This document shows, piece after piece, positions 1-38,544 of a stretch of 38,544 nucleotides of DNA. Positions within the stretch are counted from its first letter, which is position 1. Each line of letters opens with the position of its first letter. This DNA comes from a virus. Taxonomy: Duplodnaviria > Caudoviricetes. The translations under genes were made by a program, and so were the position numbers. The notes under the pieces were generated by a model. The model had not been told where the DNA came from. It saw only the letters and a program-made list of their open reading frames with translations, and searched no databases. The DNA lies in the IMG/VR virus record IMGVR_UViG_3300020045_015905, positions 1 to 38,544 of that record; one strand, 5' to 3'.

Positions 1-1
1 C

Positions 2-547
2 ACGGAAAAGCACAGCCTTTTTATAATCCCTATACTCAGGTGTGAGTTTTGCGCGTTCCTCGGCCTCTGAACGGGATATGCCATGGCTGTCCATGATGTC
101 CACCAGGCGCGCATGATACAGCTGGTCTTTCCAAACACGGTAGAGGTCAAGGTCAAACTGAATCCCGGCGAGCTCAAAACCCCAGTTAAGGTATTGATTC
201 GTGTTTATCCTGAGCTCGTTTTTTCTGGCCTGGGTGAAGATTTCTTTTGCTTTTTGATAATCTGCTTCTCTGGCCTGTCCCCACTTCTCTAAGGCCTCTT
301 TTTGGCTTCCTGTGAGGTCCATGAGTTCAGATACCCCAGGCAATGAAACGCTATCTTTGACATTGAAGATTGTGAACTGTGCCAAAGTTTCATTTTTTTC
401 AGCTTCGAGCACTTCGAGAAAAGCATAAATTTCTTTTGACGCTTCCTCTGTCATTTCCCCCGCGGCCAAAAACTCATTGAGCCATTTATCGAGACTCGCC
501 GAGTGATAGGCTTTTCGCAACCCGGCGAGTTGTTTTTCATTCAACAT
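2..547 (-). CDS. Hypothetical helical phage protein, 3' end truncated by the window edge
   Basis: Translated by hand, absent from the ORF track: ATG at 547, open to the window edge (MLNEKQLAGLRKAYHSASLDKW...ISRSEAEERAKLTPEYRDYKKAVLFR). Starts 8 nt after the SSB stop. Confidence 0.8.
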   Translation of the reverse strand, partial: MLNEKQLAGLRKAYHSASLDKWLNEFLAAGEMTEEASKEIYAFLEVLEAEKNETLAQFTIFNVKDSVSLPGVSELMDLTGSQKEALEKWGQAREADYQKAKEIFTQARKNELRINTNQYLNWGFELAGIQFDLDLYRVWKDQLYHARLVDIMDSHGISRSEAEERAKLTPEYRDYKKAVLFR

Positions 548-555
548 AAGAAAAA

Positions 556-1020
556 TTAAAAAGGAATTCCATCAACGTCCGTAGGTTTGTTTTGTTCGAG
601 GTGTTCATCAAGATTTTGAGCAAAGACTTGGTCAATTGGTTTGAGTTCGGCAATTTTGGCAATTTCAACCTCATTGAGGGCGGTATCCTTGCGAGCAGCG
701 CGCACACTATATTCAGTATCCATTGGCCCAGTACCTTGGCGGACAATCACCATATCGTAAGGTGGCAGATCATCAAAACCATATTCGGCACTCATGGCGA
801 GGGCTTGGATTTGTTTGATGATTGAAGCACCAATCTCGAAGAATCGGATTTCTCCATCCTTGCGATCAATGGCATAGCATGCGTATCGTGTGGTTGGTTT
901 TCCACCCTGGTATGTTTTTGGGTAAGAAGTGAAACCACTCACAATGCGGATAGGATTTTCTCCTTCGGTGAGTTTAATAAAACGTGAATTATTTTCTACT
1001 TTGATATCTTTGATATTCAT
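556..1020 (-). CDS. Single-stranded DNA-binding protein (gp32-like phage SSB)
   Basis: FIKL.EGEN.IRIV N-terminus, YDMVIVRQGTGPMDTEYSV segment, acidic tail ending DVDGIPF; adjacent to an exonuclease. Confidence 0.75.
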   Translation of the reverse strand: MNIKDIKVENNSRFIKLTEGENPIRIVSGFTSYPKTYQGGKPTTRYACYAIDRKDGEIRFFEIGASIIKQIQALAMSAEYGFDDLPPYDMVIVRQGTGPMDTEYSVRAARKDTALNEVEIAKIAELKPIDQVFAQNLDEHLEQNKPTDVDGIPF

Positions 1021-1037
1021 AAGAGAATATTTTAAAA

Positions 1038-1778
1038 TTAAATAAGTTTGAAGCAGTCAGGAAAGGTCTCATCGGTTGGTTTGGCGTTCGGGTTCAAAGT
1101 GTGAAACATCGACACTGTCATTCGGCATTCCTGCTCATACCTGATACGTGCTTCGTCGTCGAGGACCAAGAAAGAGTACTTTTTCTTGGTAGTATTCCCA
1201 AGGTGAAGCAGAGCAATCTTGTCTGTGGGATCGGCAAGGCCATAACCAGCGATTTGTGCCTTGTGGGTGTTGTGGATAGATTTCGAGGTCTTGAAGTCGA
1301 CAATGTATGTCTCGCCACCAATCCGGCATTTTAAATCCACCGTGCCAGCGTAGCCATCGCCCCACACTGCATATTCAGCTGAAATAATTTCAGGCTTGAA
1401 CTCAGCATGCCAGTCAAGAAAGGCTTTGAGGCAACGCTTGATTTTGAGTGAGCGTCGACGGGAAAATCTTTGTTCAATGTCCGCAGTGGTGATTTGTTGG
1501 CCTTTCAAAATAACCTCAATCGATTCATGCACATAACTACCCTCTTCCCCGGCGTCATTCATAATCTCATCCGCACGCTTGTTTCCAACGTCTCCGCGCC
1601 AGTCCGCAAGCTCGTGCGCGGGATACACGCACCCAAGCACATAAGTCATTGATGGAGCATATTCAAACACTCCCGGCTCAATTTCTCGTTGGTAATATCT
1701 TTCATCGAAAGAGTATTGCTCGACACGGGTGATTGTTTTATTTTTGTGTTCTGTTGGTGTGGTGTTCTTTTGGTTCAT
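1038..1778 (-). CDS. PD-(D/E)XK exonuclease (lambda-exo/Cas4-like recombination nuclease)
   Basis: PSMTYVL, GSYVHESIE, E...YAGTVDL...IVDFKTS...QIAGY motifs. Confidence 0.85.
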   Translation of the reverse strand: MNQKNTTPTEHKNKTITRVEQYSFDERYYQREIEPGVFEYAPSMTYVLGCVYPAHELADWRGDVGNKRADEIMNDAGEEGSYVHESIEVILKGQQITTADIEQRFSRRRSLKIKRCLKAFLDWHAEFKPEIISAEYAVWGDGYAGTVDLKCRIGGETYIVDFKTSKSIHNTHKAQIAGYGLADPTDKIALLHLGNTTKKKYSFLVLDDEARIRYEQECRMTVSMFHTLNPNAKPTDETFPDCFKLI

Positions 1779-1980
1779 AATTATAAGAGTTCATTTTTTC
1801 TAAATCTTTTTTTGTGATTCCATATACGAGGATACCACGACGGTCGAGTACTGATTTTTTAAAACCAAATGCTCTGATTCGTCGCATGACACCTGTCAAA
1901 GAGGTGAAAGGTTGCCCGTCTGGTCTCATGAGTAAGCGTTGTTTGATGATTGCATTGATTGAATAGTATGGCGTTTTCAT
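1738..1980 (-). CDS. Small basic hypothetical protein, possibly DNA-binding
   Basis: 80 aa, basic; strong SD (GGAGGTG) upstream of the ATG. Confidence 0.6.
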   Translation of the reverse strand: MKTPYYSINAIIKQRLLMRPDGQPFTSLTGVMRRIRAFGFKKSVLDRRGILVYGITKKDLEKMNSYNYEPKEHHTNRTQK

Positions 1981-2159
1981 TTGTGTTCACCTCCTCTCAG
2001 TTTTGGATTCAAAATTTGTTGTCTGATATAGGGTGGGATATTTTCCTCTCCGCCCCATATCGCTGCCTCAATCCCTATCGCCCAGCTCGTCCGTGATTCT
2101 CTCATACTCAAGGTCTTCATTGAGGTCGGCGTCTGATTCTTCTCGGATTTGTTTTTCAT
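1977..2159 (-). CDS. Hypothetical protein
   Basis: 60-aa ORF with ATGA overlap to the next gene; a short acidic ORF in another frame (from 2169) is an alternative. Confidence 0.4.
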   Translation of the reverse strand: MKNKSEKNQTPTSMKTLSMRESRTSWAIGIEAAIWGGEENIPPYIRQQILNPKLRGGEHK

Positions 2160-2183
2160 AGAGGTTCATGTTTGGTGGATAAT

Positions 2184-2513
2184 TCATACAACACATTGAC
2201 AAGTTTTATTTTTGAGTAAAATTATTTGCTCTTGCAATGTCAGATACTCGAATGTATTTCTTTTTTTCGGTGAGGCTTGAAGCGGTGGCATGTCAGTTGC
2301 CCGGCAACCTCGGCGAATCAACTCAAGTCTGATTTTAAAAAGTCTTTTCCACAGTTTCATCGGGTCGCCCCAAAATTCTTTGACGACTGGGTGCCCGCTG
2401 TAGAATTTCTTTTTTTCAGTCACGACTCGGTACACCCACAAACCTTCTCTCCATGTTACGCATAGGTGCGTGCGACAAAGTTTTTTGATAAGTTTTTCGT
2501 GATAGATCATCAT
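2184..2513 (-). CDS. Pyrimidine dimer DNA glycosylase / endonuclease V (DenV)-like protein
   Basis: L.R.HL...WREGL, Y..HP.V..F and ELIRRG match the family pattern; R22-E23 fall at the same positions as in T4 endonuclease V. Confidence 0.7.
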   Translation of the reverse strand: MMIYHEKLIKKLCRTHLCVTWREGLWVYRVVTEKKKFYSGHPVVKEFWGDPMKLWKRLFKIRLELIRRGCRATDMPPLQASPKKRNTFEYLTLQEQIILLKNKTCQCVV

Positions 2514-2522
2514 AGTGTTGAA

Positions 2523-2876
2523 TTAAAATTGTTGGTAGACTTTTCTGATTTCGTAGAGGTCTGGGGAATTGCCGTCCTTCATGTCCTCCATGATAAATTT
2601 TGCTGCACTGTCCTGAAGTCTCTCAAGTGAAAGTGATGTATCAATTATCAACCCTGTATCTTTTTCAAAAAGTCCCCACACGCCTTCCCAATATGCCTCG
2701 TTGTATTTTTCAACACTGAAACCAAGCATGTCTTCTAAATAAGATTTGAGTTGTAACTCTTCGACTTGCTTTTTTGTTAAATACGTTCCTCCATTGAGGC
2801 CAAACCTTAGAAGAATGAAGCCCCGTGAATCCTGCGACAATTTCAATGAACTGCCATACCCATCTTGTATTTTCAT
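2523..2876 (-). CDS. Hypothetical protein, first gene of the early operon
   Basis: 117-aa ORF downstream of the promoter at 2925-2953. Confidence 0.7.
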   Translation of the reverse strand: MKIQDGYGSSLKLSQDSRGFILLRFGLNGGTYLTKKQVEELQLKSYLEDMLGFSVEKYNEAYWEGVWGLFEKDTGLIIDTSLSLERLQDSAAKFIMEDMKDGNSPDLYEIRKVYQQF

Positions 2877-2924
2877 AGAAAAATAAAGTTAAATAATTTT
2901 TTATTTTGCGACCTTTATGAATCT

Positions 2925-2981
2925 ATAATAACATGTATCGCAATACATTGCAACACATGGCAAATACCTACCTGTGCATAA
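2925..2981 (-). promoter_or_regulatory. Sigma70 promoter with a palindromic operator and an upstream DnaA box
   Basis: TTGCAA(2953-2948)-17 nt-TATTAT(2930-2925) with extended TG; palindrome ATGTAT-cgca-ATACAT at 2933-2948; TTATGCACA at 2981-2973. Confidence 0.65.
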
Positions 2982-3005
2982 CTTTTTTTGTAAGGGTAAA
3001 AACAG

Positions 3006-3033
3006 AAAAAGCTCCCAGGAGGAGAGAGCTTTT
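3006..3033. terminator. Intrinsic terminator, probably bidirectional
   Basis: A-tract, GCTC...GAGC stem, T-tract; minus-strand loop UCCUCCU. Confidence 0.7.
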
Positions 3034-3097
3034 ATCTGCTATGAAAGTGTACCATTCTAAAAGAACACAGAAATATTATATCACATTTTTTATAAAC

Positions 3098-3126
3098 AAA
3101 AAAGACCCACGTGAAGAGTCTTTTTT
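3098..3126. terminator. Intrinsic terminator, probably bidirectional, downstream of the holin
   Basis: AAAAAAGAC...GTCTTTTTT inverted repeat. Confidence 0.65.
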
Positions 3127-3186
3127 GCGGAGGTCAATATCCCAGAAAAATCTAGAATTTTCTGAGCGCTCCAATTATACCACAAT

Positions 3187-3462
3187 TTATTTTTTACGAA
3201 AAGATCCAATTAAATCATTTACGTAATTACTTCCGCGGCCAAGAACCAAACCAGAAAGAATAAAACTAACAAATGGGTATGGTGAGATGAGTCCAACCAT
3301 TGCTGGTATATCAATCTTGTAAGCGACTGCCACAATAATACCGAAAGCAAGGGAAACATATTTCAAATAATTTCTCTGCTCACCTTGTCCCTCCCCAAAA
3401 AGGTAAGTGATAAACCCTTCGAGCAGAGTGGCAAGGAATAAAATGCCGAGTAGGTCGTTCAT
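3187..3462 (-). CDS. Holin
   Basis: 91 aa, three hydrophobic segments, GRGSNYVNDL motif, basic C-terminus, directly after the putative endolysin. Confidence 0.8.
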   Translation of the reverse strand: MNDLLGILFLATLLEGFITYLFGEGQGEQRNYLKYVSLAFGIIVAVAYKIDIPAMVGLISPYPFVSFILSGLVLGRGSNYVNDLIGSFRKK

Positions 3463-3471
3463 AAATATTGA

Positions 3472-4542
3472 TTAGAAAATAAATCCAATGTCCATGCCTT
3501 TGGGCTGCGCGTCAATCCACGCTTGGTCCTTCAGTTCAAAGTCACCCCACCATCCAAGTTCCTTGCCGGCTTCCCAAGTTCCTGGGCCTGCGATGTGACA
3601 GAGTTTTCCGTTTGTACCAACGATATAAATTTCTGGGCGTGTCCCTTTAACGAGTCTAAGCATAGTGTCTTCATTAGGATTTGGTAAATCCGTGTAAGTA
3701 AGAGGATTGAACAAATGTGGTGTGTTGAAATAATCGCTGCGGAGTTTCTGCCAGCCTTCACCTGGTGGGTCTCCCGGCTTCCATTTATAGTTTGGATTCA
3801 ATGGACCGTTTGAGTTTGGTGTTGCGATAAATTCACCGAGTTCATCAGTGCCGAAAGCACCAAAGAAAATACAATGTCCCCAAATAGCGTCGCCGGGTTG
3901 TGGTGGGTGTGGATTTTCAGTGCTCCAACCTCGGCCATTACTACCATTGACTCCACCGACTACACCAAAGTTTTTTTGAATGGCGAGAGCAAAGAGGCGC
4001 ATGTCATTTTTTACTGGGAGTTTTTGGAGTTGTTTACCTCGCAATGCTTTTGCTATCGCAAGGATTGCGTCAGTTTTCCAGCTTCGGTCTTCCATGAAAG
4101 CTTCATCAACCGAACCATCAGGTTTGTGACTTGGCACAACGCTTTCTTTTACCGCACCAACGTCGACAATCAACTGTCCCCCGTCGGCGAGATAGGCCGA
4201 ACCACCACGAAGAACAATTTGTGAGTAGATAAATTTTGCCGAAAGTTCTTCGACTTTCTCTGGGTGTTTTTCTCTGAGCTCTTTGAGGTTCATGCCGTAT
4301 TTTCTCATCATTTCAATGACTTGAAAAATCCATGCTTGATAGCTCCAACCTTGGCCAACACAAGAAAGAGACGGTCCTTGATACTTTTCTTTGATTCCGT
4401 CATTCAATGGATTGCGGACATCAAAACCTTTTTTGAAATCCAAACTATCAAGCTCCTCTTGGGTATACTCAAAGGCAATCATCGCCCCAAGTTCTTCCTC
4501 TGTTTGTTGAATGGCCCCGTTTTTGAAATTTTCTTCATTCAT
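3472..4542 (-). CDS. Papain-like (C1) cysteine peptidase, putative endolysin with a C-terminal binding module
   Basis: YQGPSLSCVG (Q, C), WGHCIFF (H), PNSNG (N); C-terminal LVKGTRPEIYIV...CHIAGP module; sits between tail fibre and holin. Start moved to MNEEN (4542) to remove the overlap. Confidence 0.7.
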   Translation of the reverse strand: MNEENFKNGAIQQTEEELGAMIAFEYTQEELDSLDFKKGFDVRNPLNDGIKEKYQGPSLSCVGQGWSYQAWIFQVIEMMRKYGMNLKELREKHPEKVEELSAKFIYSQIVLRGGSAYLADGGQLIVDVGAVKESVVPSHKPDGSVDEAFMEDRSWKTDAILAIAKALRGKQLQKLPVKNDMRLFALAIQKNFGVVGGVNGSNGRGWSTENPHPPQPGDAIWGHCIFFGAFGTDELGEFIATPNSNGPLNPNYKWKPGDPPGEGWQKLRSDYFNTPHLFNPLTYTDLPNPNEDTMLRLVKGTRPEIYIVGTNGKLCHIAGPGTWEAGKELGWWGDFELKDQAWIDAQPKGMDIGFIF

Positions 4543-4552
4543 AAAATAAAAA

Positions 4553-5815
4553 TTATAAAGATTCATTTTTTCCAATGAGAGCTTGACCGTCTCCACCATC
4601 GCCACCATTCGTTCCACTCCCCCCGGCTTTTGTTCCACCTATTCCACCAGTAACTACTGTAGTCCCAGAATTTGCCGTCAGATCATTATACAAGCCAAGA
4701 ATGAAGCCACCACCGCCACCGCCACCGCCTGAAGCATTTTCCGTACCAGAACTTGAAACCGTACCATTTTGTCCAGCTTCACCTTTGGCGGTAATAGTAC
4801 CGGTGAAGTTAAAAGATCCCGCACATTCAATTATTACGAAACCACCACCACGGCCACCTCGGCCAGAGGTTGATGTACCTGAGTTATCAGTCGCACCACC
4901 TGAACCACCACCAGCCCCACAGAATATAATAAATTTTTTGGTCAAATTTATTCCATCAATTGTTTGAGTGAACTCAACTACTGTTCCACCAGGCGCAGCC
5001 GCTACTGGTGAATTTGCTGAGCTTGCAGAACCTGCATTTTTTCCAGCACCACCACCACCACCAGTAGATTTGTAAGATCCACCAGTCGAAGCCTGTCCAG
5101 CGCCTCCTTTATGCAAAGAAGTGACACCATCAACATTTTGCATGAAGCCTTGAGTACCCTCATTACCATTAACTTCAGAAGTATTAGCAACCGCAGCAGC
5201 CCCATAAATAGCTCCACAATAATCAACATTGATTGTACCCACAATGTCGACATTGCCTGTAGCACGCAACCACAAACCAGAACCATCACTAGCTGGATTG
5301 ATAAGGGCAAGTGTCGCGCCAGAGGCGATATTGATCGTTGTATAATTCTTTTTAACAATATTTACACTACTCGTCGCGTCGATATTTGTTGTTCCTGAGG
5401 GAACACTCAAAGCACCGTCAGAACCGTCCCCACCAAATTTTGACTTATCGGTTGAGCTCGAAGAAAGCATGAGCATGCTTGTGCCATCATACACAACGTA
5501 CACAACATCACCACTTTTAATGTCGCCAGAAATCAAATTTTTATTACCAAATTTTAAAATGTTTTTTGCACCGATAGAATTCACATTCAAAGTCGCCGGG
5601 CCGGTGTTTGCAAAATTCGCTTTGAATTTAAAAACCTGCCCCTCGTTATAGGCAGCTATGGCAGAATCAATCGCAAGAGTATAGGCATTGGAAGAACCAG
5701 CAGAAGCGGCATAGTCTCCGCCATTTTGAATGACATCTTTTCGCAAAGCATTATATTGACTTGCAAGGACATCATCGCCACCTGCGACTTGAGCCGAATC
5801 AAGATTTGTTGCCAT
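4553..5815 (-). CDS. Tail fibre / receptor-binding protein, glycine-rich C-terminus
   Basis: NAYTL...FKANFANTGPATLNVNSIGAK fibre motif and GGGGG-rich repeats; end of the tail module. Confidence 0.8.
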   Translation of the reverse strand: MATNLDSAQVAGGDDVLASQYNALRKDVIQNGGDYAASAGSSNAYTLAIDSAIAAYNEGQVFKFKANFANTGPATLNVNSIGAKNILKFGNKNLISGDIKSGDVVYVVYDGTSMLMLSSSSTDKSKFGGDGSDGALSVPSGTTNIDATSSVNIVKKNYTTINIASGATLALINPASDGSGLWLRATGNVDIVGTINVDYCGAIYGAAAVANTSEVNGNEGTQGFMQNVDGVTSLHKGGAGQASTGGSYKSTGGGGGAGKNAGSASSANSPVAAAPGGTVVEFTQTIDGINLTKKFIIFCGAGGGSGGATDNSGTSTSGRGGRGGGFVIIECAGSFNFTGTITAKGEAGQNGTVSSSGTENASGGGGGGGGFILGLYNDLTANSGTTVVTGGIGGTKAGGSGTNGGDGGDGQALIGKNESL

Positions 5816-5972
5816 ATTTTTTTCTTTTATCCATTAAATAATTTGTGATAGTAGCTGAGCCGATAATGGTTTGATTACTTTCTTCGTAAAACCATTTTTC
5901 TAAATCTTCTAAATCTATTTCTTTTAAATTGTCAAGCAATACTTTTGCTTGGTCGCTAATTCGCAGTGGCAT
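5799..5972 (-). CDS. Hypothetical 57-aa protein
   Basis: Translated by hand (MPLRISDQAKVLLDNLKEID...); fills the gap between tail genes and is below the ORF-track cut-off. Confidence 0.5.
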   Translation of the reverse strand: MPLRISDQAKVLLDNLKEIDLEDLEKWFYEESNQTIIGSATITNYLMDKRKKYGNKS

Positions 5973-5975
5973 AGG

Positions 5976-6602
5976 CTATGCGTCATTGAATGTCACGACA
6001 CTTTGAACGTTTAAACTTTCAACATTCGACTTCGCTACAGACTGAGTAAAACGATTGAAAAGTTGCCCAGTATTTGCACTTCCAGTTCCGTCAATAAAAA
6101 ATCCAAATTCTTCAAGTGATCCTGTTACTTCGGCAGCGGTATAAAATTCTTCAAGGTAAGTCACGTTGTTCACATGGGTACCACTCGACAGAGCTTTGCG
6201 GTATGTTTCGGTCGCGAGCGTGGTATTTCCTACTGCTGGGGCGGTGCTTGCCGTTCCTACCGCTCCATAATTTACAATGCCCGTGTAGGTAGTATCCCCA
6301 CCAAGGCGAGAAGCAAGCACAGCACGGCCGACTGTGGTTGTGATATTTTCAACATAAAATTGCTTACTCAAATAGCCTTTGTGGAGTTCTTGGAGCAAAA
6401 AGGTATATTCTTCCCAAAGCTGTTTCAAAAGCTCTCTGGTAGCAATTCCTGAAGCCAGAAGAGCCTCACGTTTGAGACGAACTATCTCAAGAGCATTTTC
6501 AAGTAAGTGTGCTTTTTCTGTGGTGATTTTACACAAAGAAATAATGTGGACACCTTTGACTTTTGTGCTCTCTAATTTTTCAAGATTGTTTTTATTTTCC
6601 AT
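5976..6602 (-). CDS. Tail/baseplate structural protein
   Basis: NITTTVGRAVLA...YGAVGT...L..E.YRK...EFGFF pattern of fibre-anchoring baseplate proteins. Confidence 0.7.
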   Translation of the reverse strand: MENKNNLEKLESTKVKGVHIISLCKITTEKAHLLENALEIVRLKREALLASGIATRELLKQLWEEYTFLLQELHKGYLSKQFYVENITTTVGRAVLASRLGGDTTYTGIVNYGAVGTASTAPAVGNTTLATETYRKALSSGTHVNNVTYLEEFYTAAEVTGSLEEFGFFIDGTGSANTGQLFNRFTQSVAKSNVESLNVQSVVTFNDA

Positions 6603-6635
6603 AAAAAAATGTGAAGTAATTACAGTATATCATTT

Positions 6636-9047
6636 TTAATACCATTCTGAAAGATTCCAACGTGTGTGCACTGATTGACCAGTGCTTGGTTCCCATTGCC
6701 AAGGAAGTGCAAGATCATACGCGGCATTTACATCGTTACTCTCAACCGTCTCGGTATTTGTCGCTTTTTGAAAACCGCCAAGAGCCGTATCATCAACATC
6801 AGTAGATTCAACCACTTCATCAGACACCGCATAGGTTTCGACAATATCCTCGACATTGAGCTCAATAGAGTCTTTTGTTTTCAAAAGTTTTTGCATAAAC
6901 TCAATCCAACCGAAAAGAGTCGTGCCAGCAGTGACTTGGTAAACCAGTCGGTCTTTGTATCGACCATCCTGTTGGCGGATAGAAATTTGTTGGATCACAT
7001 AATTTGCGTCGAGTGACCGGGACGTTGAGTCTGCGATATGGATAATTTGCCCGGCCTTCAAACCTTCAACTTCGGTATTAAATTTCACGGTGACAACTGC
7101 ATTTGAAAACTCTTGTACGCGCGCTTGCGCGAGAGAAATCGCCGTGGTCACGTCCTGAATATTTCTATCTGTAATCGGGTCAAGGTCAAAAACTCCGTCG
7201 CCGAGACCAAGAGAACGCAATGCATTGGCTGAGGCAGAGTCAGAATATTGGATTTGAATTTGCAAACGCTCGTTATACTCCATGCGGATATAGTTCGCAG
7301 CAAGCAAAGTGGCCTCAGTCGCGGTCGCGCGTATAGATTTTTCATTCGAGTTGTAAACATAATTCACCGTGCTTTCATCAACCAAACCTTCGACCCCGAT
7401 TGTTTTTGTCACAGAAAATTTTGAAAAGGTATCCCCACTGGCTTGACTCGTAACGGCCTCCACAGTGAATTGATTGGCATTCACGACCGTCACCTGTCTC
7501 ACGGCGTTGCCTCTAGTTCGGTTCACAATGTGGTCGCCAGTAACGAGGCCATGGGCCGTGGCGTTGATTGTGGTGGAGTTGGTGCTTGCCTCGGCAGTGT
7601 CCGTGCTCGTGTTATTATCAATCAAAATTTCAAGATTATTAAACTTGTTTTTCATGAGCCAGGTACGCAAAACACCGTCCCCCTGGAAAACCTGAGAATA
7701 TCGAGAGGTCGATGTTTTCTCACCCCCGCGCACAATAATACGATTCCCCAAATTTGCCATATCAACCTCGACTTGGAGGTCAAAGAAGTTTTCACTTGAG
7801 TCAGTCACTTCAAACGGGGCTGCTTCGGTTTCACGGGAAACAAGGTGGATATCCCGTTCATAATCGATATACCAAATATACTCCCAAGTTTTGGCAATTT
7901 GATTGATGAGCGACATGGGCTTTAATTGAGGCGAGCGGAGCTCATCAAAGACCGGGGTAGATTGGACGTTGTAGAGGGTAAAAGACCCACGTGCATTGAT
8001 CCTGAGGCCGTTGAGGCGAATTGTGCCACTGCCAGTCTCTACCACACGAGCTTGAACATAATCCCTGTTCTGCCAATCAGGCGTGCCCACAATCGTGGCA
8101 CTTTTTAGTTCCGCAGAAACATATTGCCAATCGGTGGTATTGACCAAAGGAAAAGTGACCTCGGCATAATCTGAGGCACTGGACCCAACACGGACTTTGA
8201 GAGAGGTGATATTGGCATAATTAGAAGTCTTTACCCAGCCCATTAGCACTCCCTTGGTTGGAGTGCCAGTTGCCACACCAGTAAATTCAGAATCGTCGCG
8301 AGTGGTTGGGGTCGCGGCCCATATGGCCGTGCCACCTGAATGAGTCCAAGCAAAAACACCACAAGCGTCACCTTCCATAAAATCTGAAGCGTCAACAGTG
8401 GGATTGCTTCCGTCGCTTGCTTCGATCCATTCCGCTTGAATTGCGGTATTATCCGCATACGATAAATTATCAACAAGAGAATTATAATTCACCGTGGTGT
8501 TTATAAAATCATTGATGATGTACCGTGAATCTTTATCTTCCCAGGAATCTGAAACAAGTTTTTTATCAAAAAGTTTTGAGTAGTCCACGCCAGTAAGTTG
8601 GTACTCGATAGTATCGAGCGTATGAAAATTCATGTCCTGCACGCGCGCGACAAGGCCACCAAAAATCAATTCCCCGATTTTATCGTTTGAACTGAGTGAC
8701 ACGACTGGGGCGTGAGTGAGTACAATTGTTCGAGTCGTTTCATCGTATGAAAGTACTTCGGCTTTTTCCATCGAAGCATTCCCGATTTTTAAAAACAAAA
8801 ATTGTCCAGCTCGAAATTTCTGAACATCTGTTTGATAACTTTCTTTGAGCACGATTGTGTCAGTAGAATGTGACTGAACCAATGCACCATTATAAATTTT
8901 CAAATCTTGGTTTTCAACCGGGGCACTTCCTGAGAAAATTTTAAACTGCACACTATCCGCGCGTTGCTGTATTTGATTCGTTTTCCGCAAAGTATTTGCA
9001 ACAACATCATCGGTGCGATCGGTGTCGTTGATATAGTAAAAAAGCAT
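6636..9047 (-). CDS. Tail tip / baseplate hub protein with inserted beta-rich domains
   Basis: 803 aa directly after the tape measure gene; IFGG.V, WYIDYERDIH, NRIIVRGG and GLKAGQII hub-like motifs. Confidence 0.75.
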   Translation of the reverse strand: MLFYYINDTDRTDDVVANTLRKTNQIQQRADSVQFKIFSGSAPVENQDLKIYNGALVQSHSTDTIVLKESYQTDVQKFRAGQFLFLKIGNASMEKAEVLSYDETTRTIVLTHAPVVSLSSNDKIGELIFGGLVARVQDMNFHTLDTIEYQLTGVDYSKLFDKKLVSDSWEDKDSRYIINDFINTTVNYNSLVDNLSYADNTAIQAEWIEASDGSNPTVDASDFMEGDACGVFAWTHSGGTAIWAATPTTRDDSEFTGVATGTPTKGVLMGWVKTSNYANITSLKVRVGSSASDYAEVTFPLVNTTDWQYVSAELKSATIVGTPDWQNRDYVQARVVETGSGTIRLNGLRINARGSFTLYNVQSTPVFDELRSPQLKPMSLINQIAKTWEYIWYIDYERDIHLVSRETEAAPFEVTDSSENFFDLQVEVDMANLGNRIIVRGGEKTSTSRYSQVFQGDGVLRTWLMKNKFNNLEILIDNNTSTDTAEASTNSTTINATAHGLVTGDHIVNRTRGNAVRQVTVVNANQFTVEAVTSQASGDTFSKFSVTKTIGVEGLVDESTVNYVYNSNEKSIRATATEATLLAANYIRMEYNERLQIQIQYSDSASANALRSLGLGDGVFDLDPITDRNIQDVTTAISLAQARVQEFSNAVVTVKFNTEVEGLKAGQIIHIADSTSRSLDANYVIQQISIRQQDGRYKDRLVYQVTAGTTLFGWIEFMQKLLKTKDSIELNVEDIVETYAVSDEVVESTDVDDTALGGFQKATNTETVESNDVNAAYDLALPWQWEPSTGQSVHTRWNLSEWY

Positions 9048-9059
9048 AGTGCCTATATG

Positions 9060-9080
9060 TGTGGATAAGTCTGTGGAAAA
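9060..9080 (-). promoter_or_regulatory. Tandem DnaA boxes
   Basis: TTATCCACA (9068-9060) and TTTTCCACA (9080-9072) within a 33-nt intergenic gap. Confidence 0.55.
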
Positions 9081-11033
9081 CTAAGTGAGTGCTGTTGATA
9101 ACTGCAATCTTCGGGTGAGTTCGTTACCGATTTTTTCAATCAACTCTTCGCCTGAAACATCGCCATTTACTACGATATTGACGGTCACTCCCCCACTCAT
9201 GCCTGCCGGTGCATTTCTCTTTGTAAGAGGGACAACTGCCTCTGGGCCGTCCTCTCCAATCATTGCAAGAGTCGGTTTGCTCACAATTCCACCTTTTGCA
9301 AGGCGAGGCACTTCTGGGATATTTGGGATAGAAAGTCCTACCACTCCAGCCCCTTTATTTGCCACAGAATTGATTGCCTGGACAAGTTTATTTACGCCAT
9401 CAATCAAGAAGTTGATCACACCTTTGAACGCCCATTTTATGCCCTCAAAAGCCATGTCAGTAACAACTTTTACACCGTCCCAAATTTTACTAAAAGCGTT
9501 CGTGATTGGGTCTGTGAATTTTGTAATATATTCGAGTATAGTACTCATTCCACTTGAAACATCGCCAGTAAGTTCATTCCATTTTTGAGAAACAAAAGTA
9601 CGAATTGCTGTCCACACAATCATCCAACCAGCTTTGATATTACTGAGCCATGTTGAAATTACGGATAACACTTTTGTGGTGGCCTCGACAACATCTGTCG
9701 TGAGCCATTCCCAAAATCCAGTGAAGAAAGTAATGAGTCCTTGAAAAATTCCGACAATGTCAATGCCAAGTAAATTGAAAGCTCCAACAACAATCCCCGT
9801 CGCCAATGCAATTTGAAATTTAAAGAGCATGACAATACCATCCCAAAATAATCTGAAAAAATCGACAATGCCATTAAAAATTGCTTTTAAACCGTCACCC
9901 ATGGCAGAGAAAAAATTTATTACTGGCGTGACAATTTTATCGACAGCGTCAAGAACTGTAGTAGTGATACTTGTCCATACCTCATCAGCTTTTGCTTTGA
10001 GCATGTCCCAATTTTTCACCACCCAAACAATCCCGGCAATAATTCCAGCAATGACCGCACCGGCAATCATGAACGGAGCCAAAGCAATGGCCCAAGCACC
10101 GAATGCGACGACAGCAGCCCAGACCGCTGGAACCAATGCACCTACGATTGCACCGGCAATGATATACATGACGGTTTTATTTTCCTCAAAATATTGAGAA
10201 ATTTCTTTTATCTTTTCAATCAAGGCTGGAATTTTTGACACAAGACTTTCAAATACAGGAATCAGCTTGGTCATTCCATCGAGCAATGGCTTGCCAACAT
10301 TTTCAGCCAAGGCCAAATTCAAATCATCTTTTAAAGTCGATAATTGCCCGGCAAAAGTCTTTGATTGAGCCTCCATACCACCGAAGAAGCGACCGCCTGC
10401 ACTGGTGGCCGTTTTGAAAGCCTCAGTGACCATGGCCGCGGAGATTGCCCCATTACTCATTTTGTCCTTGAGAGAGGCCATACTTTCCCCGGTCTTTTCA
10501 GAGATAATTTGTAGAGGGTTGAAACCTTGGTTGACCATTTGAAGCAAATCTTGGCCCATGAGTTTTCCAGTACTCTGTACCTGAGCAAAAGCCAGAGAGA
10601 GCATTTTAAATTTCTCCTGATTACCAAGAGCCACATCCCCAATCATGCGTAAGTTTGGAAGTACATTTTTGCTTTCAATACCAAAGGCAAGGAGGGTTTG
10701 AGAAGCCTGAGCAATGTCTGAGGTTTCGAGCGGTGTCGTGCGGGCAAATTCTTTCATTTTTGCCACAAAATCCTGAGCCTTCTCCGCCGAGCCAAGCATG
10801 GTCTTGAAAGCCACTTGAGTTTGTTCAATGTCTGAAGCAGATTTTAATGCAAAACCACCGATACCTGCAAGAGCGGTACCGGCGACTAAAATGCCTTTGG
10901 CAAAAGTTTTTGAAGCGTCTTCACCTCGTTGAATTGTATCACTGAAGCTGTTGAGATTACCTTTTACTTTGTCGAGACTTGCAGTGATGTTATCCTTGAG
11001 GTCGATGACGACCTGCAGACGATTGTCGGCCAT
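9081..11033 (-). CDS. Tape measure protein
   Basis: FARTTPLE...GKLMGQDLLQM tape-measure domain, Trp/Phe-periodic repeats, C-terminal LAKGGIV...IGEDGPEAVVPL; start set at MADNR. Confidence 0.95.
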   Translation of the reverse strand: MADNRLQVVIDLKDNITASLDKVKGNLNSFSDTIQRGEDASKTFAKGILVAGTALAGIGGFALKSASDIEQTQVAFKTMLGSAEKAQDFVAKMKEFARTTPLETSDIAQASQTLLAFGIESKNVLPNLRMIGDVALGNQEKFKMLSLAFAQVQSTGKLMGQDLLQMVNQGFNPLQIISEKTGESMASLKDKMSNGAISAAMVTEAFKTATSAGGRFFGGMEAQSKTFAGQLSTLKDDLNLALAENVGKPLLDGMTKLIPVFESLVSKIPALIEKIKEISQYFEENKTVMYIIAGAIVGALVPAVWAAVVAFGAWAIALAPFMIAGAVIAGIIAGIVWVVKNWDMLKAKADEVWTSITTTVLDAVDKIVTPVINFFSAMGDGLKAIFNGIVDFFRLFWDGIVMLFKFQIALATGIVVGAFNLLGIDIVGIFQGLITFFTGFWEWLTTDVVEATTKVLSVISTWLSNIKAGWMIVWTAIRTFVSQKWNELTGDVSSGMSTILEYITKFTDPITNAFSKIWDGVKVVTDMAFEGIKWAFKGVINFLIDGVNKLVQAINSVANKGAGVVGLSIPNIPEVPRLAKGGIVSKPTLAMIGEDGPEAVVPLTKRNAPAGMSGGVTVNIVVNGDVSGEELIEKIGNELTRRLQLSTALT

Positions 11034-11247
11034 AAGATTTTGATTCTTGCTTCTTTCGGTCGCGCTCTTGGCGATCGTTTTCAAAGCCTATTATTTGAAT
11101 GAACTCCACCATGCGTTTGTGTTCGTATTGTTTCCAGTCCAACCCAAATTTTTCACTCATCCTGAAATCGAGAATCACATCGTACCCTTCTTTTTCGGAC
11201 CGGCTATCAAAAAGTATTATTCTTTCGATAGCCCCAAGTCTTTTTTT
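10990..11247 (-). CDS. Tail assembly chaperone, C-terminal extension (gpGT-like) reached by -1 frameshift
   Basis: The -1 frame is open from the A7 run (11241-11247) into ORF 10990..11178. Confidence 0.75.
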   Translation of the reverse strand, partial: KKRLGAIERIILFDSRSEKEGYDVILDFRMSEKFGLDWKQYEHKRMVEFIQIIGFENDRQERDRKKQESKSYGRQSSAGRHRPQG

Positions 11248-11543
11248 GTTGGATTGATGTGAGACACTAAACTTTCAACAATGGTTTGGAAAGTTTCCAT
11301 TTTTAATTTTCTAAAATTCTCTTCACAAAGTTCTGCAACTTTTCCAGTTTCGTCGGTGAGACTCCAACTTGTGAGGGCAGTTTTTAATAAAAGCATATTC
11401 AAAACATCAGCGTCGTCACCTTGCTCTTTTTGTGCTTTTGTGATTTTTATCAAATCATCATAACTAAATTCACGATATTCAACCCACTCTCCGTCTGCAA
11501 AAGTAATCTTCATTCTGTTTTCCGTGCTTATAAAATGCCCCAT
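11217..11543 (-). CDS. Tail assembly chaperone (gpG-like)
   Basis: Between the tail tube and tape measure genes; L.SWSLTDE.G motif; ends in an A-AAA-AAA slippery site; start set at MGHFI. Confidence 0.85.
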   Translation of the reverse strand: MGHFISTENRMKITFADGEWVEYREFSYDDLIKITKAQKEQGDDADVLNMLLLKTALTSWSLTDETGKVAELCEENFRKLKMETFQTIVESLVSHINPTKKDLGLSKE

Positions 11544-11573
11544 ATAATTATATAAAAAAATAATAGTGACTTT

Positions 11574-11609
11574 ATTATAACACAAAAAAAGCGTGCTTGG
11601 TAGCACGCC
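11574..11609 (-). terminator. Terminator after the tail tube gene, abutting an extended -10 element
   Basis: GCGTGCT-acca-AGCACGC followed by T7, then TGtTATAAT (11582-11574). Confidence 0.75.
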
Positions 11610-11623
11610 CTTTCTAGATTTTT

Positions 11624-13021
11624 TTAGTATGAAGTTGTCGCATTGACAAGTACGGCTTTACCGATATATCCGTAGGTAGAAGAGTAGTACATATCAAATG
11701 GCATTTCTTGGTTGAGCAAATCATCTTCACTGAGTGATGGATTGAATGCCCCGAACACTACCGCTGGCACACGCCATTCAAGTGTGGCATACACACCAGT
11801 GGAAGCAATTTGTTGGCCGGTGTGAGTAATACGTACAGCGGTTTGTGTACTATTTCTCAAACGGTCAAGGAATGTTTGATCAATGTATGTTTTTGTGAGT
11901 GAACCGTTGCCTTCGATTCCTTTCAAGAAATTCTTTGCTGGGAAGCGGTTGATGACATTGGTACCGGTCGCAGCATGGCGAGATTCCAATTCGTTTGTCA
12001 TTGACAGCTCGAAATCTTCGATACTTTCAGCAGAGGCAGAAATGGTTGCCAAAATAGTGTCACCGATACGAGCCACAGAGCCACCAATCCAAGAAAATTC
12101 TTTGTCTACTGAATAACTTGGAGTCTGAGGAGCGAGAACAATCAAATCCCCTACTGCGGTGTTGTTTGACAGGGTAGCAACAACAAAGGCTCCTTCATTG
12201 GTGATTGAAGCAACTGTGTTACTTTCAACGAATGCACCAGTAGATGGGCGGAAAATCTTGATACTGTCCGCAGCCACAAGCCCAGTGGTTTGGTCCACAG
12301 AAATTGTCTTTGTTGAGCCGGCAGTGGTGATGGCTGTCACGCGCGCGTGCTTGAACTCAGCACGAGCCATGAAACCAATCGCAGCGGTGACGATATTGTC
12401 AGATTGTGCGATTGAGTTCAAAGAGTTGAAACGAACACCAGTATAGCGATATGCTTCATTGTCAAATCCAAATTCTACAGTGAAAGTTGGAAGACTTGAT
12501 TGTGGAGCCTTGAATTCATGGCCATATACAGTCGAAGCATTGACCCCAAGCGTTGCGGTAGCACTTGAAGAACCACCAGTGATGGCTTCACCGGCTGCGG
12601 TAAAGGTGCCACTTGGTGCACTCATGAGGAGATAGTCCCCTTCTGCAGATACGGCGAGCACGGTCGCAGTTGCGGAAGAAGTACCACCAGTAACCGTTTC
12701 ACCCACGGTAAAAGTTCCAGTCACTGAGGAAATTGGGAACCAACGTCCAGAAGTAACAGCGCCAAACACACCACGGAGGAAATACCCCATGATTGTAGGT
12801 TCAGCAAGCAAGTTGATTGTTCCGGTAGGTGCTGCGATTGCGGTTTTAATTGCACGCAAATTTTTGGCACGGTTTGCCGATACCGGCATTGCTGGGGTAG
12901 CGCCCCATTCAGTGTTGATGTCCTCACTCATGAGAGGAATAAATACGTTTGGTTTCACTGCGGTGTTTTCAGTGACTTCTACTTTGAGAGCCATGTAGGC
13001 TGTACGAGAATATGATCCCAT
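11624..13021 (-). CDS. Major tail tube protein with inserted domains
   Basis: E...N.A..P..FIPL N-terminus, LPTFTVEFG...YRYTG, FELSMTNELE; duplicated GTFT.GE.(V/I)TGG.SSATAT insert. Confidence 0.85.
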   Translation of the reverse strand: MGSYSRTAYMALKVEVTENTAVKPNVFIPLMSEDINTEWGATPAMPVSANRAKNLRAIKTAIAAPTGTINLLAEPTIMGYFLRGVFGAVTSGRWFPISSVTGTFTVGETVTGGTSSATATVLAVSAEGDYLLMSAPSGTFTAAGEAITGGSSSATATLGVNASTVYGHEFKAPQSSLPTFTVEFGFDNEAYRYTGVRFNSLNSIAQSDNIVTAAIGFMARAEFKHARVTAITTAGSTKTISVDQTTGLVAADSIKIFRPSTGAFVESNTVASITNEGAFVVATLSNNTAVGDLIVLAPQTPSYSVDKEFSWIGGSVARIGDTILATISASAESIEDFELSMTNELESRHAATGTNVINRFPAKNFLKGIEGNGSLTKTYIDQTFLDRLRNSTQTAVRITHTGQQIASTGVYATLEWRVPAVVFGAFNPSLSEDDLLNQEMPFDMYYSSTYGYIGKAVLVNATTSY

Positions 13022-13055
13022 AAAATAAAATATTATTTAATAAAAAGCCGCTTTT

Positions 13056-13268
13056 TTATTTAGCGGCTCTCTTTGAAGCTCTTTGCTCTGTGTCGTGGTC
13101 TCCCTCAAGGTTTTTTACATTGACAACTACGGGAGCGACGATATCTCTGCCAAGTAATTCTTTTGCAAGCTCTTGTGGAAGTGCCACCTCCATACCTGCA
13201 GTAAACTCTGGCAGATTTGGGACGGTGAAATTTGTCAAGACTTTCACCATCATTGTATTTTCTGGCAT
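13056..13268 (-). CDS. Small virion-associated protein
   Basis: VKVL..F......F.AG.EV.L....A.EL motif, shared with two other ORFs in this window. Confidence 0.65.
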   Translation of the reverse strand: MPENTMMVKVLTNFTVPNLPEFTAGMEVALPQELAKELLGRDIVAPVVVNVKNLEGDHDTEQRASKRAAK

Positions 13269-13270
13269 AA

Positions 13271-13774
13271 TTATTGTCTTAAAATTAAATCGGTTATGAG
13301 TGTGAATGAGGCGTCAGCCTGGACATAAGGAAATTGTCCGCCAATTTCATTTTTATACGTTACCGTGACATTGTTATTGAACAGATACCCAGTGCCGCGT
13401 ATGTTCGCGGGCGCGCGTAATACACCCAGTATTGTATCAGATTTTGGTGCACCAGTCGAGGAATCTCTTTCTCCAATAATTTTTCGGATAGCTTCTTGCG
13501 CGTCAATCTTTTCTCCCGTGCCATTTTCGTCAAAGAATGCTTTGAGGTCAATTACTACACGCACAGTCATTTCATATTGGTATTGGTCCTTGGCCGTGCT
13601 TTTTGCAATGACTTGCTCACTGGTTCCAAATACCATGACTACCGGCAAATAACTGTTTGGAGGCAAAGCAACAATGCCTTGATAAAATGATTTTACTCGT
13701 GGACTTCCACCAGTACCAAGCCCGGCTGTATTTTTGAGGAGCTCTTTGATTTCGTTTTCAACAAACTCGATCAT
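13271..13774 (-). CDS. Tail terminator / tail completion protein
   Basis: Position before the tube gene, size, LPVVMV motif. Confidence 0.65.
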   Translation of the reverse strand: MIEFVENEIKELLKNTAGLGTGGSPRVKSFYQGIVALPPNSYLPVVMVFGTSEQVIAKSTAKDQYQYEMTVRVVIDLKAFFDENGTGEKIDAQEAIRKIIGERDSSTGAPKSDTILGVLRAPANIRGTGYLFNNNVTVTYKNEIGGQFPYVQADASFTLITDLILRQ

Positions 13775-13775
13775 A

Positions 13776-14222
13776 TCATTTTATTAAATCTCGAATATAA
13801 TTATTGAGGCCTTCTACCACTTGAGTGATAACATCACTCGTTATTGCAAGCATGGGACGGGAGTTGATTTGATGATATTTGAAATAATCCACGTTGTTTT
13901 CAATCACCAGTTTTGTACTACTCACTGTTTTTTTAAATCCTTCCTGGAGTTTTCCAGTCCAGATCAAGATTTTGCCGGTTCGTTTCGGTGCCTGGGCATA
14001 ATATCCACGTCTTTCAGCCCGGAGCTTGAGAGTCGCCGCACTGAGAGGCCGCCACGCTGCACCGTTTGCCACGCCTTGCGTTTCAAACACTGTATCTGAA
14101 TAATGTCCTATCAAGCTATCTCCGACCTCTTCTAGGGGCTGTTTGAAACTCCTGAGACCACTACTCAAACCGTCGAGGGTCTTCTTTACTTGGGTGTCAC
14201 TGAGGGAAATGGAGATGTTCAT
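13776..14222 (-). CDS. Phage virion morphogenesis protein (Mu gpG / P2 gpS-like)
   Basis: FETQG....WRPLSAAT, IL..TGKL, YFKYHQ, RPML motifs. Confidence 0.85.
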   Translation of the reverse strand: MNISISLSDTQVKKTLDGLSSGLRSFKQPLEEVGDSLIGHYSDTVFETQGVANGAAWRPLSAATLKLRAERRGYYAQAPKRTGKILIWTGKLQEGFKKTVSSTKLVIENNVDYFKYHQINSRPMLAITSDVITQVVEGLNNYIRDLIK

Positions 14223-14223
14223 A

Positions 14224-14670
14224 TCAAAATTTTGTATTCATTGATATTCTTGGAGCAGTAGAATTATCTGCAGCCGGGTCAGAACTCGCGGCCGTTGGGT
14301 AAAAACTCGGTGAGCGGAGTGTTCGTCTTGCCAACTCGGCTCCAGTAGAATCCACAAGCTTTGTTTTTTGCTTGCGGATATCTTCGAGGATATTCATGGC
14401 CCAGTTCATTCGTTTTTCCCAGCCCTTATCTGTATTTTGACTTTCTTCCCCATACTCATTTGAGTATAGAAGACCAATTGTCAAATACCTGGAAAGCATG
14501 TTGATGATATCAGGAGTCGACGCAAGTGGCAACGTATACAGGTCAGAAATCTTTGCATTGATGACACTGTCAGCGTCGGCAATATATGCGTCAATGGTCG
14601 TGTCAGAAATTTTGTCAGAATCAGAAAATCCAGTGGCCGCTCGTACCTCAGTTTTTGTGCAGTATGCCAT
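14224..14670 (-). CDS. Head-tail adaptor (Mu gp36 / DUF1320-like)
   Basis: MAYCT..EV, IADADSVINAKI...YTLPL...P, A...LEDI motifs. Confidence 0.85.
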   Translation of the reverse strand: MAYCTKTEVRAATGFSDSDKISDTTIDAYIADADSVINAKISDLYTLPLASTPDIINMLSRYLTIGLLYSNEYGEESQNTDKGWEKRMNWAMNILEDIRKQKTKLVDSTGAELARRTLRSPSFYPTAASSDPAADNSTAPRISMNTKF

Positions 14671-14671
14671 A

Positions 14672-15082
14672 TTATTTGTTTATAAAATTTACAATCATTA
14701 TCAGAAAAGAAATGATCCCTACAATGTAGAACCACGCACCAGCACCAAGAGAGCGAACTTGAACAAATGCTTTTCTTCGGCCGTTTTGTTCACTGTCTTT
14801 CAAGCGATTACGCTCTTCGAGATTCATTACTCGGTCGAGAATATCTTTGTCTTGTCTCTCAAGTCGTGATACATCTTCTTTGTCTGCTTTGCCTGAAATC
14901 TGGTGACGAATTTCTGCCATATCAACCTTGTCAGCTTTCTGATCTTGCTTGTGTAAAAGCTCTAAGAGTTTTTCATTTTGTGAGGCATTTGTTCTCTCTT
15001 GACTCTGAGTAAACATTTGAAATTTCGTGAACATGACCAATAGAATCTCTCGGTCTGTTCCGTTTGGTATATCCTCAAGCAT
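14672..15082 (-). CDS. Coiled-coil protein with a C-terminal transmembrane helix
   Basis: Repeated KADK.D heptads and a hydrophobic C-terminus; possible lysis accessory protein. Confidence 0.6.
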   Translation of the reverse strand: MLEDIPNGTDREILLVMFTKFQMFTQSQERTNASQNEKLLELLHKQDQKADKVDMAEIRHQISGKADKEDVSRLERQDKDILDRVMNLEERNRLKDSEQNGRRKAFVQVRSLGAGAWFYIVGIISFLIMIVNFINK

Positions 15083-15087
15083 ATTTT

Positions 15088-15873
15088 TTATGTGAATTTG
15101 AATGTTTTGAGATAATCTACCAATAACGTTGAAGTTGCATTACTTTGAAAATTTCCAAAAAATACTCCGCCTGCTAAAATCGTTGCATTTGTAAAAAGCG
15201 ATTGTTGGATCACAAATTCTTTTGAAGGGTTCCCAAGTGTTCCGAAGCGATAAAATGATGGCTGCCCACAGGCACGTGCTGCAAAGAATAAAACATACCA
15301 ATATTGATATTGAGCATGATCTGGTGAGGTCGTAGTTGCACCAATCCCTGAAATGGTATTCCCATTGAAACTAAAAGGGAAAACTTGGTCAGCAGCACTT
15401 AAACCACTTGCTGATCCAGCCAAAGCTAATGCTCCCGCATTTAAAGATCCAGGACGAATTCCAATAAAAGATTTATACAACCCAGCAGAAGAAGAAACAG
15501 CAGTTAATTTTGCTTTATAAATTACTCCCCAATTAAAAGTCGAATCATGATTTATAGCATCATCCTTTTCATAAAATGTATATGAACCACCCGCAACACT
15601 ATTATCATTGATTGTAAGAATATCCCCATCAGTACTTATTGGTATACCAGATCCTGTTTTTGTCCAGCCATCGTTTTCAGGTAAAACACTCCCATCATAT
15701 GAAATCACAACAGAGGTAGGACGTACTTTTTCAGGCATCCAAAGCCCAAGAATTGAACTATAGACATGATAAGCCATGTCATCTTGAGTTTGACCTACTT
15801 GCCCATCGTATGCACCAGCCGTAAATGCAGAGTAAGTAGGTACCTTTTTCACTTTTTTAAATCCGTAATACAT
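15088..15873 (-). CDS. Putative virion protein, beta-rich / lectin-like
   Basis: Structural cluster; YDGSVLPENDGWT motif, ends LVDYLK. Confidence 0.55.
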   Translation of the reverse strand: MYYGFKKVKKVPTYSAFTAGAYDGQVGQTQDDMAYHVYSSILGLWMPEKVRPTSVVISYDGSVLPENDGWTKTGSGIPISTDGDILTINDNSVAGGSYTFYEKDDAINHDSTFNWGVIYKAKLTAVSSSAGLYKSFIGIRPGSLNAGALALAGSASGLSAADQVFPFSFNGNTISGIGATTTSPDHAQYQYWYVLFFAARACGQPSFYRFGTLGNPSKEFVIQQSLFTNATILAGGVFFGNFQSNATSTLLVDYLKTFKFT

Positions 15874-15901
15874 AATTGAAAATTAGAATTTAAGTGAAAA
15901 T

Positions 15902-16615
15902 TTATACGTAGAGCACACAACCTTTTACATCTGATGGCGTAGCATGAGCCGTATAAGTAGCAAATACAGAAGAGATACCAATCGCAATACCAGTTGGGAA
16001 GTAATGTTGACGAGATTTGAAGAAATCAGACTCAAGCAAAAGTGCAGTGTTTGCAGGCAATGGAATTGGCAAGGTACATGCGTCTGCATTTGCCACAGTG
16101 TTGGCGTCATCATTAAAATGCACCCACAAATCAGTTCCACCTGAGTTATAAAGAGCACAGGCAATCAAAATGCCAGCGGTGGCCTTAATATTTGACGTAG
16201 CCGCACTTCCAGTGTGTTTGTACACAGAAGCAGTAGTTGTTTGTCCAGTGAGCCAGTCAATATTTACCGAAAGAGTAGAATAACTCACCGTGTCCGAAGT
16301 TCCAGTCGTTGCTTTTTTACCATGAAGAAGTCCAGCAGCATAATCAATCCAATATTCACCATTTGCAAGGTCAGCGTCAGCTTTTCCAGGACTCACTTCA
16401 GTCGTGAAACAAGTACCAGTGACAAAAGTCAAACTTGAGTCGCCTTTTCCACCGATTCTTGTACCAGTTGATCCCAAGATAGGTGATGATTTGAATTGAA
16501 CTTCTTTTATTGTTCCAGCTGCTCCAGCAGGAATTGAAATGGCCTCACCAACTACTGCCAAAGTTGTAACTGGGAGGATATTATTTTGTGGAGAGTTTCG
16601 ATTGAACATACTCAT
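15902..16615 (-). CDS. Putative virion structural protein
   Basis: Thr/Ala/Gly-rich; GEYWIDY..G and IKATAG.L...F.TGIAIG domains. Confidence 0.6.
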   Translation of the reverse strand: MSMFNRNSPQNNILPVTTLAVVGEAISIPAGAAGTIKEVQFKSSPILGSTGTRIGGKGDSSLTFVTGTCFTTEVSPGKADADLANGEYWIDYAAGLLHGKKATTGTSDTVSYSTLSVNIDWLTGQTTTASVYKHTGSAATSNIKATAGILIACALYNSGGTDLWVHFNDDANTVANADACTLPIPLPANTALLLESDFFKSRQHYFPTGIAIGISSVFATYTAHATPSDVKGCVLYV

Positions 16616-16767
16616 TGAATTAAAATGTTTCTAAGTAAAAATTTCAAGTCTTCGTCAGTGGCCTCAACCCATTCTCCTTTGAAATATTGCACGCCTTTAT
16701 AGACAAAGGGTCTTTGCACTTTATAATCGCAGTTATTGGCATTTTCAGCCGAGATTTTTGTGATCAT
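16612..16767 (-). CDS. Small virion-associated protein
   Basis: YKVQRPFVYKGVQYFKGEWVE...L motif; start set at MITKI; ATGA overlap. Confidence 0.6.
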   Translation of the reverse strand: MITKISAENANNCDYKVQRPFVYKGVQYFKGEWVEATDEDLKFLLRNILIQ

Positions 16768-16833
16768 AGTAATAATCTTTATAGGGTGCGCGACAGGAAC
16801 GCACCCCAAAAAACTACTAGCTAGTTTTTAGAA

Positions 16834-17619
16834 CTAGGTACCGAGGCCACATTCCCATTCGATAAGTTCTATTACACCAGGCGCGGTAGCATCATGGAGA
16901 AAGTAGAAAAATGGAATAACCACGTCAGCACTATCAAAAGTGAAGGCAGCAGTAGCCGTTGGAGCCACGCCGTCAATTTTGTAAGTAACTACACCAGCAG
17001 CACTCACATCCACTTGGAGAGTATGAGTTGCGGCATCAGCCCAATTGTCAGTAGTATCGGTTGTAGTAGTAGCTGCATTATTGAGAGCAGTTTCAATCTT
17101 GATATCGCCAGAGATAACATTCAAAACCGCAAAATCGGTGTAGTTATCAATAGCAGCAGTATATGCAGCCGCTTTGCGGAAACCTACCGCACAATCATCA
17201 GTACCAGAAACATCGGCAATCTTGAATTTCAAGCGAAAGAAGAATGGGCCGTTGGTTCCGACAATAAACGAATGACGAGACTTAGATAAAATACCCTGGG
17301 TCATCTCAATTCCCTCGTCTGCTGTCAAGTCCATTGAGACATCGAGACCTGTTGCAGTAAGAACAGGAGCAAGCAAGGTTTGACCAGCACCTAAAACACA
17401 ATATTCAAAGGTGTTTGGCCCAAATGACATGATATCAACTTCTCCTGTAGCACCAGCAGCAGCACCACCAGCGAGCTTGGAAACGGTTGGATTAACATCA
17501 AACGTTTCGTAAGTGTGCAAACGATTGATTCTATTTTGAGTCTCATGGTTGACGGAAAGAAATCCAGAAGCAGCCTTGAGTCCTCGTACGGTTTCTTTTG
17601 TGGTTACTGTAGAGTACAT
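16834..17619 (-). CDS. Putative capsid-associated protein, beta-sandwich / concanavalin-like
   Basis: Directly after the major capsid gene; V.Y.IDGV motif; start set at MYSTV, after the terminator. Confidence 0.65.
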   Translation of the reverse strand: MYSTVTTKETVRGLKAASGFLSVNHETQNRINRLHTYETFDVNPTVSKLAGGAAAGATGEVDIMSFGPNTFEYCVLGAGQTLLAPVLTATGLDVSMDLTADEGIEMTQGILSKSRHSFIVGTNGPFFFRLKFKIADVSGTDDCAVGFRKAAAYTAAIDNYTDFAVLNVISGDIKIETALNNAATTTTDTTDNWADAATHTLQVDVSAAGVVTYKIDGVAPTATAAFTFDSADVVIPFFYFLHDATAPGVIELIEWECGLGT

Positions 17620-17640
17620 AAAAACTGTAAATAATGAGTA

Positions 17641-17668
17641 AAAAGGAGGCGGGGTCACCGCCCCCTTT
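17641..17668 (-). terminator. Terminator/attenuator after the major capsid gene
   Basis: AAAGGGGGCGG-tgacc-CCGCCTCCTTTT on the minus strand. Confidence 0.75.
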
Positions 17669-17675
17669 ACGGACT

Positions 17676-18614
17676 TTAGAGAACGGATTTGATGAGGTAA
17701 GCACAATTTGTGTCCAAGATTTTATCTTGGTACGCTTGTTGAACTTCCACAATATCACCTTTATCGTTGGTGTGACGGCGAACTACTGAGCGTACATTTT
17801 CACCAGTCAAAGTGAATTGGTAACCAAGTGATGGTTCGTAGAGACTTGGAGCGTCAGGACGGTAGAAGAAGACAACATCGTCTCCCCATACTACTGATTT
17901 AGTTTCAGTTTGTCCTTCGTTTGAGGTAACCTTGATAGATTTTCCAACAAACACATTCTTCACTTCGAAGAAGTCTTTGATGAGTTGCATGAGAGCATTA
18001 CCATCAAGAACTTTCACACCTTTCACCAAATTCAAGAAGAATGGGTGACGTTTCAAAGTGTTGAATACTGCACGACTCATGTATACACTGTTTGCTTCGC
18101 GGCCGATTGCAGCGTGTACAGCAGTGCGAGCGTCTTCGAACACATCTTCAGGAGTTGAATTGGTGAAGTCTGTGAACTTGTCGCCACCTACAAGAGTGGT
18201 GTTGTTTGTGAGGATTGCGGTACTGGTCATTGCAGCAGCAAGAGCGTTTTCACGTTCAAGCATGAGGGCTTGCAAAGCAGATACACCAGCGTCACGGCGA
18301 GCGTCAAAAGGAGCTTGGAGCTGATTTTGTAAACGGTCTGGTACGTAGATACTCAAATCGTAATATTCGATTTGGTAACTGTCTGAATTGGTGATCTTGA
18401 ATTCCATTCTGTGATCTCCTTCATCGTACAAAGCACGACGTGAATCAAAAATACGGAGATGTTCGTTTTCAAGTGCACCGACTTTTCCGGCTTCTTCTTT
18501 TACAGGAAGTGCTGGCAAAATCATTGGAGCAATGAAGTCAGGATTGACATATGCTTGCAGAACGGAAGACACTTGTGGGTCAACGCGTCCCGTTGTAAGT
18601 CTTGGGAAAGGCAT
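17676..18614 (-). CDS. Major capsid protein
   Basis: VDP..S......Y.N..FIA..I.P..PV, L..HP, VWGD, PSLGY.F and AYLI motifs; follows protease and decoration genes. Confidence 0.9.
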   Translation of the reverse strand: MPFPRLTTGRVDPQVSSVLQAYVNPDFIAPMILPALPVKEEAGKVGALENEHLRIFDSRRALYDEGDHRMEFKITNSDSYQIEYYDLSIYVPDRLQNQLQAPFDARRDAGVSALQALMLERENALAAAMTSTAILTNNTTLVGGDKFTDFTNSTPEDVFEDARTAVHAAIGREANSVYMSRAVFNTLKRHPFFLNLVKGVKVLDGNALMQLIKDFFEVKNVFVGKSIKVTSNEGQTETKSVVWGDDVVFFYRPDAPSLYEPSLGYQFTLTGENVRSVVRRHTNDKGDIVEVQQAYQDKILDTNCAYLIKSVL

Positions 18615-18663
18615 AATCTTTTAAATAAGAGGTTAAAAATTTATTTTGTCGAGCTCAAACGCT

Positions 18664-19071
18664 TTATGCGTCTGAAGCTTCAACTTCACCGAGTTGACAA
18701 ACAACACGAATGATATCACCAGTTGAACCATTTTCAAGAGCTACACATCCGTAGCGTTCTCCAGCGGAGTCAGCAACTTCAGCGTCACCACTTGCAGTAG
18801 GTACAAGGAATTTACCAGCAGTTACTGCTTCGGCAAGTTTCACTTTACCAACTGAGCCTGGGAGCAAGATTGATCCAGTTTTTTCTCCAGCTGAACCGTC
18901 AACACCTTCCCACAAAATGAAGCAAGGGAGACTTTGATCAGTTGCAAGATTGACAACTCCGTCATCGGTAGCGTCAAAGTTTACGAAATAGTATTCTTTC
19001 CCAGAAAGATTTGTGTCAATTCTCACGGTCAACGTTACCGGAAGCATGATTTGACCTGTAGGATTAGCCAT
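18664..19071 (-). CDS. Head decoration / capsid cement protein (DUF2190-like)
   Basis: Between protease and capsid genes; G.ALE....GDIIRV motif. Confidence 0.75.
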   Translation of the reverse strand: MANPTGQIMLPVTLTVRIDTNLSGKEYYFVNFDATDDGVVNLATDQSLPCFILWEGVDGSAGEKTGSILLPGSVGKVKLAEAVTAGKFLVPTASGDAEVADSAGERYGCVALENGSTGDIIRVVCQLGEVEASDA

Positions 19072-19091
19072 ACAAAATTTGATTAAAATTA

Positions 19092-20279
19092 TTAAACTTT
19101 TGCTTCAGCTTTTTGAGCGTCAGCACTGATAACGATTGACAGAGCTTCGTGCAAAAGGATACCCTTCTCTTTTGCCATGAGCTCAGCTCTCATTTTTTGG
19201 TCTTTCAAGGCTTTTTCTTCATCATCACCTTCAGGGATTTGAGCCCCAACGTCGCCCTTTTCACCAAGCTCTACCCGCAAGATTTCAGCAAAGAGTGACA
19301 ATGCCACTTTTCTGTTTTCTTCGGACAGGCTCGCAAGAAAGTCAACGAGCTTTGATTTAGAATTGGCTTCTACGAAACCAGTTTTTTGTTTTTCTGAAAG
19401 CATGAACGGTGCCACATTTTTCTCAAGTTCATTGCGGAGTTTTTCTTGTTTCAAAGTGCGATTTTCTTCTTCGAGGGCGGTGATCTTCGCTTTTTCTGCC
19501 AATTGCATTTCTGAAAGTTGTTCACCTTCTTTGGCTTTTTCCTCAGTTTCTGCTTTTGCAGCAGCTTCGGCAGCAGCCGCTTCTTCCGCCGCTTTTGTTG
19601 CAGCAGCCTCTTCTTCTTCCTTTTTCTTTTTTGCGAGTTCTTCTTCGGTTGGTTCTGGTGCCTCAGGTTTTGCTTCTACTTCAGCACTACCAGCCTCAAC
19701 TTCGATTTTTTCTTCCTCTGAAGCTTCAGAGAGAAGCGCACGCATTGTTTCTTTTTCTTCTTTTGAAACGAATGGACGTGCTGTCAAAAGTTCAATAAAC
19801 TTTTTTAACATAAGTGTATTATTAAGTTCCTGTATTTCAGAGAGAGCAAGAGCCTTTTGACCTTTGAGGGCTGGGGTATTTGTCAAAGCGAGTCCAATGA
19901 ACACGTTTTGACAAATTTCTCCAGTCTCACAGTCAGGGTATTCCAGTGCCAACTCTGCAGAAACGAATTTAAATAATTTTTTTGTTATTTTTTCAGCTCC
20001 CATTTCGGTCCATTCGACCTCACAGAAGAGACTGTGACCATCCTTGTATAAATCTTTCACCCAGCCAGCAGCTTCACCACCACGGTTATGTTCGAGGTTC
20101 ACTTGAATCTCGGTGCCATAAACATTTGATTTGAAATTTGCTACATACATGTCAAGCATTTCATCGGTGATACGCCAGTCACGATCACGAATCACGCCCG
20201 TGCGTAAAACCTCGACCTGTGATTTTGTATCGCCTTCTTTCAATGAAACATCTGATAATGTGAAAACATTTTTCTTCAT
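19092..20279 (-). CDS. Mu-like prohead protease / scaffold (gpI/Z-like)
   Basis: VNLEH....AAGWV, VEWT, FKFVSAE, ALTNTPAL; acidic coiled-coil C-terminus. Confidence 0.92.
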   Translation of the reverse strand: MKKNVFTLSDVSLKEGDTKSQVEVLRTGVIRDRDWRITDEMLDMYVANFKSNVYGTEIQVNLEHNRGGEAAGWVKDLYKDGHSLFCEVEWTEMGAEKITKKLFKFVSAELALEYPDCETGEICQNVFIGLALTNTPALKGQKALALSEIQELNNTLMLKKFIELLTARPFVSKEEKETMRALLSEASEEEKIEVEAGSAEVEAKPEAPEPTEEELAKKKKEEEEAAATKAAEEAAAAEAAAKAETEEKAKEGEQLSEMQLAEKAKITALEEENRTLKQEKLRNELEKNVAPFMLSEKQKTGFVEANSKSKLVDFLASLSEENRKVALSLFAEILRVELGEKGDVGAQIPEGDDEEKALKDQKMRAELMAKEKGILLHEALSIVISADAQKAEAKV

Positions 20280-20296
20280 AAAACTTTTTTTTAAAT

Positions 20297-20345
20297 GAAA
20301 CCGCCCTGAGTTTGGCGGTTTCGCGTGGTGGCTCTCGAGGAGCTC
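20297..20345 (-). promoter_or_regulatory. Structured leader of the protease gene
   Basis: GCTC-ctcga-GAGC mini-hairpin, then a 9-bp stem GAAACCGCC-N8-GGCGGTTTC ending 17 nt before the ATG. Confidence 0.5.
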
Positions 20346-20394
20346 TTATACCAGATAAAGAATTTAAATTGTGTTTTTATTATACACTATTTTT

Positions 20395-20829
20395 TTATAA
20401 CACACCAGCGTCTTGCAAATCTTTTTTCTCAGCTGGGGATAAATTATATTTTTGACCAGCAACATAGATATGACCATTGTATCGTGCATTCAATTTTACT
20501 TCTGTCAAATTTGCTTCAGCAGCAGCGAGGTCAGCAGCTTCTTGTGCAAGACGTGCTTCTTCAGCGTCTGCCACAGCCTTGTCAGCCTCAGCTTGTTCAG
20601 CAGCAAGACGAGCGTCTTCTTCGACTTTCATTTCTTCTTCAGAAACAAAACTCACACTTCCGTCTTCTGATAAAACAGGGACTTCGCATTCGTTTGACAT
20701 AATAAGTTCAGCGAGTTGTGCCTTGTTTAATGTTTGATCTACTTCGGTAACACCGGCAGCTTCTAAAACTTGCACGAGTTCTTTTTTAGTAAGTGCTTCA
20801 ACAGCAACTTGTTTGTATGTTTGTGCCAT
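20395..20829 (-). CDS. Hypothetical protein with an N-terminal HeH/Rho-N-like motif, acidic linker and small C-terminal domain
   Basis: LTKKELVQVLEAAGV......NKAQLAELI; C-terminal YNGHIYVAGQ motif. Confidence 0.65.
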   Translation of the reverse strand: MAQTYKQVAVEALTKKELVQVLEAAGVTEVDQTLNKAQLAELIMSNECEVPVLSEDGSVSFVSEEEMKVEEDARLAAEQAEADKAVADAEEARLAQEAADLAAAEANLTEVKLNARYNGHIYVAGQKYNLSPAEKKDLQDAGVL

Positions 20830-20861
20830 AGGATTGATTTAAATATGAAACGGTGAATAAA

Positions 20862-21059
20862 TTATATATTATTTTGATTGATTTGTATACTACGAATGTT
20901 TTTATTTATATCTTGTGAAACAAGTCGACCTTTCACAAATTTCAACAGATTCAATGAACGACACTTTGAGCAAGCAACCTCAATTTTTCCCTCATAAACA
21001 TATCCAATAAACAAAAGCCTTGGACAACCTGGACGATTACATCGGAATTTTTCATCCAT
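20862..21059 (-). CDS. Mu Com-like zinc-finger regulator
   Basis: FRC...GC.RLLF......KIEV.C.KC...N pattern, in the usual place between MuF and protease genes. Confidence 0.8.
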   Translation of the reverse strand: MDEKFRCNRPGCPRLLFIGYVYEGKIEVACSKCRSLNLLKFVKGRLVSQDINKNIRSIQINQNNI

Positions 21060-21062
21060 ATT

Positions 21063-22568
21063 TTATGATTTCTTTTTAAGTCGTTTTTCAATCTCGGCTT
21101 GAGCCTCTGGATTTTCTTTTGTATTTATTGGACGTTTGATTTGTTTAAAATCATTCGCAAGTGGTCGGCCGTCAACAGAATTAAATGATCCACGAATTAC
21201 TTTCGGAATGCCCACGGCAGAATCTTCAGGTTGGTCTTCTTCTGAAAAAATTGGTACCCATGTACCACGGCAAAATGAGTGGACAATTTCAAGTTGAGCA
21301 AAAGGGTCATCTGCTTTGACAATTCTTTTGTCGAGCGAAAGGCATGTATTGCATGTGCGCGTATCGAGCACCTCAGAACGTTGAAAGTGGGTGATTTTCA
21401 TGATGTTATCATAAAACACTTGCTTTCTCCCACGGTTCACATACTGAGCCGGGACGATACCAGAGGCGTTTGATATCATTTTGCCTGCGGTACGGGTCAA
21501 AGTCGCAAACAAGGCAGCTTTTGCCACATTGGCAGTGGCCCCAGTAGCGACGGAGTTCCGGGCCATACTCTTGCCCTCATTCTCCATTTCTTGAACAAAA
21601 ACCTCGGCTAATTGGTCAGTTTCGGCAGCACGGATTTGATTACTGATTTTTTTGGTAGCCGGAGCCGGCACGTCAGCTTCCTTTGATGCCCCATTTTTAC
21701 CAATCTCATAGGCTTTCTTGGCAGTGTCATTGAAAGCGTTTTTGTAGTCTTGTTGACCACCAAATACAGTGGACTCAATGAGTGGAATGTCCTTGGTTTC
21801 AATCGCCCGGCCGAGTCTCTTCACGATTGCCTCAATTTGGATAAGCGTCAGAGCGATTAAAAGGGCCTCTAATTCCTTTTCTAGGTCGTTCATGTCACTA
21901 TTTACCTTTTCGGGGTCCATTCGCTCCTCCTGCAACGTCAGGGCACGCCAGGGCTTATATACACGTTCACCGAGAGCCTCAAAATGAGAGGATTCAGAGA
22001 AATCAAATGAGGTTTTGGAGATTTTATCGGTTTTGCCCTTTTCTGAGATTATCCCATCGGCTTTTTTCTTGAGCTCATCCTGGCGAGAGTACATATCATC
22101 CACGCGCGCGAGGGTGTCTTTTATTCTCTGTTTTGCCTCAGGAGTTTTTGCCTTGGCGAGACGTTCATTGATACTTTGTTTGATTTGATCAAGTTTTTTG
22201 GTACGGAGTTTTGTTTTCTCTATTACGAGCTCGGCCTGTTTCACACGCTTCTGAGCTTTTGCATTGTCAACGATTGCTTGACGGGCCGCAGCTTCGGCTT
22301 TCATCTTGTCACGCAGAGCATTGATTTGCTTGTTGATTTTGGCACGTTGGCCTTTGGTGCCTTTCTTTCTACCGAGGGATTTATTCGCAGCCAAAAGATT
22401 TTCAATCTCGGCTTTCATTTCAATACTCTTGGCACGACTCTCATTGTATGATTTAAAAAGTTTTTGTGCTTCAGGTGAACGTTTAACAATATCAGTGCCG
22501 TCTTTTTTCAAGGCCTCTGATATTTTCTTTTTTGTTTCTTCGGATTGAGCGTGGCCTTTGTCTGGCAT
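21063..22568 (-). CDS. MuF-like minor head protein with a long basic N-terminal extension
   Basis: C-terminal LDTRTCNTCLSLD...HSFCRG; N-terminal NUMOD3-like HAQSEETKKKISEALK plus a basic coiled coil. Confidence 0.85.
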   Translation of the reverse strand: MPDKGHAQSEETKKKISEALKKDGTDIVKRSPEAQKLFKSYNESRAKSIEMKAEIENLLAANKSLGRKKGTKGQRAKINKQINALRDKMKAEAAARQAIVDNAKAQKRVKQAELVIEKTKLRTKKLDQIKQSINERLAKAKTPEAKQRIKDTLARVDDMYSRQDELKKKADGIISEKGKTDKISKTSFDFSESSHFEALGERVYKPWRALTLQEERMDPEKVNSDMNDLEKELEALLIALTLIQIEAIVKRLGRAIETKDIPLIESTVFGGQQDYKNAFNDTAKKAYEIGKNGASKEADVPAPATKKISNQIRAAETDQLAEVFVQEMENEGKSMARNSVATGATANVAKAALFATLTRTAGKMISNASGIVPAQYVNRGRKQVFYDNIMKITHFQRSEVLDTRTCNTCLSLDKRIVKADDPFAQLEIVHSFCRGTWVPIFSEEDQPEDSAVGIPKVIRGSFNSVDGRPLANDFKQIKRPINTKENPEAQAEIEKRLKKKS

Positions 22569-22577
22569 AGAGGTTTT

Positions 22578-23966
22578 TTATTCTTGATTATCTGCTCCTT
22601 GTGTTGGGTCAGCGTTTGGGTCTGCCTCAGGTGGAGTTGGTGTCTCAGGCAAATCTCCTGGGATTGGAATTTCAGGCTGGTCAGTGAAACTCATATCGTC
22701 ACTTTGTATTTCACTGTCCATTTCATTCAATTCATTTTCAAGTTCTTCATCAGCAACCTCATCATCAGACATACCAGGAAGTTTGAAAATACTTCGAGTA
22801 AATTGTTTCATTTTTGGATCCACTTCAATGAGTCCGGCGTCGGTCAAAGTTTTCATGGTCGTGGACATTTCGGCAAAATCGATATCGCCAAGAGGAGCAA
22901 AACAAAGTTTTGGAACTTCAGCATTATCTCCAAAATTATATCGAACCAATTTTTTAATTACCTGCTCAGTAACTTGTTCAGCAAAATACATGGCCTTGTC
23001 TTCAACGTGTTTCAAGAAGAAAGATGATTGGTCTTTTGAAAGTGCAAAAGAACCTGAGGCCGAATCGGTCCCAAGTCCCAAGAAATTTGCCAATACGGCA
23101 GACAAAATCATTTTGTTGTGGTGAGCAATACTTGACTCAATCGCAGCACCTTGTGGGTTTCCATTTGGCACGAGAATTGAGGCCTCGAAGCCATGTGGCA
23201 AAACCATGAACCCTTTTTCATTCGTACGGATTTCACTCGCGAGCTCTTCGGCTTTTTCTTTGTCTGCTTCACCGAACTCTTCAGGCATGGTAATCACTGG
23301 CACACCAGCCCCATAGCGTTCAGCAGCAATGCCTTGAAAACGATAGAGCAAATCTTTATATTTGTAGTGTTTCCACGCAGCACGTAAAACAGATTGCCCG
23401 GTAATATCGTCACCCTCTTTGTCATTAGTAAACACAAGAAGTTTATCCTTTGGAATATCAGCAATCGCACCAGCAGCGTCACCATTACGAAGTCTCTGAA
23501 GAACACCCGGCTCACCAGATGACATTTCCCAGCGTTCGATTGAGGCTTGAATACGAGGAGCCAAATCTTTTAAACAAATTCTTCCTTCACGAACTTCATA
23601 AATAACTTCAAACACGGCAAAACCAAAATCAAGAAAAGTAAATCCTTCACGGAGAAAGTCAAGCCAACATCGCTCCATTTTAAAAAGATTGTCTTTGACA
23701 AAATCCACGATTTCATCATTCTCACCTTCTACTTGCCATTTCGTAGAAAGGATTGGAGCCTTGAGTGCATTGAGCACGCCCTTGACAGACGCGTCAGAGC
23801 GGCGCATTTCTTCTACATTTTGAATACGACGTGAATCACGCCATTCAAAGTTTGGTTCTTCGAGGAAATACCCACGAAATCGCTCAGTACCAGAATCCCC
23901 AAATATTGTTATGAGTTGATCACGCACTGCTTCAAATGCGCTCCCCGAAGTTTTTGTTTTAGGCAT
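22578..23966 (-). CDS. Portal protein (Mu gp29 / DUF935-like)
   Basis: EEMRRSDASV, GFAVFEV.Y, GQSVLRAAW, ERYGAGVP, GSFALS motifs. Confidence 0.92.
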   Translation of the reverse strand: MPKTKTSGSAFEAVRDQLITIFGDSGTERFRGYFLEEPNFEWRDSRRIQNVEEMRRSDASVKGVLNALKAPILSTKWQVEGENDEIVDFVKDNLFKMERCWLDFLREGFTFLDFGFAVFEVIYEVREGRICLKDLAPRIQASIERWEMSSGEPGVLQRLRNGDAAGAIADIPKDKLLVFTNDKEGDDITGQSVLRAAWKHYKYKDLLYRFQGIAAERYGAGVPVITMPEEFGEADKEKAEELASEIRTNEKGFMVLPHGFEASILVPNGNPQGAAIESSIAHHNKMILSAVLANFLGLGTDSASGSFALSKDQSSFFLKHVEDKAMYFAEQVTEQVIKKLVRYNFGDNAEVPKLCFAPLGDIDFAEMSTTMKTLTDAGLIEVDPKMKQFTRSIFKLPGMSDDEVADEELENELNEMDSEIQSDDMSFTDQPEIPIPGDLPETPTPPEADPNADPTQGADNQE

Positions 23967-23969
23967 ATA

Positions 23970-25556
23970 TTAAAATTGAGTTTTGAGAAGATCACGTGTT
24001 GAAAGTTGGTTTGCAATAATTCTTCTAGGATCTGATTTATATTTATTACCAACAGTATACACTTTTTTCGGAGTTTCATCAATTTCAACAAAACCTGTTT
24101 TATATGAAAGTTCAAGTGCACCACAAAAACTATCCGCACGGTCATCATGGTCAATTACATTTGTGCCAAGGAAAAGAATTTGCTCGCGCAATTTACTCAT
24201 GCCATGACGGATATGAATTTCTCCACGTTCCATTGCACCCTCGTGCATTTGCAAACGCCCAACTTTATCAAATCCTTTTGTCGAGCCTGATTTATTTGGT
24301 GCATGAGCAACAAGTGGAATGTTTCGATTATCATTATCAACACCCTCAAAATCTATTTTCCCATTCTTCCAATCCCGGACATACTGAAACACGGCGGTTT
24401 GATTCATCACTTTTTCAATTCCAGCCCGGAGCGTCTCAGGGTGACGTTGCCAGCATAGGACAAATAGACGAGCCTGCTCAAGTTGACTTTCACGCCCAGC
24501 AATCTGCTCTATGATGTAGCGATGTTTATCCTTGAGTTCCCACGCGCATACGGTGATAGCAAATTCATCAGATAAGGCACTTTCCCCAGCTTGAGGGTCG
24601 ATATGAATGGATTTTCTCAGGTGCACAAACTTTGGATCTACCGTGAAAGTATTGTTGTCGATAAATTCAGGCTTCAAATTGGCGAGTTCCTCATTGGTTG
24701 GGGTATTCATGTATTCCTGCATAAACGCGCGCGTACCAACTTTTGTTTTCTGTGCCTGCAAGTCCTCAATACTCCACATATCAGGCCAGATTGAAATACT
24801 GTCCTCGGTGAGTTTCCCGTCTTCTGTGGCCATACGAAAAATACCACCGTGCTGGTTGTAGAAAGCAAGCACCTCGCACATTTCATGGAGCACTGTACCA
24901 ATCATTTTGATTTTACCACGTGTTTTATCCTTACTTGGGTAAATAACGTTGTAGAGCCAGAATTTGAGCTTTGCACGACGCTCAGAAGAGCGGACCATTT
25001 CGTCATCCTCGACGTCATCGATAATAATCTTGGTCGGGCGTTGGTTCTTAATGTTCACACCACGGCCTTTGTTCGCACCACGAGCAACAACATTGATCCC
25101 ATTGCTGGTCTCAAAGTGTTTGTTGGTCCATTTTTTACTTTCCTTTGAATCGAGAGGCACGAGGTCGCCGAACACCGCACGGAGACGCTGATTATTTTCA
25201 AGCTCGACTTTCATACTCTCAAGGTGAAAGCCTGCGTCTGTCAAATTATTACTGATATACAAAATAACAGGCTCCAAGGCATATACAATGTCATGAAGCG
25301 TGTCGATTTTCTCCCAGGTACTTTTTGCGAAGCCACGAGGGAAGACAATCCCTGAATCTCCCGGCTTTGAAATCTCAGCAATGAGCTCCTTGTGGCATTG
25401 TGGAACCTCACTCGTTCCACGGATAATGTGAGGGAAAAAGTATTTGCCGAATATGTGGAGATTTTCTTTGTATTGCAGAGTACGAAAAATCCAAGCCCGT
25501 TGTGCTGGCTTGGACACTTTCTTTAAATCTTCTTTCCATTGCTTGAATGTTGCCAT
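23970..25556 (-). CDS. terL: Terminase large subunit
   Basis: Walker A PRGFAKST, Walker B IIIDDVE, IGT coupling motif, F.QEYMN.P, nuclease IDP and HDDRADS. Confidence 0.95.
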   Translation of the reverse strand: MATFKQWKEDLKKVSKPAQRAWIFRTLQYKENLHIFGKYFFPHIIRGTSEVPQCHKELIAEISKPGDSGIVFPRGFAKSTWEKIDTLHDIVYALEPVILYISNNLTDAGFHLESMKVELENNQRLRAVFGDLVPLDSKESKKWTNKHFETSNGINVVARGANKGRGVNIKNQRPTKIIIDDVEDDEMVRSSERRAKLKFWLYNVIYPSKDKTRGKIKMIGTVLHEMCEVLAFYNQHGGIFRMATEDGKLTEDSISIWPDMWSIEDLQAQKTKVGTRAFMQEYMNTPTNEELANLKPEFIDNNTFTVDPKFVHLRKSIHIDPQAGESALSDEFAITVCAWELKDKHRYIIEQIAGRESQLEQARLFVLCWQRHPETLRAGIEKVMNQTAVFQYVRDWKNGKIDFEGVDNDNRNIPLVAHAPNKSGSTKGFDKVGRLQMHEGAMERGEIHIRHGMSKLREQILFLGTNVIDHDDRADSFCGALELSYKTGFVEIDETPKKVYTVGNKYKSDPRRIIANQLSTRDLLKTQF

Positions 25557-25565
25557 ATACCAAAA

Positions 25566-25946
25566 TTATTGTTTTGGTTCATATCCAATAGCAAGTTCAT
25601 CCTCATCAGCAGTGAAATCGAAATCAGGCGTATCAGTTGGGACCATTTCCGCACGGGTAGAAAACTCCTTGCGTTCCTGTATGTTTCTTTCAAGCCACCA
25701 TTTACTGTCTTCTTGGCTTCCTTGCTTGATTCCTTTCATCACATTCTCTCTTGCCTTAGCACCAATTTGCCCTTGCCAGGAACGTATTTTCAGACGAAGC
25801 TCATCATCAGTCATTAGCCAAGTTTTTAAAGTAGATGATGGAAACCCTGCTAGTTCACAAGCTCTATTCACAGTATATCCCAACTGAAAATATGGCTTTA
25901 GAGCTTCGACGACTTTCTCTTTCTCCCATTCTTTTCCTTGTGCCAT
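25566..25946 (-). CDS. terS: Terminase small subunit
   Basis: HTH LGYTVNRACELAGFPSSTLKTW, KWWLER; immediately upstream of terL. Confidence 0.8.
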   Translation of the reverse strand: MAQGKEWEKEKVVEALKPYFQLGYTVNRACELAGFPSSTLKTWLMTDDELRLKIRSWQGQIGAKARENVMKGIKQGSQEDSKWWLERNIQERKEFSTRAEMVPTDTPDFDFTADEDELAIGYEPKQ

Positions 25947-25957
25947 ATGATTATTTT

Positions 25958-26104
25958 TTACGAATGATAAATAAAGTGAAATATTCCCCAGCCAAAGAGT
26001 AAAACATATTCATCTTCTGCAAGGTCATGAACGAGATCCATATAGGGAAGGAAACTGAATCCGTCAAATTGACTTTGCATTTCTTTATTCCTGTGGAGTG
26101 GCAT
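25958..26104 (-). CDS. Hypothetical 48-aa protein
   Basis: Translated by hand (MPLHRNKEMQSQFDGFSFLPY...); fills the gap before terS. Confidence 0.4.
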   Translation of the reverse strand: MPLHRNKEMQSQFDGFSFLPYMDLVHDLAEDEYVLLFGWGIFHFIYHS

Positions 26105-26318
26105 AGGTTCCATTGATTAGATCTTCTTTGGTGAGTTTTTTCTTATCTTCTCCTTGGGTGGTTTTCATGAACTTGATGTGTTTGCAGTCCACCGGGAAGT
26201 GTTTAGCGGCCATACAGGTGCATGACCATTGTTTTGTTTCTATGTCCTGAGAGAGTTCGTATTGTTGATTTGGGTTTGACTCTGATTCAACAAGGGCTGA
26301 GGTGATTTTAAATTTCAT
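26085..26318 (-). CDS. SWIM zinc-finger protein
   Basis: VESES.P...Y......WSCTC.......CKHI; start set at MKFKI. Confidence 0.8.
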   Translation of the reverse strand: MKFKITSALVESESNPNQQYELSQDIETKQWSCTCMAAKHFPVDCKHIKFMKTTQGEDKKKLTKEDLINGTYATPQE

Positions 26319-27309
26319 AGAGCTTATTAAAAATATATTGTACCACATTTACAGTGACAGCGTTCCCAAGGCATTTATATCGTTGGGTGTCACTCAATCC
26401 TTCTGTCCAATTATCTGGGAAGCCTTGCAATCGTTCGCATTCTTTTGGGGTCAGGCGACGGATCCGAGAGTTTTGCATTATTCCTCCCGTGTTTACCGTA
26501 TCAACCGTGAAAGAATATTCTCCTTGGAAGTTTTTTTGATTTCTGTCTAAAAATTTTAGAGGAACTGCATACAATCCAGTTTTTGCCCCAGCTCCTCCGC
26601 CAAGAGAGGAAAGAGTTATCGCAAGACCGTCTGGGTTATACACTCTCATTCCTTGAGCTCCTCCAATTATTTGCTTGATGTAGGTGCCGTCCGCGTCCAT
26701 TGAACCTTTTGCTCTTAAAGTTCCACTATATTTGGCTTGTGGCCGTCTTTCTTTTGATTCATTCTCTCCACAAGATAATTGGTCATTTTCTCTGAGAGGA
26801 AATACCTCTGGTCTGGGTTGTCCTCTAAGATGTCCGATAATGAACACTCTTTCCCTATTTTGGGGGACGCCGAAATTCTTGCTGTTAAGCACTTGCCATT
26901 GGAGGTCATACCCCAATTCATCAAGCGTGGAGATGATGGTTTTGAAAGTTCTTCCATTCTCATGAGATAAAAGCCCTTTGACGTTTTCCAGTAGAAACAA
27001 TTTTGGTTTTCTATCAGAGAGTATCCTTGCGATTTCAAAAAATAAAGTCCCTCGGGTGTCATCAAATCCTTTACGTTTTCCAGCGATACTGAACGCTTGG
27101 CATGGGAATCCTCCAACAAGGACATCGAAGTCTGGAAGATCGCTGGTGGCAATTTTGGTGATGTCTCCATAATTTTTGTGCGTTGGAAAATGTTTTTGAT
27201 AAACTTGAATAGCATATTTATTTATTTCTGAGTAACCTACGCATTCACCAAAAGAATCAATACCTTGTTCAAAGCCACCAATCCCAGAAAATACAGAAAA
27301 GTACTTCAT
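26308..27309 (-). CDS. dcm: DNA (cytosine-5) methyltransferase
   Basis: FSGIGG (I), GFPCQ (IV), ENVKG (VI), QNRERVF (VIII), RRLTPKECERLQGFP (IX), GNAV (X). Confidence 0.95.
   Translation of the reverse strand: MKYFSVFSGIGGFEQGIDSFGECVGYSEINKYAIQVYQKHFPTHKNYGDITKIATSDLPDFDVLVGGFPCQAFSIAGKRKGFDDTRGTLFFEIARILSDRKPKLFLLENVKGLLSHENGRTFKTIISTLDELGYDLQWQVLNSKNFGVPQNRERVFIIGHLRGQPRPEVFPLRENDQLSCGENESKERRPQAKYSGTLRAKGSMDADGTYIKQIIGGAQGMRVYNPDGLAITLSSLGGGAGAKTGLYAVPLKFLDRNQKNFQGEYSFTVDTVNTGGIMQNSRIRRLTPKECERLQGFPDNWTEGLSDTQRYKCLGNAVTVNVVQYIFNKLYEI
26715..27170 (-). CDS. Nested out-of-frame beta-type polypeptide of the C5 methyltransferase (M.EcoHK31I-beta-like)
   Basis: Stop-free alternative frame wholly inside dcm with S.EDSHAK, WKTS, WGMTSNG and ECSLSDILED...RYFLS; start could be 27170 or 27215. 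Confidence 0.7.
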   Translation of the reverse strand: METSPKLPPAIFQTSMSLLEDSHAKRSVSLENVKDLMTPEGLYFLKSQGYSLIENQNCFYWKTSKGFYLMRMEELSKPSSPRLMNWGMTSNGKCLTARISASPKIGKECSLSDILEDNPDQRYFLSEKMTNYLVERMNQKKDGHKPNIVEL

Positions 27310-27449
27310 AAAGGTTTTTGGTTAGCTTTTTTCGCTTGATTTTCTTTCTGGTGAAAGAAGCAGACAGCACGGAGGCGTTGATTCCCGGATTTATTTCTCC
27401 CACGAGATTGACGGTTTCTTGTACACCCTTCTACTTTGCAAATTGGCAT
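27306..27449 (-). CDS. Small Cys/His zinc-binding protein
   Basis: MPICKVEGC...CFFH; starts 1 nt after the upstream stop, ATGA overlap with dcm. Confidence 0.6.
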   Translation of the reverse strand: MPICKVEGCTRNRQSRGRNKSGNQRLRAVCFFHQKENQAKKANQKPL

Positions 27450-27450
27450 A

Positions 27451-28671
27451 TCATAATTTTTTAGCAATTTTTCCTGTATATTTTTCCCAACGGGCGATGA
27501 TGACATCAACATATTTGGGGTCAAGTTCCATTCCATAGCATACTCTTTCAGCTTTCTCACAAGCGATGAGTGTGGTCCCAGACCCAAGAAAAAGATCGAG
27601 TACGATATCCTGTGGTTCAGAGCTATTTTTAATGGCTTTCAAACAGAGTTCGACAGGTTTCATGGTTGGGTGCTCCTTGCTCACAGTGGGCCGTTTTATT
27701 CGCCAGACGTCCGTTTGTTTCCTGTCCGCATGCCACTTATGAGAATCGCCTTCTTTCCACCCATACAAAATTGGGGTGCCTTCTTCTTCAGGTTCAGACT
27801 CCTCGTCCGAATTGAGCACCATAATCGGCTCAAATTGACTATGATAATCACCGCGCGACATAACGAATCTATCTTTGACCCAGATAATAACCTTGGACCA
27901 ATGCCCCCCCCCTCGGTTAAACGAGTCTTGAGTGGTTCCCCATTCTTTCGAGGACATGCAAATATACAGAGCACCATTGCAGAAAGTTAAAAGATTCACA
28001 ACGAAACCATCAACAAATTCTTTCCATTTTTCAGTATTCAATTTATCATTTTTGATTTTTCTTTTTTCACTATAATCTACATTGTAAGGCGGATCAGTAA
28101 AAACCATGTTTGCTTTCTTTCCATCCAGAAGTCTATGAACAGAGTCGTAGTCAGTACTGTCGCCACACATAATCCGGTGATTCCCAAGCTGGTAAATTTC
28201 TCCGAGCTTCGAATTTGGAATCTCAGGGATTCCAGGCACAATATCATCCGCTTCATCCGAAGAAAGAATCAAGTCCTTTTCAAACCCAGTGAGGCTTACA
28301 CTCACACCAGCAAGGTCGAGATCAAAAAGTTCCTCAGTTACCAGCTTCATATCCCATTCACTCTCGTTGAGCTTATTATCCGCAAGGCGATAGGCTTTTT
28401 CCTGTTCAGGCGTCATCTCACGAGTGTCTGGGCCACCCTGAAGCGTTTGACCTGAGTCGTTGATTATCCAGATTGGTTGTAAAATTTCTTTGTTTTGGAG
28501 CCAAGTCTCATACCGGCCGTGACCGACGATGATCACACCTTCTTTATTCACGAGAACTGGCTGTCTCCAACCCACTTCTTTGACGATTTCACAAAGGGCG
28601 TCGATTTGTTTTTGAGTGTGTTTTTTAGCATTTTTCTCGTAGGGTGAGATTACTACATGAGAAATCATCAT
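27451..28671 (-). CDS. ParB-like domain fused to a DNA N6-adenine/N4-cytosine methyltransferase
   Basis: PY..NAK.H, IIVGHGR, YRLADNKLNE; FTDPPYN, HPTMKPV, DLFLGSGTT, ELDPKY. Confidence 0.93.
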   Translation of the reverse strand: MMISHVVISPYEKNAKKHTQKQIDALCEIVKEVGWRQPVLVNKEGVIIVGHGRYETWLQNKEILQPIWIINDSGQTLQGGPDTREMTPEQEKAYRLADNKLNESEWDMKLVTEELFDLDLAGVSVSLTGFEKDLILSSDEADDIVPGIPEIPNSKLGEIYQLGNHRIMCGDSTDYDSVHRLLDGKKANMVFTDPPYNVDYSEKRKIKNDKLNTEKWKEFVDGFVVNLLTFCNGALYICMSSKEWGTTQDSFNRGGGHWSKVIIWVKDRFVMSRGDYHSQFEPIMVLNSDEESEPEEEGTPILYGWKEGDSHKWHADRKQTDVWRIKRPTVSKEHPTMKPVELCLKAIKNSSEPQDIVLDLFLGSGTTLIACEKAERVCYGMELDPKYVDVIIARWEKYTGKIAKKL

Positions 28672-28859
28672 ACAGTTTGGAGTGAATTTTTGTAACGGCG
28701 TTCAGCATTTCTTTCTCTCTGTTTAGCAATGCGCTCTTGAATTTTCTCAGAACGAGCAAACCAAGCTTTACTTTGGAATACTCCGAAAAATTTTCTGTCC
28801 TCAGCTGGTGCCTGCAATTTCCGACCCAACTTCACCTTTTGCTTGTGATTTAATTTCAT
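28668..28859 (-). CDS. Small basic hypothetical protein
   Basis: 63 aa, downstream of the promoter at 28896-28924; ATGA overlap with the methyltransferase. Confidence 0.65.
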   Translation of the reverse strand: MKLNHKQKVKLGRKLQAPAEDRKFFGVFQSKAWFARSEKIQERIAKQRERNAERRYKNSLQTV

Positions 28860-28884
28860 ATAAAAGTTCTATAAAAATAAACAA

Positions 28885-28924
28885 GGAATGTACTTATTAT
28901 AGCACATTCCCAGTGATTTGTTAA
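28885..28924 (-). promoter_or_regulatory. Sigma70 promoter with the -10 box inside an inverted repeat
   Basis: TTAACA(28924-28919)-17 nt-TATAAT(28901-28896) with extended TG; GGAATGT-N12-ACATTCC at 28885-28910. Confidence 0.7.
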
Positions 28925-29121
28925 TTATAAATTTGATCAAATTTTTCCTCAGACATGAAAGCAAAACGTATGCTGTCAATCAGTGCCAAAATCGGTGGTA
29001 TGAATGTCCAGAAAAAGAGGATATAAGCCACCCCACGACCCGGTTTATTGAGATAGAACCAATGAATACCGAGGCCACCAGTAAAGAACGCCAGCAAAAA
29101 TGCTACAAACTTATTTTTCAT
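28921..29121 (-). CDS. TM2 domain membrane protein
   Basis: KNKFVAFLLAFFTGGLGIHWFYL...G..YILFFWT.IP; start set at MKNKF. Confidence 0.9.
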   Translation of the reverse strand: MKNKFVAFLLAFFTGGLGIHWFYLNKPGRGVAYILFFWTFIPPILALIDSIRFAFMSEEKFDQIYN

Positions 29122-29141
29122 AATACATAATAAGATAAAAA

Positions 29142-29252
29142 TTAGATAAACTTTAAGATAAATATGGTTGCCCAGAACCAACAAAATGCGGCCAAGGCAA
29201 CGGTTGCCAACATCACCAAGAGAACGACAAGCCCTCTCAAGATAAAATTCAT
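29142..29252 (-). CDS. 36-aa single-pass membrane peptide
   Basis: MNFILRGLVVLLVMLATVALAAFCWFWATIFILKFI; ATGA overlap with the upstream stop. Confidence 0.55.
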   Translation of the reverse strand: MNFILRGLVVLLVMLATVALAAFCWFWATIFILKFI

Positions 29253-29659
29253 AGTACGTTATGATGAATGAATAAATTGATTTCTTCTTCTTTGGGTTTT
29301 CTTCTGCCAAATCGAAAAGAGACATTCATCATTTTCAGAAACTTTTTAAAATCGTAGTTCTTTTTGTTTGACTTTATTCTTACAGTGTCTCTATACCGTG
29401 GGAAAAGTATCAAAAGCACGAGAATACCAGTAACTGCATAGGCATGCAAAACATCCTTTGGACCTTCAGGGAAATTGAACTCAACTACCACAGAAAATGC
29501 ACCGTTGGGTTCAATAAACTTCTTTTTTCCTGCCTGAAGTATGATCGATTCACGCACCTTTTTGAAAAGCAATGCTTTTTTACTATCCGGCATTACCAAG
29601 AATTTATCAATTGTGAAGAACGGAATACGAAAATTATATTTATCGATTTTGAGTGGCAT
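29249..29659 (-). CDS. Hypothetical protein, possibly a degenerate RusA-like fold
   Basis: FSVVVEFNFPEGPKDV resembles the RusA core but lacks D-x-D-N; start set at MPLKI. Confidence 0.5.
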   Translation of the reverse strand: MPLKIDKYNFRIPFFTIDKFLVMPDSKKALLFKKVRESIILQAGKKKFIEPNGAFSVVVEFNFPEGPKDVLHAYAVTGILVLLILFPRYRDTVRIKSNKKNYDFKKFLKMMNVSFRFGRRKPKEEEINLFIHHNVL

Positions 29660-29663
29660 ATAT

Positions 29664-29936
29664 TTAAGCGTTACCGTCAGCACCTGCACCACCAGCCTTT
29701 GAAACTTTTTCAGCTTCTTCTTTGTGTCTCCTTTGAATAAAGTCGAGCCAACTCAGATTGAGTTTGAGTTTTGCTTGGCATTCACCGAGCATTTGACCAA
29801 TCTCCGGTTTTTTCTCAAAAATCATTCTACTTGATAAATATTGCTCCTCTAGTTTCAAAAAAGTGATTTGATTTTTTGTAAAAATAAGATTTTCTTCGAT
29901 TACTTCGAGCACTGTTTTTTCTTTTCTTGGTTCCAT
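29664..29936 (-). CDS. Hypothetical coiled-coil protein
   Basis: 90-aa helical ORF in operon context. Confidence 0.65.
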   Translation of the reverse strand: MEPRKEKTVLEVIEENLIFTKNQITFLKLEEQYLSSRMIFEKKPEIGQMLGECQAKLKLNLSWLDFIQRRHKEEAEKVSKAGGAGADGNA

Positions 29937-30006
29937 ATAAAATATATAAAATTAAATAAATTTGAGATACCAATATTGGTCATTTACACTTTGCTCCACC
30001 AAGTCT

Positions 30007-30240
30007 TTAATATTGATTAGATACGTAGGTTTTGAGGTTTTTGATCGCGTTTGAGTAGGCGAGTGCAGACACAGACAATTGACCACTGAAGTACGCCTCG
30101 TATTCTTTTTTTGCTTCACCGTCGAAAGTGAACTCATATAAATTATTATACCGACGTTCTGCCTTCCGAAGTATATAGCCTTGAACTTGCAAAGCTGCCG
30201 CGAGACCAATGTCTCGCACTACGAATATCTCGTCAGACAT
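30007..30240 (-). CDS. DUF5659-like small protein
   Basis: F..RDIGLAAAL...GY, F.F, Y..G.L.V....Y...IKNLK pattern. Confidence 0.7.
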   Translation of the reverse strand: MSDEIFVVRDIGLAAALQVQGYILRKAERRYNNLYEFTFDGEAKKEYEAYFSGQLSVSALAYSNAIKNLKTYVSNQY

Positions 30241-30598
30241 ACCAGTCTTTTAAATAATGTTTTGATTGGCCCTTGAGATGAGCCAGAACATCCTCGTAAG
30301 TAAAATATTTTGCAGTTCGGTTTGAGACTCTTCTGAGATTTTCAAACCAGAGCGTGCCGAGCCGTACAATGATAGCGTCTTCCATGCCCTTTTTCTCTTC
30401 GTCGTGAAGCCTCATGTGCTCTTCATGGGTCAAAGCTATTGCATTCGGCAAATACCAGCGTGTGGCCTCATTTCTGCGACCATAGAAGTGATGTATCACC
30501 GTCGCCGGGAGACCACTCAGCACTGATTTGCCATTCCACATTTCAAGGCCAATTATTTGGAACTGTTTATCCAGTTCGTGAGATTGAGAAGTGGTCAT
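30233..30598 (-). CDS. NinG/HNH-like nuclease lacking the structural cysteines
   Basis: LDK.F, HHFYGRRN.ATRW...NAIAL...EH..LH; start set at MTTSQ. Confidence 0.7.
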   Translation of the reverse strand: MTTSQSHELDKQFQIIGLEMWNGKSVLSGLPATVIHHFYGRRNEATRWYLPNAIALTHEEHMRLHDEEKKGMEDAIIVRLGTLWFENLRRVSNRTAKYFTYEDVLAHLKGQSKHYLKDWYV

Positions 30599-30599
30599 A

Positions 30600-30740
30600 T
30601 TATAGCACATTTTTGCTTTTCTTCACAGTTTTTTCAGTGGCTTTGTTTTTGCACACGCTGCAAATGGTCAAAATCGTTTCAGTGCCACACCCTGAGCATT
30701 TTCTAAACTTTGTCTTTTTCTTCGGTTGGTCGGGTTTCAT
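30600..30740 (-). CDS. Zinc-ribbon micro-protein
   Basis: CSGC-x8-CSVC; start set at MKPDQ. Confidence 0.55.
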   Translation of the reverse strand: MKPDQPKKKTKFRKCSGCGTETILTICSVCKNKATEKTVKKSKNVL

Positions 30741-31092
30741 ATTTAAGATAAAAATTGATAAGAGAAATAGCTTCGTCGGCTCCAAAACAAACCCGTGCCA
30801 CTACATTTCCGCCGACTTCATTCAATGCTTTTTGCCAAACTTTTTGACAATCAGAGACCGTTGATTTTTTCACTCGCTTGAGTTCAATGAAGAGAAGTGT
30901 GTGTTTAACGATGATCAACAAATCAGGGAGGCCAGCGCGCAAGCCACTGGCCTTGTTTTTACTCTTCTGTGCCCATGATTTTGTGTAGGTGCTATTTGGG
31001 ATTGAGGAAAATTTCAATCCTCGTCTTTCCAAATACTCAACGACTACTTTTTGCTCATCATACTCAAGTGGAACCGGACTTTTGAAGTTCAT
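30703..31092 (-). CDS. VRR-NUC domain nuclease
   Basis: E..EQ, IPN, GLRAGLPDL, FIELK, S..Q..W; start MNFKS coupled by ATGA. Confidence 0.9.
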   Translation of the reverse strand: MNFKSPVPLEYDEQKVVVEYLERRGLKFSSIPNSTYTKSWAQKSKNKASGLRAGLPDLLIIVKHTLLFIELKRVKKSTVSDCQKVWQKALNEVGGNVVARVCFGADEAISLINFYLKYETRPTEEKDKV

Positions 31093-31178
31093 AGAAAGAG
31101 GCATTTTGTACAATATTCATTTGAGACTGAAGAATTGAATGCCGGTCGTCCACAATTTCCTTTGCATTGAGTTCGCAT
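31089..31178 (-). CDS. 29-aa Cys4 micro-protein
   Basis: MRTQCKGNCGRPAFNSSVSNEYCTKCLFL; stop overlaps the VRR-NUC start (ATGA). Confidence 0.55.
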   Translation of the reverse strand: MRTQCKGNCGRPAFNSSVSNEYCTKCLFL

Positions 31179-31262
31179 ACACAAGGTTTTTAAGATTGGT
31201 GCCGGAGTTTTTTTGCCCAGTCTCCGGCGTCCAGGGTCTCCCCGCTTGTCAGGCGGTAAGAA

Positions 31263-31481
31263 TCACTGAAGAGAAACGACGTACACTTTGCTCAGCTCGC
31301 CACCCACTTCTGGAATGAAATACCGTTGCCGGCATTTCACGCACAGGAAGAAGTAACCGAGGTAGTGCCGAGTGTAGGCAATTTCATGGTAAACGCGGCC
31401 GTGGCCACATTCACAATCGAATTGCGAGTCGGCTACAATGCGACTCATCCGTTTGCCAGTAGCCTCAAGACGAGTCGCCAT
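31263..31481 (-). CDS. Zinc-ribbon protein
   Basis: CECG...CVKC; SD-like GAGAGGA and its own upstream promoter. Confidence 0.7.
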   Translation of the reverse strand: MATRLEATGKRMSRIVADSQFDCECGHGRVYHEIAYTRHYLGYFFLCVKCRQRYFIPEVGGELSKVYVVSLQ

Positions 31482-31513
31482 TTTTGTCCTCTCTTTCTAT
31501 GGTGAATACACAC

Positions 31514-31542
31514 AGTATACACCTTTTTTGACTTTTTTTCTA
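31514..31542 (-). promoter_or_regulatory. Putative sigma70 promoter
   Basis: TAGAAA-17 nt-TATACT; shares AAAAGTCAAAAA with the promoter at 34894-34922. Confidence 0.5.
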
Positions 31543-31746
31543 CTAAAATGGTGACTCTGGAGCAAATTTTTTGTGGAAAAACATTTGTGAGTTTGGATTA
31601 TATTGTTGAATTTCGACATCGACACGAGTGTCATCGAATGAAAGAAATTCAGTGGTTGATTTGTAATATACCAATTTTATTTTTTTATCCTTCGTCTGAA
31701 GTGTCACCTTGTAAGGCATGTTGTACGAAGAATAATTGTGTATCAT
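31543..31746 (-). CDS. Hypothetical protein
   Basis: 67-aa ORF, ATGA overlap with the upstream ORF. Confidence 0.55.
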   Translation of the reverse strand: MIHNYSSYNMPYKVTLQTKDKKIKLVYYKSTTEFLSFDDTRVDVEIQQYNPNSQMFFHKKFAPESPF

Positions 31747-31958
31747 ACGTTTTCAAGTTCTTTTTTCGCAGCATTATAACCTTCCGAATAAGAAAAATTC
31801 ACCAGTTCTTTCAAATGTTCATGACACAAAGTAACTTCACACACATTATTGCAAACGCTTGCGTCACCTAAAATAGCACCACAAATAACTTCCATAGAAA
31901 ACATTTTATCCCATATCAACAGCCTTCCCCAGGAAAGCTGATGACATTGGCCGATCAT
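31743..31958 (-). CDS. Small Cys-containing hypothetical protein
   Basis: ICG.......CNN....LC.EH, Y.EGY..A C-terminus; true start may be a downstream ATG. Confidence 0.55.
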   Translation of the reverse strand: MIGQCHQLSWGRLLIWDKMFSMEVICGAILGDASVCNNVCEVTLCHEHLKELVNFSYSEGYNAAKKELENV

Positions 31959-32018
31959 ATTGCGTCTTAGTAAAAAAAATTACTAGGAAACGCTGTTGAT
32001 ATAGGAATTTATTAAAAT

Positions 32019-32492
32019 TTATTTAAAAGTATTTTTACTTTCGGCATTGAGCACGAACCCATCAAGCAAACCAACGTCAATTTTTCCCTCTTTCGTTGAC
32101 TCAAAAGTAGCAGTACCAAGTTTCTTTGTTTTATTGAATCCACCAGGAAAGCCAAAGGTTCTTGAAATATACCAATCGTAATTATTCCAAAGCTTCTCAG
32201 TTCTCACTTTGATAAATTCTTTGTTTGACTCCCATGAAATGAATTTAGCGTCATGGTATTCAAGTTGCATGCCTGCGACATAGCTTGTATCAGGTTTGTC
32301 TTTTGTGCCTTGTGGGACTGCGTATACGTCTACTGTGAAGACTTGACCGACTGTAGTGGTAGATACTGAGGACATGGTGGCGAGCATGGCGGCATGACAG
32401 GGTGGTGCTATGAAAAATAAAAGTGCTACCGTAAAAATACAAACTATAAATAAAATTGTTTTTAATATGTTTAATTGTTTTTCTAATTTCAT
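32019..32492 (-). CDS. Secreted cohesin-like domain protein
   Basis: Signal peptide ending CHA-A; VGQVFTVDV, LEY, GFPGG, LGTATFESTKEG, VLNA strand pattern. Confidence 0.7.
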   Translation of the reverse strand: MKLEKQLNILKTILFIVCIFTVALLFFIAPPCHAAMLATMSSVSTTTVGQVFTVDVYAVPQGTKDKPDTSYVAGMQLEYHDAKFISWESNKEFIKVRTEKLWNNYDWYISRTFGFPGGFNKTKKLGTATFESTKEGKIDVGLLDGFVLNAESKNTFK

Positions 32493-32504
32493 AAAAGAGA
32501 AAAG

Positions 32505-32654
32505 TTAATAATCTTTTTCATTTGAGCTACAACAATTTCCAGTCATTACAATTGTTCCGTAGTGTTTATTACAATAAGCGTTTTCACAGTATGAACAATA
32601 AAGTTCTGCCACCTCTCCACAAACACAGCATATTTTGTTTTCTTCTTGTGTCAT
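32505..32654 (-). CDS. 49-aa B-box/MYND-like zinc-finger micro-protein
   Basis: MTQEENKICCVCGEVAELYCSYCENAYCNKHYGTIVMTGNCCSSNEKDY, translated by hand; ATGA-coupled. Confidence 0.7.
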   Translation of the reverse strand: MTQEENKICCVCGEVAELYCSYCENAYCNKHYGTIVMTGNCCSSNEKDY

Positions 32655-32818
32655 ACAAAATGTTTATAAATAAGTATCCCCAGCAACAATGCGACCAATC
32701 CGTAAGCAAAAAGCAATTCAGCTCTGAGCATTTCTATTTTCTTTTGTTGCCAATTTGGCAAGTCGAAACTTTTAAATTCGTCGTCCTCTTTCCAAGGACT
32801 CACTTTGTATGGGACCAT
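32651..32818 (-). CDS. 55-aa membrane micro-protein
   Basis: MVPYKVSPWKEDDEF...LLFAYGLVALLLGILIYKHFV, with an AT-rich leader. Confidence 0.6.
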   Translation of the reverse strand: MVPYKVSPWKEDDEFKSFDLPNWQQKKIEMLRAELLFAYGLVALLLGILIYKHFV

Positions 32819-32881
32819 ATAAAATAAATAAAAAGATAAAATACAACGGGTGCCTTTTAAGGTTCAAGGCTAACCAATCCG

Positions 32882-33079
32882 TCAATTCTCCATATTGACG
32901 GTGTAGCCACAATCGTGGCATTTGAAAAAGTAGTGAATATCACGACCATGGGTCGTTTCAATCGTTTTTGCGTGATCGTAGAGTTTCCCTTTCTCACACT
33001 TTGGGCAATTCGGTGACTCGGTGTCAACGAGAAGCAAGGTGAAGAAGTGGTCGACGAATACTTCCATTTGCTGAGGCAT
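32882..33079 (-). CDS. Zinc-ribbon protein
   Basis: CPKCEKG...FKCHDCGY. Confidence 0.7.
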   Translation of the reverse strand: MPQQMEVFVDHFFTLLLVDTESPNCPKCEKGKLYDHAKTIETTHGRDIHYFFKCHDCGYTVNMEN

Positions 33080-33185
33080 TTTTTACTTCTTTCTCAAGGA
33101 TAGTTCCGCAAGTTTTGCACTTGACGGTACCGTTTTGAATTACCAGATTTTGCTTCGCTCCTTCGTCACAACCGTGACATGTCAT
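33024..33185 (-). CDS. 53-aa zinc-ribbon micro-protein
   Basis: MTCHGCDEGAKQNLVIQNGTVKCKTCGTILE...; SD AAGGAG 6 nt upstream of the ATG. Confidence 0.7.
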   Translation of the reverse strand: MTCHGCDEGAKQNLVIQNGTVKCKTCGTILEKEVKNASANGSIRRPLLHLASR

Positions 33186-33187
33186 TT

Positions 33188-33401
33188 TCATCTCCTTCAT
33201 GATGTGGGCAAGGATTTGACGAGATGGAGCCCAGGCTTTGCTCCGTGGTAAAGTTGCTTCTTTACTGCCTAGCCAGTTTGTTACTCGTATATTGCATTGC
33301 AGGTGGATATTTTACGGACACAGATTTTTACGTTCCACTCCAGCTAGGTGTCTCTAGCCTTTAGCGGCTCATAGTCCGCCACCACATCATGAAAGAGATG
33401 A
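33188..33401 (-). ncRNA. Candidate multi-stem structured RNA closed by a 20-bp stem
   Basis: 33401-33382 pairs with 33207-33188 (19 Watson-Crick pairs plus one G-U on the transcribed strand), enclosing about six hairpins. Confidence 0.65.
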
Positions 33402-33533
33402 TTTTCTTTTTTCCCATGCGATCGCACAAGGCTCGCACATTCCAACACCGAACCAAAAAATCAATTGTAGACATGTCTCACAGGTGATTTGCTGAGTAAA
33501 GACTTTCCACAATAATTTTATGGTTCCCCTCAT
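33387..33533 (-). CDS. 48-aa Cys4 micro-protein
   Basis: MRGTIKLLWKVFTQQITCETCLQLIFWFGVGMCEPCAIAWEKRKSSLS; starts 2 nt after the upstream stop. Confidence 0.6.
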   Translation of the reverse strand: MRGTIKLLWKVFTQQITCETCLQLIFWFGVGMCEPCAIAWEKRKSSLS

Positions 33534-33535
33534 AG

Positions 33536-33949
33536 CTATTCAAAATCTTGGTATTTTGATTTTAAAGTATTTTTACTTTCACAAGCTGGGCATGGTATTT
33601 CTTCGATATCCGGGCCAGCATTGAACTCATGAGCGCATTCTTCACAATACCAGTTTACATGCTTGGCTCCTTTTGGAGTGACATCAGGCTTTGAAAAAGC
33701 CGAGTACGGCATTCCTTTTTTCCAACCAACCGGACGACCACGTCCAGACTTCTTTTGAGGTGTTGATTCGACACCAATCATTGCCTCTTGCGAAGACATA
33801 AGTGCCTTTGCAAGTTTTGGGCCTCGTTTTTTGCGAGGACCTGTTTTATACACAGGTATGCCCTCACTATCCAGCAATGCCTCAAGCTCTTTTTCTAGTT
33901 CATCGATTGAATGGACAAGCTCTTTTATTCTCTCGATTTTTTGATTCAT
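33536..33949 (-). CDS. Putative DNA-binding protein: coiled coil, AT-hook-like motifs, C-terminal zinc ribbon
   Basis: RKKRGPK, SGRGRPVG, CEEC...CPACES. Confidence 0.7.
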   Translation of the reverse strand: MNQKIERIKELVHSIDELEKELEALLDSEGIPVYKTGPRKKRGPKLAKALMSSQEAMIGVESTPQKKSGRGRPVGWKKGMPYSAFSKPDVTPKGAKHVNWYCEECAHEFNAGPDIEEIPCPACESKNTLKSKYQDFE

Positions 33950-33970
33950 ACACTTTAAAAATAAAACTTT

Positions 33971-34588
33971 TTAATAAACTCGGTATTTTGCTGGATTCTT
34001 TTTCACCAATGGGTCACACATCCATTCAGATTGATACCCACCCTCAATACGGGTAATGGTCCAGTTTGTTGCAGCCTCAGGGTCGAATGCCACAGAATCG
34101 GGAACCTCTTTGTGCCAGTGATTATTGATCATGAACAAACCACGGTCGACTGATGTATCTGGAAAATTTCCTTGAACATTCGTACGGGAAGCGTCAAAAA
34201 AGTCGTTTGGGTGTCTTTTGTTTTCACAGGTCGCGAGGCGGTAGAGGTAATCCGTGTATTTTACGCCTCTCTGTTTTGCCACTTTTTCAATGAGTGCCTT
34301 TACTTCGGCATTGCTCATTATGGTAATTTTCTTTGGTGCTTCTTCTACTGGGATTGATTCAGCGTGCACCGTTGGAATGATTGCCTCGATAATCTGGGTT
34401 TGCTTTGTCTTTTGTTCTTCTTTCATCGTTTCTTCAAATTTTGCGATTGAGGACATCAAATTTTTATAGGCCTCGGTATGCTTATGATCCATGTATTCAA
34501 TAGGTGGCACGGTGACGATAAGCAGTAAAATGGCAATGATATAGTTGTTCAATTTTTCCTCAAAGCGTGTTGGTTTGGTTCTTTTCAT
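33971..34588 (-). CDS. Membrane-anchored lytic transglycosylase (SLT/lysozyme-like)
   Basis: N-terminal TM; LATCEN (catalytic Glu), SVDRGLFMINNHWH, AFDPE, W.C; start set at MKRTK. Confidence 0.8.
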   Translation of the reverse strand: MKRTKPTRFEEKLNNYIIAILLLIVTVPPIEYMDHKHTEAYKNLMSSIAKFEETMKEEQKTKQTQIIEAIIPTVHAESIPVEEAPKKITIMSNAEVKALIEKVAKQRGVKYTDYLYRLATCENKRHPNDFFDASRTNVQGNFPDTSVDRGLFMINNHWHKEVPDSVAFDPEAATNWTITRIEGGYQSEWMCDPLVKKNPAKYRVY

Positions 34589-34598
34589 AAAGGTGGGA

Positions 34599-34820
34599 TT
34601 ATTTGGCAATATGGCCAAGGATACCGACGAGAACCATTGTGAGACTGATTGACAACATGAGCTTGTTGTAGAGTTTTACCATTGCTTTAGTCATGTATTT
34701 TTTGCCTTTGTTGGTCTTTTTCATCCCAGTTGAAAGTTTGATTGTATTACGTTTTTCCATTTTTTCGAGTGACTCTTTGGTGTAAACACCTTGAGCGTAT
34801 TCCTTATAAACTTGTTCCAT
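34599..34820 (-). CDS. Small protein with a C-terminal hydrophobic helix
   Basis: First ORF after the consensus promoter at 34894-34922. Confidence 0.6.
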   Translation of the reverse strand: MEQVYKEYAQGVYTKESLEKMEKRNTIKLSTGMKKTNKGKKYMTKAMVKLYNKLMLSISLTMVLVGILGHIAK

Positions 34821-34893
34821 ATATTTGTATTTATGTTTGTTTTGAATAAATTTGTTTTTGCCTTATTTTGAGGCTTTATTTTATTATACTTAT

Positions 34894-34943
34894 ATTATAC
34901 CATACTTTTTGACTTTTGTCAAGTTTTTGGCAAGTTATCCACA
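34894..34943 (-). promoter_or_regulatory. Consensus sigma70 promoter with an adjacent DnaA box
   Basis: TTGACA(34922-34917)-17 nt-TATAAT(34899-34894) with extended TG; TTATCCACA at 34935-34943. Confidence 0.85.
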
Positions 34944-35095
34944 GGGGAGGTTTTTACCGAGGTAGAGACCCAGGTTCGGCTCTTTCCGAGCAATCTACCC
35001 ACCTCCCGGGTGGTATAACCAGCCTTATACAGCTCTTTTGCACTCATTTTGAGTGATTCCAGCCTCTCCCTCTTCGTTCGTCCTAGTTTAGGCAT
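34919..35095 (-). CDS. 58-aa helix-turn-helix regulator
   Basis: MPKLGRTKRERLESLKMSAKELYKAGYTTREVGRLLGKSRTWVSTSVKTSPVDNLPKT, translated by hand; lies between two promoters. Confidence 0.8.
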   Translation of the reverse strand: MPKLGRTKRERLESLKMSAKELYKAGYTTREVGRLLGKSRTWVSTSVKTSPVDNLPKT

Positions 35096-35122
35096 ATTCA
35101 GTGTTTATTTGATTATGCATGT

Positions 35123-35151
35123 ATTATACCATACTGTCAGACTTTTGTCAA
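35123..35151 (-). promoter_or_regulatory. Consensus sigma70 promoter, near-duplicate of 34894-34922
   Basis: TTGACA(35151-35146)-17 nt-TATAAT(35128-35123) with extended TG. Confidence 0.85.
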
Positions 35152-35159
35152 GTTTTAGA

Positions 35160-35214
35160 GGCTATTTTGAGACTTTAGACGTCTAAAATAAGGCTAAATA
35201 GGTACAAAATAAGG
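35160..35214. repeat. Phased AAAATAAGG-like repeats, candidate operators
   Basis: AAAATAAGG at 35185 and 35206, AAATAGG at 35196, inverted CTATTTTGAG at 35162; related CCTTATTTTGAG at 34861. Confidence 0.5.
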
Positions 35215-35229
35215 ATAATTAGACGCTTT

Positions 35230-36510
35230 TTAGAAGCTAATTTTGTCCTGTAATTCACTCAAAACGTCCTCCATACGGAGGTTTGTACGGTCAAAATCGA
35301 TCTTAAAGTCCTGCCCTTTCTCACTATGGCGACTTTTTACTACCCGGCAACGAAGTTCACGGGCAATCTGGAAATTGGTCTGAAGCATTCCCTTGCCGAT
35401 TTTCTCCTCTTTTTCGTAGAGATACAGGGCAAGGTCGGCTTCATCGGCCAGAGCCTTGGCCCAGGCGACGTTTTCCACCTTGATTTTGCCCCCCTGAGAG
35501 GAAGCTTTGTCCACCTGGGCCGGTGTAAGCACAGGAATTTCATTAGTTAGAGCAAAATTTTTGAGGTTTTGAGCGATTGTTTTCATTTTTATGGTCTCAG
35601 ATTCCTTGCTTTTATCGGCCAGACGTTGCACGTAGTCGACCATAACGATGTCCACTTCCCCACTCAGCTTTCGATTGTAGGCCTCAGAAATGACGTCCTG
35701 TGAGGTTATTGACCCCCGGTGGACAACTGTGATGGGTAACGACTTAAAACGCTCCACAGTGCCCCTCAAATCAGTTTTAGCGAGCGTTCTGTTCTTAACT
35801 TCCATGGCGTTCACGTTCCCGTAAATAGAGACAAACTTATCATTGAGCTGGTTAGCGGTCATTTCCAAAGAGAAAAACAGGACTTTCTTCTTCATTTTGG
35901 CCATTTGAATAGCCATGTTCAAGAGCAATGTTGTTTTTCCCACGTTCGTATCAGCCATGATAAGGGCAAAATCTGAGGGAGTGATTCCACCAATGGCATT
36001 GTCGATGGTCCAGATTCCTGTTTTTATGAAGTTTGGAGGCAGATCATAATCCCGATACCAGTTTTCAATGAGATCAGGATTGGCCGTTGTTTCGTACGGG
36101 TTGCCCGTAGAGCTTTGAATCAGCAGATGTTTGAGGTCCCCAAGCACGGATGGGAGCTCTTCATCGTAAATCCTTTGCATTCCAATTTCGAGGCCTTGTA
36201 AAACCACCCGACGCAAATGTTTTTCTTTTAGAATTTTGGCGTGGTTTTTGATATTGAATGAGGTGGCCACAGAGTTGGCGAGTTCCACCAGGTACGAGCG
36301 TTTTATATCGGTATTTTTTTCCTCCAGGTATGCGGCCAAGGAAGTGAGGTCTGGCCGTTCGATTGCTTTCATGGCAGAGTAAATCACTTGGTGCCGGCTA
36401 TCATAGAAAACTTCAGGATTGATTGGCGCTTTAAATTTTGCCTCAGGGTCTTGAATGATCGCCCCCAGGTAGGCTTTCTCGGTTTCGATTGACGCAGGTA
36501 TTTCTCTCAT
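35230..36510 (-). CDS. dnaB: DnaB-like replicative helicase
   Basis: P.S.E.E.A.LG and FYD.RHQ.IY N-domain; Walker A ADTNVGKT, FFSLEM, VMVDYVQ, AQ, DAD, KSRH. Confidence 0.93.
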   Translation of the reverse strand: MREIPASIETEKAYLGAIIQDPEAKFKAPINPEVFYDSRHQVIYSAMKAIERPDLTSLAAYLEEKNTDIKRSYLVELANSVATSFNIKNHAKILKEKHLRRVVLQGLEIGMQRIYDEELPSVLGDLKHLLIQSSTGNPYETTANPDLIENWYRDYDLPPNFIKTGIWTIDNAIGGITPSDFALIMADTNVGKTTLLLNMAIQMAKMKKKVLFFSLEMTANQLNDKFVSIYGNVNAMEVKNRTLAKTDLRGTVERFKSLPITVVHRGSITSQDVISEAYNRKLSGEVDIVMVDYVQRLADKSKESETIKMKTIAQNLKNFALTNEIPVLTPAQVDKASSQGGKIKVENVAWAKALADEADLALYLYEKEEKIGKGMLQTNFQIARELRCRVVKSRHSEKGQDFKIDFDRTNLRMEDVLSELQDKISF

Positions 36511-37271
36511 ACTTCGATTTGTTCTTTCCAGCCTGGAATTTCATTCCAGCTTTCGGCGATAGTCGCTAATTTAATTTTTCCCCAGCCTTTAAAATCAGCA
36601 TAGGCCTTGGCCACGGTGATTCTCAATTTTATTTCTGCCTCGATTTTTTTAAAATCCTCCCCATAGTATTCTTTGGCACAAGTAACCATTTCCTCGATTG
36701 CACGCCGATATTTGAAAAAGAGATTTGATTTCGGAACATTGAACGTGTCAGCATAGTGCACAGCCACCGCCGTGATTACTTTGAGCGGAGTTTTTGACTT
36801 TGAAGCCGTTGGTTCTTTACGTTCACCAAGTTCATCAAGTTCAATTGTTGTTTCTTGATATTTTTTCATAGGTTTTTTGGTTTTTCTCTGTGGAGCGATA
36901 GCGACTTCACATAGAGATTTCTTCTTATTATTTAAATCCTTCTTACTTAGCAGTGCAGTTTTTGCACAGTGCAGTTTTTGCACTGTGGCTTTTTTTTGCG
37001 GTGTTGAGAAAAGTAAGTATTGAATCCTTCCAGTATTTTCTCGCTTGCTTTCAAGGTATCCTGCTGCGATAAGTTCCCGGATAGCTTTACGAATAACGAA
37101 AATCCCCTCAGTGCCATTTTTAGCAATTCTATCGCAAGCAAATTGCCACCCATCCGGCTTTGAAGCAAGGTGAGAATAAACCCCTTTTGCTGTCCAACTT
37201 AGATTTTTATCATCCAATATTTTGTTTGGTATCACACTGAACGCAAAATCTACTTTTTTAAAGTTACCCAT
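36507..37271 (-). CDS. Phage replication initiator (N-terminal HTH, lambda O-like organisation)
   Basis: FSVIPN.IL.D..LSW.AKGVY..L.S.PDGW...IRELI.AGYL; ATGA-coupled to dnaB; internal repeats. Confidence 0.85.
   Translation of the reverse strand: MGNFKKVDFAFSVIPNKILDDKNLSWTAKGVYSHLASKPDGWQFACDRIAKNGTEGIFVIRKAIRELIAAGYLESKRENTGRIQYLLFSTPQKKATVQKLHCAKTALLSKKDLNNKKKSLCEVAIAPQRKTKKPMKKYQETTIELDELGERKEPTASKSKTPLKVITAVAVHYADTFNVPKSNLFFKYRRAIEEMVTCAKEYYGEDFKKIEAEIKLRITVAKAYADFKGWGKIKLATIAESWNEIPGWKEQIEV
36917..36987. repeat. Candidate replication origin inside the initiator gene
   Basis: Perfect tandem 16-mer CAGTGCAGTTTTTGCA at 36951-36966 and 36967-36982, next to an AT-rich tract at about 36917-36950. 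Confidence 0.7.
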
Positions 37272-37283
37272 AAAATTGACAAT

Positions 37284-37372
37284 AAAAAAAACTCCTTGAG
37301 TCTGGACTTGCTTTGGCTAATCACAGCCAAGGGGTGCGTCACCGCAAGCCCAGTCCAGACTTAAAGAGTTTT
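37284..37372 (-). ncRNA. P4 CI / P1 C4-like antisense RNA candidate
   Basis: About 20-bp stalk, 5-nt bulge, minor and major hairpins, U8 tail; UGUGAUUA at the major loop is complementary to upstream UAAUCACA (37387-37380). Confidence 0.65.
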
Positions 37373-37400
37373 AAAATTGTGTGATTATTTAAGCAATTGA

Positions 37401-37429
37401 ATTATATCATAATTACCTAGAAAAAGCAA
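37401..37429 (-). promoter_or_regulatory. Sigma70 promoter for the replication operon
   Basis: TTGCTT(37429-37424)-17 nt-TATAAT(37406-37401) with extended TG. Confidence 0.8.
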
Positions 37430-37505
37430 GAACTGGACACCGAGCCGTAGCCAAGTTGAGCGTCCTTGCTTTTCCCATCCTCAGGTTTGAGAAGGTAAGT
37501 TTGAG
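37420..37505 (-). ncRNA. Candidate small structured RNA / attenuator
   Basis: CUCA-aacc-UGAG hairpin, then AAAAGCAAG...CUUGCUUUU enclosing a C(UACG)G-capped stem; no ORF. Confidence 0.45.
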
Positions 37506-37510
37506 GGGTA

Positions 37511-37539
37511 ATTATACCATTTTTAAAGAACTTTGCCAA
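37511..37539 (-). promoter_or_regulatory. Sigma70 promoter
   Basis: TTGGCA(37539-37534)-17 nt-TATAAT(37516-37511) with extended TG. Confidence 0.75.
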
Positions 37540-37545
37540 GTCCTA

Positions 37546-38490
37546 TTACTTTTTCTTTTGTAAAACCACCGTTGCTTGACGAACCAACTCAAGGGCTGAT
37601 TGCAAAATCAGATTTGCTTCATCAGTCTTGAGTTTTGGAACTTCCACCTCTGCCAATTTCTTTGCATAGGCAACGAGCTTGTCTCGATCTGGTGCCATTT
37701 CTGCCTGTCTTTTTTCCTCAAGCTCTTTGTCTTTTTGTTCATCTAATTTTCGTTGTTGCTCTCTTTTTTCAGCCTCTAATTTTGCCCTTGCCTCTGCTTC
37801 TTTTTCTGCTTTTGCTTTGGCTTCGGCTAGGATTTTATTTTGTTTTTTGCGTTCCTTTTCACGTTCTAACTCCATTGCCTCTGCTTCTTTTTTGAGTCTC
37901 TCATTTTCAATTCGCATTTCCTCTCTTGCGATAGCTTCCTTTTTTTCATTTTCAATTCTTGCAATTTCAGCCTCTTCCTCTGCTTTTTTTCTTGCCTCAA
38001 ATGCAAACTTTGAATTTTCAAGCAACTGTGCAAAACCACTCTCAGTCATATTTTTTAAATCGTAACACGAGACGTCGTTGACATATTGTGATAATGCTTC
38101 GACTCTTTCCTGTTTGATTTTTTCCAGTTTTTCTGCTTCGAGAAGTTCAAAATGCTTTTCAATTTTTTCAAGAGTTCCCTCTTTTTCAATTGCTGCAAAT
38201 TCTTGTGCATTTTTCCAAGCGTCCACTAATCTTCCACCTGCCAGATAATAGGCCTTTGCTTTCTTGTGGATATCTTTGGTATCAGTTCTCACTCTCACAA
38301 GTTTCAAACGTAATTCTCGTGCTTTTGCACAAACCTCTGGGCTGATGGATTCCTTGACGATTTCATTATATTCATTTTCCAGCTCTGTCATTTTTTCAAG
38401 CATTGGAATGAAAACCGATTGGATTTGTTCAGCTTCTTTTTTCTCGATCCCATATTCCTGTGGATCAAGAATTATTAAAGTTTTATCCAT
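37546..38490 (-). CDS. Coiled-coil phage early protein
   Basis: ARELRLKLVRVRT....HKK.K..YL..GR.VD N-domain, long E/K/A/R coiled coil, APDRDKL C-terminus. Confidence 0.8.
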   Translation of the reverse strand: MDKTLIILDPQEYGIEKKEAEQIQSVFIPMLEKMTELENEYNEIVKESISPEVCAKARELRLKLVRVRTDTKDIHKKAKAYYLAGGRLVDAWKNAQEFAAIEKEGTLEKIEKHFELLEAEKLEKIKQERVEALSQYVNDVSCYDLKNMTESGFAQLLENSKFAFEARKKAEEEAEIARIENEKKEAIAREEMRIENERLKKEAEAMELEREKERKKQNKILAEAKAKAEKEAEARAKLEAEKREQQRKLDEQKDKELEEKRQAEMAPDRDKLVAYAKKLAEVEVPKLKTDEANLILQSALELVRQATVVLQKKK

Positions 38491-38499
38491 ATAAAATTA

Positions 38500-38544
38500 T
38501 TATGTATTTGAATAACGTTTTTTACACAGCATGATCACTTCCTC
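38500..38544 (-). CDS. C-terminal fragment of a gene entering from the right edge
   Basis: Reads EEVIMLCKKRYSNT-stop, ending 9 nt before the next ATG. Confidence 0.5.
   Translation of the reverse strand, partial: EEVIMLCKKRYSNT

Follow-up and report, generated by a model that had tools for sequence, protein, structure and literature searches.

A 214-base element with a 20-bp closing stem between two small cysteine-rich genes of an uncultured phage

RNase III unmasks occluded ribosome binding sites, as at stems of E. coli adhE and lambda cIII, cuts T7 and lambda messages, with early intercistronic sites described for T7, and needs about 22 nt of substrate (PMC5371410, in the sections that deal with these sites). 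Coupling of two genes through a paired initiation region is likewise a described mechanism, named UTNI in the relevant part of PMC6728339, with the rplJL and infC-rpmI operons as examples. Here, a 214-base element on the minus strand (33188-33401) of a viral sequence was compared with these and further systems. The element resembles the RNase III stems covered in those sections of PMC5371410 in its long helix, its place in a polycistronic phage early message and its covered ribosome binding site. It differs from them in that the helix is long-range, encloses 174 nt and looks inserted, and in that cleavage is a prediction here.

The window, i.e. the whole stretch of DNA that was analyzed, is the entire IMG/VR virus record IMGVR_UViG_3300020045_015905 of an uncultured phage (38,544 bases). 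Its genes are those of a tailed phage and include Mu-like portal, protease and head genes as well as DnaB, two DNA methylases and a VRR-NUC nuclease; every gene that was recognised is encoded on the minus strand. For the capsid protein there are 124 uncultured relatives; no relative above 30% was found among annotated phage records. The element is placed between two tiny cysteine-rich genes, whose products are plausible zinc binders by weak Atlas scores (0.91-0.92). Two 12/12 sigma-70 promoters are located about 1.5 kb upstream, and the element is therefore likely part of an early polycistronic message. Start sites of the phage were evaluated with 51 hand-picked starts, leaving out the 3 of 54 ORFs whose starts were unclear. 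An SD-like word preceded 2 of the 51, a T was found at position -1 in 47, and the upstream sequence was 81% AT. Both SD-led genes come after accessory inserts. The minus-strand word TTTTATATG occurs four times in the window, each time at a gene start. Such SD-free, U-rich starts would, as we assume, fit Patescibacteria or Bacteroidota as host. The features of the locus are collected in Table 1.

Table 1. Positions of the element, its parts and its surroundings in the window
Feature	Position	Strand	Remarks
Accessory block	32844..33536	-	about 690 bp; 48-, 53- and 65-aa ORFs and the element; absent from contig L010
48-aa ORF	33387..33533	-	CxxC-x11-CxxC; begins 2 nt downstream of where the 137-aa gene stops; no family match
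AAA abutting the 5' end	33402..33404	-	second copy next to the 3' end (33185-33187); may be a 3-bp target duplication
Closing stem, 5' arm	33382..33401	-	holds the end of the 48-aa ORF (four codons and UGA)
Interior	33208..33381	-	174 nt; as a whole, folding no better than shuffles
First inner hairpin	33362..33381	-	one U after the stem, with CGGACUA; single-sequence ensemble probability 0.03
Words ACACCUAG and GUAAAAAUC	33323..33351	-	same order in the sister element
RNase P-like stretch	33224..33244	-	18/21 identity with E. coli RNase P RNA (first conserved region)
Internal second anti-SD	33210..33222	-	element nt 180-192; predicted to pair with the SD once the 5' arm is unavailable
Closing stem, 3' arm	33188..33207	-	AAGGAG (33192-33197), two in-frame AUGs, word GGAGAUG
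53-aa zinc-ribbon-like ORF	33024..33185	-	58 aa if started at 33200; one of the two SD-led starts of the 51

The closing stem is real and goes beyond chance. A preliminary description of the sequence had proposed a 20-bp stem whose 5' arm overlaps the end and UGA of the 48-aa ORF and whose 3' arm overlaps AAGGAG and an in-frame AUG of the zinc-ribbon ORF, and all of this is present in the sequence. Minus-strand positions 33401-33382 pair with 33207-33188 in 19 Watson-Crick pairs and one U-G; the upstream UGA occupies element nt 13-15, and the in-frame AUGs of the 3' arm lie at 33200 and 33191. No other minus-strand helix of at least 16 bp within 400 nt has so few G-U pairs (below three). By chance, the genome should contain 0.0012 inverted repeats of 19/20 within 400 nt. 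The stem has a mean pairing probability of 0.98 and a duplex energy of -32.4 kcal/mol. Comparison of the folding with shuffled sequences gave a divided result: the whole element reached a z of -6.0 (0/200 shuffles as good), but this value comes from the closing stem, since the interior alone reached only -0.72, with 44/200 shuffles folding as well. The genome holds one copy of the element. The earlier failure to recognise a known family agrees with the Rfam comparison, which gave no gathering-score match in the window and, at E<=10, nothing relevant around the element or in the related contig L010. The nearby match with the best E-value was RAGATH-25 (17.7 of 49 bits), located outside the interior. 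A literature search found no description of such an element.

The interior had been described as packed with stems, a picture that its folding no better than shuffles does not bear out. Of the nine inner helices that had been listed, three were recovered in the ensemble at a probability of at least 0.79 (GGCUAG/CUAGCU 0.96, GUAAAG/CUUUAC 0.91, ACGAG/CUCGU 0.79) and two were intermediate (GCAA/UUGC 0.55, GGAGC/GCUCC 0.37). The remaining four did not exceed 0.11, among them CUG/CAG (0.11), GGCGG/CCGCU (0.03) and GUGGA/UCCAC (0.02). CUG/CAG and GUAAAG/CUUUAC are mutually incompatible, because both need G137. Without CUG/CAG, the fold proposed before has an energy of -68.2 kcal/mol, compared with -76.0 kcal/mol for the MFE. 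The mutually exclusive pairing CCUAGCUGG:CUGGCUAGG, the last of the four weak helices, had an ensemble probability of 0.02. The 5' 86 nt gave a z of -3.9, but in a rod-like fold that differs from the one proposed, and the 3' 101 nt gave +0.5. A loop-loop pseudoknot, GACAC/GUGUC, is a candidate whose pairing is possible by letters. The word GUAAAAAUC has a T-loop-like shape.

A profile search with the upstream 137-aa protein gave one true relative among 22 matches. Searches with an alignment of these two sequences led to one metagenome contig, L010, and found no locus in GTDB. L010 is 79% identical over window positions 34834-33537, and the alignment resumes at 32843. The accessory block in between is missing from L010, and thus the element is accessory. 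The contig carries another stem-closed element (L010 3071-3219, z -3.9), here called the sister element, at a site in the genome that differs from that of the 214-base element. When the 214 bases were removed in silico, the upstream frame ended at a TGA in a four-base overlap (ATGA) with the downstream ATG, a coincidence of frames roughly estimated at 1 in 8-10. This -4 spacing is found in 5 of 26 neighboring early gene pairs, and the four-base stop/start overlap is given as the commonest prokaryotic gene spacing in the part of PMC10666635 that covers it. The abutting 3-nt repeat has a genome-wide chance of 0.019, but is likelier than that here, because the flanks are A-rich. Based on the ATGA overlap on removal and the AAA flanks, the element looks inserted. 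The sequence suggests an insertion that gave the upstream gene a new stop and the downstream gene an SD and an AUG. A natural empty-site allele was not seen among these sequences, L010 being without the whole block and not the element alone.

Inert or near-inert MITE-like DNA would leave much the same traces. The inverted ends would then be transposon ends, and the RNA helix, the stop and the SD by-products that let both genes survive. This reading is consistent with the 19/20 terminal inverted repeat, the length of 214 bp, the possible 3-bp duplication, the tidy empty site obtained in silico and an interior not folded beyond chance. Size, repeat and duplication lie within the MITE ranges given in the relevant part of PMC11602168, where terminal inverted repeats of at least 10-15 bp, a length of 50-800 bp and no transposase define the class, all of which the element shows. 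It further shares with the prokaryotic and viral MITEs treated in the passages used of PMC11602168 and PMC3184786 an intergenic position, a possible flanking repeat of 3-4 bp and a long RNA stem; unlike them it is single-copy, has no known mobiliser and has some of its interior words, not its ends, in common with a probable relative. We consider the MITE-like reading unlikely. MITE families share their ends, but here the ends of the sister element have another sequence and share just one 7-nt word. Several same-ended copies would belong to a MITE, but there is one copy in the genome and none in the collections searched; DNA homologues were absent from 72,556 plasmids and 50,697 phage records. 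Neither a transposase nor a reverse transcriptase over the cut-off was detected among the 54 proteins scanned.

Our preferred reading, held tentatively and somewhat short of even confidence, is a portable insert that serves as an RNase III-type stalk and frees the ribosome site it carries. The element would have landed where the stop of one accessory micro-gene overlaps the start of the next, and would be transcribed within the early polycistronic message. The 20-bp helix is predicted to form from the two ends of the element and would be the substrate of a host RNase III-type nuclease, expected to cut both strands with a 2-nt 3' overhang; the cut would release the interior RNA and free the SD for the next gene. 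In the intact element, the SD was fully paired (0.0 unpaired). In fragments starting at nt 195-205, as would result from a cut in the 3' arm, it was predicted to be 0.73-0.88 unpaired. Blocking the 5' arm, in the way a terminating ribosome would, resulted in 0.23-0.44 unpaired, and removal of the 5' arm alone in 0.28. By these models, cutting therefore frees the SD better than passage of a ribosome. The 20-bp stem was counted as sufficient with respect to the minimum of about 22 nt that PMC5371410 gives in the section concerned. A point against this reading is that a cut in the middle of the stem, just before the upstream UGA, would deprive that message of its stop. If the element is such a stalk, or a MITE-like insert, it would be a modest case: an insertion that repairs its own landing site with a stop and a ribosome site.

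Passage of ribosomes is the central step of an alternative raised in the preliminary description, a long-range coupling switch, which would be of the UTNI type: ribosomes that terminate on the 48-aa ORF would open the 5' arm and thereby make the SD of the next gene accessible. The geometry for this is present. The stop codon lies within the 5' arm, the SD is covered in the intact element, both ORFs plausibly encode zinc-binding peptides and, as in the UTNI operons described in the part of PMC6728339 used here, the end of the upstream ORF pairs with the region where the downstream gene initiates. Once the arm had opened, the SD was 0.77 unpaired, provided that two weak inner helices, GCAA/UUGC and ACGAG/CUCGU, were held. 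However, holding this inner core costs 6.4 kcal/mol, and at equilibrium the internal anti-SD recaptures the SD, which stays mostly paired after blocking of the 5' arm, being bound by nt 180-192 at up to 0.75. This predicted second, local anti-SD that keeps the site shut distinguishes the element from the UTNI cases in that part of PMC6728339, as does the different arrangement in the relative. The arm of the sister element contains no stop codon and its SD is placed outside the stem, and coupling thus cannot be the purpose of the family. Use of an SD is moreover exceptional in this phage. In view of these points, the coupling switch appears quite unlikely. An excised ncRNA, the other option in the preliminary description, may apply, given a stem of sufficient length for an RNase III-type cut and a few interior words that also occur in the sister element. 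For the proposed partnership of the RNA with the zinc-finger peptides the analysis offered no support.

The processing stalk is favored because a cut frees the SD better, because of the arrangement in the sister element and the rare use of SDs, and because of the RNase III precedents; the near-absence of SD motifs from the core genes of the phage was also counted against it. Three more long-stem elements are found at gene junctions of the same early region, and one of them is kept in the sister. This is a candidate four-way-junction RNA at 31909-32006 of the minus strand (z -6.5), which corresponds to L010 2583-2680; the two differ at 3 of 98 nt, and each of these changes fits the fold (one is U-G to C-G). 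Its conservation is weak support, since the surrounding block itself is 92% identical. The other two, at 37288-37372 (z -7.3) and 37418-37477 (z -3.3) of the minus strand, are located between a promoter-like box near 37515-37540 and a replication-initiator-like gene, and the former has a U-run at its end, as terminators or attenuators do.

The sister element is flanked by ACAA on both sides, a 4-nt abutting repeat with a chance of 0.008, and is preceded by an extended -10 box of its own, recognised by eye. Just after it follows an SD-led gene for a 96-aa Cys-rich basic protein (L010 3239-3518) with 10 homologues. Both elements contain, in the same order, the words CGGACUA, ACACCUAG, GUAAAAAUC and GGAGAUG (7-9 nt each), the last of which recurs in the 3' arm of the sister element. 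Four ordered words were reached by 22 of 9,694 windows of related phages (p ~0.002) and the chain score by 21; with the interiors only, word sharing was equalled by 80 of 12,760. Against kinship speaks a global alignment, made with a slightly mis-cut interior, which was matched by 25/1000 shuffles. Both interiors open with one U and a hairpin, the six pairs of which all hold between the two elements through one two-sided and two one-sided changes. Covariation among homologues, which had been named as a check of the fold, was seen as one compensatory change in this first hairpin; with two sequences only, the shuffle control (254/500) carries no information. Also against kinship, the sister element on its own gave a covariance model whose 34 matches at E<=10 did not include the 214-base element; the 65 extra bases of the latter may exceed the span of the model. 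Judged from these sequences, the sister element is probably related to the 214-base element. One member of the 96-aa protein family, P0155, reads through the leader, and its peptides match both sister arms around an unrelated interior of about 87 nt. This suggests, at the level of translation only, that arms can stay while interiors change.

A wider proposal can be built on this kinship. Portable RNA modules of SD-free phages might form a family that is so far undescribed, with these two elements as its first members; the modules would insert at gene junctions with a structured core (the first hairpin, the ACACCUAG helix and a T-loop-like strand), variable closing stems and their own stop, SD and start. 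Such modules would gate small zinc-finger accessory genes or be released as functional RNAs, possibly tRNA-elbow binders or RNAs derived from RNase P. As a whole we regard this proposal as rather unlikely. If the kinship is true, a large group of uncultured phages, to which the capsid relatives belong, would carry an uncatalogued portable family of structured RNA, and it would offer a testable handle on how SD-free phages switch on imported accessory genes.

Searches for further members gave no third one. A joint model found none in 1.39 Mb of collected loci or in 50 related virus records, and a pattern search of these 50 records had no match. Pattern scans of IMG/VR and GTDB returned 7, 2 and 1 matches, all judged to be chance. 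Scans of IMG/VR by way of the 137-aa, 215-aa, capsid and sister 96-aa proteins revealed no locus with the element. A long-stem scan of the collected loci found no look-alike and also missed the bulged sister element. The shared words had no match in three of the supplements of PMC10690425, a catalogue of 10,000 viral RNA candidates.

The interior words and the first hairpin common to both elements would also suit a small RNA that acts in trans and belongs to a new phage family, with the stem only as its maturation stalk. Such an RNA may bind tRNA elbows through its two T-loop-like CGUAAAA strands or derive from pieces of RNase P RNA. The two-segment alignment to E. coli RNase P RNA was not equalled by any of 1000 shuffles and ranked first of 718 phage windows. 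When 27 RNase P RNAs were used, the element had a mean z of 1.9 and ranked first among 119 windows, compared with a z of 0.8 for tmRNA, 0.7 for cobalamin and -0.1 for 6S; these 27 are not independent sequences, as 26 of them are cyanobacterial. The best single segment, i.e. the 18/21 stretch, was equalled in 10/1000 shuffles against E. coli rnpB. With RNase P RNA (RF00010) the element has in common this match, a possible bulged 7-bp P4-like helix and two A-rich T-loop-like strands. In contrast, the profile HMM score was just 1.9 bits (hmmsearch), a value reached by 6 shuffles with 678/1000 reported, and neither a covariance-model nor any other Rfam match to RNase P was obtained. The matched pieces conflict, being neither colinear nor a simple circular permutation, and the sister element has no likeness to RNase P (z -0.4). 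In P4 of RNase P RNA the catalytic U69 is bulged (PMC11143913, in the part on P4), but the element has a C in its place. The helix needed to close both T-loop-like loops has a probability of 0.02, and the RNase P family was chosen after the fact. Membership in RNase P RNA was rejected on the absence of an Rfam cut-off score, the C for U69 and the order of the segments. A remote derivation from RNase P or a double T-loop may still apply, and the trans-acting RNA as such we regard as unlikely, a little more so than the coupling switch.

On the plus strand, a 46-aa hydrophobic ORF (33224-33364) lies inside the stem, which could make the region a type I toxin-like antisense message with the stem as a 5'-3' long-distance lock. 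The ORF fits between the arms, AAGGA is located 9 nt before its ATG, and the plus-strand fold has a z of -4.4. However, every recognised gene is on the other strand, the stem mismatch becomes A-C on the plus strand, and the ORF has no Pfam or PHROG match and is not a called protein in a collection of 15 billion. Its hydrophobicity presumably comes from reading an A-rich strand backwards. We regard this reading as highly improbable. Several further candidates were dropped. A retron ncRNA was rejected as no RT family is found among the 54 proteins, and tRNA or tmRNA as neither ARAGORN nor Rfam made a call. Integron attC, group I/II intron, cobalamin and bridge RNA were set aside by eye against consensus features. 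The idea of an anti-leader, in which CGUAAAA would pair with UUUUAUG starts, was given up, since it did not outperform shuffled sequences (79/100 for 7-mers and 130/200 for duplex energy).

Further observations were made in the neighborhood and in distant relatives. The variable early region, 30233-33949, holds at least eight small ORFs in a run with CxxC or Cys/His motifs. A second accessory block in it, 31140-31530, has a GC content of 50% and an SD-led 72-aa Cys/His-rich ORF; it occupies the same site as the stem-closed element and the 96-aa gene of the sister. In contigs of distant relatives, inverted repeats with AT-rich interiors were found. L055, a distant capsid relative, has a near-perfect 39-bp repeat at 2193-2401 with 131 AT-rich bases inside, nested in a second 17-bp repeat, and L052 has a 20-bp repeat at 4399-4560. 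A perfect 26-bp repeat at 4064-4347 of L062 comes with repeated TTGCCAGACA units and is origin-like. In the window itself, related promoter boxes occur at 34894-34924, 35123-35153 and 37511-37541, including two perfect TTGACA-17-TATAAT with an extended -10. A 58-aa HTH gene is located between the first two boxes, and together with these flanking promoters it is likely an autoregulatory switch.

Follow-up and report, generated by a model that had tools for sequence, protein, structure and literature searches.

The replication operon of this phage is preceded by a structured RNA element in which the loop of the major hairpin and the junction that follows it are complementary to a two-part target lying upstream in the same leader. 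The element is real, conserved and uncatalogued in Rfam. Since the relatives keep the match in wholly different letters, it is likely a protein-free switch over the replication genes. The leader pairing is very probably functional and regulates the operon, and this is much more certain than either the direction of the regulation or the trans step. The best model, to which we assign a probability of about 0.55, is an attenuator that represses itself: copies of the RNA that have already terminated would pair in trans with the leader of a nascent transcript, favour the stalk and shut off the operon.

Genomic position and architecture of the element

The window, i.e. the whole phage record of 38,544 bases, was estimated to be 100% complete, and all its identified genes lie on the minus strand. 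No terminal repeat was found in the record; the open reading frame (ORF) at its left end (1-547) can continue at the right end (38490-38544) with a stop after six codons, consistent with a circularly permuted complete genome. The element is located between a 314-aa gene without known family on one side and, on the other, the gene of a 254-aa replication-initiator-like HTH protein (36507-37271, minus strand), which matched PHROG 4707, replication initiation protein, with E 4.8e-12 and Pfam HTH_36 below the cut-off (E 3.6e-4). The stop of the initiator gene overlaps the start of the gene for a 426-aa DnaB-like replicative helicase (35230-36510, minus strand; PHROG 19, E 1.8e-71; Pfam DnaB and DnaB_C). 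The initiator gene also contains a partly palindromic 17-base direct repeat (36951-36983, minus strand), whose two copies show a 16-nt spacing and are possible origin iterons.

The letters and distances quoted for the element in the initial annotation were all confirmed, on the minus strand. The 92-nt fold showed a free energy of -44.3 kcal/mol and a z value of -7.1, and none of 200 shuffled sequences was as stable. The predicted structure is three-armed: a 20-bp stalk (stem P1) encloses a minor hairpin, whose loop is GUGA, and a major hairpin, and the junction between the latter and the stalk is unpaired. The stalk spans 37372-37288 on the minus strand, its 5' arm (37352-37372) being assigned from the fold and from covariation and its 3' arm (37288-37308) from the fold. 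Between the arms lie, on the same strand, the minor hairpin (stem P2, 37331-37351), the major hairpin (stem P3, 37313-37330), whose loop is spanned by the anti-a segment TGTGATTA (37325-37318), and the junction J3/1 (37308-37313), which bears the anti-b segment AAGCAA; both segments were assigned from the fold and from the leader match. A U8 tract (37284-37291, minus strand), the putative termination point, ends 12 nt ahead of the initiator ATG (37271). The inner part had been described as a UUGC/GCAA stem with a GGUG-acg-CACC hairpin; the minimum free energy fold has GGG/CCC closing UGCG-GUGA-CGCA instead and leaves AGCA of the junction single-stranded, as do the folds of the relatives. This correction matters because the junction is the second recognition segment. 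The terminator scan did not list the element, because its loop exceeds the size considered by that scan.

The leader sequence TTGCTT-AAA-TAATCACA (37396-37380) pairs with TGTGATTA-GCCA-AAGCAA (37325-37308) in two collinear antiparallel helices comprising 14/14 Watson-Crick pairs. Target b (TTGCTT, 37391-37396, minus strand) is thereby matched by the junction (37313-37308), a second half of the complementarity that had previously been missed, and target a (TAATCACA, 37380-37387, minus strand), 3 nt past target b, is matched by the loop. The latter was already described as the exact complement of a leader 8-mer, which we could verify: throughout the genome, the 8-mer occurs only as the target and as its complement. 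When both strands were scanned strictly, the transcribed strand contained a single copy of the 14/14 bipartite site, with the runner-up at 12/14, and the window genome had no further site that might serve as a second, downstream target. Free energy alone does not single out the cognate site, which 121 of 19,262 genome windows equalled in binding to the exposed segment; this ranking was not used as a control, because G-U pairs and stem bases count in it. The stalk, the complementarity of loop and junction to the leader and the position of these parts are established by the sequence and by covariation.

The promoter proposed for the leader, TTGCTT-17-TGaTATAAT (promoter P2, 37401-37429, minus strand), is present as written, with TTGCTT at 37429-37424 and, 17 nt on, TG-a-TATAAT at 37409-37401, but its -35 hexamer fits just 3/6 consensus bases and belongs to the 3' arm of an upstream hairpin. 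Promoter P2 is absent from the list of the consensus scan, which places a better-scoring site upstream (promoter P1, TTGGCA-17-TG-n-TATAAT, 37511-37539, minus strand, 11/12 matches), the third member of repeat family D7. If transcription began 7 nt past promoter P2, the RNA would include just 4/6 bases of target b. The upstream hairpin (hairpin 1, 37418-37477, minus strand) was predicted by folding to have 16-17 bp and a short U run, with -28.4 kcal/mol and z -3.1 on the minus strand versus z -0.2 on the plus strand, and is crossed by a 21-codon ORF (37478-37413) read from the sequence. Hairpin 1 and the element share four words of 6-8 bases (AAAGCAAG, CTTGGCT, CAAGGA and GTCCAG), a degree of sharing equalled by 20 of about 3000 random pieces, and hairpin 1 may be a relic copy of the element or a second partner for the junction. 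Its reading as a second element of the same family was rejected by eye, its own-leader match being only 4 nt.

Conservation of the leader match in related phages

Relatives were collected with family-specific DnaB patterns, which returned 7, 5 and 16 loci. Duplicates, loci with other helicases and contigs lacking upstream DNA were left out of this discovery set, the last including L302, L307 and one of the closest relatives, L293 (93% DnaB identity); another of these, P0002 (54% initiator), was also outside the comparison. In three loci with other helicases (L287, L296, L303) the element was not found. Viral contigs scanned with a stem-word pattern yielded 119 loci with no relatives among them, locus searches by single protein gave no match and one family pattern returned 0 matches. 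An alignment of 23 DnaB sequences was rejected as a search source: its patterns were generic, and the helicases only 22-33% identical. Only helicases less than 30% identical were present among the 15 matches listed for INPHARED phages. An independent set was obtained with the motif of a different initiator family, which yielded 83 viral loci containing 32 distinct true initiators; two were dropped as repeats of discovery loci, and the remaining 30, together with the window and six discovery-set copies, made up 37 upstream regions.

The element is present in all five distinct relatives of the DnaB family that include upstream DNA, with six copies in total, ahead of an initiator-type or small gene. 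The same geometry is filled with different letters in each lineage, as illustrated by L281, where TGTCCA-AAA-TCTTAC faces GTAAGA-GGAG-TGGACA, and by L284, where GCTCAA-AAA-GAATGAAA faces TTTCATTC-GGCA-TTGAGC. In a 7x7 duplex swap matrix the own leader was the best partner in 7/7 rows and 6/7 columns. A fixed stalk filter was passed by 26 of the 37 upstream regions, the other 11 having no stalk; own-leader matches of at least 13 bases occurred in 10/26 stalks versus 6/650 swapped pairs, and the observed sum of matches was reached by none of 200,000 permutations over the 26 stalks. For the 19 elements outside the discovery set, 7 matched over at least 11 bases, versus 21/342 swapped pairs (p=2.5e-4). 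Half of the filtered stalks (13/26) score below 11, the filter admitting ordinary folds too.

A covariance model was built from five three-armed relatives, with the window left out. In a search of 432 kb, its top match apart from the training set and its duplicate was the window, with 41.8 bits and a rough E of 4.4e-6, and L284, L295A and L282 came next; in a negative control of 595 kb from 80 unrelated DnaB phage loci the model returned one match, with E 0.55. Two-armed variants escape detection by this model. The seven-row model alignment showed changes on both sides in 37 of 43 named pairs, and within the leader helices in 3/5 leader:junction and 4/4 leader:loop pairs; it was fitted to a nested structure and shifts the junction of the window and of L380 by one column.

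These results bear on the possibility that the element is a plain terminator, or a hairpin occluding the initiator start, whose leader match arose by chance. A long stalk followed by U8 is what such a hairpin would present, and some related stalks have no clear match (9 in L334, 6 in L354, 4 in L317), but the swap and permutation controls contradict this explanation, as do the both-side changes in the leader helices and the fixed 3-nt/4-nt geometry in most three-armed members. The initial annotation had named loss of the loop-leader complementarity in relatives as the outcome pointing to a plain terminator; the relatives keep it with compensatory changes, and this explanation is therefore extremely improbable.

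Some related loci depart from the common arrangement. L295 (3769-4281, minus strand) carries tandem elements with different a/b codes, the first of which precedes a 54-aa remnant of one initiator family while a different initiator gene follows further on; this suggests that a control-plus-initiator module was replaced. Two-armed variants with one large apical loop were observed in L378 (2805-2928, plus strand), L359 (2804-2928, plus strand), L381 (3106-3234, minus strand) and L310 (2808-2925, plus strand). L378 and L381 have a single 11-base match, anti-b stands ahead of anti-a in L378 and L359 as judged by eye, and the target of L310 covers an SD-like GAGG.

Leader translation, folding and the proposed mechanism

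In the relatives the target covers or abuts an AUG, with a -10 box about 4-23 nt before it, and this codon opens a leader ORF. In a hand-picked set of 18 elements the ORF remained open through the last loop in 14 cases; the other frames did so in 3/36, and shuffling gave an expectation of 3.9. The encoded peptides, of 25-39 codons, are mutually unlike, and therefore the act of translation is likely the point. The window is one of the four exceptions: target b begins with TTG where the relatives have the AUG, and the positional counterpart of their ORF is the 3-codon mini-ORF TTG-CTT-AAA-TAA (37385-37396, minus strand), which ends at codon 4; nine codons further on, the frame meets another stop. 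Its translation is doubtful. L382 shows the same 4-nt gap between -10 box and start codon as the window and has a 7-codon ORF.

Such leaders might work by translation only, with termination not involved: the stalk base would occlude the initiator start in a host without Shine-Dalgarno (SD) sequences, leader-ORF translation would open this start and couple to the initiator, and loop and junction would block the leader start, following the logic of R1 tap/CopA and the I-complex rep leaders. This is in line with the stalk ending 0-18 nt from the initiator ATG in elements scoring at least 11, with leader stops lying 5-10 nt before the next ATG, or overlapping it, in 9 of the 14 long ORFs, and with the SD-like motif found at only 2 of the 45 gene starts of the window, all 45 being listed as ATG. 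Against it, most strong elements in the relatives end with T-runs of 5-8 (U-runs in the RNA) and the window has no ORF through the stalk; the silence of the terminator scan cuts both ways, given the loop size. We consider purely translational control improbable.

Growing transcripts were folded at equilibrium. When the transcript ends just after anti-b, the cis leader:loop and leader:junction helices were predicted at 0.59-1.0 in all 13 strong elements, and they were lost once the 3' arm appeared. The main rival to our model builds on this result: a cis-only co-transcriptional switch, in which the leader pairs with loop and junction of the same molecule and no trans RNA takes part. The pairing would act as a kinetic trap or pseudoknot competing with ribosome loading and stalk closure, and would set a fixed or growth-dependent read-through. 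A single target does exist and the observed covariation is equally expected in cis, but in the window the helix is gone within 4-8 further bases at equilibrium. Moreover, the finished RNA would expose loop, junction and leader, making pairing in trans hard to avoid once the RNA is abundant, and the lineage-specific a/b letters would suit self-recognition. Overall, we regard a switch acting solely in cis as rather unlikely.

In the finished fold the target lies 0-14 nt from the stalk base and the loop 26-35 bp up the stalk, a rough geometrical estimate of reach, as the folding program cannot show pseudoknots. The leader would then be too short to reach its own loop, leaving loop and junction free for other molecules. 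The terminated RNA carries its own target and therefore, unless processed, would tend to pair with its siblings. Head-to-tail dimers of finished short RNAs, leader to loop, or their removal, might thus serve as the copy-number sensor. This idea benefits from the unprocessed RNA bearing both target and anti-target while its finished fold seems to put pairing in cis beyond reach, but dimers of terminated RNAs would have no direct route to the control of new transcripts except titration, which makes this reading very unlikely.

In the self-repressing attenuator that we favour, the free leader is predicted to pair in cis with loop and junction right after anti-b has been made, delaying the stalk and leaving the operon on. 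The same outcome would also be reached in most relatives by ribosomes translating the leader ORF, which would prevent the stalk from closing and arrive at the initiator start. In the window, whose ORF is closed at codon 4, it would be the cis intermediate and not translation that keeps the operon on. The short RNA, with its stalk formed, would build up with genome copy number and mask the 5' end or the start codon of nascent transcripts; its binding would block the cis intermediate and ribosome loading and let the stalk close. Transcription would then stop at the U-tract, or the initiator start would be occluded, and the operon would be off. Copy number would thereby come under negative feedback, in a code specific to each lineage, and the a/b letters would define self and non-self groups, for copy control or for the limitation of superinfection. 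Trans action, termination and immunity are putative parts of this model.

Relation to known regulatory RNAs, host and significance

The element had been assigned to the antisense RNAs of the CI/C4 type, and CI/C4-type logic is indeed the best reading: it has a stalk and two hairpins, its recognition segments lie in the loop of the major hairpin and in the junction after it, and the target complementary to them (seqA; a1/b1) precedes them in their own leader. It works like CI/C4 but, with neither an Rfam match nor a second target downstream, is not a member of the C4/CI family. A search with the Rfam C4 model gave no C4 match in the window; the Rfam scan returned two unrelated chance matches at E<=5 in the window and four unrelated matches at E<=10 in nine related loci. 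Where a second target (seqC; a2/b2) would be expected, the first post-stalk window scored 4-10 in 26/26 elements, and later windows scored up to 14 at no fixed place. RCC after the partner of GG[A/T] is the criterion for RNase P processing; no conserved signature of this kind (GGW start of P1) was seen in the 26 stalks, paired GG[A/T] occurring at scattered depths in 15/26 and never with RCC after its partner.

C4 of phages P1 and P7 controls the icd-ant antirepressor operon, whereas the element precedes initiator and DnaB genes. Like C4, the element owes its specificity to lineage-specific letters and would be made from the transcript under its control; unlike C4, it has one upstream target only, a U-tract end at the initiator start and no conserved GGW processing start. 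As far as the consulted part of PMC5320573 describes it, C4 (Rfam RF01695, c4-a1b1 targets) has three stems P1-P3, single-stranded recognition segments a' and b' in its loops and RNase P processing at GGW, and the same three stems and two segments are found here, while the C4 rows of the alignment excerpt from the supplement of PMC2864571 show a stalk, two hairpins and an unpaired junction.

Compared with P4 CI, the element differs in the placing of its target, which covers or abuts a start codon; in 14/18 members the leader ORF that begins there extends through the RNA itself. The satellite phage P4 integrates, whereas six-frame family searches found no tyrosine integrase in any of 10 records, five of them at least 90% complete: the window and four relatives, in which serine resolvases and S24 repressor peptidases were equally absent, and five further relatives. 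According to PMC4825925, P4 CI is processed from its own leader and pairs with seqA upstream and seqC downstream, both of which P4 needs along with the processing of CI, causing premature termination before the replication genes; the element resembles it as an own-leader RNA with leader pairing and replication genes downstream, and differs in having no downstream site. The same paper describes IsrK of Gifsy-1, in which a short terminated form of the RNA acts in trans on the read-through form, the longer product of that locus; unlike IsrK, which activates orf45-anrP translation, the element has different downstream genes and no Rfam match.

In plasmid R1, as reported in the portion of PMC10724649 considered, RNA-RNA pairing controls the replication initiator by blocking a leader peptide, and pairing at a replication initiator is shared by R1 (CopA/tap-repA), by the I-complex plasmids (RNAI/SLI) and by the element. 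In those systems the countertranscript comes from the opposite strand, whereas here the complementary segments share one strand; the only plus-strand promoter site that the consensus scan found in 35500-38544 (37487-37515) faces away from the element. An R1-type leader ORF coupled to Rep would correspond to the frame open through the stalk in 14/18 members and closed at codon 4 in the window. The element is undescribed in the literature searched, the supplements of PMC5737381 and PMC10690425 being places that could hold the motif. In the portion of the PMC10690425 supplements that was searched, the row found lies ahead of DnaB genes and HTH_36 does not appear; the accessible parts of PMC12360218 and PMC10746230 contain nothing further on the element.

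The phage had been annotated as having no integrase and no obvious CI protein, and none was found in the window. It encodes, however, a 58-aa HTH protein (34865-35156, minus strand) with a weak match to a repressor family (PHROG 6223, E 4.8e-4; Pfam HTH_23 below the cut-off), and because of this match the phage is not demonstrably free of protein repressors. Nearly identical promoter-like sites flank the gene on both sides, their -35 boxes being covered by an inverted repeat (TTGAC-AAAA-GTCAA at one site), and the gene possibly encodes an autoregulated Cro-like repressor. Further minus-strand genes, within 2184-2513, 26308-28671 and 28921-29325, encode a pyrimidine-dimer DNA glycosylase (Pfam E 1.3e-10), two DNA methyltransferases, one with a ParB-like N-terminus, and a TM2-domain protein. 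An inverted repeat at 31909-32006, with 27-nt arms that are 81% complementary and 44 nt between them, overlaps the start of a 71-aa gene at 31958.

SD-poor gene starts fit CPR or Bacteroidota hosts. The scarcity of SD-like motifs in the window is compatible with the earlier description as a probable CPR phage, but the initiator motif occurred in 0/401 genomes sampled from the phylum of a Parcubacteria-labelled MAG. The covariance model of the RNA found no match in two CPR-labelled MAGs. A CPR host for the phage is thus unproven.

We tentatively suggest that the elements might form a widespread, uncatalogued class of one-piece RNA autorepressors, providing copy-number and self-recognition control to non-integrating phages of SD-less, possibly CPR, hosts, with target, leader ORF, antisense segments and terminator contained within about 125 bases. 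If so, these phages would need neither integrase nor CI to be maintained as episomes at low copy, every lineage would use a code of 12-17 bases of its own, and the window would be a variant working without leader translation. RNA control of the CI/C4 type would extend from Proteobacterial phages to an unrelated group of phages from the environment that use different initiator families, and would be more compact there, with one target, a start-codon mask suited to SD-less hosts and a terminator-like end at the initiator. The natural a/b alleles would provide a ready set of orthogonal RNA switches for reporters, and the element opens to test how phages lacking an integrase or a CI-type repressor restrain their replication or exclude their kin.
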